Positions 1-64,000 of a DNA stretch of 64,000 nt are shown piece after piece. Where the stretch lies: NCBI RefSeq assembly GCF_009914755.1, contig NC_060935.1; one strand, written 5' to 3'. Source of the DNA: the human T2T-CHM13v2.0 reference genome, Homo sapiens. The notes under the pieces are model-generated. The model did not search any database and was not told the origin of the DNA. It saw nothing but the letters and a program-made list of their open reading frames with translations. Within the stretch, counting starts at the first letter, position 1. Every line of letters starts with the position of its first letter. Position numbers and translations under genes: made by a program.

Positions 1-3000
1 ATTCTATATAATTAGATGAAAACCCATGAAGAAAGTAATCTATCTGCACAGTGAGTCTGGGACATAAATAATGTGAGGTACAGCAGAGTAGACAAGTCAA
101 GCCCTGCATAAAGAATCAAAATAGAAATATTTCCCTTGGTCACCTCTGGCAGAGGATTTTACCAGTTCCTTGGGATGGAGGAATCAAAATAGATACAAGA
201 ATATAGGATTTTAAGTTTGTTACATATTATTGTTATCTTACTCATGCTAACTGTATAGTAAAGTTCATACAATTTTCATTTCATAATATAGATTTGCTAA
301 CCATTCATTAATTCTTTTATTTTCTTACTGAAAATCAAAGTTAAAGAATTCCTCCAGGTATATAAAAAGATTTCTGGACTGAGATGAAACTTCACTAAAT
401 GTTGCAGTCAAGATTCTGGTATCTAGACAAAAAGGATAGCTAAGCAGCAGATGTTCTTATCCTAGCTCTGTGTTTTACAAACAGCAAATGTAATAAATAA
501 AAAGATATATTTTCTCTTCCAGTGATCCATAGATTTGCTGTAATCATTGTAGGCATTTAAAGATGTAATCTTGTAATCTCATGGTCAGGAAGTAGGGTTG
601 CTTTTAGTACAAAGCTACCAGAGCTGGACATAGAATGACTTCCACCCCAGCCTTATAAACATGGCCCTGTATCACCTGAGCTCATGAGTCCCACAGTGCC
701 TGGACCCCCAATGATCTGCTCATCCCCACAGTACCTGCCTTTGGTTCTGAAGCCTCATAACCTTTTTAAAAACACCTCTTGTCAATGTAAGTTTTTCAAA
801 CTCTACCCAATAAAGTTTGCTCTATTATTGTAAAATAACAATGGTAAGAAAAAGGAACAATTGTCACACTGATGGACTCCGTGTGATTTCTTGTTCTACC
901 AAACTCTATTGGAACTTTGTGAAATTACTGCTCTTCTCTGGTCCTCAGTTTACTGACTTGTAAAACAAGAGTTTAGAGTCCAAAAGATGATCTTTAAGTT
1001 GTGCATTTCCAAGGGAATACGAGTGAATCATACCCTTGTCTGTGAAAAATTCATCCATTTAACAACAGGGACATGTACAACTACCACCTGTTAGAATGGC
1101 TAAAATCTAAAAACTCTGTTGATACTAACTGCTATCAAGTATTCAGAGCAGCAGAAATTCTCATTCATTGCTGGTGGGAATGAAAAATGGTATAGCCACT
1201 TTTAAAGACAGTTCGGCAGTTTCTTATGTAACTAATACAGTCTTAAAAGCTATCATGCTCCTAAGTATTTGCCCAACTGATTTGAAAACATATGTCCACA
1301 CAAAAACCTGCACACGAATGTTTATATCAATTCAATTAATATTAACAGTTGCCAAAGACTGGAAGTAATCAAGATGCCCTTCAATAAATGAATGGATAAC
1401 AAACCTTGCTATATCCGTGCAATGGAATACTATTCAGTGATAAAGGGAATGAGTTATCAAGCCACAAAAACATTCATGACTCCTAAGTGCATATTGCTAA
1501 GTAAAAACAGCAAGTCTAAAAATGGTATGCAATGTATAATCCCAGGTATATAACATTCTGGAAAAGGTAAAACTATGGAGATGGTAAATAGTTCAGTGGA
1601 TGCCGTATATTCCAGAAGATAGGTGAGTAGGGCTGAACAGGTGAAGTGTGTTGGATTTTTGGGGGGATGAAACTATCTGTATGATACTGTAATGATGTGT
1701 ACATGACACCATGCATTCCTCAAACCTTACAGAATATTACAGCTTAAAGTGTCACTGTAAGTTATGCAAATGTTTTAAAAATCATTTAGGAAGTCAGAGG
1801 ATCCCAGAATTGAATACAGGTTTAACAAAGGTCTCTAATATTTTAAATACACTAAATAACCTCACTAAATGGGGTTGGGGATTAGGTGTCGACTCAAATA
1901 ACTTTGGAAATGAGTATAGTCTGTAAGTCCAAAGACGAAAGGGACTCTGTATACTCTAGTTGACAAAGTTTTTTCCCTCAAGAGTGTGGGTCAATAATTC
2001 TGACACCAATATACATGGATGTTGGAATTGAGCAATTAAGTAAATGGATGGTGTATGGTAGGTGCCAAGTTTCTTACTGTTGGAGTAAGAGGGTACAGAT
2101 AAGCAATGGGAGGAGCCTAGAATGATCCATGTGTGATAGGTTAGAGTTTGAAATATCAGTATAAACTCATGTTTAGATCAATATAGATACAGATAGTTAC
2201 ATATAGAAATGTTTATAGATATGTGCATGTATGTCATTAAGTACACACACATCTGTCTCCTTGCTTTGTCATCTGAGATGGCCTAGAAACCATTATACCC
2301 CAGTTGCAACAAGCACAGCTGGTTCCCAGATCTTGGTTTCTAATACCATTCTCCAGTAAAAGGAACTAGGGCCCCTTGGCAAAATGGCTGGTTCTAGAAC
2401 TTGAGCAGAAAATATGCAAGATGAGCCTGGAACACCTTGCAATTACAGAAAGTAAAAAAAGTGCTCAAAACAAAACAAAACCCCACACTGCTGGGGGTAT
2501 GTCAAAACAAAACAAGAGGCAACTGAAATATCTCCCACAGGCCAAAGCTGGAATAATATGAGCAACAAAATAAATAAAGTACCATTAGATTCTAAGTTAA
2601 AGTATAAAATAAATATTTATGACTACGCACTCATATAAATGACTGAATAAATAAATGAAACTGAAGAAACAAATGTCCTATGCAGAAGAATTCCAAATAA
2701 TTTATAGATTTTCCACCCTAAAGGAGGGGGAGCACAATATACAACTACTTAAGTGTGGGCTGCACACAGTGACTTTCTTTCAAGAATACAATACAGAAAA
2801 GGACAAAACCAAATAACTTCCCAGTGGAGAAGCCTGACAAATACTACCAAGCCAGATCAAGGTTAACATCAACAGTGATAAATCATATTGATACTGTGTA
2901 CCATTGATATGTTGTAATGAGAATGGCATTTTACCTCTGTGGTCATCCTTTCCAAAACACATCACCCAGTCTAACCGCGGGGAAAAAAACCAGACAAACC

Positions 3001-3028
3001 TCAATTGTGGGATATTCAGCAAAATATC

Positions 3029-3368
3029 TGACTTATTCGTTTTTGTTGCTGCAACAGAATGCCTGAGACTGGGTAATTTATAATGAACAGAAATTTATTG
3101 GCTCACAGTTCTGGAGGCTAGGAAGTCCAAGATCGAGGGGCTGGCATCTGGCCAGGGCCTTCTTGCTGCATCTTCCCCTGGTGGAATAGTGAAGGTCAAG
3201 AGAGGGCAAGAGGGGGCCAAGCTCACCCTTTTATAATGGCACCAATCCTACCCCTGATGGGGGAGCCCTCATGGCCTAATCACCTCTTAAATGTCCCACC
3301 TCTTAATACTGCTACAATGGCAATTAAATTTCAACATGAGTTTTGGAAGGGACATTTAAATGGTAGCA
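3029..3368 (-). mobile_element. MST-family (ERVL-MaLR) solo LTR
   Basis: TG...CA termini with 5-bp TSD ATATC (3024-3028 and 3369-3373); typical 'gactgggtaatttataatgaacagaaatttattggctcacagttctggagg'. Confidence 0.9.
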
Positions 3369-3520
3369 ATATCTAACTACTGCTCCTAAAAACTATGAGG
3401 GTCCTCCAAACAGGGAAAATCTGAGAAACTGTCATAGCTAACAGAAGACATGACTACTAAATATAATGTGATATGCTAGATTGGATTCTGGAACAACAAC
3501 AAAAAAAGAACATAAGGTAA

Positions 3521-3865
<345 letters not shown>

Positions 3866-5995
3866 CTAAGGACTGAATACAGTATACAGTCTAGTTAGTA
3901 ATAATGTATCACCATTGGTTCATTAATTGTGAAAAATGTGACATATGAATGTAAGATAGTTATAATAGGGGAAATTGAGTGTGGGGTATATGGAAAGATG
4001 GAACTATTTTCACAATAATTCTGTAGATCTAAAACTGTTCTAAAATAAAAGTTTATTTTAAAAGTTATTCTTCATGCATTGAACAAATGCTGTTATGCTT
4101 TTGCATTGTGCTGGGCTGCACTTCATATAAAGCAATGAGTAAAACAAACCTGGCCCATGCCTTCAGGGAGCTTATAGTCTAATTTGAAGCAGTGACATTC
4201 AGCAACTAAATAAAATAGAAGGAATGAACCCATGTTGAGGAGTTCATAAGGATTAATGGATGCAGATGCTGAAGTGGTGTCCTCAGACTGATCCCAAATC
4301 CTTTACTCTAGGCCTCAGAGCCACAGGCTGCCTTTGAACCCAGCCAGAAAACAAGTTTTGTTGATGACAAAAGAGACTCTGTGAAAGGTGGTGCTGGGTA
4401 GGACTGAATCAACGCATTAGAATCAGAAGATGCAAGATCAAATTCCATGTTCTGTCTCATATTTGTCATACCAGTTCTTTGAGCTACAATTTCTTCACCA
4501 GTAAAATTTAGCTAACAATACCCACCCTGCAGAATTGGTATGAAGATTAAATGTGATTGTATAAACTACCAAGCACATGTAATGTCCACTTTCAGTGGCT
4601 TAGCTGGAACCTCACACAAATCTGTTCATTTATTCCAGAACATGTTCTATTCCAACATGCTCTGTTCTCTTTTCTCAGAAAGATCACAAACTATAAGTTT
4701 TTTGAATATAGCTACCCCTCTCCCTCTAAATATGCCTCTCTCTCCTTAAGAGCTCTTGTCTCCCACCACCTCACTTCCTTATCAGTAAAAGCCTTGTGTA
4801 CAATGATGCTATAACTCAACAGATCTTCCCAAGACAGAAAAATTGTGTTTCTAGTTGCTTTGCTTTCACACAAGGAAACTCAATTTATCTTGTGGAGGGT
4901 GAAAGGAAGTTTCATCCAGTTTATTTCTGGAAGCTGGGAATATGCTGTGGAGAAAGAGAAAAAACTAGAGAGAACGTTTAAATTTAAAATCTACAAGATT
5001 CTATCTCAATTTGTACACCAGTAATTCAGAATTTTTGACAATTCAGAGAGAATTCCCTATGGTTCTATTGAATAAAAATAAAAGCTAGCAACTTCAATGC
5101 AATATATTTAGTGGTATATTCTAATTATATTAATTAACTTGATAGAAACAAGCCCATGTTAAATTATATTTAATATATAAAAGCATGCTTTTTAAGTTTT
5201 TTTATGTATTGGCTAATTTAGACACAGTCTTTCTGGATACATGATGCTATATTGTATTAGTATTACCAAGCCTGCTGTAACTGAACCCAAGCAGACAAAC
5301 AAATAACTATGTGTAAAATAATGCTGAAGACAATGTCGTTAGAATAGGAATGAAAGGAGAAAGCAATGCTTAGAACTCCCAGTAAGAGGATGTCCTTGGG
5401 TGAACAATAATCAGCAAGTCATAAAAATATATTTAAGTCCAAAATCCGAACACTGTTTAGTGTTTATTTAGTCAGGAAGCTAACATTGCCTGTCTAATCT
5501 TAATTTTAGTCTAATTCAGGTGATGATGTCTAGCACCTACTGAAGAAATGGATGTTTTAATAACTTCACCAGCCCTTGGCAAAGGAAGAATTAAACATTA
5601 CCTCTATCTCCCCTTTCTCCATCCTGAAATCTGGCTGAGTTAATGACTATTTATCTAGGTTTGACACCGATAAATTTGGATATTTATCCATAATATGATT
5701 CTAGAAATAAGCTTTCTATAATGGTAGTATATTCAGAAAAAAAAAATCATCTGTATCAAACACTAAAAAGACTACCGAGAAGACTCTGATGGAAATACAC
5801 ATTTTATCACATTTATAAATTTATAAATATATATTTTATTCTACCATAAATTTTTATTCATTCAATTACATCATCATTTTTTCTGTATCAAGTTTAGCTT
5901 AAATGCTATTTGAAGTTCTTTCTTAGAATACTTCCAAAATTACTAAGAAGAGAATTTAAATCAAAAAATATTGCAAACCTATCTCCCATAGAAAA

Positions 5996-8481
5996 ACTGA
6001 GACAAAACTCACAATGTCCTTTCGTTTACTTTTTTACTATTAATACACTACATTTTATAGACTTCACATTTTTCAATGCCTTTTCATAACACTACATCAC
6101 TGATCTGTTTTATAGGTGATAAAATAATTTCAGAGACAATAAGGGTCTGAATTGAAGTCATACAGCACAAAGTGATGACCCCAGGACCAAACTGCAGGTC
6201 TGGCTATGAAGTCCGTGCTATCTGCAACATAACAGCACAGCTGCAAAGAGAGTGATTTATCTAAATAACTTTTTAAATTTACATATTTATAAAATATAAA
6301 ACAAATCATGAGATTGAGAATTAAACTTTGAAATATCAGAGGGAAATAAAATTACCAATCTGTTCACTCAATCAATGTGGACAACAAATCACATCAGAGA
6401 AATGAGTTGAGCTCTAAACATTAATTAATCTGAAAGAGCTTCATTGTGTAGAATAGAATTAGTAATGAAGTGTTTGGGGACAATCTTGGGTATTCTGAAG
6501 AAATGAAATGATTCAGAACATTAAAAAGTGACTATGTTCAGAGACAAATAGCCCACCCCTTCCTGCTGCACTTGTATCAGTTGAGATTTCTTTTCCTTGG
6601 AAGTAATAGACACTATCTTAAGCCTGCTTAAGCAAAACATGGAAATGTATTAAAAGGATCGTATGTCTGGGGCTCATGATACTAAAGACTATTTTTAAGC
6701 ATTCTTCTCAGGAATCTAAGAAAAAGGGAAGATGTTGGAGGAAAGAAGAGACAGCTCAAAGGAGGACTCAGTGGGTAGAAACAGCTAACAGATCTGTTTC
6801 TGAATGCACAGAGATGCTCTCTAAGGATTCCCACTTAAGTGAGGAATCTCGGGCAAATATGGGGATTGGTAAATCACTGCAGCTTTATAAATGAGAGGAA
6901 AGGAGTGAGCCAAACTTGGGCATTATGCTAACGTGACTCCATTTCTACCAACAGACTGGTGAGGCCTGAGGACATGGGTTACACAGATACCAGGGGTATA
7001 ATACAAAAGAGAGGGAGAGTCCTCCACACACCAGTGGAAAGAACACAACATGAGATTTCTGCAGAAAGCTGCCCGCATCAGTGGTTTTGGCACGATGAGA
7101 TTGCTTCAATCCTGGGGAAAGCAGGGGGCAGGAGGCAGGAGGGAGCAAAGGCAAGAGCCCTGGGCAGCAGCATCTGCTTCTTTGGCACTGGGATATTTGG
7201 CAGTAGACCCTACCCTAGGCAGAAAAGCTGGGGCTGGAAAGAAGTAAAATGATAGTGTCTGGGGGCGGGGATGTTCTGGTGAAATACGCTGAGAATAACT
7301 CAGAAGTAATCCGTAAAGATTTTAAAGGAGTCTGGTGTGAACGAGGCAAAGCCAAAGGAATACCATATTTGGACTGCCATTCTGATGCTGTTGGCTTGGG
7401 AGACATGCTGTATATATCACTAGATATATGTGAATATCTTTCTATCTCTCTATCTATGGAGTTCTCTGAGTATTGCCTCTTTACCATACTGTGTCATGGT
7501 ACTTAATGGTAGGGAAGTTATTTTATGCATTTGTCTGCCCTTTCCTGAACACCTTCTGACACAATGTAGGAATTCAAATCAAATCTATCTATGAGAGTCC
7601 TGATGCCTCACAAACATGTGATCCCTGCCATGTCATTTCTACTTTCACTAAAGGATTTTACCCATGACACTAGTCAAGATGTCAGGAAGTTATACATATG
7701 GAAGATAGCAACAAAGATCTTCTGAAGCCCAGAACACATTGATTGGCATTCATTTTAAAAGACATGTCTCATGTTATGTAATGCTTACATTCCTAAAAAG
7801 TTGATATGTTGCAGTGAAATGTATATAAAGGCAGATGGTATTTAAATACTGATTTTAAAAAAAACTCTGTAGCAGATTAATTTGAAATGAAATAATCACT
7901 TCTCATTAATTTTCTTTGTAGATTTGTATTATCTCCATAGCAGATCTGCAGAAAAGGCTAGAATACAGCAGAGTGAAAAGAACATGGGTTTCAAGCCAAA
8001 TAGACTAAGAATAGATCTTTATCTACAATTAACTAGCTGTGTGAGCTTAAACACATTTCTTAGACTTTTGAGCTCAGTTTTCTCATCTGTAAAGTAGGGC
8101 TATTACTGATCTCACAATTTACTGTGAGGAACCATGTAAACAACTTGTACATAGTAGATAGACAGCTAGATATGGATATAGCTGGTATGTTTTAAATTTT
8201 TTCTCTCTCTATATATATATGTTTCTCTCTCTACGTAGATATGGAGAGAAATACTGGGACAAAACTCTCAATGCTCTTTTGTTTACTATTTTTATTATTA
8301 ATACTTTACATTTATAGACTATATTTTAATGCCTTTTCATAAAATTATGTCACTGTCTGCTTTATAGGTGATGAAATAATTTCAGAGATACTGAAGAATT
8401 AAAGTTACGCAACAAAAAGTGATAGACCCAAGATCAAACTGCAGGTGTCTTGGCTATAAAGTCCCTGCTATCTGCAACATA
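5996..8481 (+). repeat. Dispersed direct duplication of ~235 bp (5996-6231 and 8253-8481)
   Basis: Collinear from 'actg.gacaaaactc.caatg' to 'tgctatctgcaacata' in both copies. Confidence 0.92.
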
Positions 8482-8859
8482 GGAGACATATATGTATATA
8501 TGTGTGCATGTGTATACACATGCCCCTACATCTATATCTAGCCATATATATATATATATAACACCATATGTTTTTGTTTCTGAAGAGAATGACATTTCTA
8601 GAATTTTTAAAGTATATATACAGAAATAAAAGTTAAAAAAAACTATGCAACCCAGTCAAGTCAACCATCAAAAATTCTAATATTCTGGATAATAACTATT
8701 AAATTTATACTTTTAACCATTTTTAAATTATACTGAAACTAGTATCTTAACCTACTATTTTATTACTGCTTAAGGTTGACAGCCTCACCACAGTTCTAAA
8801 CGAATAAACGAATGAGACGCAAATTTTTTATGTTCAGTCCTTTCATCTCTATGAAAACC

Positions 8860-9244
8860 CTATATGGTCTGGCTCTGTACCCTCACCCAAATCTCATCTT
8901 GAATAGTAATTCGAATTGTAATCCCCAGGTGTCGAGGGAGGGTCCTGGCGGGAGGTGATTGGATCATGTGGGCAGTTTCCCTCATGCTGTTCTTGAGATA
9001 GTGAGTAAATTCTCACTATCTGGTTGTTTGATAGTATGAGGCTCTTCCCATTTCATGCTTTCTTTACCTCTCGCCTGCTGCCCTGTAAGACATGACTTGC
9101 TTCCCTTTCACCTCCCGCCATGCTTGTAAGTTTCTTGAGGCCCTCCCAGCCAGATGGAGCTGTGAGTCAATTAAACCTCTTTCCTTTATAAATTAGCCAG
9201 TCTTGGGGAAGTTCTTTATAGCAGTGTGAAAACGGACTAATACA
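8860..9244 (+). mobile_element. THE1/MSTA-type MaLR solo LTR
   Basis: Begins 'atatggtctggctctgt..cacccaaatctcatcttgaa', ends 'gtgtgaaaacggactaataca'. Confidence 0.88.
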
Positions 9245-10749
9245 CCAATCAACTGACAGTTAGTAACCACCAAGGGTACAGAACTGTACTGAGCATATCA
9301 GATAAGATTTTATTGAGAGCTTTTCCCCAAGTGGAATTATATAACTAGCTTCCTTCAAAATCACATTTTTTTATCCTCATATTAATGTTTTAAATTTTGG
9401 AAAAGAGTTTGCTCAAAATAGCAATGAATTCCCAGAGTCAACTGCTGATGGCCTTTCCTCTTTTATAAAATATGTAGTTACATAGATGATATGACCATTA
9501 GTTTCTGCTTAAGGTTTAATTTTGATATATTTGCAATTGAAAAATAGGCCCCAAATCTACTCAAAACCAATGCATGTCAATTGCTAAGTTTTTCCCAAGA
9601 GAAAATTAGAATAAATTTTGTATGGCAAAATCACTGATTTGCATTCCGTGACCTTAGCTAATTTCTACATTAATGTGGAAGAACTATAGGGAATCATGTC
9701 TGGAACATGTCTGTCATTAAGTTTACTAAAAGATTGCTATTTGAGAGCTTAAAGAGGCCAAAACATGAGTTGGAATGACATGTTCCTCAATGTTGGGAAC
9801 TCTTTGTGTCAAAAAAATCTGTCAGAGTGTTTATCACCACATAGGACATCAGTTCTTATTTTTAGATTCTCATTAAACCCAGTAAAGCAGGTGTCTGCAC
9901 AAGCTGAAATTTCATCGATATGCTTGTTCTGAATATAGATTGAAATTATATTGCTCCTTATTATTGGTAATGCTTTCCTTAAAAACAGAATCTTAAAAAT
10001 ATTTTAACAACTTGATTTAAAAAGCTCTTTAGTTTCACTGCAACTTAGGTGGTCCAATCCTGTTCTTCCAAATGTAGTTTCACAGAAAAAAAAATCAAAC
10101 TTTACCAAAATTTTGACGTAGCAGCAGCCAACATGGCACCACTGATCTCAAGTGCTTCAAACCAAATGACAGAATTTGAGATTTATAAATGATCATGTAG
10201 CCTATCATATTGCCCAACCTACTTATTTTAATGTGAGCAATTTAAAGCCAAAATCTATCGCTCTCATAGATCTCATAGCACCAAATACCGACATGCCCAG
10301 TTTTGTGAGCTATCTCAACTCACAGGGAGATAAACAGTAAAAGCTTTGAGTTTTTTTCCAATAACAAGTACCCCTGTACTCTGTTGAACACATCCCCCCA
10401 CCAATAGCATTCTTCAGTCTTTACTGTTTTCCAGGCTTGGAAGCAGGATCTCTTAAGGTATCATTTGGCTCCATAACTTTGTAGTCACTTTCAGTTGTTA
10501 AAATAGTCACATTTTGGATCTTTAAAACTGAGTGCTGTTCATTTAGCTCCAATCTCACATTTGATCCAAAGCCTCTCTCTTTTCATCCTAGCACAGGCTA
10601 AACTCATGACTCTCAAAACTTGAGAGGAGAGCGAAGAGAGAAAACAGGGTTGTGTCTTCTCTCCTCTTTACCTCTCTCCATCCTGCTTTCTATCCTCCTG
10701 TAAACTTGAGGCAGAAAGGAAGGAAAGGCAGAAGAGCCTACATCTCCTC

Positions 10750-12400
10750 TCCTGTACCTGCCCATGCTGAGGTTTCCATCTCTTTCCTATTGGTGTCCTC
10801 TCCTTTCCTGCTTAACATGGGCAGGCCTGCAATCCCTTCAGTGTGGCTAATATCCAAATATCTTTGGAACTCTTCTTGTTTTCTATTTACACTCAATTCC
10901 TTGTTGATCTCACCCAATCTGGTGGCCTTTAATAACATCTGTATACTAAATCTCCCAATACCCAACTGCCTAATCACCACCTTACTTGCATGCCCAGTAG
11001 GCTTCTCAAACTTACTATGTCCACAAAGCCTTCTCCACCTGCCATCTTCCCCTCTCAGCTAATGGCAATTCCATCTTTCTCGTTGATCAGACCAAAATTT
11101 AAAGTCACTTTTTTTTCCTCTCTTCCTCTCTTATCCCCATGTTCAATCTTTCTACAAATTTCATCAATTCTATTCAGACTTGTATCCTCTTCCTGCCATC
11201 TCTACTGCTGCCACCCTCATGTCAAACATCACTAGCTCTAGCCCAGATTATCCCAATGGTCTTCCAATGGATCTGCTCACAGTCTTTCTCAACACAGCAA
11301 CCGGAGTGATCTTATTAAAACACATGTCAGACCAATTTATGCCTTATGATAGCCCATATGCCTTACATGATGTACTTCATTCCCTATTATATCTTTTGCT
11401 GCATCATATGCTACATCCCTCCTTGCTCACTCCACATCAAGTACAATCAAGTACCCTGATTTCCTCAGCAAACACTACAGTCATATGTTTGTTTGTTTGT
11501 TTATTTTTAATTCAGCTATAATTCACATAAAATGGGCAAATCTTAAGTGCTAAGTTTGTAGTTTTGACAGTTCTATAGGCCCATGTAACCACCATCCATT
11601 TCAAGATAGAGAACAATATTCTGTCACCTCAGGTTCTTTTCCAGTCAATTCCAATTCATCCTTATACATAACTACAATTTTAATTTCTGTTACCCTAGAT
11701 TCTCTTTGCCTGTTTTTAGACTTAATACAAATGTAATCAAATAGTATATATTATTTTATGTCTAGCTTTTTCTTACTTAACATAATCTTTTTGAGATTCG
11801 TTCATGTCATAGTATGTATTCATAGTTTTTCTTTTCTTTCAATTAATGACTAGTATTCCATGGTATGAATATATTACAGTTCATTTACCCATGGGGCTAA
11901 TATGAACAAAGATGCTATGAACATAGTGTACAAGTTTTCGTGTAGACATACGTTTTTATTTCTCTTGGGTAAATACCAAGGATTGAGATTATTGGGCACG
12001 GGCTAAATGCATGTTTAACTTTATAAAGAAACTGTGCCTTCTGCTCTTTGCATTTGCTGTTCCCCTTACCTGGAATGTTCTTCCTCTAGGTATCTCATGG
12101 ATAACTCCTTGGCTTTCTTGTCTTTGCCAAAAGTCACCTTCTCAATGAGCTCTACCCTATGTAATCCAACTCCATCCTCCACCTCAACCCTAGCACTCTC
12201 ACTATTTCCAGATTTTCTCATAGCACTTTTCACCCTTTGGCATGCTATATAATAATGAATTATTATTTATTGATTTTTTTCTCCCACCAGAATGAAGGAA
12301 AAAGCTTTTTTTAAAAAATCTCTGCTGTGCATTAATAAGTCAACATTGCCTAGAACAGTGCCTGACACTTAAGTAGAAAGTCATAAATAATTGCTAAATG
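10750..12400 (-). mobile_element. L2 fragments split by an old L1M 3' fragment (~11490-12030)
   Basis: L2-type pyrimidine-rich text, L2 3' end 'gcctagaacagtgcctgacac..', and an L1M antisense motif 'catgtttaactttataaagaaactg'. Confidence 0.65.
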
Positions 12401-12491
12401 GAAGGAAAGAAGGAAAAAAGGAAGAAAGGAAGGAAGGAAGGGAGGGAAGGAGGGAAGGAGGGAAGGAGGGAAGGAGGGAGGGAGGGAGGGG
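12398..12491 (+). repeat. (GGAA/GGGA)n purine tract
   Basis: Direct reading. Confidence 0.9.
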
Positions 12492-14137
12492 CCAAGAGGC
12501 AATGAATGTCTGGGGTGTCTCTCAGAATGCCAGGTCATAGCTGCTCTGTGGAACTTCTCAGGTCTCCAAAGCTCCAGAGTTAGTGTCCAATTGTTCCTAG
12601 TGAATTTCAGCACTCACTCTTGTCCCAAGTGTGCTATCTGTGGGCTTTCCAACCTGTGCCTCTTTAGCACATGCAAGGTGTTCTCTTATGTAAAAAGCCT
12701 CTGTATTTTGACATGGAGTTACTAAAATATCTCTTCCATCAGAAGTTAATCTGCTTGGCTTCTGCTTTAGTGTGTCTAGATATGCCTATCTGGTCTCCCC
12801 TTGCTCCTCCTCGAAACACACACCACCCAATTATGAAGGGAGTTTCAAGCTTCTTCCCGTGTCCCATAAGCAGCACTCAAACCCAAACCCCACCCCTCCT
12901 CCATTTCCTCAGACCCTGAAGGTGTTCATATGCTCTGTTTCCAGAATTCCTCCAGCTGAATAGATTCATGGCTTGTGGTTTTGTTTTTTTTTTTTTTTCA
13001 AAGCATTTACTACATAGAAGTAGCTATTATTTACTACATAATCTGGCAGAAAATTCTAGAAAGCTACATTTCTTTTGCCCTCTAATACAAGCCCTCACTA
13101 ATAGAACGGCAAAACTGGGATTGCTATTTACTTATTAAGTCTTCTTCCTTTGAGAAAATCAGAAAGAAGTAATGGGCATGTGTGGGGGCAGGAGCTATTT
13201 GAGAACTCACTATTCTTTCCACTCAGTTTTGCTGTGACCTTGAAACTACTCTAAAAAAAAGATAAGTTTATTAATAAAAAAAAAAAAAGGAGTCACGATA
13301 GCTCTGCCTTAAAGATAACAGTGAATTCATGTTAAAATCACTGCCCATACATTTTCCTACTGGTCCACTAAAGTAAATGTGAACTCATTCAGAGTTTAAG
13401 CCAATTCTCTCATCAAGTAAGTCAATGTTTATTACAGTTTAACAGTGCTGCTTGTCTCAGCAGTCTTAAAGTGATTATATCAGTGCCTGTTTTGGTCAGG
13501 GTATAGCCAGGAAAATGCAATTTACTTTAAGTATTTACAACGGAGGATACATAATACAGGAAGTTGGTTCCACAGATGATAAAGGAGCCGAGAAGCCAAA
13601 TGAAACGGTGAGAGGAAACCCTTAGCAACACCAGGGAACCACTCCTCTCCCTGGGCTGCCTAGATAAAGGGAGACAGCAAAGTCACTAGAGTCCAGGTGT
13701 CAGGGTTACTCAGCAGAAGCCAGTTTCAAGGCAGGCCTGTCAGACAGGAGCTAGTGCCATGGAAAATATACAACCTAGCCAGAGATAACACCAAAAATAT
13801 ATAATTAAAGAGAAATTCCCTGGTACCTTCATTTCTGTCACCGCTCAGTCTGCTGCAGGTCTTCCCACTGGCCACACACAGTCTGAAGCCCACTGACACA
13901 TAAGCCTGGGAAACAGCCTACAGGTATCAGCCCTTCAAGCAGGGGAACAGCAAGGAATAGATCTGAGGCAGCAATCAGCACTGTGGCAAACTAGAATAAA
14001 CACACAGAGCAGAATTTGAAAAACGTTCAAAAATTTCTATCAGAGTAGATGATTCTCTGTATGGTGCTATTTCAGAACATTTCAAAATACATGTATTAGC
14101 ATAAGGAAAGGTTAATGGCTTATGCTCTATTAGGTTC

Positions 14138-14372
14138 AGAGAGAGAAAGAAAGAGAGAGAGAGAGAGAAAGGAAGGAAGGAAAGAAGGAGGGAAGGAAGG
14201 AAGGTAGAAAGGAAGGAAGGAAGGAAAAGAGAGAAAGAGAAAGAAAGAAAGAGGGAGGAAGGAAAGAAGGGAGGAAGGGAGGGAAGAAGGCAGGAAGGGA
14301 GGAAGGAAGGTAGGAGAGAAAGGAAAGAAAGAAAGAAAGAAAGAAAGAAAGAAGAAAGAAAAAAGAAAGAAG
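14138..14372 (+). repeat. Compound (GA)n/(GGAA)n/(GAAA)n polypurine tract
   Basis: About 235 nt, almost purely purine. Confidence 0.95.
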
Positions 14373-17300
14373 ATTAATTTACTTAATGGTAAACATTATT
14401 AAAATAAATACTCAAGCAAAGCTTGAAAAAGGGAGTCTTGTTTAATTCCATCCCACCACAATCCTATTCTCTCACCCTCCTATGGCACAGAGATTAGTGG
14501 TAGTGAAGTGGAGAAAGGAGGTTAGAAGTTTCCATGTTATTTCTGGCTATTTCAGTTGCAGCATAGAAAAAAAAAAAAAACACTAACAGTAATAGTTCAG
14601 ATCTTATCTTGATACTAATCTTGATGATTTGTGTATTTTTAAAGACATGAAACCTGTAAATATAATTGGGAGGTAAAGTTTCTTTTTCTTCTATTTGACA
14701 TCATAAAGTTATTTTAACAAAAAGAAAATTTAGTCTAAAAAAAGATTGTGCTCCTAAATTCAAGTGTTCGTCTACTTCTTAAGTCTATAATTTACTAGGC
14801 ACAATGTTGTGACAAGACTAACAATTAGATCATTGTTGCATAAGCGCTATGATAACTTCATGGGCAGTAGAGAGTGCCCAGGGTTTTGGTTCTAAGACAT
14901 GAGTCTTAGTACCACCGGGAGTACTTTTCTGGCTGTGTATCTTTGGACAAACAACTTGACGACTCTGAGCCTCCAGTCATTTTAAATAAAACAGCTACAG
15001 TCATGGTACCACTCCACGAAGCCATTGGGATGATTTAACGAAGTACAATTTGGTGACCACTATGGCACAAACGCTTGGCTTCTGTTGTTTTCCTTTTTAT
15101 TTTGGGGACCCAAGAATAAGCCTTCCTTTTAGCCAATGAAGAAACACCAAACACAAACATTATGTAGTCAGAAGCAACCCTAAAATAGCTACTATATAAT
15201 TAACCCAGTCTTGAGAAGTGAAAACAATTACAGGATTAGAGAAGGAAAAACACACACAATTTTCTATGCCATCTCAAATGCAGCAGCTGAAAGAAGACCC
15301 ATCAAACTCACTTATGGCACCCAGCTGCGTTACTGCATCTTTACAACCCTAAGGATTCCAGATGCGTGGGGTTCACCTGGATCTAGGGAGCCCTTAAACG
15401 AGCTAACCAATGATTTCCTACAAAACAGTGGACTAAATGATCAGAAGAAGAAATGAAAATCACCTGGACAGTTTCGCCTTAAAATAATTGCCAGAAGGGG
15501 TGGGGAAAGATAAGTTTTATAAGTAGTTTCTTGCCGCAGTTTTCTTATTCAAATGCCTCCTGGCAGGCAGTTTTTCCACCCAGTTCTGGTTTTAGTTGAG
15601 TTGCTATGTTTTCCTCTCTAATTCAGACCCTGAGAATGATCTATTGCAAATCCACCTACTCTTCCTCCCAGAGAATCCTTTTATTCATAAAACTACTTTT
15701 TCTTTTTTCCATGAAACTACCTCCATGTTAGCCCTTTGGAGGAATTTAGTGAGGAACTTATCTTCCAACAAATACTTGTTGAAGGCCTACAGCATGCCAT
15801 GCAGGCACCCTTCTAAGCACTCTGGGCACACCAAGGAACGGAGGAAGTCTCTGTCCTCATGGAGCTTATATTCTAGTGAGGGAGACAGACAATGAACAAG
15901 AAACATAAACAAGAAGTAGATGGTACAGTGTGCTAGAAAGTGATAAGTATTATGGCTGAAAACAACGAACCATGGAGCAGTTCCAGGAGTGCTGAGTCGG
16001 CGGCATTGGTGAGAGAAGTAAAAACTTCTCGGCAGCATTGGTGAGAGAAGTAAAAAGTTCCTCGTGTCCTCCCAGCTGTCAGCATTCCAAAGAGTTAGAT
16101 TTCTGTGAAGGCACACAGCCCTTTTCCTGAAACAAGGTTTCATACTGGCAAGTAATGACTTTGTTTCTTTCCCATTCAAACAAGTAATGAAATTTTACAT
16201 AGCAATTTTTACTCTTTTAATTTCCAGATCTGATTGTGTGGAACTACATATTAGGATACCCTGGTTTCTATATCCATTATATTTCATTAAGGCTAATTTA
16301 GCTTCTCTATCTCCAAGTCCTCAATCTTTCCATCTTCCCTTCACAAATAGGATAATTACCAGCTCATGTCCTTTGACGTCAGAACAGTGCAACCACTCTC
16401 TGTGTTTTAGCAATTCAGTTGTAAGACTTTCATTTGATTCCCTGGACCTCATTTGAACTTCCGTGGGTACAATCCTATCTTAATAAAACACATACTGACT
16501 CTGGGAAAAATTGTAAAGCAAGTAAAAATGGGGAGGGAGCTGCTCCACAATTCATTTCTGAGGCTCTTAGCTCATTTATTACAGAAACTTATTTCTCTTT
16601 CCTTCCTGTTGATAGTGCTTAAGTAGTCCCCTGACCTGCACTGCATATCCCCCCTACTCAAAGCTTATACCATAGGTGACATTACCTTGAGGAATTTCTG
16701 TATAACCAAAAAACCAGTGTTTCATCATAATTAATTCACACACAGTTAATTAATACAAAAGAATTTTTTTTATTTTTAGCAGGGAAGTGAGTTTCTGGCT
16801 TCATCTTAGCCAGCTTTTTCTCTCCAGGGCTTAATACATGTTAGTGCACATATACATTTGATGGATGAATGAATGAAAGAGAAATATTAATATATGAAAA
16901 TGTAATCCTGACAGAGGGAAGGAAACAATATCTGTTTTGTATTTAATTGGTTGAAAATAGTATTGGGACCATATTTCTCCCAGGACCTTCTGCTTCATCC
17001 CCCTCTTCATGCATCCTTTTCTTTCACAGTGCTCTGTTTGTCTTTTTGTCTGCCTGTCTCTGCCACTGGACTCTGGGATCCTTGAGATGTTAGATACGTT
17101 TAGCGGTTTTATCTCCTGTCACTAATATTTGGGTTGGGGGAACACTTATTTCCCCACTACTTGTTTCCAGCCAGATAGGAGCAGGAATTTCTATTCTCCT
17201 CCTCAAAAGAGAAAAGCATGAGTGGAGCTTGTGATGTCTCTCTAGGTGCTGCCTCACTCCTCTCCAAGTGGCTTACTTCATTGGAAAATGTGGGAGAAGA

Positions 17301-17516
17301 AACCATCATACTCAGCTCATCACATCTGCCTCTCCTTTTGGACCTGGCCTGCCTGCAGGGCACCCATATTCTCTGCAACTATCATGGGGTAAATGTATGG
17401 AGGGGGCTGGAGCGTGAAGGGGTTGTACTGCTCTTCTAGGGCCTAGAAGAGGTGGGTGGGTAGATGAGTCTGCCTAATCCAGTAGTAAAGTCTTAGGTGG
17501 CCCATTGAGGATGCCA

Positions 17517-18320
17517 TTTTTGGAATGATGGCACTGAGGCCTGGAGTGCTTATATAACTTTGCCAAAGTCACAATGAGCAAGTGACTTTGCTTAGATTTG
17601 AACCTAAGCACTTTGGTTATAAACCCAAACTCTTGAACACAATGTCCTATTTCTGTTTTGTTTTTTGTTTGTCTTGTTTTAATTATTTCCACATTCTCTA
17701 ATCAACCTTACCAAATAAGCTGTTTTACATCTCTGTCAGATTCCTGCATCTACTCTTGAATGCAACAGCTAGCACAGGGCCGGCCTGGCTCATAATATGC
17801 ATTCAAAAATGGGTGACTTTAATGAAGTGATATTATCAGAGTCCTTGTGATGCTTGAATGAAAAAGTGAAGAATGAGCTAGATCACGGCAAGGTCACTCC
17901 GATGCTTGAAAAAATGTAGAGTCAGCTCTCATCCCAAAACTCCAGGAGTCATTAATTTCTTTGATACTTTAGAGAATAGAATCAGGCGAGGGTGAGTTGA
18001 AAATGTCTAACATTGACTCTTTGTTTCCTGTCTCCACTATACCATTCATGTGTGTAACCTGAGCTGGGGTACATCCCAGCAATACTTGATATCTTTATCC
18101 TAGGAATTTCTTCTGAAAGTGTAAACTATGGGTCTCCACTTGAGCAAGATCATCTTCGGAAAAAATAAAAATAGAAAAAGAAGAAATAGGGCATTGTGTT
18201 CAGGAGTACGGGTTCTATAACCAAAGTGCTTAGGTTCAAATCTCAGCAAAGTCACTTGCTCATTGTGGCCTTGGCAAAGCTATATAAGCACTCCAGGCCT
18301 CAGTGCCATCATTCCAAAAA
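17517..18320. repeat. Inverted repeat with ~138-bp arms (17517-17654 and 18182-18320), MIR-derived
   Basis: Manual alignment gives about 9 differences (~93% identity); spacer ~527 bp. Confidence 0.95.
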
Positions 18321-19741
18321 AGTAAAGACATGTCTTAGAACAGTTATGCAGATGATATAAAGCAATCTATATAAAGTATTTAATGTAATAAATAATATAT
18401 AGGTGCTTGATAAGTGCTGGTGCCCTTATATAAGATTGATAATTTTATTACCTTCTTTTAGAGAGTACCAACACATGTAAGGCTGCCCAGGATGCTGAAA
18501 AATCCTGCACTACAGAAATGCATTCAACCTTGTTCAGTGCAGAACCTCTCAGATGAATTTCACCAAAAGCTCTTTTTTAAGGGGTTTTAAAATTATTCTT
18601 AACATCAAGACGAACACTTTGGGCCACACTACCACAGGTCTGTGAATTTAGCTGAGGGCAACTCACACCCCTAGTGGCCATCAAGCCCTAAAGGAAGATG
18701 CAATTCAGAAATATACCCCCATTTGGCTGGTGGGTCACTTCTGAAGTCTGAGTCCAGCTTCCCTTCACCATCTGTCTTTTAATGTCCAGTACTAAGCACA
18801 GGCCTTAGTTAATTGAACATGCAAAGTGGAACCCACAGGCAATGATCTCAGTATATATTTTGACTCATCATCCAAAGAAATCAGAGATGAAAGCAACATC
18901 TAATGGCTGAGAATACATAAATAGCCATTTCCACTCACTTTCAATTACCCTGCAGAGGAATCTGGTCACAGATGAGCTCAGTAAATTCACAATATGTTAT
19001 CCTCAATAGCTAAGCTGAGCAAAATCACCCAATTTGTTAGAACATTAATCCTCTAAAAGCCTGCCAACCCTAATCATTTTATGGCTTCACATTGCTTAAT
19101 GGTAAAGATAAGAGGATCCCCAGGGATGCCCAGGTGTGACCTTCAGTGAGTCAAGTGCAGACAGTCTCCTGAGAATGTAGATGGATATTGTATGGCCTAA
19201 ATATCCAGCCTATAGCTAGTGTGGTCAGTGTTCTAACTCTCCTCTGCACTATGTGCCTTTCACAGTCATCCTGGAGGAATTTCCAGTCCTTTGAAACTGG
19301 GGATTACAATGTATTTATTTCTGAATCCCCAATGATTGGCATAATATCAGATACCTGGAAGTCACACATTTAACAAATATTTGTTAAATGAAAAATCAAA
19401 TAAGTGATAGTAGGCAGTTACCTTCAGCAAATACACTCACCATACATATGTACATACATAAAGGATGGGGTTCTTTTTTATATTTCTCAATCTGAACTGG
19501 GAGGTGAAGTCTCTCTTTGCTTGATTCTACCTGTGAGGGGAATCGTTCTGAAGTGCTGATACCTTAAGAGCACAACTGGCAGAATTGTGGAAAGCACCAT
19601 AATCTACAGGTTTAAATCTTAGGTCTGTCTCTTAGTAGCTGTGTGACTTTGGGCAAGCTTTATTCTTTCTGTGTCTCAATGACCAAACTGTCAGATAGGA
19701 GTGATAATCAAGGTTGTCATGAGATAGGAATAAATTATATG

Positions 19742-20137
19742 CAGCTATGCATCACATAACAATGCTTCTGCCAACAACAGACTGCATATGCAATTATGGT
19801 CCCACAAGATTATAATGGAGCTGCCCTATACAGATATACCATTATTTTATCTCTTGCGCTGTATTTTTACTGTATTTTTTCTATGTTTAGGTATGTCTAG
19901 ATACACAAATACTTACCATTATGTTACAATTGCCTACAGCATTCAGTTTAGCAGCATGCTGTACAGGTTTGTAGCCAAGCAGCAACAATAGGCTGGACCA
20001 CCATATAGCCTAGATGTGCAGTAGGCTATTACTATCTAGGTTTGTGTAAGTACACTCTATGATATTCACATAATGATAAATGTGCCTAATAATCCATTTC
20101 TCAAAGGACATTTTCATCATTAAATGATGCATAACTA
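19742..20137. mobile_element. Tigger3/MER7-type DNA transposon deletion derivative
   Basis: Degenerate TIRs 'cagctatgcatcacataac' and 'taaatgatgcataacta'; internal 'ggtcccacaagattataatggagctg' and 'ctaggtttgtgtaagtacactctatgat'. Confidence 0.85.
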
Positions 20138-20210
20138 TATATATAAAATATATATGTGTGTGCACACACACAAATATCTGTATGCAGCATGTGTCTTTAT
20201 ATATGACATA

Positions 20211-20213
<3 letters not shown>

Positions 20214-20260
<47 letters not shown>
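20214..20260. repeat. (TA)n microsatellite
   Basis: About 23 perfect units. Confidence 0.97.
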
Positions 20261-20264
<4 letters not shown>

Positions 20265-20316
20265 GAAATGTGTAGTACACAATGAACACAATATAAGCCT
20301 GGGCTATTACTGTTGA

Positions 20317-20740
<424 letters not shown>

Positions 20741-21763
20741 TAAAACTCACTTCTCACAATGTAAATGCAGCATGAGGAGCTAAAATCCTGACAAGGGATA
20801 GCATATATTTGTCTGGCCTTTCCCTCTACTCAGATTTCTCTGGGACCTATAGAAGTGTTGTCTGGTCAAGAATATTAGTTACCATATGACAGACTTTTGC
20901 ACTTTTGCCTTCCCTTTTCTTCATCCTGGGGATATCTCATCACATCACCCACTGCTCAAAGGGCATGATAAATTCTAGCCAGGCAAAGCCCCCATCGCTG
21001 TACCAAAGGAGCTATATTCTCCTCCTAACCTAAATAGTGAATCAGTGTAACATAAACTTATATGACTAGTAAAATGGTTGCTGCTAGCTGACCAGCGGTC
21101 CTGTCAGGGAGTCATGCATTGTCGTGGTCTTTCAAATCAACTTAAGGTATGAATTATACACAATAAAGTGCACCTATTTCTTATATTTATATGTGAATGA
21201 GATTTGACAAATGTATAACCTCTATAACTACCACAGTCATCAATACATTTCCATCATCCCAAAAAGTTCCCTTGTCCCCTTGGTAGCAAATTATCGCCAC
21301 CCTAGTCCCCAAGCAACCACTTATCTGTCACTTTAGTTGAGTTTTGTCTTTGCTAAAATTTCGTACGTTTGCTTTTGTGTATTTTCTTTCATTCAGTTTA
21401 TTTTTGAGTCATTTATGTGTTACATGTTTAAGTACTTTGCTCTTTTTTATTGCTAAGTAGTAATCCAGTGTGTGAATATACTATAATTTGTTTATTTATC
21501 AACCTAGTCATAGACATTTGAGTTGTTTGCTTTTTTTTTTTTTTTTTGGCTGTTATGAATAAAGCTGCTATGAACATTCATGTAAAATTTTTTATGTGGA
21601 CATATGCTCTCTTTCTCCTGTGTAGATTCCTAAACAGCATTGCTGGTCCTATGATAATTGTATTTTAACTTTATAAGAATATGCCAGACTGTTTTCCAAA
21701 GTGTTCTATCATTTTATATTCTCATAACTAATTTATGAGTTACAGTAGCTCCACATTTTGTAA

Positions 21764-22138
<375 letters not shown>

Positions 22139-23922
22139 CTCATTGTGTTTTAATTTGCACTCCCTGATGATTAGTGATGTTCAGCATCTTTTCATGTGCT
22201 TATTGGCCATTTGCATATCTTCTTTCATGGTGAATCTGTTGAAATCTTTTGCCCATTTTCTACTTGGGATTTTTTTATCTTCTCATTGAATCCTAAGGTT
22301 CTTTTATGTTTATATACAAATCCTTTGTCAGATATACTTTGAAAATATTTTCTCCCAGTTTGTATTTGCCTTTCCATTCTCTTAATGGTCTTATGAGCAG
22401 AATATTTTAATTATGATAACGTTCTATTTTTCCATTTTTTCTTCATATTCCATGCTTTCTATGTGCCTAAAACATCCATGCCAACGCAAAGTCACAAATA
22501 TTTTCTGATATTTTTCTTCAAAAAATGTCATAAGTTTAGCATTATGTTTAGGCCTATAAGCCATGTCAAATTACTATGTAAAAAGAGTATGAAGTAAGGT
22601 GTGTGTGGTGTTCATTTTTTTTAATGGATAACCCAGTTGTTCTAGCATCATTTGTGGAAAATACTGCGTGAAAGGCAATTCTACACAAAAGCACACACAC
22701 ACCATCTTCTGTTCATTGATTTATTTGTCTATCCTTACATGAATATTACATTGTGTTTATTATTTTAGCTTTTATAAATTTTAAAAGAAGGTAGTATAAA
22801 TCCTCCAATATTGTTCTTGTTTTTCAAAATTGTTTTCGTCATTCTACGTTCTTTGCATTTCCATATAAATTTTTGAATCAATTGACAATTCTAAAAAAAA
22901 AAAATCATGCTGCAACTGAGGTAAAACTCTACATCAAGTTAGCGGGAATTGACATCTTAGCAATATGGAGTGATCCAATCAGTGAACATGGTATATCTTA
23001 CCATTTATTTGGCATTCTTTCATTTCTCTAAGCAAGGTTTTGTAGTTTTAAGGTTTTACAGTGTACATTCTTAATACCTTTTGTTAAATTTATCTCTAAT
23101 TATTTTATCTTTTATGCTAGGCTAAATGCAATCACTTTTATTGCATTTTCAGTGATTCATTGCTAGTACATACAAATACATTTTTTTTGTCTATTGCTTT
23201 GTATCCTGTGACCTTGATAAATCCCTTTGTTAATTCTAGTAGCTGTCTTTTAAATTCCTTAGTTTTGTGGATACATGATCATGTCATATGTGAATACAGA
23301 CAGCTTCACTTCTTCCTTTCTAATTTGTATACCTTTTATTCTTTGCGTTGGTTTTTGCATGAATTAGAACCGTGGTCTAGGACCCTTGTAATGTTAAATA
23401 GAAGTGGTAAAAACAGACATACTTGTTATACTCTCAGCCTTAAAATTGAATCTTTTATCATTAAGCAGGATGTTAGCTGTGTTTTTTTGTTTGTTTGTTT
23501 TTTGTAGATGCCCTTTATCAGGTTGAAAAGATTCCTTCTATCCCTAATGTGCTGAGATATTTTACCATGAATATGTGTTGTATTTTGTCTAATGCCTTTT
23601 CTGCATCTAATGATGTTCATATAGTTTTTCTTCTTTATTTTATTGATATGGTGAATGGTAATGATATTAATTAGATATTTAAGGTAAATCAACTTTGCAA
23701 TCCTGGGATAAATCTTCTCCATTCTATGTCATTTCTTTAATGTACTGCTGGATTTCATTTGCTTATAATTCAGAGTAATTTTGTGTCAATGTTCAGGAGG
23801 GACATGGGTCTATAGTTCTTTTGTAATGTGTGCAAAGTCATTTGTGGAAAAGACTGGGTTCAAAGGAAACTCAACACCACACTCACACACAGAGGTCTGG
23901 TTTTGTTATCAGATAAGTCTGA

Positions 23923-24311
23923 TGCTATGGTTTAACTTTTTGTTCCTTTCAAAATTCGTGTTGAAATTTAATACCCAATGCAACATTAGTGGAAGGCATG
24001 GCCTTTGGGAGGTGATTGATTAGGTGCCCTTATAAAAGAGCTTGACAAACCTAGCCTTGTTCACCAAAAACTCATTCCTTTTTGCCCTTCTACCTTCTGC
24101 CATGTGAGAACACAGCATTCTTCCTATTCAGAGGATGAAATGTTCAAGTCATCATCTTTGAAGGAGAAACCAGACCCTCACCAGATGATGAACCTTCCAG
24201 CACCTTGATCTTGGATTTCCCAAACTCCAGAATTGTAAGAAATAAATTTCTGTTCTTTATAAATTACACACTCAAGTATTCTGTTACAGAAGCATAAAAC
24301 AGACTAAGACA
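23923..24311 (+). mobile_element. MST-family MaLR LTR
   Basis: Starts 'tgctatggtttaa', ends 'cagactaagaca'. Confidence 0.85.
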
Positions 24312-27300
24312 GTTGGCTTCATAAAGCAAGTTAAGTGTTTCTTCTGCTGCTGTTTTCCAAATAAGTTTGTATAAGACTCATATTATTCATCAAATATTTT
24401 ATGAAATTCACCAGTGAAGCAACCTAAAAAATTGGTAGTTTTGTGGGAAATCTTTTAATTTTTTAATACAATTTTTAAAATAAATATATATAGGACTATT
24501 CAAATATTCTATTTTTACCTGTGTTAATTCTGGTAATTTATACTGTTCAAGAAATGTTTATTTCACCGAAATTATCTTTTTTTGGCATAAAGTTGTTTAT
24601 AATATTTCTATTTTCCTTTTTATGCTTCAGGGTCTCTAGTGATGGGTTCTCTTTTATTCCTGATACTGGTCATTTCATTTGTATCTTTTTTTTCCTAATT
24701 ACTCTGGCTGGAGGATTATCCATTGTATTAATCTTTTCAAATAATCATCTTGTGGTTTTATTAATTTTCTCTGTTTTCCACTTTCTATTTAATTATTTTC
24801 GGTTCTTTTCTGTATTATTGTTTTCCATCTGTTTACTTCGAGTTTTATTTGCTCTATAGTGTACAATATGCATTGTCTTAAAACAGAAGCTTAAATCATA
24901 ATGTATTTATTCTGATAATATTTTTTGTTCTGAGTCTACTTAAATGTTAATGCAATCACTCTTTTAATTAGGCATTTTCAGGGTTTTTTTTTTCATTCTT
25001 TACTTTTAACCTAAGTTTCTTGCAGTATCAGAAAATTGAATATTGCTTTTTAAAAAATCCAATCTGACAATCTTTGACTTTTATTTAGGGACTTTAGGCC
25101 ATTTACATTTTATGAATTATTAATATAGTTGGATTTAAATCTGTGATCATGCTGTTTATGTTTGTCTGGATAACTATTTTCCCTCTCCATTTTTGAGGGA
25201 TAATTTTGCTTAATATAAAATTCTCGGTTAACCTATCTTTTTTAGTCTTCTTTCAGTACTTTAAATCTGTTGTTTTATTATGTATTGGCTTGTCCCATTT
25301 CTGACAAAAAAGTCTGATATCATTCTTATCTTTGTTCCCTTTTACATAATATAGAGTTCTCTTTTCCTCTGGCCATTTCTAGGATCTTTATCATTGGTTT
25401 TCAGACATTTGATTAATATATGCCTTGGTGGATTTTTTGTCTGATGTTTGTATGATTGTATATTAATTTTATGATTTTTATCCAATTCAGAAATTCTTTT
25501 TCTTTATATTGATTTTATGATTTTTATCCAATTCGGAAATTCTCTTTATTTAATCTAATACTTCTAAAATCCCCCTTTTTTCTTCATGGATTTTAATTAC
25601 ATAAATGTAGAGCACTTGAAATTATTCCAAAGACTTCTGAGGCTCTGTTTATTTATTTTGCTACTTTTTTTTCCTTTTTCTGCTTCCATGTGGATAGTTT
25701 CTATTGCTACATTTTCAATTTCACTGACCTTTTATTCTACAGTATTTAATCTATTATGTCCCTCCTGCAATATTTTCACTTTCTATATTGATTTTTCATC
25801 TCTGGGAGTTCCATGTGCTTCAATTTTTAAATATTTATTTCTTTCCTCACTAACTTCATTTTAAAAAAAATTCTTGAGCATATTTGTTGCAGCAATTTTA
25901 ACAAATATTTAAATCCAGTGTATGTTAATTCCACTTCTGTCATTTCTAAATTTGATTCTACTGACTTGTCTTTTTCCTGGTTATGAGCCATACACTTCTT
26001 CATGTGTCCAGAAATTTTTACTGGATGCTGGGAATTGTGATTGTTACACTGCTGAGTGTCCAAATTTTGTTGTCTTCCATTAGAGTGTATTTAAGTTTCT
26101 TTTGGAAGGCAATTAAATTACTTGTGGATCAACCTAGTCTTTTTGAAGCCTGTTTTTAAACTGTTAAAAATGTCTAGAGTAGCTTTTCCCTTAGGGTTAG
26201 TCTAGCCTACTACTAAGGTATAAGTCTTCCAGGGTCTGTATTTAATGTTTAATGAGGCCTCATCACTTTGGCCGGTTGGAACTCAAGGAACTTTCAGTCA
26301 AGTATGTTCTCTGGAAATTGCTTATTTTGCAGCACCCTAGTGGTTCCTTGCTTGGCATAAAGTTTTCATCCTTAGCATGCATAGCTTAGTTTTCAGCAAC
26401 AGACTCAAGTGGACCTATATGCAAATTTCTGGTGCCCTTTCTCTGCATGGCTCCCTACTCTCCAGTTTCCTACTCTACAAACTACAGCTACCTCAGCCTC
26501 TTCAACCTGTAGTTTCTATGTCTTCAACACAACAAGACCACTGAGTTCTGTTTGGGTTCTCCTGCTATGTGCTGTCCCTAAAGTACAGAAAGCTGAGATC
26601 ATTTTAGGGCCCACATTACTGATTTACCTTCTCTCAAGGATCACAGCCCTGTACTACCTTTCATCCAAAGTCTGAAGACAGTTGTTTAATACATTTTTGT
26701 ACAATTTTCTAGTGTTTCTGGTAGGAGGCCAAGTCCAATTTCAGTTACTTTATGGAAGTCAAACACTGGTTTGATTGCTATTATACTCTAGGCAAAATGG
26801 TTTCTGATTTAAGTAAAAGTCACATTAATCTACAAAAGACAACCTTCTCCTTCAAAGACCATAATAATCTCTTTTTATCATTAAACAGACTTTGAGGAAG
26901 AGCAAAGAACAAATGGTCAAAGACGGTTGTTTTGGCAAGGTTTTCATAATAAAGTTTCTCCACCCTTTTCATTTAGCAGCAATCTCCTGCCTAACCACTT
27001 TTCCTCACCTCCATCCTTGGTTCTGGACTCCCATGTAGCACACTTTGCTCCTACTTTTTTCAAAATATCTCTCTACAGAATTTCTTGCCTAATTATCCAT
27101 CTGTTCAGCCTCCAACTCCCCATTCAGGGACTATGTAGATGGGCTCCAGCAGTGGTGGGGAGACTAGCTCAGGGTTTATTGCTTTTTATCAAGGTAACAC
27201 CTGTTCTTTTCAGCAAATGCCTTCCGGAGACAATAGTTCTGCCTTTCATGTTTAACCCAAAAGAAAACAGCTAATCAATAATCACTCCTCTTGGCCAGTC

Positions 27301-28144
27301 ATTGAGACTAAACATTTTAATCAGATGAGGCTTTAAAATAAGTCTCCAGGAAGACAGTTAATAGAACTGGAGAACCTTTAATATATATCTCTCTCCTTCT
27401 AGTATCTGGAAGAGCAACAGAAGGAAGCATTCAAAACAATTCCTACCTAATTGACCTCTGAGGTTGATGCAGTTGTACGTGGCAAGGATGTACAGGTTGT
27501 TTTGTTTTGTTTTGTTTTACGATTTTAAGTATTTCATTGAATGGAATGTTTGGATTCATTTATTTATTAATGCAAGAAATGTTTATTTCACTCTTACTTT
27601 GTTTCACCTGCCTTGTGCTAGCCATTCCCTAATGATGAATTGATATGGTTTCTGTCACCAAGGAGCTCACAACCTCTTGAAGGAGCAAAACATAACAGGA
27701 TCATTATAACATAGTGTGAGCTCATTTGATAGAGACATGCTTAGAGAGCTATATGAGCACAGAAGAGAGATTAATTCTCCATGCTTCCCATGACCGGGCA
27801 CCATTTCAGTAATAGCTTATGGACAATATACCTGAGTTTCTCAGTATTGAGATGATAGTTTTAAACTAGTAATGTTGTAAGAGATATGAGGAACAGTGAA
27901 TGAAACTTTACAAAATGAAATGGGTGTCTGTAGGGCCTGTGAGGAACTGCTGATTTAAGGCTAAGGGAGGATGTCTTCATGCTCAATGCTCAGATCATTA
28001 TCAGAGACAAAGAAATAAGGCAAGAGAGCAGATTTGATGTAGTTAATTGGATGAGGGAGCAAGCCAGAACTCTGTTGGAAGGCTGAGTTATGATAGCCAA
28101 CAAAGGAGAAATAGAATTGACTAAGAAGCATGTTCTTTATACAG

Positions 28145-28330
28145 CAGTAATGCCTAACCTGAGATCCATGAGTAGGCTTCAGATGTATTGGAGGAAAGGA
28201 ACCTCCCCATCCCTGAAATTGTCTTCACATTTTTGGATGTGCGCACATTTGCATTTTTCTGGGAAAATGTTCCATAGCTTTGATCAGGTCATCAAAGTGT
28301 CACACAGCCCCTAAATATTAAGAACTACTG
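28145..28330. mobile_element. hAT-Charlie MITE (MER103-like)
   Basis: 'cagtaatgcctaacc' ... 'ttaagaactactg' termini; internal 'gcatttttctgggaaaatgttccatagctttgatcag'. Confidence 0.6.
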
Positions 28331-28638
28331 CTGCATAGTAACTTATCGTGTAATGGCAATGAGTTATAAAACCAAAAGCCTCAAATTTGAGACCTGCATC
28401 CTCCATGTTCTAGTTGTGTGACCTTGAACATGTCCTTTTATTCCTCTATGCTTACACTTATCATCTGCCTACCTTGTGGAATTATTGTGAAGGTCAAAGG
28501 GTTTCATGAAATAAAAAGTGCTACACAGTTGTTATCTACCAAGACAACAATTGACTTAAATAAATGCAAATACAATTTATTGGAAGTTCCTTATTACTCT
28601 TTTAAATATGGTAAATCCATTCTAGAGGTTAATACCTA

Positions 28639-28641
<3 letters not shown>

Positions 28642-28681
<40 letters not shown>
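28642..28681. repeat. (GT)20 microsatellite
   Basis: Direct reading. Confidence 0.97.
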
Positions 28682-28684
<3 letters not shown>

Positions 28685-29501
28685 CTTCCAAAAAATTTTC
28701 AGTGTGAAAGTTTTCAAGCTTACACAAAAGGAGATAAAATTGTATAAAGAACTCCCATGTACTTCTCATTGGTTTCATAATATCAACATATATCCAATCT
28801 GGTTCACCTATAATCCGATCTCCTCCTCTTTCCCTCACTGGGCTATGTTGAAGCAAATCCAAGACATCATATTATTTTATCTACACATTGTTTAGGATAT
28901 TTCTTAATAAATAAGGATATTCCTTAATAATTCCTTAATAAATAAAAATTCCTTAATAAATAATTTCTTTTGTTTCAAAATGAAATTAAGGAATTTATTA
29001 AGGAATATCCTATTTATTATTTATTAAGGATATTTATATTCCTCAAGGAATATTAAGGAATAACTATTAAGGAATATTTCATTTTGAAACAAAATGAAAT
29101 TAACATTTTTGACATAACAACAATACCATCATTACACAGAAATATTAAGTAAATCCTCAACATCATCAGTGTTCAAATTTCCCTGGTTATTTTCTTGAGG
29201 CAGGATCCAAACAAGATTCACACTGAGCTTTTAGTTGCTAGGGCTCCAGATGTTAACTCAATCCCAACTTTTCCAGATTCTCCCATCTAGGGCCCTAAAT
29301 ACTCTTCCTTTGCAGCTCCTAAGCCAGCATGTAACATGCTGGAGATTATAGCAGCAGCCTCAGCCATCAGCAGTTGGATCCAGGAATGATTTTTGTTGTC
29401 AAAACCCTTATCAACAGAGATCGGCCTGATTTTCCTTTCAGCTTCTGCTTTGATTTCTCTGAAGAGCTCCTGACTATTTGACTATTGTTTTCATGACTAT
29501 A

Positions 29502-30350
<849 letters not shown>

Positions 30351-33300
30351 CCCTAGTTCTTGCCATGCCAGTTTCCTTGGAGGGCTAAATCCCCCAAACC
30401 CCTGCTTCAGTTCACCATGCTAAGTGTCCGTGATTTCAGCATCCAGCTAAAGAAATGGACTGAAAGACCTTACCATTCATCGTGAATAATTTAAAATAAT
30501 ACTCATTTCTAACAAAGTAACTCACTCTGGGCCTAGGCTGTGTCTGTCATCACTAAGTCCAGAGGGTCTTGATTCCATTTCCTTGGTGAATAAACCTCCA
30601 GATGCTTAGCTTTGTGGAGGAAAGCAGAGGAGTTCAAACAGTCTGTGTTTCAATCAGTCTTCCTTCATGCAGTCCATCCTCACCCCTGCCTCCAGTTCCT
30701 GGGTTGGGCAAAGCCAAATGATTGCCTTGTTGTTGGCACCCTCCTCTGCGAACACGTATATCTCAGCTTTATTCGCTCTGCTAAGTTGGAACCACCCACC
30801 CATTAACTTTTTCTCTTCTAAAATATTCATGGGCATCTCATATCTGCTGCAACCTCTTACTCCCTTTTCTCTGTCCTTGTATATTTGTACCTGGTTTTAT
30901 TTACTCTCAAGGCTTCTGGCATTCTGGAAGCAGGACAGGGCAAGTGGCTGGAGGCTGATCCTGTTTTCCGTATGTGAAATTTCACTCAGTCCCTGCTTTC
31001 TGGCCTGCCTCTCCTTCTAGCCATACACAATGCCTGCTATTGCTGAGTTCAAGCTTTGTTTTGCTTATTGCCTATGTTCAAACAATCTTCTTGTTTTCAG
31101 CCCTATCCCTCATTCCCACCCTCCACAGTACCTGACACCTCCAAGTCCTGAGCCTTACAAAGTTTCCATGGGGATGGACTAGCTTGTTGCTGGTCAGTTT
31201 CCTCTTTTGCAGACTCCTCATGTCATGATCTCTTCTACCCTGCTAAGTCATTTATCACTCTCCTGCATCCACTGGTATTCTCATTTTCTTCCTGGGTCTA
31301 CACCTTTTAATTTTCTTTAGTTTTAGTGAAGTCTTGAAATGGTTATAAACTTATGTGGTCAGTACACCATGTTTAAGAAAAATTGCCAATATTTATTTAT
31401 ACAGTCACCAATGAGCAAAGAAGGTTTTGCTTGGATAAAAATCAGGGTTGACAGAAATCATACATAGCATTTGCTGTATTATATCACCCTCAGTCTGTAG
31501 TTTACTTCTTTATTTTTATAGGGTTGCAGAGTATTAAGAAATTTCTAATTCATACAGAAAATTTGTTGCAAACAATAATGTTTTTAACAGATTGCCTGGC
31601 AGTCTTGTAATACTCTACAATATAATTGATCCAAATCTTGAAAGAAGGATGTAAGAAATACCTTTTATTCAAATTTGGCTTACTAACAATTATCTAACAT
31701 TGTTCACATTTTGTCATTGGTAAGTATTCAGTTTGGAGTGAGTCGATGGGACAATTTTTAAAGCAGTACATAATTGGAATCATTATGAGATCCCTAACAA
31801 TGTATATTTAAATCTCAGAATGACTTCTATTCAAGACAGTAAATGGAGCACACACTCCCTTCCCATCTTTCTGAAGACCCACTGAAATGATAATCAGCAA
31901 AAAATGGGAGAAATTCCTATAGGAGCTGAGAATGGATGGGGGACATCAGCATATGAAAGTCATTAGTAAATTTCTATAAGATAGAGACTAGATGATGGGA
32001 TACTAGTGGATGAGGAAGAATGGAGGCAGTGCCAGCTCTAAGCATGAACTGAAGAGACTGAGACAGAGGGATGATTAAACTTAATAGTGATGCCCAACAA
32101 AGTCATGAGTTGATAATGAATCATAACTGAGTTTTATTGAGCACTTATGAAATGCTAAACAATGCTCTGAACACCTTACTAGATTTTGTCCCATTTAATG
32201 CTCAAAGCAATCTTATAAAACTATCTTGAATTCATGGCTGAACAAACTGAGGCACAGATAAGTTGGGTAGTATATCTAAGGTTTCACAGCTAGTAAGGCA
32301 AGAAGCTACGTGTGGAATTCAAGCAATTTAAATCTAGAATCTCATAATTGCTTTGCCATACTGAGGCTGTTTTCAAATGGTTCTATTTATTTTGTTTTGC
32401 ATGTAGATTTTAAACTTTAAGGTTCACTTTTATCCTTGACATTTATCTGCATTTATAAACTGGAAAATACTAAAGGATTGAATTGTAAAATTCAGCTTGT
32501 TCAGCTTATTAAAAGTCAGACGGCATCACAAATTCACAAATGCTAAAACTATCTGTAATATAATTGGATCACAACATGTTACCCATTCACATATTTCTTA
32601 ACATTGGCTATTTCTCCACAAACATGCCATGCACCCAGTGGAAGCATCTGAATGTTACCTAACATTTAATTGAACCCAGCATTTGTGAGTTGTTATAATG
32701 TACTTGCTAATACAACTTTATGAGATAACACATGCACCAATCTGAATTCAAAAAAAAAAAAAAAACACTGGGGTAGAGCTACAAACCTCCTATATAACAC
32801 ATTTGCTTTTTTTAAAAGTACAAATACAAAATCTGTAAGAAAAAAAAAATTCCAAAATTTACTCAAAAGCAAATTAAACAAGGTATCACAAGTTAGCCCA
32901 TAACCTGTGGTCCTTACAGTAGACATCTCAGGGATTCCCCAGTGCTCGTTCCCACGCATCTCTTCTCCCATGAACATAGATAGGATCCTGGAATTCATGT
33001 TTTACTGCATATCAGTGCCCGTGGCCAAGTTAATTGATTGTGCAGGTGATACTTGGCTCGTTAGCCAATTTGATTTCCTCTCTTGAGCGTTTGGTATAGG
33101 GACTCAAAATTGAGTCAGTCTCTGCAGATATATGGACTCTGCAGATATATGGACTCAAGGTGTGTGGTATGGTGACATTTTTGGCCACAAGGCCTGAGGA
33201 GCATAGAAAGCAAGTCTTCAGATGAAAGAATGAAGAAATACACAAAAGTGAGCAATAGATTCCTATTGTCCTTTGATACCTGGTTTCAATCGCTTCCTGA

Positions 33301-33391
33301 GATCTGGCTGCATTTTAGCCCTTGGTCTGTGATAAAGTCCGGAGTCCTTCAGATAAAAATCTCCATTTTTGTTTTAGCTCTTTATGGTTGA

Positions 33392-33837
<446 letters not shown>

Positions 33838-36309
33838 TGTTTCTTACTTCTCATTCAAAAATGTTTAAATGAATTTTTATTATACTTGCAGACCCTTACA
33901 GCTCCTGTGGAGCACAGTATGAAAACCTCTAGTCTGAAGCTTCTGAAGAATCTATAACAGGAATGAAGAGTTTGACCAGCTTGAATTTCAAACATCTCCC
34001 CATTGGCAAGACATGAAAACCAAGCTTTCACTTGATCAGACGAGCAAGACATCTAGTCTTTCTGGAGATGTTCTCTTATATCTTGTTGCTTTGGGCTGAG
34101 TGGAATACATACAGGAGCCTTGAGACCCAAAGACTCTCCCTGCTGCTCTGGAGGTTGTAACCTCTGAACTTACTGTTGCCACTGCTCAGGCCTCTCCCAT
34201 GAGAGAGTGGTTATTTGTTTTCCTTGGTTTCTCCTTACCCATTGTCTTTGTTACTGGTACAGATCTACTCCTTGGTCTTCTCCAGGCCTACCCACTCTTC
34301 AGAGCCCATTCCTACTTACTCAGAGCTCTAGAGAGGAGACAAAGCCCTTCCCTCTCCTCGACCTTGGTCCACCACATATGTGCAGGTGGTTAACAGTGGG
34401 AATCTTCCTTTCCTTCTAGTAAATCCTTTCCCCTCTACAGGGTATCATAGGGTCCCAAGGCCTCAAAAAAATAATCACAAAACAATTTGAGCATAGTAGA
34501 TTTCTCCAGATCTGGATTTTTCAATCATATTCATGATCATCTTGTCACCTTTATCAGGTTGGGTCTACTGGCTGGTTGGTTGGGGCATTAAAAATACAAA
34601 AAACCACTTTCATTGGTCTCTCATAGCCAGGAAATTCAAGCTGCTTATTAGCATAGCAAAAATTCTTTTAAAGCACTTGTAAGGAAGCAAAAATAACAAA
34701 ACAAAACAAGAAGTACTAGGAAGAAAGAACAAGAAAAGGAAGAAAAATGAAAGAGCAAAAAGGAACATTCAGAGAGTAGCAAATGCTGGAGACCCAAAAG
34801 CAGAGTGGGTGGTAGAGATCCGAGGTGGAGCTGGCTTTGACACAGATTCTGGGGTGGAAACAGCAGGAGGATAGAAGTGACCGGGCAAAGAAGAGAATCT
34901 GCTATGTGAAGAGCACCAACAGGATTCTATGACATGAAGGAAGCCCGTTAGATATCTCTGTTCCTTACAGAGAACCTGTGATCTAGAGGGACGGTCACTG
35001 AAAGGTCGTGCAACTTGTTAACTTCTGCAGCTCCAACGAGCACACGGCAGAATTCAAACCGGGGCCATGATTAAGGTACCCTAGGGGCTCCGGTCAGTTC
35101 AGCTGCCAAGGAAGTATTTGCTGCATGGTCTGTAATAATAACAATATTTGAGGGCAATTTGTCATAATGTTACTGGATCCTCACAGTTCTGAGGGTTGAT
35201 ATTTACAGCAGAGTTAGTATGACCCATTAAAAGAGGAAACAAAATGAAAAGGTATTTTCAAGGTCTTCTGACTCCACATCTCATATTTATTTTTCTCCAA
35301 CACAACAGACTTTGATTCAGTGATTAATTTAGTGGAAGCTCAGCTCTGAAATCATGCAACTGCATAGGTATCCTTTCTCTTTATTTGAAAGAGGCAAATA
35401 ATTTAAAAGTAAGTAGATATCAAGGAACTTTTGATATCTGGAGCAAGTTCCAGTGTCCTTTCCTATTTAGTCCTACATTTGTTTGTTTGTTTGTTTTCCC
35501 CCAGCATTCAGAGCTGTTTATTTCCATCTTCATACTACACCAAAGAATTTCAAACAGTGTTAGGTAGACTAGCTGGAAGTTGGAGCTTAGAACATCCTAC
35601 ATCCCTGAAAAGTTCAGTGATGCAGTCCCAGGTACACAGCTGCCCATCTGCCACCCAAGAATTGTTGTGAAGAAACCAGAGTCTCTGCAGATGATGGGAC
35701 AGAAGCCTGTGGTGCAGCAGTGGTCACCTAGCAGGTCCTTGGCTGGGACACCTTCTATTATAAAGTATATCAGTTTAAGCTTGACAGAATGAAACATGAT
35801 ATATTTTACAAGTAATGAATATAGGCCAATAGAAAACTCATAGATACAAATATAACTAATTCTACAACTTCCATAATGGCCCGTCCTAATTCTTTAATTT
35901 GTCATCTATTATAATTCATAGACTTTGTCACATAATTTTAGAGTGGGTCTTAAGATAAAATCATGTTTGTTAAATATGTGAGGTTGATGATAAGCTCACC
36001 AAGGAGTTCTTTACTCAGTATGGGAATTCAGAGAGCACAAAGTTACAGAGGGAGAAGCAGGATTATGAGGGACAGAAGTCATAGGGGTGATTCCCATTTT
36101 TATTGACTGACACACATATTCTTACTTTAGGAAAAACTGCATCTAATTTTAGACTGCAGTTCATGGCAGATGCTGCGAACCAGCAGCAAGTTCATGTCCA
36201 GAATTGCTCACTGCAGAGGATTTTGTCTGCTGGCTGGTACCATAGTTTCTCTTTCATAGGCTATTCCAAAACTTCTATAATGCTGGTAGATTTCAGTGAA
36301 GTGTCACCC

Positions 36310-37165
36310 CAGCCCACCCACCCCTTGCACTTAGCCAGCAGTGGCACCCACCTTGAGCATGGTGAGGTATGTTATGCCAGCAGGGTCCACATTGCTGCTG
36401 TTCACCTCCAAGTGCTAAGCTGCTGTACACCTTGCAGTGGGACTCCACTTCACTGCCCAGCACCACTGTCTGATTGGGCAGCAGCCATGCATGCGGAATT
36501 AGTCAGTGAGGAGAGCACTCTGTGGGGGCAGATGGGGACTGGAAGGCTGCCCGTCTGCCTGCCCCTCTCTGTAGCCCTCATCCAGCATGTCCAGTGTGTA
36601 TATCTGCAGGATGCTGCCAAACTTATTCTCCACCATACTCTCCATGACCAGGCTCCATTGCTGGTGCTGCAACTGGATACACTGATATGAGGCTCTCCAT
36701 GGAACTCCTTGTGGGTCCTCAGCCAGGAAATGGAGAGAGTAGAATTGCTGGTGGTGGGACATCAGAAGCAAACAGGTTGGGTGGCCAGCATGGCCAGCAG
36801 CTTCTTGTCCATCCACTGAGCCCAAGTCCAATAGAGGGCCTCTGGCACGTGAAGGCCATATAGAGGTGAGGAACAGAAGCCTATCTGATCTGACTCTCCT
36901 TCCAAGGCTCCCCCTGTCCACTTCCCACCTCAGTTTATCCTCCTGTGTAGGGAGAGTGTTGCCTTTCAAGTACATCTGCCTGGGGTGGAAAAGGCTCCAA
37001 GGAACCTCAACACCATGTTCCCGACACCCTTGGCATTCTCAAACATGGGCCATGTGTTCCCTTCCCTCTGAGCTTCCTCCAAGTGGCTTCTCCTGCTAAG
37101 AGGTCCAGGGTGCCCCACTGGGGGGGGCCTTCAGGACATACCAGCATCTCCCAGGGGAGCCCCCA
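36310..37165 (-). pseudogene. FGFR3 pseudogene fragment (exons 5-7, Ig-II/Ig-IIIa), partly spliced; possibly the annotated FGFR3P2
   Basis: 36841-36673 reads ALYWTWAQWMDKKLLAMLATQPVCF*CPTTSNSTLSISWLRTHKEFHGEPHI, versus FGFR3 [52 protein letters not shown]. 36672-36582 reads LQHQQWSLVMESMVENKFGSILQIYTLDML. 36519-36352 reads ECSPH*LIPHAWLLPNQTVVLGSEVESHCKVY..HLEVNSSNVDPAGITYLTMLK. Stops, frameshifts and CpG decay are present. Outer limits are approximate. Confidence 0.93.
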
Positions 37166-37615
37166 TACATTTGCTTTTATAGAAAGTAATAATGGCCCAT
37201 TTACTGAACACTTGCCATGTGCTAAGCCATGAGATCAGCATTTTGCATGCCTTATTTAAACTTGACATCCGTCATGTGATATACCTCCATTTTAGCAATG
37301 AGGAAACTGAAGCTCAGAGGGCTTGAGTAACTTACCCAGTGTTATACAGCCAGACAGTGGCCAAGTCTGAGTTTGAACCAGGATCTAACTTGAAGTATCA
37401 GTTCTTAGCTATCACACTTTGTGGCCTCTGTATGCAACACTATCCTAAGTCTCATGTTAGGTATTTGTCCTTGAGTTAAGGAAAAGTTAAATTCTTTTCT
37501 GCAACCACCACTTAAAAATGCCAGAAAGTGTTTTCTGAGTTTGGTTTTTTGTTTGTTTGTTTGTTTTGGCGGTTGTGGGGCGAGTTTTTCTTTTTTTCGT
37601 CAAAAACTGGTTTAA

Positions 37616-37947
<332 letters not shown>

Positions 37948-38152
37948 TAGTGATCAGAAGAAATGATCTTCCTGAAATTACTCTTTTCTCTGCAATTCAG
38001 GATGCATCAGTTGTTATTATACTTTTATTTTGTATATCCATGCTAAAGTTTATTATTATTGTATACTTATTTTTATTTACATAAGGTGAAGGTTTTTTTC
38101 TAAAACTAAAAAGCTCTTGAGCAGTACTTTTGAAAAATGCACACCCATCTAA

Positions 38153-38502
<350 letters not shown>

Positions 38503-39879
38503 TCTTGCTAGATTCTTACAGCACCATCTTCAGTCTTTGTTTTTGTCTTCCGTTTCTCTCCAGACACTCTACATTACTTGCCGCTTCTCCCTTCCTGTCG
38601 TTATTTTTCAATCATGTTTCCTCTTCCTGATTTTTGCTGGTTTGATCAAACAGTTTCCAGTCTAGTTTTCCACTGATATTTTGAATATTCTAGCCCCTTT
38701 TTATTCCATTAATGATTGCCTGTCCTTTCCTGCCCTCATGATCACATTCATGTTTTCTTATTTCGTTTGAAGAAATCATACCATCTATTTCTCCCACCTC
38801 AGGGGTTCTAGTCTTCTATTTTCCCCTCATCCCAGTCAGTTTAAACCTTTAAAATATGGTTTTGTGGGGGACTGCTTTCCCCCCACCACAAAACTTCATG
38901 GACGGAATAATCTAGTCCACTCTCTTACCTCTAACAGATTTGGCTGAGATCGTTAAAAACTATTGATATGTCCCTCCTTTTTGAAGACTCCATATTTAAC
39001 ACTTCCTGATCTTAAACAATCCTAGGCTGATACTCACTGTTTAGATTTAAAGATAAATATATCTTACAAGCTTTGTTGTTCACCACTTTTCCTGTCCACT
39101 ACATCTCTACAATGAAGTTTTCTTTTCTAGTTCCCTTGCTTGGTGTCCTTTCTAGATTACTTTCTTCATATAGACAACTTGGGTGATATATTCTCTGATT
39201 ATACCCATATCAAAAATTCACGTTCTTTTATCTTGTCAGGAGAATGATACTTCGCTGGTATAGAATTCTGAGGTGGCAGGTCTTTTTCTCTAAGTAGTTT
39301 GTGGGATGTTAGTTCACTGCCACTTCTGGTGTTACAGATGAGAAGTCTGATTCCTTTTCCTTTACAGGAAACCGATTTTTTCTGCCTGGAAGCTTATCAG
39401 ATTTTTATCATAAGCTTTAGAGTTAAAAAAAAAATCGATTCTATTAGAAACATTGAGTCCATCTAATATGCAGACAAGCCTTTCATCAGCTTTGGGATGT
39501 TTTCTACTATAATTAATGCCTCCAATCCTTCTACTCCTTTTTAATGTTTTCTTTTAGAACTCCTTTTAAGATTATTATTACTTTGCATGTCTGGACTCCT
39601 GGATCTATCTGACAAATATATATGTATGTATATTTTCTCATCACATCTACTTTGCATTTGTGTTATATTTCTTGTTATTATTTTTCCAGGCCACTATTCC
39701 AATTTCAGCAATGACTATTCTCTCCATTTACTGAAATGTTCGGTGGAGAAGTCCTCCTTTTTAGGTATAGAAAGTCTCTTTTTCCCCATATGTGTGTAGT
39801 TCTTTGAGTAGTTTTTATTTTTTCCCTTTCAAATGCTCATTTCTGTTCATCAGCATTTTTAGATGATTGTGCTTGTGTT

Positions 39880-40118
39880 ACTTGTTTGAGGCCAAGAGTT
39901 TGAGACCAGCTTGAGCAACAAAGCAAGACCCCGTCTCTACAGGATTTTTTTTTTTAATTAGCCAAGCATGGTGGTGTGCACCTATAGTTCTAGCTACTCA
40001 GGAGCTGAGGCAGGAGGATCATTTTAGCCTAGGAGTTTGTGGCTGCAGTGAGCCGTGATTATACCACTGCACTCCAGCCTGGGTGACAGACAGGCATCCC
40101 TGTCAAAAAAAAAAAAAA
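39880..40118 (+). mobile_element. 5'-truncated AluJ
   Basis: 'gagtttgagaccagcttgagcaac' ... 'ctgcagtgagccgtgatt' plus A tail. Confidence 0.85.
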
Positions 40119-42534
40119 GATTCTTATCCCCGAGATGTGGGGTGTGGAAGGAGAAATGGAAGGAGAAATTAGAGATGAAAAGATATTTAAATGACATGAA
40201 AAATGTCTGGTGGATCTTATATAGATCTTAATTTAACAAACTAAAACATGGTCTCTTAAGAAAGTTTGAACACTGATAATTGATATTAAGAAATTATATG
40301 AGATAATGAAATTAAGATTATATTTTTAGAAATAATATTTTTGTTTAGAAACATATATTAAATACTTATGAATAAAATGATATGATGATTAGGATTTCCT
40401 TGGAGATAATTGTGGGAAGTTGGGTGTGGATACAGATGAAATCAAATTGACCTTCAACTTGGGTAGGACAGCTGGTCTTCTTTCCCTCTCCATGTAGCCT
40501 CAGAATTTTCCACTCCATGTGGTCTTTCCATGTGGTCTTTTTAGCAGCACAGCTGTGCTTTATATATGAAGTTCTCCCAAGAGCACAAAACTGGAAACTG
40601 CCAGACCCTTTCAAGGCTTAGGCACAGAACGGACACAGTGTCACTTCCTTTGCATTATACTGGTTAAAGGGAGACACAGGGCCATCCTAGATCAATGCAG
40701 CAGGGAACTACACATGGTGTGAATACTGGAAGGCATGACTCGTGGGGCAAATTTGTGGGGACTGGTAATTCATACCATATCTGAGTTTTAAAGCTAAGAT
40801 GTCTTCTTTTCCATAACTGAGGACTGCTGTATGCCAGCCATTTGCAGTAGGTGGGGAGAGAGGCCCTGGTCATTCTCTTCCCCTACTTGGCATTTGTCCT
40901 CTTCCTCCAGCTTGTATTTCTGGCCCAGCTAGTGCCAAAGCAGGGGGAAGCTGGAGCAGTAAAGAAGTGGGAATTTTTACTGAAATGGTGTTATTATAAT
41001 ATAGCTTCACTCTCTGAATTTGGCAAATGTTTGGAGCTGATTCCTTCTCTTGTGATGGGATGGGTAGCTGGATTGGTGCTTTTATGTGTTCTTTTGAGAT
41101 CTCCCTCCAAGTCACTGAGAACTTTTTATTGTACTTTCCATAGCATGGACATTTTCCTATGGCTCACCGCTCCCCTAAAAGCTCAGGTTTTATCTCAACT
41201 ATTCAATTAAAGACTTTCTGCTGGAACTCCCTCACTTCTCACTTCCCACCCACCCAAAGCCATCATCTTGAGCAAAATTTAGAATAACTCCAAGCCAGAT
41301 ACATCATATTCCCAATTGGACACAATATTCATATATCCTTGACTCAATAATCTCTGAGGATGGACGACGATCTCAATGCGATGGCATTTTCTTTGTTGGT
41401 ACCATCAGAAAAGCTGGCCAGCTATGCCAGATTTTAGATTTTTCAGGGGCAGTTGGACACCAGACCATGTTGTCCCCGACCAGAGACATGGAATTTAACA
41501 AGTTCTTCAGGTGAATTCATTGAAAATCTTTACTTCTGGTGGGGAAAACACCCCAAACCTACCTCCTTGGATAGACAGGAAGGGCTTACATCTCATCTCT
41601 CTCCAAATCTTTTCCTGGGTACCACTCTCAACCTCTTTAGCCCCTCAGTTCTGGTGAGGGAATAAGAATTGTGTCCTGAGTTTTCAGCTACCTCCGTTTT
41701 GCAAGTTTCTGAGTGTGGCTCACCTCACCTTGGTATCTATTGGTACCTTGCTGTCTCAATCATGAATTTTAATCTCATATCCTATGATAAGTGATCTGTA
41801 TGCCCAAGCTGAATTCACAGCCCTATTTCCAAATAAAATGTTTGTTTTTCACTCCTTTTCAAATGCTCCTAAAGCTTTTCTTACTCTAGTACTTTGAGAT
41901 AAGTATATGGAAAGCCTAGCTATTGAGGTAACAGAAAACGTGCATTTTGTTTTAAAAATAAGTCATATTACAAAATCCTCCTACTTCTTTACTCAAAGGA
42001 AAAATTAAATACGGACAAATGCCCTTTTATCCCTCCACTCTATAAAACTACTCACATACTTATAGTCTAGGAAACAGGCCACTTCATTGACATAGATGAT
42101 CAGAAATTGTGGGCCCATCTTGGTAACCATAGGAGCAGGCAGCTGATGACATCAGAGGCCTGCATTGCGGCTTCTGATTGCTCAGAGTTGCTATGCTGAA
42201 GGAAATCAGAAGGTGATGTAAGGAAAACACCATATTAAATACATTTCATTCCATTTGAGAGGCACTTGGAAATGATTTCTAAAATTCTCTAAATTCCTGC
42301 AGCCATTTTTAAACCTTCCATTTGAATAAAATGTATATTGCAAAAAGAACTTAAGACAATTTGAAAATAAGAATGCAGACTTCATTTAGCATATATATAC
42401 ACACAAACACATATTATATATATATTTACTGGTTATGAGTTTTGACTGTTAGTTTGACTATAAAAGCACCTAGCTACAGAATGGTTATGCCATGACCCCA
42501 GACTAAGTCACACTTGTATTAAAAGTCATTTTAA

Positions 42535-42886
<352 letters not shown>

Positions 42887-43871
42887 CTGGTGTTTGGTTT
42901 TTGTATGAACTCCACTTTTCCCAGTGCCCCACCTTCCTTTCAGCTACTTTCCAGGTTTCTCAGGTTACCTTCTCACTGCTGTTCCACCTCATCGTTTTCA
43001 GTTTCAGTCATCACTTTTCAGGTATTTTCTAAACTGTACAGTTTTTCTAGCTGCATTGATAAAAGAGGGGGTCACAACAGAAGGTGAATGGTCCAGCCCT
43101 TATGAACCCTTGATGTCCCAGTAGACATTGTTCCATGAATAATAGGGGAGGCCTAATAATCCTCTTGAAGAAAAATTCATGTCACATAGAATGTGCAAAA
43201 ATGAGCAACATCTACAAAGAACGATCATTTAGGAGGCATTTAATACATGCGATGGCTTGATTCAAAGCCTATTTCTAGCCCAGGGGGTAATCCAAGCCTC
43301 AGCCTTGGTTTCATGGCTGCACAGGTTGTGTACTGTAGAATTCCAGGCTTCCAGGGGTGCATTGACAATGAAAAGCTCAATAATGCAGTGCCCATGTCAT
43401 GTCTTTCTAGGAGACAATGGCTTAGTTGGAGATAGTAGGCTTCTGATTTAGAATTGATGATTTCCTAACCTATTATGTTACCCCTGGGTATACTGGGTGC
43501 AGGAACTTCCTCACAGATAGATGAAGGAGGGACCAAATAAATGTTGCACCTAGTGCATCAGTAGGACTGGATTTAGAGGGAAAGAAATGTGCACAAAAAA
43601 ATCCAGTATGGAAATCTTTAAAGCAACTCCTTAAAATAGTATTTGCAAATTCAAAAACAATCCATTCAAAGACAAAATTATATTTTAAAACTCACTTTTA
43701 TCGAATGGAAAAAAAAATGTACACTGGAATTGTGAAAAATAAATTGCATCTGAAAATGGGTTACCGTACATAATGAAACATTGTTACAAAGAGTATGAGG
43801 ATGCTTGCTCTGATTACAGTGACTCCTGTAACAACGTGGCAAGTGAAAATACTGTATTATTTAGTAGTGAA

Positions 43872-43889
43872 GCCCTCCCCCTAGTGGAA
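43872..43889 (-). promoter_or_regulatory. Candidate CTCF site
   Basis: Minus strand TTCCACTAGGGGGAGGGC is close to the CCASYAGRKGGC core. Motif match only. Confidence 0.4.
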
Positions 43890-44077
43890 ATAGGTAGGAA
43901 TTTTAAGAAAAAGGGTTAACACTTTTAAATACATTTTATTTCCTCTTAATATTTACAGAATTAAAGAAAAGAGGTGGAGAATAGCTGTAGTGTGGTATAA
44001 AGACTTTTCTTACAGGGCTTTTAGGCCATTATAAGAGCTGAGATGTAAAACTATTTTAGAGTTTTGAGTAGAGCAGC

Positions 44078-44432
44078 TGGTATGGTCTGAATGTTTGCAT
44101 TCCCTCCCAAATTTATATGTTTTATTTTAATCACCAAGGTGATGGTATTAGAAAGTGAGGCCTTTTGGAGATGATTATGTCATGAGAAATCTGATCCAAT
44201 GAATGGGATTAGTGCCCTTAAAAAAGAGGCCCCAGAGAGCTGCCTTGCCCTTTCCACCGTGTAAAGACACAGCAAGAAGGTTGTTTATGAGCATGGGTCC
44301 TTATCACACACAGAATCTACCAATTCCTTGATCTTGGACTTCCCAGCCTCTGCAACCATGAGATATAAATTTCTAATGTTCATAAGCTACCGAATCTAAG
44401 GTGTTATGTTATAGCAGTGCCAATGAACTAAG
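44078..44432 (+). mobile_element. MLT1A-type LTR
   Basis: 'tatggtctgaatgtttg', 'aatgggattagtgcccttaaaaaagaggcccc', 'atagcag..gaactaag'. Confidence 0.85.
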
Positions 44433-44662
44433 CAGGGGTTCTCAACCCTCGGCTGAGACTACTGACATTTTCAGTTAACAAATTCTTTATTGCATAGGGC
44501 TGTTTCGTGCATTGTCGAATATTTGGCAGCATCCCTGGCATCCACTCACTTGATGCTAGTAGCAACCTCTCCCCAACCCCACCAGTGTGATAATCAAAAA
44601 TGTCTCCGGACATTGCCAAATATCCCCAGGGGAGCAAAATCACCCTCAGTTGAGAACCACTG
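44433..44662. mobile_element. MER20 (hAT-Charlie)
   Basis: TIRs 'caggggttctcaac' and 'gttgagaaccactg'; internal 'aaaatgtctccggacattgccaaata'. Confidence 0.9.
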
Positions 44663-47267
44663 GAATAGAGGGATAACATGACATGACATCTTTTAATAGG
44701 ATCACTCTTTGTTGAGAACAGACTGCAGACAACAGAGATACCAGTTAGGATTGGAGATGACAAAAAAAAAAAAAAAAAAAAGGTCAAACTTGAAGTTAGA
44801 GCTTGCAGAACTTTTCAAAGAACAGCCATGAAGTGGGAGAAAAAGAGTCAACAATATCATCAAGGATTTTGGCCTGTAACAACTAAAATTGAGTTGCCAT
44901 TATCAGAGATGGGAAGATAGCAGAGTGGCTGCCTTGGTAGTTGTTTGGACTGGGGAGTGCAGATAAAGAGTACATCATTTTGGACGTGTAAAACTTGAGA
45001 GCCTTTGTAAGACACCCAGATGGAGATACCAAGTTTCATTGAATAGAAATTCTGGAAATTAGGGGGAGAGGTCTAGGCCGTTACTGTAAGTTTGGGAGTC
45101 ATTAGGCTTATAGGTAATATTAATGAGTTTACCAAGAAAGCAAAAAAAGAGCCCTGAGCAACTCCAACCATTCCATGTAAGGGATAAGAGAAGGAACCAA
45201 CAAAAGAAACTGAAAAGCATCACGAAAGGTAAGGGGTTAAAAAACGAAACAAAACAAACAAACAAAAAAAACAGGCAAATGTGATGTTCTAGAAGTCATG
45301 AACCTTTGGACATTTTTTCTCTTTACACAAAATGGTTTCATCTTAGTAAGTCCCTCCCTAATGTAAACATTTGTGAATATCTATACTTTATTATACTTTC
45401 TGCAATGATTTATTTACCTAGCTGTCTCTTCTAGATTATGAGCTCCTGGGAATAAGATTTATCTTTGCATCTTTGTAGTAATTAGCATAGTGACTGGTGC
45501 ATAGCAGCACATAACACATGTTCAACTGATAATTAAATTTAACAGGAAATTCACCTCCCTGAAATGAAAATGTCTATACAGTAAGATATCACTCATTGAG
45601 ATTCTCAATTAAAAATTAGCAAAAACTCAGATATAATTCAAATAACTGTGACATTTAAATTATGTAGCATCAAGGATCAAGGACACAGTACCAGCATCTG
45701 CCATGTTTGATCCTACTATGAAAGGGATACCAATCCTTGCCTCGACGTCAACCAGTGTATCAGCTTTTGTTTTATATATTGGGACTCTTGATAAGATTTT
45801 ATTTAAAAAAAAAAGTTTCCATGGCTGAAAACTATGATGCCATTAATCAACCCTAATAGAATTTTCATCGACTGCATCAAGGGACATGCTCCAAAGTTGA
45901 AAAGGTAGTTAGCCTTTATATTACCTTATGTATTATTTTTAATTGATTAAAAGTCATATTATAAATCTATTATTATATTATGTAAAGTGCTTTGTGTATC
46001 TTTACCTTAATGTTCATTAATAACTCTGTAATTACACAGATGAGGAAACTGAAACTCAGAGATATTAAGTACACCTCCAAGACACCTAGCTAGCAAATGG
46101 CAAAGTGGGATTTGAAACCTGACATTACACTAAAAAGTCGTCTTAAATATTTAATAGTGGTCTTAAATGCCTCACATGCACAGCTATGAAATGACAACAA
46201 ATAATCGCTGTTGTTGTTTTAGTGTGGAAATTGTTTTTGTTAAGTAGGGGGAGAAAGGAAGAATGGAAACAGGAACCAGAATTACATTGTGGCATGATCA
46301 TAGCCATTACTCACAATGCTGCAAGAAAACATATAAAACAGAAACAAATATGTCACCTGGGAGAACTGTGAGTGGTTTTTTCTTTTTTCTCCTGATTTTT
46401 GTGCTGTGCATTTTTTTTTTCAATAAGCATGTATTGTTTAAATTGAGCGTAACTTGGCAGGCAGGGGTGATGGTGGTAGTGTTACTTGTTATTAAGAAAA
46501 AATTTACACAAAAGTTGAATATAGTATAATAAACCACCATATAACTATCACCCAGTTTCAAAAATTAACAACTCACACCCAATCCTGTTTCATTTATATT
46601 CTCGTATCTCCCTCCCTATACTATTTTGAAGCAAATACCAATCATCATACCATTTCATTATAAATATTTTAGTAGGTGTCTCTAGGACTCTAAAAAGATA
46701 GCTGCAACACCATCATCACATCTGAAAAGTTAACAGTACTTAATTCCTTAAAATCATTACATAACCAGTGTTCAAATTTTCAGTTCTCATACATGTTAAA
46801 AATTTTTAATTTCTTGATTCCAGATCCATATCAGGGTCACATATTGTGACTGGTTTATATTAAGTACCTTTTATACTATAGGTTCTCCCTCCACTGATTC
46901 CCTCTGCTTGCAACTTATTGAACAACTGTGCCAACTGTATCCTTTTGGTGTCACTCAACATGATCTTCCATCCTTTCTATTTTTGGTTAATTGGTAGATG
47001 CTTCGTCAGATTTAGGTTTGATTCTTTTTGGCAAAACTTTATAGGTAGCAGTGTATTCCTCCATCAGAAAGCACTTAAGAATGTGTTTGTGTATTGTCAG
47101 TAGCTGCTGATGACCAATCCTTAACTCCATGAGAGGTTGCAAAATAGTGATGTTGCAATTCCATCCTTCCTTTTTCATTAGAATGTTTTAAAGAGAAACT
47201 ACCCCCCATCTACTACTTACCTACCCAATGGTATAGTTTGTATGGGAAATGCAGGGAATATTAAAAT

Positions 47268-47446
47268 GATAGTTCTCAAAATGTGAGCTCTGGGCCAGAA
47301 GCAGCATTACCTGAGAACTGAGAACTGAAAATTCTTAGGCTCCATCCCAGACCCACTGAATCAGAAAACTGGGGATAAGGTCCAGCAACATGTGTTTATC
47401 ATGCCCTCCAGGTAACTCTGATGTATACTAACGTTTGAGAAACAAG
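47268..47446. mobile_element. MER5A
   Basis: 'gttctcaaaatgtg', 'cccagacccactgaatcagaa', 'tttgagaaac'. Confidence 0.8.
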
Positions 47447-47839
47447 GGACTACACCTGAAGTCTTGAAATGCCCTTGCTAAAAGCTGTTAGCTTTTACTA
47501 CACTTTATAATACCAAAGTTAGGTTCCAGATTTTTTCCCAAGCACAGTATCTGCCCACCTAGTCTACAAATGAAAGAATCACACCTTCAACTTTTAACTT
47601 ATCAAACAATCTAGCATGGTACTAGTCATGTTCCAAAGTTTTCAAAAACTTAACTATAGCTTGAAATACTTGCTCAATTAGATGCAAATTTATTTCTTCC
47701 AGGAAAAATAACTATTGCACTAAAGTGGTCTGAATGGACAGACAGGAAAATAGTTTCTAATGTTTGGCCTAAACTTCTCTCATGTATCTGTTGTTTCAGG
47801 GTTTCATACTGGAAAAAGGGGGTAAAATGTAGATGAAGC

Positions 47840-48340
47840 TATGTAGGCTCAATAATGGTCCCCCAATATGTCCATGCCCGAACCCTTGGAACCAGTGAAT
47901 ACATTACCTTATATGACAATAGGGACTTTGCAGATGTGACTAGGTTAAGAACTCGAGATGGAAAAACTACGTTGTTTGTGCAGGTGGAGCCAATAATGTT
48001 CTCATAAGGTCCTTATGAGAGAGAACAGAGGGAGACACTCTGAGAAGGTATGATGACAGCAGCAGAGAGAGATTTGAGATGCTACAATTTGGGCTTTGAA
48101 GATAAAGGTCAATGAGCTCATAGCATGCAAGGAATGCAGCTCTAGAAGCTGGAAAAGGCAAGAAAACAGATTTTCCCCTACAGCCTCCAGAAAGAAGCAA
48201 TCCTGCCAATACCTTGACTTTAGACCAGTAAACCTGATTTTGGACTTCTGGCCTCCAGAACCATAAAAGAATTAATTTTTGTTGTATTAAGACACTAAGT
48301 GTGTGGGAGTTTGTTACAGCAGCCATTGAAAACTAATACA
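47840..48340 (+). mobile_element. MLT1C/D-type LTR
   Basis: 'ggactttgcagatgtgactaggttaag', 'ctagaagctggaaaaggcaag', ending 'aactaataca'. Confidence 0.88.
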
Positions 48341-48357
48341 AAGCCTTTGACAAGTTT

Positions 48358-48363
48358 TTTATT
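48358..48363 (-). terminator. Distal polyadenylation signal AATAAA
   Basis: tttatt on +. TGTA motifs lie upstream and a U/GU-rich tract downstream on the minus strand. Confidence 0.7.
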
Positions 48364-50190
48364 GTGAAATATTGGATCTAGAAAAAAGTACAAAATGTCA
48401 ACAGTCAGATGTGTACAAGTACAGTATTTCAATAGTCTATACATGTGAACAGCTTAACAGGTTCACTGCAGAATGCATATTTAGACCAATATAATCTAAA
48501 AAGGACTGCAATATTCACAGGCTATTAATACATAAATAACTTGAGTCAAAATGACCCTTACTGGTAAATGCTAATTAATAGTGGAAAACAGGCTAAAAGC
48601 ACAATACACCACACCATAGTATCTCCTTACAGGTCCACATTTAAAGAATATCAGTTTATTATGTCAAAACACTACAGAGATCCAGGACTGGGACTGAATT
48701 ACTAATTTATACAATTGCAAAAAAATTTAAGTTATAAAATAAGGTCATGGAATAAAGAAGGGTATTTAATTAGGACTAAATACTGTGAAGCCCATGAAAG
48801 GGTTTTAGCCTTGGAATTTACAAAGCTAAATTATTAGACTGTTAATGTTAGCTAACACTAAAACTGAATTACCTTCCATTTTAATGTTAGCTAATATTAA
48901 TATTCAACTTTTTAATTTTGATGTTAGCTAAGGGGAAGGACGAGGACAACTTTCTTTTGTAGTTTCTCCAACAAGGTGTAAGAACTATCAAAAAGTAAAA
49001 CCATAATGACCACTGTGGACTGACAAATGGCTATGAAACAAGAATATAAAACATTACAAATTTCAAAGAAAGGTAATAACTATCTTATGAATTTAGCAAA
49101 TCCTGCAAACGTTAAAATCCATGTTAAGGCATTATCTGTCATGGTTGAGAGTACTAAATTTAAGAAAATTATTACATGAAGATCCCATAAAAATAAACTG
49201 GTTTAGTTTACAAGATTCTAACTGAATCTTTTTGTATCACTTGAAAATTACCCTATATTATGCTTTCAAAATGGACAAAGAATTATTTGGTATTCACTTT
49301 ATAATGAACTATGAGAACAGTCTATTGAAACACGTCATGTTAAAAAAAAATTGTTTCAATCATGTGTTCTTAAGAAAGCCAATCTTTGATATGACATTCA
49401 CAATCAATGCTTGTATAAAACAAAACCTTTAAAACTTATAAATTTAGTAACAGTTTTACATGAAGCAAATTTATCTTTGCCCATAAATTATTAAGAGAAG
49501 CAACTCACTCTATACAGTGTATCTAGCAATACTTTAAAATCAAACTAAAACTCTGAACTGATAATAACTAGGAGATAAATTCTATTTCAGGCTGAAAACC
49601 GCTGGATCAGAATATAGTCAATAACTTCATATAACCTATCCCACCCTACCTTAACCTTTTATAGACAATTTTAAAGACTTTAGGACAATTTACTTATAAT
49701 GCCTGAATCTTATAGTAGATTCCAATTTATTCAAAGATTATCACAGATTGGATTAAAAAGATCATTTAATTTTTTTCAGATTTGCTTTAAATTTACAAAT
49801 TACATTGTACATAAATATTAACTTAGATAACCACACATAGGGAAAGCAGATACATGGATCATTGCAGAAACATTAAAATTTTTAAAAAATTTTATAAAAT
49901 ATAAAGCAAAACATGTAACTCACACAATACTAATATGAAGCCACATGACATAAAAAATAAAATTACTCTTTAAGAAGCAACTTAAAATTAAATCTTTGGG
50001 GAACTATTTTGACATAATTAAATGAATTCAAAGACCAACAGCTTCCCTTATCACACAGAAACAAATCACAAAATTTTCTACAATCTATATGCATTATCAG
50101 TTAGTTCTAAATGTAATCTCAAACATTTTACTAGCAACTTTGATTTCCTTTTGAAATAGGCTTCTGTACATATGCATTTATATACAAACA

Positions 50191-50196
50191 TTTATT
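50191..50196 (-). terminator. Candidate proximal polyadenylation signal AATAAA
   Basis: tttatt on +, flanked by TGTA motifs. Further AATAAA hexamers at 50771-50776 and 49726-49731. Confidence 0.4.
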
Positions 50197-50950
50197 AAAC
50201 ATGATTTTAAAACAAAATGTATGTACAAAAGATCAGCATTCCTATAAATAAAAACATTAGGTGGCAAAAAGGCACTTGTAAGTAAAAATCTACAGTAGTT
50301 TTTACAAAACAGAAACACATTTTACCTTAGATACTGTACAATAAACATTAATTCCTATACCAATAATGAAAATGCTAGGTTACTAATGTTAATGATGTAA
50401 CTTTAAAAAACAAATTTACATATATCTGAAGTTCATTTAATAAAAGCACCGTGATTTTCTCCTAAATTCATCTTGATGCAAAGTAAAAACACAATTCCCA
50501 AAAAACCAGTGTTCGCCATTTTTCGAGTTTAAAAGTTTTTGTATTTCTAAATTGAAAACTGTTTGTCTGAAATTAGCATAGTGTAAAACAAAAACAAAAC
50601 AAAAAAACCCTGCTGCTCTGACTTCTGAAACCATACCTACTCTATTATTGCATGTTGCGTTTCATAAAGAGCACTACTCATGCACTCCTTTACAACTGTT
50701 TAATACTATTGCTGGCAAAAAAGTTCCTGGATATCAAATAATTAAAAAGTTACTTCAAACCAGTTGAAGTTTTATTTGAATGTTTTACAACTTAAAAAAT
50801 GCTGTATATCAATTACAAAAGTGAACAGGAAACACACCAATTCATTTGGTGTGCAAAAATATTTTTCTACTACACAGAATTTAAGGGCTTCACAGAATTT
50901 TTTTTCCCCAAATTTACATTGTAAGAAGAAATGCTAAACAAATGACTTTC

Positions 50951-51040
50951 TCAAGGAGATGTTAGTATGCTTCCACTTTTGTCAAATTTTTTACCCTTTG
51001 ATAATGCTGCGACCTGTTTGAGTAGTTCTCTGTTTTTGGC
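50951..51040 (-). CDS. FAM76B: FAM76B last coding segment with stop
   Basis: tcccacAG acceptor; AKNRELLKQVAALSKGKKFDKSGSILTSP followed by TGA (50953-50951). Confidence 0.97.
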   Translation of the reverse strand, partial: AKNRELLKQVAALSKGKKFDKSGSILTSP

Positions 51041-54000
51041 CTGTGGGAGACAAAAACATTCAAGATTAAAAATGTTTGAAATATTATTAAGTCATGCTGA
51101 AGAATACTACTTATTTAATACTGTTTTCATTTATATAAATGTTTCACTAAAGCACTAACATTAAATGAAAGAGTTGATACCTTTACATTCATCTCTTTAA
51201 GGATGAACATGCAGAAGGAAAATTCTAGATTGGCTCATCAGCCCCCTTTGTATATGTCATTATTAATATAATTGTGTCCAAAGATGCACAATTGGTTACA
51301 AAAAAGGAAACAAAGTGAATCCACTTAAAAGAAGGTCCAAATTTTAATAGGGAAAAGGTGTTTGGCCCTTCATCTTAAAAACATGAAAACTATGAAAATA
51401 AGTTGTAATTTACAATTAATAAAATCAAAGAATGAATCAAGATTTGGGAGGAGTATTTCCTGGCAAGCTGTATAAGGTCTTTTTTCTATGTTTACTCTCT
51501 TGTAGAACAAGCATAAGAGGTCATTTTTGCAAAAACAACTCAGAATTTGTTACTTTGCCAAATGCACCCAATGATATTCAATTTTTTTTAAAGCACCCAT
51601 CAGAACCACTCATTATCTTGTTGTTCCTTTAGTTACCAGTCATCTGACACTGATTTTAGTGTGGTTTGAGCAGTTCCACATCATCATTTCCTATCTCATG
51701 AAAGCTTGAATTTTTACAAAGATTCAAAATTTCATTTCATCATCTGACTTGAATTTCATTATTAAATGTCCATCCATCACTAGTTTAGTGAAGAGGAATG
51801 TGTAAGTACAGTGAATATTTTCACATTTTGACTGCCTTTGTCACCTTATTCAGTCTCTTAAATATGAAAACTTAGATAGTAAGGATCCCTATATATACAA
51901 ATACATTAATGATCAAGCATTTTTGTAGTTTGAGCCAAAATGGGGAAAGTGATGAAAATAGAGCACTGCCCTAAAATTAACACATTTTAAAAAGATATCC
52001 TCTGACTTATGTTTCAACACCATTTTCCTTCACAGGTTCCAGGAATTTTTATTATATAGACAGACTTTTTTAATCTCAGTACTTCATATTTTATTCTAAT
52101 TTTAGCTTTTTACGGGCAGATAACACTCTGCCTTCTCTGTATGCCATCTTAAAGTGGTTTCATGAAATAACCTTTTTCAAACTTTATTCTTCCATTCCCC
52201 CACCCTTCTTCTCCAATCACTCTTGCTAATTAACACCCATGACCTCTAAAATGCAAATATTCTCAGTACTATCTTATATGTGCAAATCAAATAATTTTTT
52301 ATGTTCAGATGCATGATCAATAGAACTTTCCTATTCAGTGGTTATTAATAACTAAGGTGGTAACGAAAAACTTCAATTTCAAATTCAGTATCAATTTCAA
52401 ATTTTGAGTCTGCAAATTTGACTCAAAAAGATCTCCACTAGATCTGTTAAGTTATATTTATCTAAAAATGTTTATACTGATACAAAATAGTTAAAATGTG
52501 AATCTCCAAGTTCTTATCTCAATTATCAAGAAATAAAGTGTTTATAATTTTCATATTTTAAGTACAAAATACAATAATTTGAACATTAGGTCTTCAAAGC
52601 AATTTTTCCATTTAATGCTTTGGTAGCTAATTTCCAATTTGCTTTTAATATATTTATATCACTAATAAAGATATTTCTTAATAAATTACATAAGACAAAA
52701 GTCTTTATGGTAAATAAATAACACAATTGTTAAGTACAAGTCCAAATTATTCTAATTTGAATACTTTAAAAATGAATTTTATGCCATATTTCAATATATG
52801 TACATTTAAATTGTTTTATCCTAAAATTACTTCATTTTGCAGCCAGCCAAAAAAAAAAAAAAAAAATCAATGAAATTCTTTACAGACTCTTAAGAAAGCT
52901 AAGTTTTAAAGTTTAGACATGTTGGTGCAAAGGAAAGAATATCAGGATTAAGAATTACATAGATCCTGCTTTAAATCCTGGCTTACTTACCAGCTACATA
53001 ACCTGGAGCATATTTTCTCATTTGTAACACAAACTCCACCATCCGAACTCAAAATGAGTTGAAGGAACTTATCAAATATATAAAACACTTAGCCTAACAC
53101 AGTTCCTGGTACACAGAAGGCACTCAAATGTTAGGTCCCTTTTCCTTTTAACCACTTACCTAATTAAGTGAATAAGAGTTTTAACTTGATATTCTTAGTA
53201 TTTTCAATATTTGGGGTATTTTGGGGTGACATTTTGAACAATTTTTTCATGTGATGTTCAGTGTTTTGTCGTAGGTTTGGCAGTTAAAAATATTTTACTA
53301 GCTATTAGAGCAAGATCCATCTTGTGTCACAGGATTCAATTCCTTATTACATAAAGATAAAAAAAAAATTACCGGTTTCCTCACCTCAGTAAAGAATCCT
53401 ACTAGTATCACTTGGTTGCTAAAGGAAGTGAGGTAAAAAGATGGCACTCAGCTATGACAGATTGTCTCTAGCCATAACACAAAAAAATCAGGGAAGTGGC
53501 CTGATAGGAAGGATGAAATAGAAAACCTGAGGAACCTGAAGTGGTGGGAACTAGTGTAGGACAGGGAAAAGTATAGATAAACTGGAGTGAGAAGACAGAG
53601 ATTTCTACGTCACCGCTTACTGTGTGATCACAGATTCCTCTGTAAAATGGGCATATCACATAACCCAGTTTTTGCAACAAGTAAGACAGCATATGTAAAA
53701 TCATGTCAAAATGTCCTATTTAAATATTGGTTACTTTTATACTACATGAAACTTCAATTACCAAGAGGAGGTAGGCCTAAGATATCTATCAGGCTAAGTC
53801 AAAGATGACCCCATGTATTTGCAACTATGATTTTAAAAAAGAAAAACCAAAACACAAACTGCTCTTTTGAACAGTGGGGAGCACTAAGTTAAAACATATC
53901 TGAGCACCTATTGCAGTTATTCTGTTATCTCATTCTGGATTTACTTCAGAGCTTTGGTTACATTACATTAAATCAAAGATCACCAGGTGGAAGATTTTGT

Positions 54001-55288
54001 TCCAGGTAATCATTCAGCATTAATAACTGAGTAAGAAAAACAGGAATAACATAAAATTAAAAATAATACTTGCTGGTGGATAAAAACATTGACTAATATA
54101 TAAGAATCTGATATATGATACGGGCAATCTCTCAGAACAGAGGGCTGATGGGCATTTCCATAAATCACCACCTAGTCAACAAATTATTTGAATGCCTACT
54201 ATGTCTCAGGTTCTACATGAGGTTCCTTTTTCAACAGTCTTTGTAATAGTATGATAGGGATTAAGACCAGATAATCTGTACCTCGAATTTGAGCAAGTTC
54301 CTAAATCCTACTAATTTAAGCTACTTGCAAAGAAGTATGAATAATACAAAACCAAAAGAAAGAAATAGCAAATATCCTTTGGTGTTACAATGTGAAAAAA
54401 AAAAAACAAAATGAAACAGGACAGTATTAACTCCTTCCTTCTGAAGCTGTACTCTCCCAAGTCTGACGTCTGTGTGCTGCCATCTTCCATTAACATTTAA
54501 AACTTCTTTCACCTTAAAAATTTTGTTACTAAAGACTAATTTTACAAATGTGAGACTGTATAAATCAAAGAGAACATGTAATTAATTTAGTGTGGTCTGA
54601 TTTCTAAATGTATGAAACCTAGAAGAGAAGCAGCTTAATATGGTAGCATTCTGTATCCATGTTGGATGTTCACCATCTCTGCATGCCAGACATCAGATTA
54701 TTACTGTGGTGACTCTTGACTTTACCATTCAGTTGTTCTGTATACTTAAACTGCTACTTTGCAGTACTCTGAGGTTCAGGTGGATCACTACCTGTTAGCA
54801 TTTAGCAGAACCCTATTTGGCACTTTGCGAACCACTGTACACAGGTTAAGTAAACTCTCTTGCTTTGCACACATTTTTGCCACTCCAGGTCCTTAAGAAT
54901 TGGTTTTATACACCCATCTCCTTTCCCATTATCTGGAAGGAAATATTAATGTGAGGAATGACTGCTACTGAAGACCTGCTTTTCACCTTAGTTTCATTAA
55001 TCTGATTTTTAATTTTTTGCTATAAGCCCAATAATTAATTGAACACACTCCAATGATACCCTCCTCCAAAAACTCCATTTGAAGTTTAGGCAAAAGTTTT
55101 CAAGATTAAAGTACTGAATCCCCCTTTCAAGTAATTTCAAACAATAACTTCTAATGAGATCAAGATTAAAAATGATTATAAAGTCAAAATCAAAACTGAA
55201 ATGCACCAACTATGCACAAAATAGGGCTACCAATAACAATCTAAGTCAATGAATGCTATTACTCAAGTTTAGCCCTTCTTGCCTATCA

Positions 55289-55495
<207 letters not shown>

Positions 55496-58212
55496 TCACA
55501 TTTCATTACAAAAGTAGAAGATGTTAACTGCAGTTTCCTGAATTGTACAAGCTATCTAAAGTTTGTTTGGTGAAATGATGAAGTCTATCTGCTTCACAAT
55601 AGTATAATTTTAATGTTAATACCTGACCATCAGTAAAACTTCTCAGTTTTCTTTTTTTCCTAAACATGGCTCGACTGGAAATAGAGTTTGGCAACTGGTA
55701 TGCCAACGAAAAAAGCTTAACGGCTAATAACTGGGAAAATGCCTCATTTAAAAATGTACTTCAATAATAGTAAAAACAATATAAACATTTAAACTAGCTT
55801 ATGCGTAAAATAATCTTTCAATGCTTAAAGAAAGAAATTTCACACTGGGTAATATAAAAAGGAATGGTCTTTTCAGCCAAAAGCTACACTGTTTTCATTT
55901 TTTAATTTATGTCCAGGATTATGTACACAATACCACCTAACACTTGAGGTAAAAATAGAGAACAAAGCACAGAAATACAACTAACACAGAATGAGAAAGG
56001 AAAGAAGGTTACTATAAAATTTGGGCTAAATTAGACAAATACAAGAAAAAAATCAGTGCTTTGAGGAAGAAGGCTACATGATAATTTTTCATAAATGACA
56101 TACCTAACAGTATAATATCTCATGACTTCAAACTAAATAAGTTATTATGTAATTTCACTATTAGAACCATGCAGAGGGAACTCCAGGTTATTTTTTAATG
56201 TTTTTCATTATGCCAGCTTTAAAGGTTTACACATTCTCCTTTGTAATTACCCAGTATCTAATAAACTGAAAGACATACAACAGCAAAAATAGAGAAAATC
56301 ATGGAGTCTTATAGTCTTATTAAAAAAAAAAACCCTTGCTTTTGTCAAATTCAAAGTATAACTAAGTTCTCTCTCTCTAACTTTCTCTAATCACAAAAGA
56401 TTTTCTGTTCTGAAATGCCAACATACACCAGATCAGCTAAGACAATTACTCTATTCACTACACTGTGAGTTGCCTCCTCACTATGAACTTCTGGAAAATA
56501 AGAATTATGTCTTATTTATTCATCTTTGTATCCTCATGATCTAGTTCAGTGTCTGGCTCTAGAAATCATTAAATAACTTTGTGAAATCAATTCAGTAAAA
56601 TAACTTCATCATCTTAGATTTATAAGAAAAAGTTGCAAATGTATAGTTATTTTAGGTTTACCATTAGGATTTTCCTTACAACAATGCTAATTTCAATCCC
56701 CATTAGTGTTGTGATTTTTTTAAAGAGGAACACTAACAAAAGCAGAAAACTTCAATTAACTGCACAATACAAAGATAGTACCTCTTATGCTAGAGAGGAA
56801 AGAAAAATCTAGCAGTCAATATTCTATAACTGATTACTACTTGGTTTTGAAATCATTGCTATTTTGCAGTAAAGTTGGCATTTTATTCAACTTTTCTCAA
56901 GGCTAATGCAGATATATCTGGCCTGTCTCTAAAACTTTGTACACAGGACAAATTTCCATAAAGGCTCATTAATTTAAAAAATGCTGTCAATCAAAAAGAA
57001 CCATAAGACAAAGACACCCGTAACTATCCTATTTTATATGTCACTCCTAATTTTCATATACTAAATTTGCTTAAAGTAAGCTACAAATGTATTAAAATAA
57101 ATTAAGCCCACTAACCATCAAGGTGTGGCAAAATGTATCAAAAATTACTGAATGCCAGAAGTAAAAGCCAACTCAGCACAGACTTAGAGATGGATATAAG
57201 TCATATATGTATTCATATTAAGGCCTTATTCTTTTAAAAGAAATGATTTTAGTGTTCTCCTACTGCATAATACATTTGATACAGGTCAAACTACATTGTC
57301 TGGGACCATAAAACAAGTACAAAAGATGATCAAACAGTAATAGCCCCTATGGGCACTTATACATACCAGGAGCTATAATAAATACTTTGCATTTTCATTA
57401 ATCATCAAAACCATCACTTCAGATAATATTAATGCTCTCATTTAAATGAGAAAACTGAGGTCCAAAGAAGCACACATTCTGCTTTAGGTCACACAGAAAA
57501 TGTTAGAACTAGGATTTGAATCTAAGTATGGCTAAATTACTTCAAAACTGTTTCCTGTTCCATGCCTGTCCACTATTGTGCCATCCTGATTTCATAGCAC
57601 AAGACCTTAAATCCTTCTGTAATTCTGTTAATATTCCTCTTTTCACTAAATGAACAACACATTTTAATATTCCTCTTCATTTAACTGATGAAGTCCCAAT
57701 AAGTACACTTACTTCCTACACAATGAGCTTTTAGACATCTATTGCTAATTACTATTACTGACTACTACAGGAAATTCCCATACCATTACTTTTCAGCAGT
57801 ATTTTGATCTGGATTGATACAAATATATGACTGGATTGATACAAATATATGAATGTTATATCAAAGACTGTTCAAACTACATTCTTAAATCAAAAAAGTT
57901 TATGAAATATTCCATTTACATCTCATTTTTAATTAGGTATTAGATCTATTTTTAAATTACATGCTTACTGAAAATTAAAGTTTGGAAATTACTATCCTAA
58001 TTAAGCCTCAGTTAATTCTTAGAACTAAAAATCTGAAAGACCATTTTTACCCATCTTCATTAGATGGCTTCAGGGGCTTTTGTAATTTGTCTTATAAAAA
58101 TCACGCACAACAAACATTACCAAATTATTAAAGGAAGTCTAATAAAATTTGCGATTATCAAGCAACAGTCAACACATAACTCTTACCAGGCTTCAATGAA
58201 CCATGTTCTTAC

Positions 58213-58348
58213 CTTTTTATCTTTTTCTAAAATGGTCTGGTCTCTCTGCTGTAAGAGACGCTTAAGTGACATCACTTCTTCTTTCAGTTGACTTATAAGG
58301 ACAAAATTGTCTGTTCCCCCACTATCTGCTGACTGATTTATAGAGCTA
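58213..58348 (-). CDS. FAM76B: FAM76B coding exon, 136 nt, start of coiled coil
   Basis: Polypyrimidine tract plus TAGTAG acceptor, GTAAGA donor; SSINQSADSGGTDNFVLISQLKEEVMSLKRLLQQRDQTILEKDKK (also in ORF 58183..58416). Confidence 0.97.
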
Positions 58349-58997
58349 CTAAAAAGAAAAAAGTAAAACACAGTTAAATGAAGTAGAAGGAAAATTAGCA
58401 GGTGTTCAAATTGCATAAATTAGACAATTCCACAAACATCCTTAAGGCTAATGCAAAAAAATATGTACCTGACAGAAATGGATGCAACTGGCAAATTACC
58501 TTACTAATGGCACACATTACATACACCTGCAGAAATATAATTCAGTATTAGCTTTAAGGGGGTCAATACTTCTAGTGTAAAGCAATAGGCAGCCAATTTG
58601 TACAGTAACATCAGCAAACTTTTGGCTAATGAACTAAAACAAAGTAACGCTCATAATATTTTTAATCTAAAAACATTTTCTAAGCAGGTCAATTTAAAAT
58701 ATCACAATTAGATTTGTGTTTCACTGAAGAATAAAGATAAAAATAATGTTCTCCATTCAAATTTGTTTCTTCAAAACCCAAATTTATTTCCCAAATAGAA
58801 CAACATAGTTCAGTGCCACTTTCTTATTGCCAAAATTAAGCTAAAAATTTTAAACTAATTTATGTTTATTCTTCTAGGTGACTCAAGTCAATGTAGAAAA
58901 TACATGTTTCTATTTTTTTATCTAGTAATAACTGGCATTCAACCATAACTATTCAACTAAGTTGAATTTTCATAACACTAAAAGAATTCATTTTTAC

Positions 58998-59078
58998 CTA
59001 TCTCCATTAGATGGCTTAGATTCCAATTTGGGCTTTTTCTTTGGAGTTTCATTCTGAATTGTTGCAGAGGATTTATGG
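58998..59078 (-). CDS. FAM76B: FAM76B coding exon, 81 nt, with putative NLS PKKKPK
   Basis: tttcAG acceptor, GTAAAA donor; (S)HKSSATIQNETPKKKPKLESKPSNGD(S). Confidence 0.96.
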
Positions 59079-59269
59079 CTGAAACCAAACATTAATAAGA
59101 ATAGTTAGAGTAAAAAGGACAGAGAAACCAAATGATAAGTTATTCATCTTCCCCTAAAATATTACTGAAAATACTGATTTTGGTAAGACTTAAGTAACAA
59201 AGTTGAAGGGATATCACATTTATAAATATACATTTCAAAATACTTCAGAAAATACAGCAATGTATTTAC

Positions 59270-59317
59270 CTCTGTTTCCACAGTCCCTGCTCTTCTTCTG
59301 GACTTAGATTGCTGATT
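59270..59317 (-). CDS. FAM76B: FAM76B coding exon, 48 nt
   Basis: ttttcAG acceptor, GTAAAT donor, phase 2-2; (K)ISNLSPEEEQGLWKQ(S) continues the frame. Confidence 0.95.
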
Positions 59318-61649
59318 CTGAAAAATACACAAATGACATCTAATAATGACATTTATTTATTTAATACATCTAAATTTAACATTCTTTCTCAATGGATACA
59401 AATTTTATGTTTATAATATTTTCTTCAGAGAAAGGTATATTTAAGTTTTCAGACTAAGCTAATACATATTGAATAAATCACATTCTGATGAAATAAATTT
59501 TAATAAAATGACTGCTAACCATCTCAAGTTCTTCAAGAATTCTTTATAATCAGGATCTCCACAGTTCAATTTAATATCATACAAAGGGTGGGTTACACAA
59601 GTAGTTTTCGTGCTTGTGTCTAGGTATCACTGTACTTTGGCTGCCCTTACTATTTCAGACACAAAATTTGTATCTTTAAAGTTAAGGCTTTCCTAATAAT
59701 CTGAAGTAGAGATTCTTCTTTTGGAGTAACTCAAGTTGCTCAGAATAGTATTTCAATTTAAATGGGGAAATATATTGATTTCTTTGATTCTTTCCTAGTT
59801 TTCTTAAGAATCCTCTCCAAAGTCCATAGAGCTCTCTTTAGTTAGTATTCTGGAGAAGTTACGCTGAAACTATTGAGAAATTTCATAGTAACAAATTATT
59901 TTACTTTTACTCATAATTAATACTGTAATACTCCTTTTCTATTTTACCCTAATACTAATAATCACTTTATAATTCATCATGAATCCTTCATTTTTTTCCT
60001 CCTAAACTTGCATATCAGTCAATGCTTCACTAACCCTAGCTTATTCACTCAGCATGTAGAGAGCATCTCCTATGAACCAGATGCCACGTATTTATACGAT
60101 TTAGAAGATGTTAGAATACCTGAGCTGTGACCTTATGCAAATTACTTAACATCCCCAGCCTTAGTTCCCTCATATGTAATACATACCTTATACTGATATG
60201 AGCATTAAATGAGTTATATATGTAAAATCACTTAGTACAGTGCTAGCATATACAAAATAGACATATATATATATACATGTTTACTTGTGTCTAAAATTTA
60301 CTATTGGTTCAGCTGTAGAAGTTTTTTAAGCAAAAGAAAAAAACAAACCTTAAGACTCAGCTGTAAACAAGTACCAAGTTGGGAAAAAAATGTTAATAGC
60401 AATAATTCCATCAAGTGAGTTATTCTTACTTGTGAATGAATGGAAATCCTATTGAGGAATGCAGTTGTCCTTTTTTTTTTTTTCCCACAAATTTCATTAT
60501 AAGCCTAACAAGCCATACATGAACTAACAGCACTAACCATATCTCAAAGTTAAGAATAATCACATTAATATCACTGACAGAAACACTTGGAATTCCCATC
60601 TTATCTTTCTGAGGGTTGTCCATTCCTAGATTCAGACCCACCTTAGTGCCACCTGGCAACCACATCCCCTACCCCTGCCGATCACTATCTATCACAATAT
60701 GAATGCTCCTCATTTTCATTCTGATCTATTGAACTTAAGATAGGACCCTACAAAGTAACTGTTCATCAAATGGTCAACAGCCATCAAATAGAAAATAGTG
60801 TTTGTATTTCATAAGTAACCAGAAGTAAAAAAATTGAAGACTTTCATTTTCAATACTGTTCTCTTTCCCTTTATTTTTGAAACCTGTCATTCTTTCAAAA
60901 AATTAAGTTGCTGTCACATACTTTAGTCTTCACAAACATAATCTGATTGTGTCCTTTTACATCATGCTAAGACAAATTTATCTGTAAAGAATAGGGAAAG
61001 GAGACATTTTGGGAGTCTTAGAAGTAGGTCTGACATATGCTATTATGGTATATAGTCATTTTGTCATATTTTTTCTTAAAGCAAGAAGCAAAAACAAGGT
61101 AGACTTATATTATTTTGCTTCTTGAAATACTCTGATATAAAGATCACAAGGTTTCTTCAAAACAGCCAGAAGAGAAGACACTGCATTGTAGTCTACCACT
61201 GCCACATTTAGAAAACACTACAACATGGTAGAATTAAACATCACTAACCTCAACGTAACCTCATAATCTAATAGGTGATTGGATACAGTTTACAACAAAT
61301 CTTACTAATTAGACAGAACTACATTACATTCTAAAAATACTGCATGTGTTCCAAAATGAGGTGGGCATCAGTTGTTTGTAAATTCTGTTTTAAATAACTA
61401 TCTGAAACTTTAAAGACTCACAGAAAAATTTAAGAACAAACAATAAATTATTCTGAAAATGGGCATGCCATATGTCCGTTTTTTCCATTTTAATTTGTGT
61501 TTGTCAGTTTAATTTGTATTTTCATGTTCTTGATTTTTCCGTGAAGACTAAAATTGCATTTTAAAAAATCTTTATACCACACACATCAAGGGTTAAGGTA
61601 CTACTACTACTACATAACTCCCCCCACAGGTCACTTTAAAAATCAAGTA

Positions 61650-61892
61650 CAGCTGACCCTTGAACAACCCAGGTTTGAAATGTATGGGACCACCTATAGG
61701 AGAATTTTTTTTTCCCAACCAAATACGGATCAAAAATACAGTATTTGGAGGATGTGAAACCTGCATATATAGAAGGCCAACTTTTCCTATAGGCAGGTTC
61801 CACAGGGTCAATTGCAGAACTGGAGTATATGCAAATTTTGGTCTATGAGGGGGTTCTAGAACCAATCCCTCAAGCATACTGAGGGAAAACTA
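61650..61892. mobile_element. MER8/Tigger2-type MITE (intronic)
   Basis: TA followed by 'cagctgacccttgaacaac' ... 'accaatccctcaagcatactgagggaaaact'. Confidence 0.8.
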
Positions 61893-62454
61893 CAGTTGTC
61901 TCTATTTAAGTAGAGTTCCTAAATATATGTTTGAAAAAAACACAAAGTATCATTAGTTAAAAATATTGCTCATATTTTGGGGACCACAAAGATCAGAAAT
62001 GCTTCTATCATAGTAACAAATTATAGTATTAAAATATGTTCTCCAAACCCAGTCATTGGTTTGTTTCGATTTGTTTTTACTAAAACAAATTGACAACTAA
62101 AATATAATTTTTCAAATAAAACCTTAACAATTATTTAAACAAAAAAAGAATACTGAGGCTTTTGATAAGTTATTTAAGTGTTAATTAACTGACGTACTTG
62201 TATTTTGACTTTACATGGTTATAATTTTATAGATTTTCCTAAATATCTGTATTATGGTAAACAGCTCAACATATTTCATGTATATAACATTCTACACTGA
62301 ATAAAATGGAGACACAGCCTTAGACACTCAAGATGCTTACTGTGTACAATGGAAACTAGACTAGCACATAGTCAATATTTGCAAGAAGTAAACATCAATA
62401 AATGGCATTAAAATGCAAGGAAGAGTTTTAGAAAATATGATTTCAAAGTACTTA

Positions 62455-62658
<204 letters not shown>

Positions 62659-63074
62659 TTAAGAAAATGTGTTAAATTAAATGTACCCATATAAACTGGC
62701 TGTAAACGAAACCAGGTAAGATAAACCACTCAACTTCCACCTATATTCCACACGTAACATGCGCAAATGCATGTATGCACATATTCACGGATTTTCTGCA
62801 AAACAGAAATAAAACTGGACTTTTCTGAAACTTGAGAAAATACTTGTTAGGAGAATTATAAAACTGATGAGGATGACATCAGTTTTGAAGCATTTTTAAT
62901 TTGAAGAAAAAGAAAATGTTACCTTTTTTCTTATTCCAGGAGAATAAGCATAAACTGACTGATATACTTCCAAGAAATATAGCCTGAATTCTTATATCGC
63001 TGTGTCATTACTAATAATTTTTCACTACAGTAAGTACTGTAAATTTACAGAAAAACAGAAGCATCTAAATGACA

Positions 63075-63945
63075 CACAGAGTTGCTTCTCATTATTCTTG
63101 CATTTCCTATTTGTGTATTTGCCTACCTAGTAAAATGTATCTGTAACCCAAAAATCAAGACTTGTAGCACTTTTGTGGCCACTGCACACATACACAAGAG
63201 TGGTGAAAAATCTGTGCCACCCAATAGCACACATTCTCAGCTGAGGTGGAACAAGGTGATGCTCTGCCTCATTTATTTCACCTCTCAGACAAGTATCCTT
63301 TTCACAGTCTGTTTAGTGCCATGTTTTTCAAGTTTTTATAGTCCCAAAGAGTACTGCCAAAGTGCTGTATAGTGTTCCTAGGCTCAAGAAGGTTGTAATG
63401 TGAAATGGCAAAGACATGGAATCAACCTAAATGCCCATCGTTAGTAGACTGGATAAAGAAAACATGGTACGTATATACCATGGAATACTATGCAGCTATA
63501 GACAAGAACAAGATCATGTCCCTTCCAGGAATATGGATGGAGCTGGAGGCCATTAACCTTAGCAAACTGACAAAAGAACAGAAAACCAAATCCTGCATGT
63601 TCTTACTTATAAGCAGGAACTAAAGGATGAAAACACATGGACACACTGAGGGGAACAACACACATTAGGGCCTATCAGATGGTGGAGGGTAGAAGAGGGA
63701 AAGAATCAGGAAAAATAACTAATAGGTATTAGGGTTAATACCTGGGTGATGAAATAATCTGTGCAACAAACCTCCATGACACAAGTTTACCTATATAATA
63801 AACGTGCACATGTACCCCTGAACTTAAAAAAAGGAAAGCTACGAAGGCTGTGATGTGTCTTAAAGAGAAAATATGTGTGTTACATAAGTTATGTTCAGGC
63901 ACTCTTAGCACTGTTGGCCATGAGTGCAATTAAATTAATCGACAG
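63075..63945. mobile_element. MER44/Tigger7-type element interrupted by an L1P 3' end
   Basis: MER44-like text on both sides of the L1 insert ('gcctacctagtaaaatgtatctgtaaccc' and 'gagaaaatatgtgtgttacataag'). Confidence 0.75.
63403..63840 (+). mobile_element. 5'-truncated primate L1 (L1PA/PB) 3' end
   Basis: ORF2 C-terminus AKTWNQPKCPSLVDWIKKTWYVYTMEYYAA plus 3' UTR; diverged 17-bp TSD aagaaggttgtaatgtg (63386-63402) and acgaaggctgtgatgtg (63841-63857). Confidence 0.92.
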
Positions 63946-64000
63946 TGTGTGTGTGTATATATACACACACACACACACACACACAATTTTTTTTTTTTTT

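What the first reader, a model, noticed from the sequence alone, without database searches (positions are those of the whole stretch)
36310..37165. Half-spliced FGFR3 fragment: one intron gone, flanking introns kept
Seen in sequence: three FGFR3-like exon blocks of 169 nt (36841-36673), 91 nt (36672-36582) and 168 nt (36519-36352). Blocks 1 and 2 are fused directly (ATC CAG|TTG CAG CAC, equivalent to IK|LRH), where FGFR3 has intron 5. Blocks 2 and 3 are separated by a 62-nt intron remnant (36581-36520) starting ATGAGGGC (decayed GTGAGGGC) and ending CATCTGCCCCCACAG. Block 3 ends AAG|GTGGG, and block 1 is preceded by an AG and ~320 nt of GC-rich intron-like DNA. Recalled knowledge: FGFR3 exons 5/6/7 are 170/124/191 nt and intron 6 ends catctgcccccacag. 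No poly(A) tail or TSD is visible. Inference: this fits neither a standard retrocopy nor a plain duplication. It suggests reverse transcription of a splicing intermediate, or capture of an internal gene piece by a mobile element.
Basis: partly seen in the sequence, partly recalled or inferred. Interest (0 to 1): 0.8.

Follow-up and report, generated by a model that had tools for sequence, protein, structure and literature searches.

The report
Half-spliced retrocopy of an FGFR3 pseudogene
FGFR3P2 is an old, dead, reverse-transcribed copy of a partly spliced RNA that came not from FGFR3 itself but from an earlier duplicated FGFR3 pseudogene; it is a rare but already known kind of pseudogene.

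Summary
The copy runs on the minus strand from 37165 to about 35478. It ends 14 nt after an AATAAA in an A-rich tail and is bracketed by a short target-site duplication.

The template was not FGFR3 pre-mRNA. Every FGFR3-like copy in this genome shares a 23-nt deletion in exon 7 and about 800 nt of non-FGFR3 3' sequence. The copies on chr7, chr19, chr16 and chr1 are colinear with FGFR3 genomic DNA over several kb, so they are unprocessed duplicates.

The chr11 copy groups with chr19/chr7 (support 99/97) and shares their 33-nt exon 6 deletion, yet lacks intron 5 exactly. Copies on chr3 and chr20 also lack intron 5 but lie elsewhere in the tree. An AU test rejects one common loss (p 0.005).

Best reading: a 5'-truncated, L1-type, semi-processed retrocopy of a transcript of an unprocessed FGFR3 pseudogene. 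No carrier mobile element was found. It is a new member of a known kind, of modest interest.

The parts
37166..37177 (-). 5' copy of the candidate target-site duplication (AAAGCAAATGTA), preceded by TAT, so the target site reads TAT|AAAA.
   Evidence: It ends exactly where homology to the parent copies begins. Its terminal 8-mer is exact and 10 of 11 bases match at the 3' end.
36842..37165 (-). Retained 3' part of FGFR3 intron 4 (324 nt), ending in the acceptor AG. This is the 5'-truncated start of the retrocopy.
   Evidence: Window 36956-36842 aligns directly to chr4:1799721-1799845. The rest aligns to the chr16, chr19, chr7 and chr1 copies, which are colinear with FGFR3 intron 4.
36673..36841 (-). 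Exon 5-like block, 169 nt (FGFR3 exon 5 is 170 nt). It contains stop codons.
36672..36673 (-). Exon 5 / exon 6 junction with intron 5 absent, reading ATC CAG|TTG. The parent-like chr19 copy reads ATC AAG|gt...ag|TTG.
   Evidence: alignment. chr20 reads ATC AAG|CTG, the exact spliced join, and chr3 reads ATC ATG|CTG.
36582..36672 (-). Exon 6-like block, 91 nt. It is FGFR3 exon 6 (124 nt) minus an internal 33-nt deletion shared with the chr19 and chr7 copies.
36520..36581 (-). Retained intron 6, 62 nt (91 nt in FGFR3). The donor has decayed from GT to AT and the acceptor tract CATCTGCCCCCACAG is kept.
36352..36519 (-). Exon 7-like block, 168 nt. It is FGFR3 exon 7 (191 nt) minus a 23-nt deletion shared by all 7 pseudogene copies aligned.
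36327..36351 (-). Stub of intron 7 after an unused GTGGG donor. Detectable FGFR3 homology stops here.
   Evidence: In one search the nhmmer family profile matches FGFR3 only up to chr4:1800509 (envelope to 1800529). Exon 7 ends at chr4:1800504.
35503..36326 (-). Non-FGFR3 3' sequence that the FGFR3 pseudogene family shares. It serves as the 3' end of the template transcript.
   Evidence: Matched by chr16 copies (to 35753), chr19a (to 35763), chr7 (to 35503), chr3 (to about 35860) and chr1 (to 36062). No match in 27 kb of the FGFR3 locus.
35745..35746 (-). Empty site. The chr7, chr19c, chr19d and chr19e copies carry a roughly 590-nt high-copy LTR-like repeat here that chr11 lacks.
35517..35522 (-). 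AATAAA poly(A) signal, conserved in the chr7 and chr19c/d/e copies.
35478..35502 (-). Five unexplained G followed by the A-rich tail AAAACAAACAAACAAACAAA. Homology to the parent-type copies ends at 35503, 14 nt after AATAAA.
   Evidence: The 4 of 4 parent-type copies that reach this point continue with AACAATGGCTG... instead.
35474..35484 (-). 3' copy of the candidate target-site duplication (AAACAAATGTA). It overlaps the end of the tail.

Best explanation
FGFR3P2 spans window 37165 to about 35478 on the minus strand, roughly 1.69 kb. It is a 5'-truncated, LINE-1-type retrocopy of a partly spliced, polyadenylated transcript of an older unprocessed FGFR3 pseudogene.

**The founder.** It was a DNA-level duplicate of the 5' half of FGFR3, running from the CpG-island region to a few bases into intron 7, joined to about 0.8 kb or more of unrelated sequence. 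It acquired a 23-nt deletion in exon 7. Descendants survive as intron-containing copies on chr16, chr1, chr19 and chr7.

**The template.** It came from the common ancestor of the chr19 and chr7 copies, which had also lost 33 nt of exon 6. An RNA was made in which:
- intron 5 had been spliced out;
- the intron 4 remnant and the very short intron 6 (62 nt) had not;
- the exon 7 donor had no partner exon, so transcription read through to an AATAAA about 830 nt downstream.

**The insertion.** This RNA was reverse transcribed into chr11 at a TAT|AAAA site. That left an A-rich tail, a short target-site duplication and a start inside intron 4.

**Shown here:** the anatomy, the parentage, the exact intron loss, its recurrence in other copies, and the end at the poly(A) site.

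**Inferred:** L1 as the machinery, why introns 4 and 6 stayed, the promoter that drove the parent, and an age of roughly 50-100 million years.
For: 1. **Single origin.** In the 8-row alignment, 7 of 7 pseudogene copies share a 23-nt deletion in exon 7 relative to FGFR3.

2. **Unprocessed parents.** Several copies are colinear with FGFR3 genomic DNA, introns included:
   - chr7 with chr4:1792049-1800508;
   - chr19a with chr4:1792676-1800509;
   - chr16a with chr4:1797684-1800414;
   - a second chr16 copy with chr4:1796662-1800509;
   - chr1 with chr4:1799043-1800516.

3. **Intron 5 status.** It is present with GT...AG in 4 of 7 copies (chr19a, chr7, chr16a, chr1). It is absent at the exon/exon join in 3 of 7: chr20 AAG|CTG (exact), chr3 ATG|CTG, chr11 CAG|TTG. 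The FGFR3 junction was verified by residues 174/175 of 1ry7_B.

4. **Parentage.** The 33-nt exon 6 deletion occurs in chr11, chr19a and chr7 only. The tree of 12 rows gives (chr11,(chr19a,chr7)) support of 99/97. The AU test rejects a clade of the three intron-5-less copies, with p 0.005. Intron 5 was therefore removed at the same junction at least twice, which points to splicing rather than deletion.

5. **3' end.** AATAAA lies at 35522-35517. Homology to chr7 and chr19c/d/e stops at 35503. Those 4 of 4 copies continue with shared sequence, whereas chr11 turns into GGGGG plus an A-rich run.

6. **5' end.** All 5 unprocessed copies aligned, and FGFR3 itself, continue upstream in intron 4. chr11 switches to unrelated AT-rich DNA at 37166/37165.

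7. **TSD.** The 8-mer CAAATGTA abutting the 5' junction recurs right after the tail, and 10 of 11 bases match. With the position constraint this was reached by 344 (exact 8-mer) and 299 (10 of 11) of 200000 random pairs from the window.

8. **No carrier element.**

9. **The ~600-nt 'gap'.** The stretch chr11 lacks at 35745 relative to chr7 and chr19c/d/e is a high-copy repeat inserted in those copies. One search gave 4389 first-look candidates, of which 40 were scored at 81-86% identity.
Against: - The TSD is short and A-rich. Without the position constraint, a 10-of-12 match was reached by 70 of 3000 shuffles and 130 of 3000 random pairs. Against the real A-rich flank, 178 of 17140 A-rich 11-mers match 10 of 11.
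- The tail is only about 20 nt and interrupted. Five G between the cleavage point and the tail are unexplained.
- The codon at the chr11 junction reads CAG, not AAG. For chr11 alone, a 3-nt-shifted deletion of exactly intron length cannot be excluded.
- No promoter was shown for the parent. Detected chr7 homology starts at chr4:1792049, 365 nt upstream of the ATG but probably downstream of the start site.
- No other species could be searched, so the empty site and the age are untested.
- The group for the AU test was defined from the alignment, before the tree but not before the data were seen.
Confidence: 0.82

Rival explanations
1. DNA-level (segmental) duplicate of the chr19/chr7-type pseudogene, which then lost intron 5 through an ordinary genomic deletion.
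For: Most family members are DNA-level duplicates. The chr11 junction reads CAG rather than AAG, so a deletion shifted by 3 nt is formally possible.
Against: The deletion would have to match the intron in length and position. The same exact loss occurs in chr3 and chr20, on other branches. The copy ends 14 nt after an AATAAA in an A-rich run where the 4 of 4 copies that reach that point continue. A TSD abuts both ends.
Confidence: 0.06
2. Retrocopy (or DNA copy) of a lost family member that had already lost intron 5. On this reading the half-spliced state was inherited rather than made at this insertion.
For: Several retrocopies of the family exist (chr3, chr20), and old copies can be lost.
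Against: It needs an extra, unobserved locus that has the 33-nt deletion and lacks intron 5. The observed sisters, chr19a and chr7, both keep intron 5.
Confidence: 0.06
3. Direct retrocopy of partly spliced FGFR3 pre-mRNA.
For: Exon and intron homology to FGFR3 is real.
Against: chr11 carries the 23-nt exon 7 deletion, the 33-nt exon 6 deletion, the shortened intron 6 and about 0.8 kb of 3' sequence that FGFR3 lacks. All are shared with the duplicated pseudogenes. It nests inside the pseudogene clade.
Confidence: 0.03
4. Capture of an internal FGFR3 piece by a mobile element, such as retroviral or LTR transduction, or a Pack-type or Helitron-type DNA transposon.
For: The piece is dispersed over seven chromosomes. 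An LTR-like repeat lies inside the 3' region of some copies.
Against: That repeat is a later insertion absent from chr11. No direct or inverted repeats bracket the chr11 copy. The flanks found no relatives in the genome beyond a MIR-like stretch upstream and Alus further out. The large copies are colinear with up to about 8.5 kb of the FGFR3 locus, with internal gaps, which is not a transposon cargo pattern.
Confidence: 0.03

Closest known systems
Semi-processed (partially processed) retropseudogenes. Examples are mouse preproinsulin I and the TMF1 insertion in CYBB, as described in passages of PMC4151081. GENCODE reported eight partially processed pseudogenes in the human genome, per a passage of PMC3491395.
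   Same: A reverse-transcribed copy of a transcript that kept some introns. It ends at an alternative, intronic or read-through poly(A) signal, as the TMF1 case does. It has a tail and a TSD, lies on another chromosome, and is dead on arrival.
   Different: The template here was itself a pseudogene, an unprocessed partial duplicate, not the working gene. The copy is also 5'-truncated inside a retained intron.
Classical L1-mediated processed pseudogenes
   Same: A poly(A) signal followed by a tail, a short TSD at a TAT|AAAA-type site, 5' truncation, no promoter, and exact removal of an intron.
   Different: Only one of the three introns internal to the copy is removed. About half of its length is intronic or read-through sequence.
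Duplicated (unprocessed) pseudogenes: the FGFR3-like copies on chr16, chr19, chr7 and chr1
   Same: The same founder, the same 23-nt exon 7 deletion, and the same non-FGFR3 3' sequence.
   Different: Those copies keep intron 5, extend several kb upstream through FGFR3 introns, and run past the poly(A) site. chr11 does none of these.

Membership tests
L1-mediated retrocopy (processed pseudogene, broad sense) | Intron removed exactly at the exon/exon junction | tested here: met
   Intron 5 is absent at 36673/36672. The junction was checked against FGFR3 exons 5 and 6. One base of the junction codon differs (CAG instead of AAG).
L1-mediated retrocopy (processed pseudogene, broad sense) | The 3' end lies at a poly(A) signal and is followed by a poly(A) tail | tested here: met
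   AATAAA is at 35522-35517. Homology to the parent-type copies ends 14 nt later. An A-rich run lies at 35497-35478, degenerate and preceded by five unexplained G.
L1-mediated retrocopy (processed pseudogene, broad sense) | Target-site duplication abutting both ends | tested here: met
   An exact 8-mer, and 10 of 11 bases. Position-constrained chance was 299-344 of 200000 random pairs, and about 1% for A-rich words. It is short, so the support is moderate.
L1-mediated retrocopy (processed pseudogene, broad sense) | Insertion at an L1 endonuclease-type site (TT|AAAA-like) | tested here: inconclusive
   The site reads TAT|AAAAGC. The consensus is recalled, not taken from a tool, and no empty site from another species was available.
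Semi-processed pseudogene | At least one parental intron retained in a copy that otherwise has retrocopy hallmarks | tested here: met
   The last 324 nt of intron 4, the whole 62-nt intron 6 and a stub of intron 7 are retained, and each aligns to FGFR3 or the parent copies.
Fully processed pseudogene | All introns within the copied span removed | tested here: not met
   Introns 4 (part), 6 and 7 (stub) are present.
Duplicated (unprocessed) pseudogene | The complete exon-intron structure of the source is kept, with no tail or TSD | tested here: not met
   Intron 5 is missing, and the copy ends at a poly(A) site.
Gene fragment captured by a transposon or retrovirus | Terminal repeats (LTR or TIR) or other element sequence bracketing the fragment | tested here: not met
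   Only short chance repeats were found, and none brackets 37165/35478. The flanks found no relatives in the genome beyond a MIR-like stretch upstream and Alus further out. No repeat library (Dfam) was available, so element names could not be checked.

The most novel reading that the evidence does not exclude
The founder was not simply dead DNA. The partial FGFR3 duplicate (promoter region to exon 7 plus a new 3' end) would have stayed a transcribed, correctly spliced and polyadenylated germline locus for tens of millions of years. It seeded retrocopies on at least three separate occasions with different splice patterns:
- chr3: exons 3|4|5|6 joined;
- chr20: exons 5|6|7 joined;
- chr11: exons 5|6 joined.

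It may have acted for a time as a gene, for example for a secreted Ig-domain FGFR3 fragment or a regulatory RNA, before decaying. The long-lived transcription is fairly well implied. A past protein or RNA function is pure speculation here.
Probability: 0.08. Interest if true: 0.55.

Novelty: new member of a known kind. Interest (0 to 1): 0.3.

Why it matters
The locus is already named (FGFR3P2), but I found nothing in print on its origin. A search for FGFR3P1 to FGFR3P6 gave 49 papers. The 20 listed were, by title, mostly Fgfr3 P244R/P250R mouse-model studies or studies on unrelated topics. I saw the listing only, and none addresses origin. A phrase search for 'FGFR3 pseudogene' gave 0 papers.

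The case is a clean worked example of three things.
- A pseudogene can itself be transcribed, spliced and retrocopied, giving second-generation pseudogenes.
- Mixed intron content is best explained by which introns could still be spliced in the template.
- Automatic 'processed versus unprocessed' labels, and parent assignment to the working gene, can both be wrong for such loci.

It also warns that retrocopy hallmarks may lie far outside the gene-like part. It has no evident bearing on FGFR3 function or disease.

Tried and rejected
1. **Common 5' end as a transcription start.** Five copies seemed to begin at 37159-37165. This was an artefact of using chr11 as the query: the other copies continue upstream.

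2. **A second spliced intron of about 600 nt at 35745.** Rejected. The boundaries lack GT-AG, and the piece is a high-copy LTR-like repeat inserted in the chr7 and chr19c/d/e copies.

3. **An ERV or LTR element as carrier of the FGFR3 piece.** Rejected for the same reason, and because of the colinearity with FGFR3 genomic DNA.

4. **The 3' 0.8 kb as diverged FGFR3 intron 7.** A family profile searched with nhmmer against 27 kb of the FGFR3 locus found nothing significant beyond exon 7 plus 5-25 nt. The other hits had E of 0.04 or more.

5. **chr3 and chr20 as independent witnesses of the same poly(A) site.** chr3 is cut off near window-equivalent 35860 by L1-like sequence (my own recognition, not a tool result). 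chr20 shares nothing after exon 7. Neither is informative.

6. **Following chr16 past its L1 insertion.** No continuation was found in the 5 kb fetched.

7. **Calls that gave nothing useful.**
   - The bacterial promoter/terminator scan is irrelevant to a human locus.

8. **Rows left out of the tree.** The tree used 12 rows. I left out the partial or rearranged chr16 copies (L036, L037, L040) and the 3'-only chr19b-e copies, because they lack most of the aligned span.

Full report
**Observation**

- An exon 5-like block lies at 36841-36673 (169 nt), preceded by an acceptor AG.
- An exon 6-like block lies at 36672-36582 (91 nt) and is joined to it directly (ATC CAG|TTG).
- A 62-nt spacer lies at 36581-36520, starting ATGAGGGC and ending CATCTGCCCCCACAG.
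- An exon 7-like block lies at 36519-36352 (168 nt), followed by GTGGG.
- All frames carry stop codons.

The window's own genome could be searched, so I fetched the real FGFR3 locus (L021 = chr4:1795001-1805000). There exons 5, 6 and 7 are 170, 124 and 191 nt, and introns 5 and 6 are 83 and 91 nt, with AG/GT bounds. The exon translations match the solved FGFR3 chain 1ry7_B at residues 119-174, 175-215 and 217-279. The exon 5/6 junction used below is therefore verified, not recalled.

BLAST of the window against FGFR3 gives E 2e-29, 2e-15 and 2e-30 for three pieces. These include 125 nt of intron 4 and the 3' end of intron 6.

**A family, not a single fragment**

The genome search found 35 matching pieces:
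- 1 is the window itself;
- 3 lie on the parent gene, chr4:1799721-1800509;
- the other 31 lie on chr19 (2), chr7 (4), chr16 (21, pericentromeric), chr3 (1), chr1 (2) and chr20 (1).

An 8-row alignment shows three indel characters.
1. A 23-nt deletion in exon 7 is present in 7 of 7 pseudogene copies and absent from FGFR3. All copies therefore descend from one founder.
2. A 33-nt deletion inside exon 6 is present only in chr11, chr19a and chr7. It explains 91 nt instead of 124 nt.
3. Intron 5 is present with GT...AG in chr19a, chr7, chr16a and chr1. It is absent in chr11, chr3 and chr20. The junctions read AAG|CTG in chr20 (the exact spliced join), ATG|CTG in chr3 and CAG|TTG in chr11.

**Most copies are unprocessed duplicates**

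Compared with 27 kb of the FGFR3 locus, several copies are colinear with FGFR3 genomic DNA, introns included:
- chr7 with chr4:1792049-1800508;
- chr19a with chr4:1792676-1800509;
- chr16a with chr4:1797684-1800414;
- a second chr16 copy with chr4:1796662-1800509;
- chr1 with chr4:1799043-1800516.

The FGFR3 ATG is at chr4:1792414, inside a CpG island spanning about 1791000-1794000. These are therefore DNA-level copies of the 5' half of the gene.

All copies stop being FGFR3-like just after exon 7. A profile of the family's 3' region matches FGFR3 only to chr4:1800509 (envelope to 1800529) and nothing beyond. What follows in the family is at least 0.8 kb of unrelated, AT-richer sequence, found only in family members.

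By contrast, chr3 has exons 3|4|5|6 joined exactly with intron 6 retained. chr20 has exons 5, 6 and 7 joined, with about 32 nt of exon 7 also missing. Both carry the 23-nt deletion. They are therefore retrocopies of the pseudogene, not of FGFR3.

**The chr11 copy's ends**

*5' end.* The 5 unprocessed copies aligned, and FGFR3, continue upstream through intron 4. chr11 switches to unrelated AT-rich DNA between 37166 and 37165. Further upstream lies a stretch at about 37361-37281 with many short dispersed matches. I recognise it as MIR-like; that is recall, not a tool result.

*3' end.* chr11 aligns with chr7 and with three 3'-only copies on chr19 down to 35503. That point is 14 nt after an AATAAA at 35522-35517. 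All 4 of those copies then continue with shared sequence (AACAATGGCTG...). chr11 instead reads GGGGG followed by AAAACAAACAAACAAACAAA.

*Target-site duplication.* The 12 bases before the 5' junction (AAAGCAAATGTA, 37177-37166) recur after the tail (AAACAAATGTA, 35484-35474). The 8-mer is exact, and 10 of 11 bases match.
- With the requirement that the word abut the junction, 344 (exact 8-mer) and 299 (10 of 11) of 200000 random pairs from the window do as well.
- For A-rich words against the real flank, the figure is 178 of 17140.
- Without the position constraint, 10 of 12 is unremarkable: 70 of 3000 shuffles and 130 of 3000 random pairs reach it.
- The target reads TAT|AAAA, close to the L1 endonuclease preference as I recall it.

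*The apparent 600-nt deletion.* chr11 appears to lack about 600 nt at 35745 relative to chr7 and chr19c/d/e. That stretch is a high-copy LTR-like repeat inserted in those copies. One search gave 4389 first-look candidates, of which 40 were scored at 81-86% identity. chr11 therefore preserves the empty site.

*No carrier.* No LTR- or TIR-like repeats bracket the chr11 copy. Its flanks found no relatives in the genome beyond that MIR-like stretch upstream and Alus further out.

**Parentage and recurrence**

A maximum-likelihood tree was built from 12 rows. Gaps count as missing data, so the indels do not drive it.
- It places chr11 as sister to (chr19a, chr7) with support 99/97. This agrees with the shared 33-nt deletion.
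- chr3 and chr20 branch deep and elsewhere.
- Forcing the three intron-5-less copies into one clade costs 15 log-likelihood units (AU p 0.005).

Intron 5 was therefore removed at the same junction at least twice. Splicing of transcripts is the economical explanation.

The chr11 end branch is 0.12 changes per site. With a recalled mammalian neutral rate of about 1-2.2e-9 per site per year, this suggests very roughly 50-100 million years. CpG-rich starting sequence makes this uncertain.

**Mechanism**

1. A partial FGFR3 duplicate was transcribed. *(Inferred; required by the three retrocopies.)*
2. In the chr19/chr7 ancestor, the stretch corresponding roughly to chr4:1795.3-1799.0 kb is missing, and exons 3 and 4 lie within it. 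The 'intron 4' piece had therefore lost its upstream donor and was less likely to be removed. *(Inferred.)*
3. Intron 5 was spliced normally. *(Shown by the junction.)*
4. Intron 6 is only about 62 nt in this lineage and is also retained in chr3. *(That its shortness hindered splicing is inferred.)*
5. The exon 7 donor had no downstream exon, so the RNA ran to the next AATAAA and was polyadenylated there. *(Shown by where chr11 ends.)*
6. Reverse transcription at a TAT|AAAA site, with 5' truncation inside the intron 4 remnant, produced FGFR3P2. *(Hallmarks shown; L1 as the agent inferred.)*

**Comparison with the known**

Semi-processed pseudogenes are an established, uncommon class.
- Passages of PMC4151081 describe mouse preproinsulin I. 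They also describe a TMF1 insertion that kept introns and ended at an intronic poly(A) signal.
- A passage of PMC3491395 says GENCODE found eight partially processed pseudogenes in human. Their Table S3 could not be opened, so I cannot say whether FGFR3P2 is listed.

What is less usual here is that the template was itself a duplicated pseudogene, and that one founder produced both DNA-level and RNA-level offspring with different splice patterns.

I found nothing in print on the origin of the FGFR3P loci. A search for FGFR3P1 to FGFR3P6 gave 49 papers. The 20 listed were, by title, mostly Fgfr3 P244R/P250R mouse-model studies or studies on unrelated topics. I saw the listing only. A phrase search for 'FGFR3 pseudogene' gave 0 papers.

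**Verdict**

It is wrong about the template and about the missing tail and TSD. The mobile-element capture idea is not supported.

This is a new, well-resolved member of a known kind, of modest interest.

Open points:
- the five G before the tail;
- the promoter of the parent;
- confirmation of the empty site in other species.

Noticed in passing
L023 1212-1795 (chr7) and the same site in L031, L032, L034 (chr19); empty site at window 35745/35746: A roughly 590-nt high-copy repeat with TG...CA ends and an internal AATAAA, which looks like a solo LTR. It gave 4389 first-look candidates genome-wide, and the 40 scored were 81-86% identical. It sits in the 3' region of the chr7 and chr19c/d/e copies but not in chr11. 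The family name is unknown because no repeat library was at hand.
   Followed up: partly
L038 5400-8400 (chr4:1790400-1793400) versus the genome: The FGFR3 upstream and CpG-island region has many partial, colinear copies in subtelomeric and pericentromeric places: chr18p (four tandem units), the chr10p end, chr12:33.98 Mb, chr1:226.73 Mb, chrY, chr7, chr8, chr22, chr14, chr2 and chr21. This suggests a wider, old FGFR3 5'-half duplicon.
   Followed up: no
L031-L034 (chr19:21.64, 23.18, 23.66, 24.22 Mb): Four copies in chr19p12, which I recall as a zinc-finger gene cluster, hold only the family's 3' non-FGFR3 part (window-equivalent 35956-35503 and beyond). They share a different upstream context with chr7. 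They are probably co-amplified with the cluster.
   Followed up: partly
L026 5584-5898 (chr1:246.55 Mb copy): The last 37 nt of the exon 7-like block (matching chr4:1800474-1800510) occur four times in tandem-like spacing within about 300 nt.
   Followed up: no
window 37420-37280 (minus strand): A MIR-like element lies just upstream of the insertion. The stretch at about 37361-37281 has many short dispersed matches in the genome. It is older target DNA, unrelated to the FGFR3 piece.
   Followed up: partly
window 35502-35498 (minus strand): Five G lie between the last templated base and the A-rich tail. They are absent from all four parent-type copies that reach this point, and remain unexplained. 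They could be untemplated addition or later mutation.
   Followed up: no
L027 5056-5472 (chr20:6.2616 Mb): The chr20 copy has exons 5, 6 and 7 joined but also lacks about 32 nt at the start of exon 7. An exact join plus a deletion cannot be told apart from use of the cryptic CCTGCAG acceptor. It has a (CA)n run upstream and no shared sequence after exon 7.
   Followed up: partly
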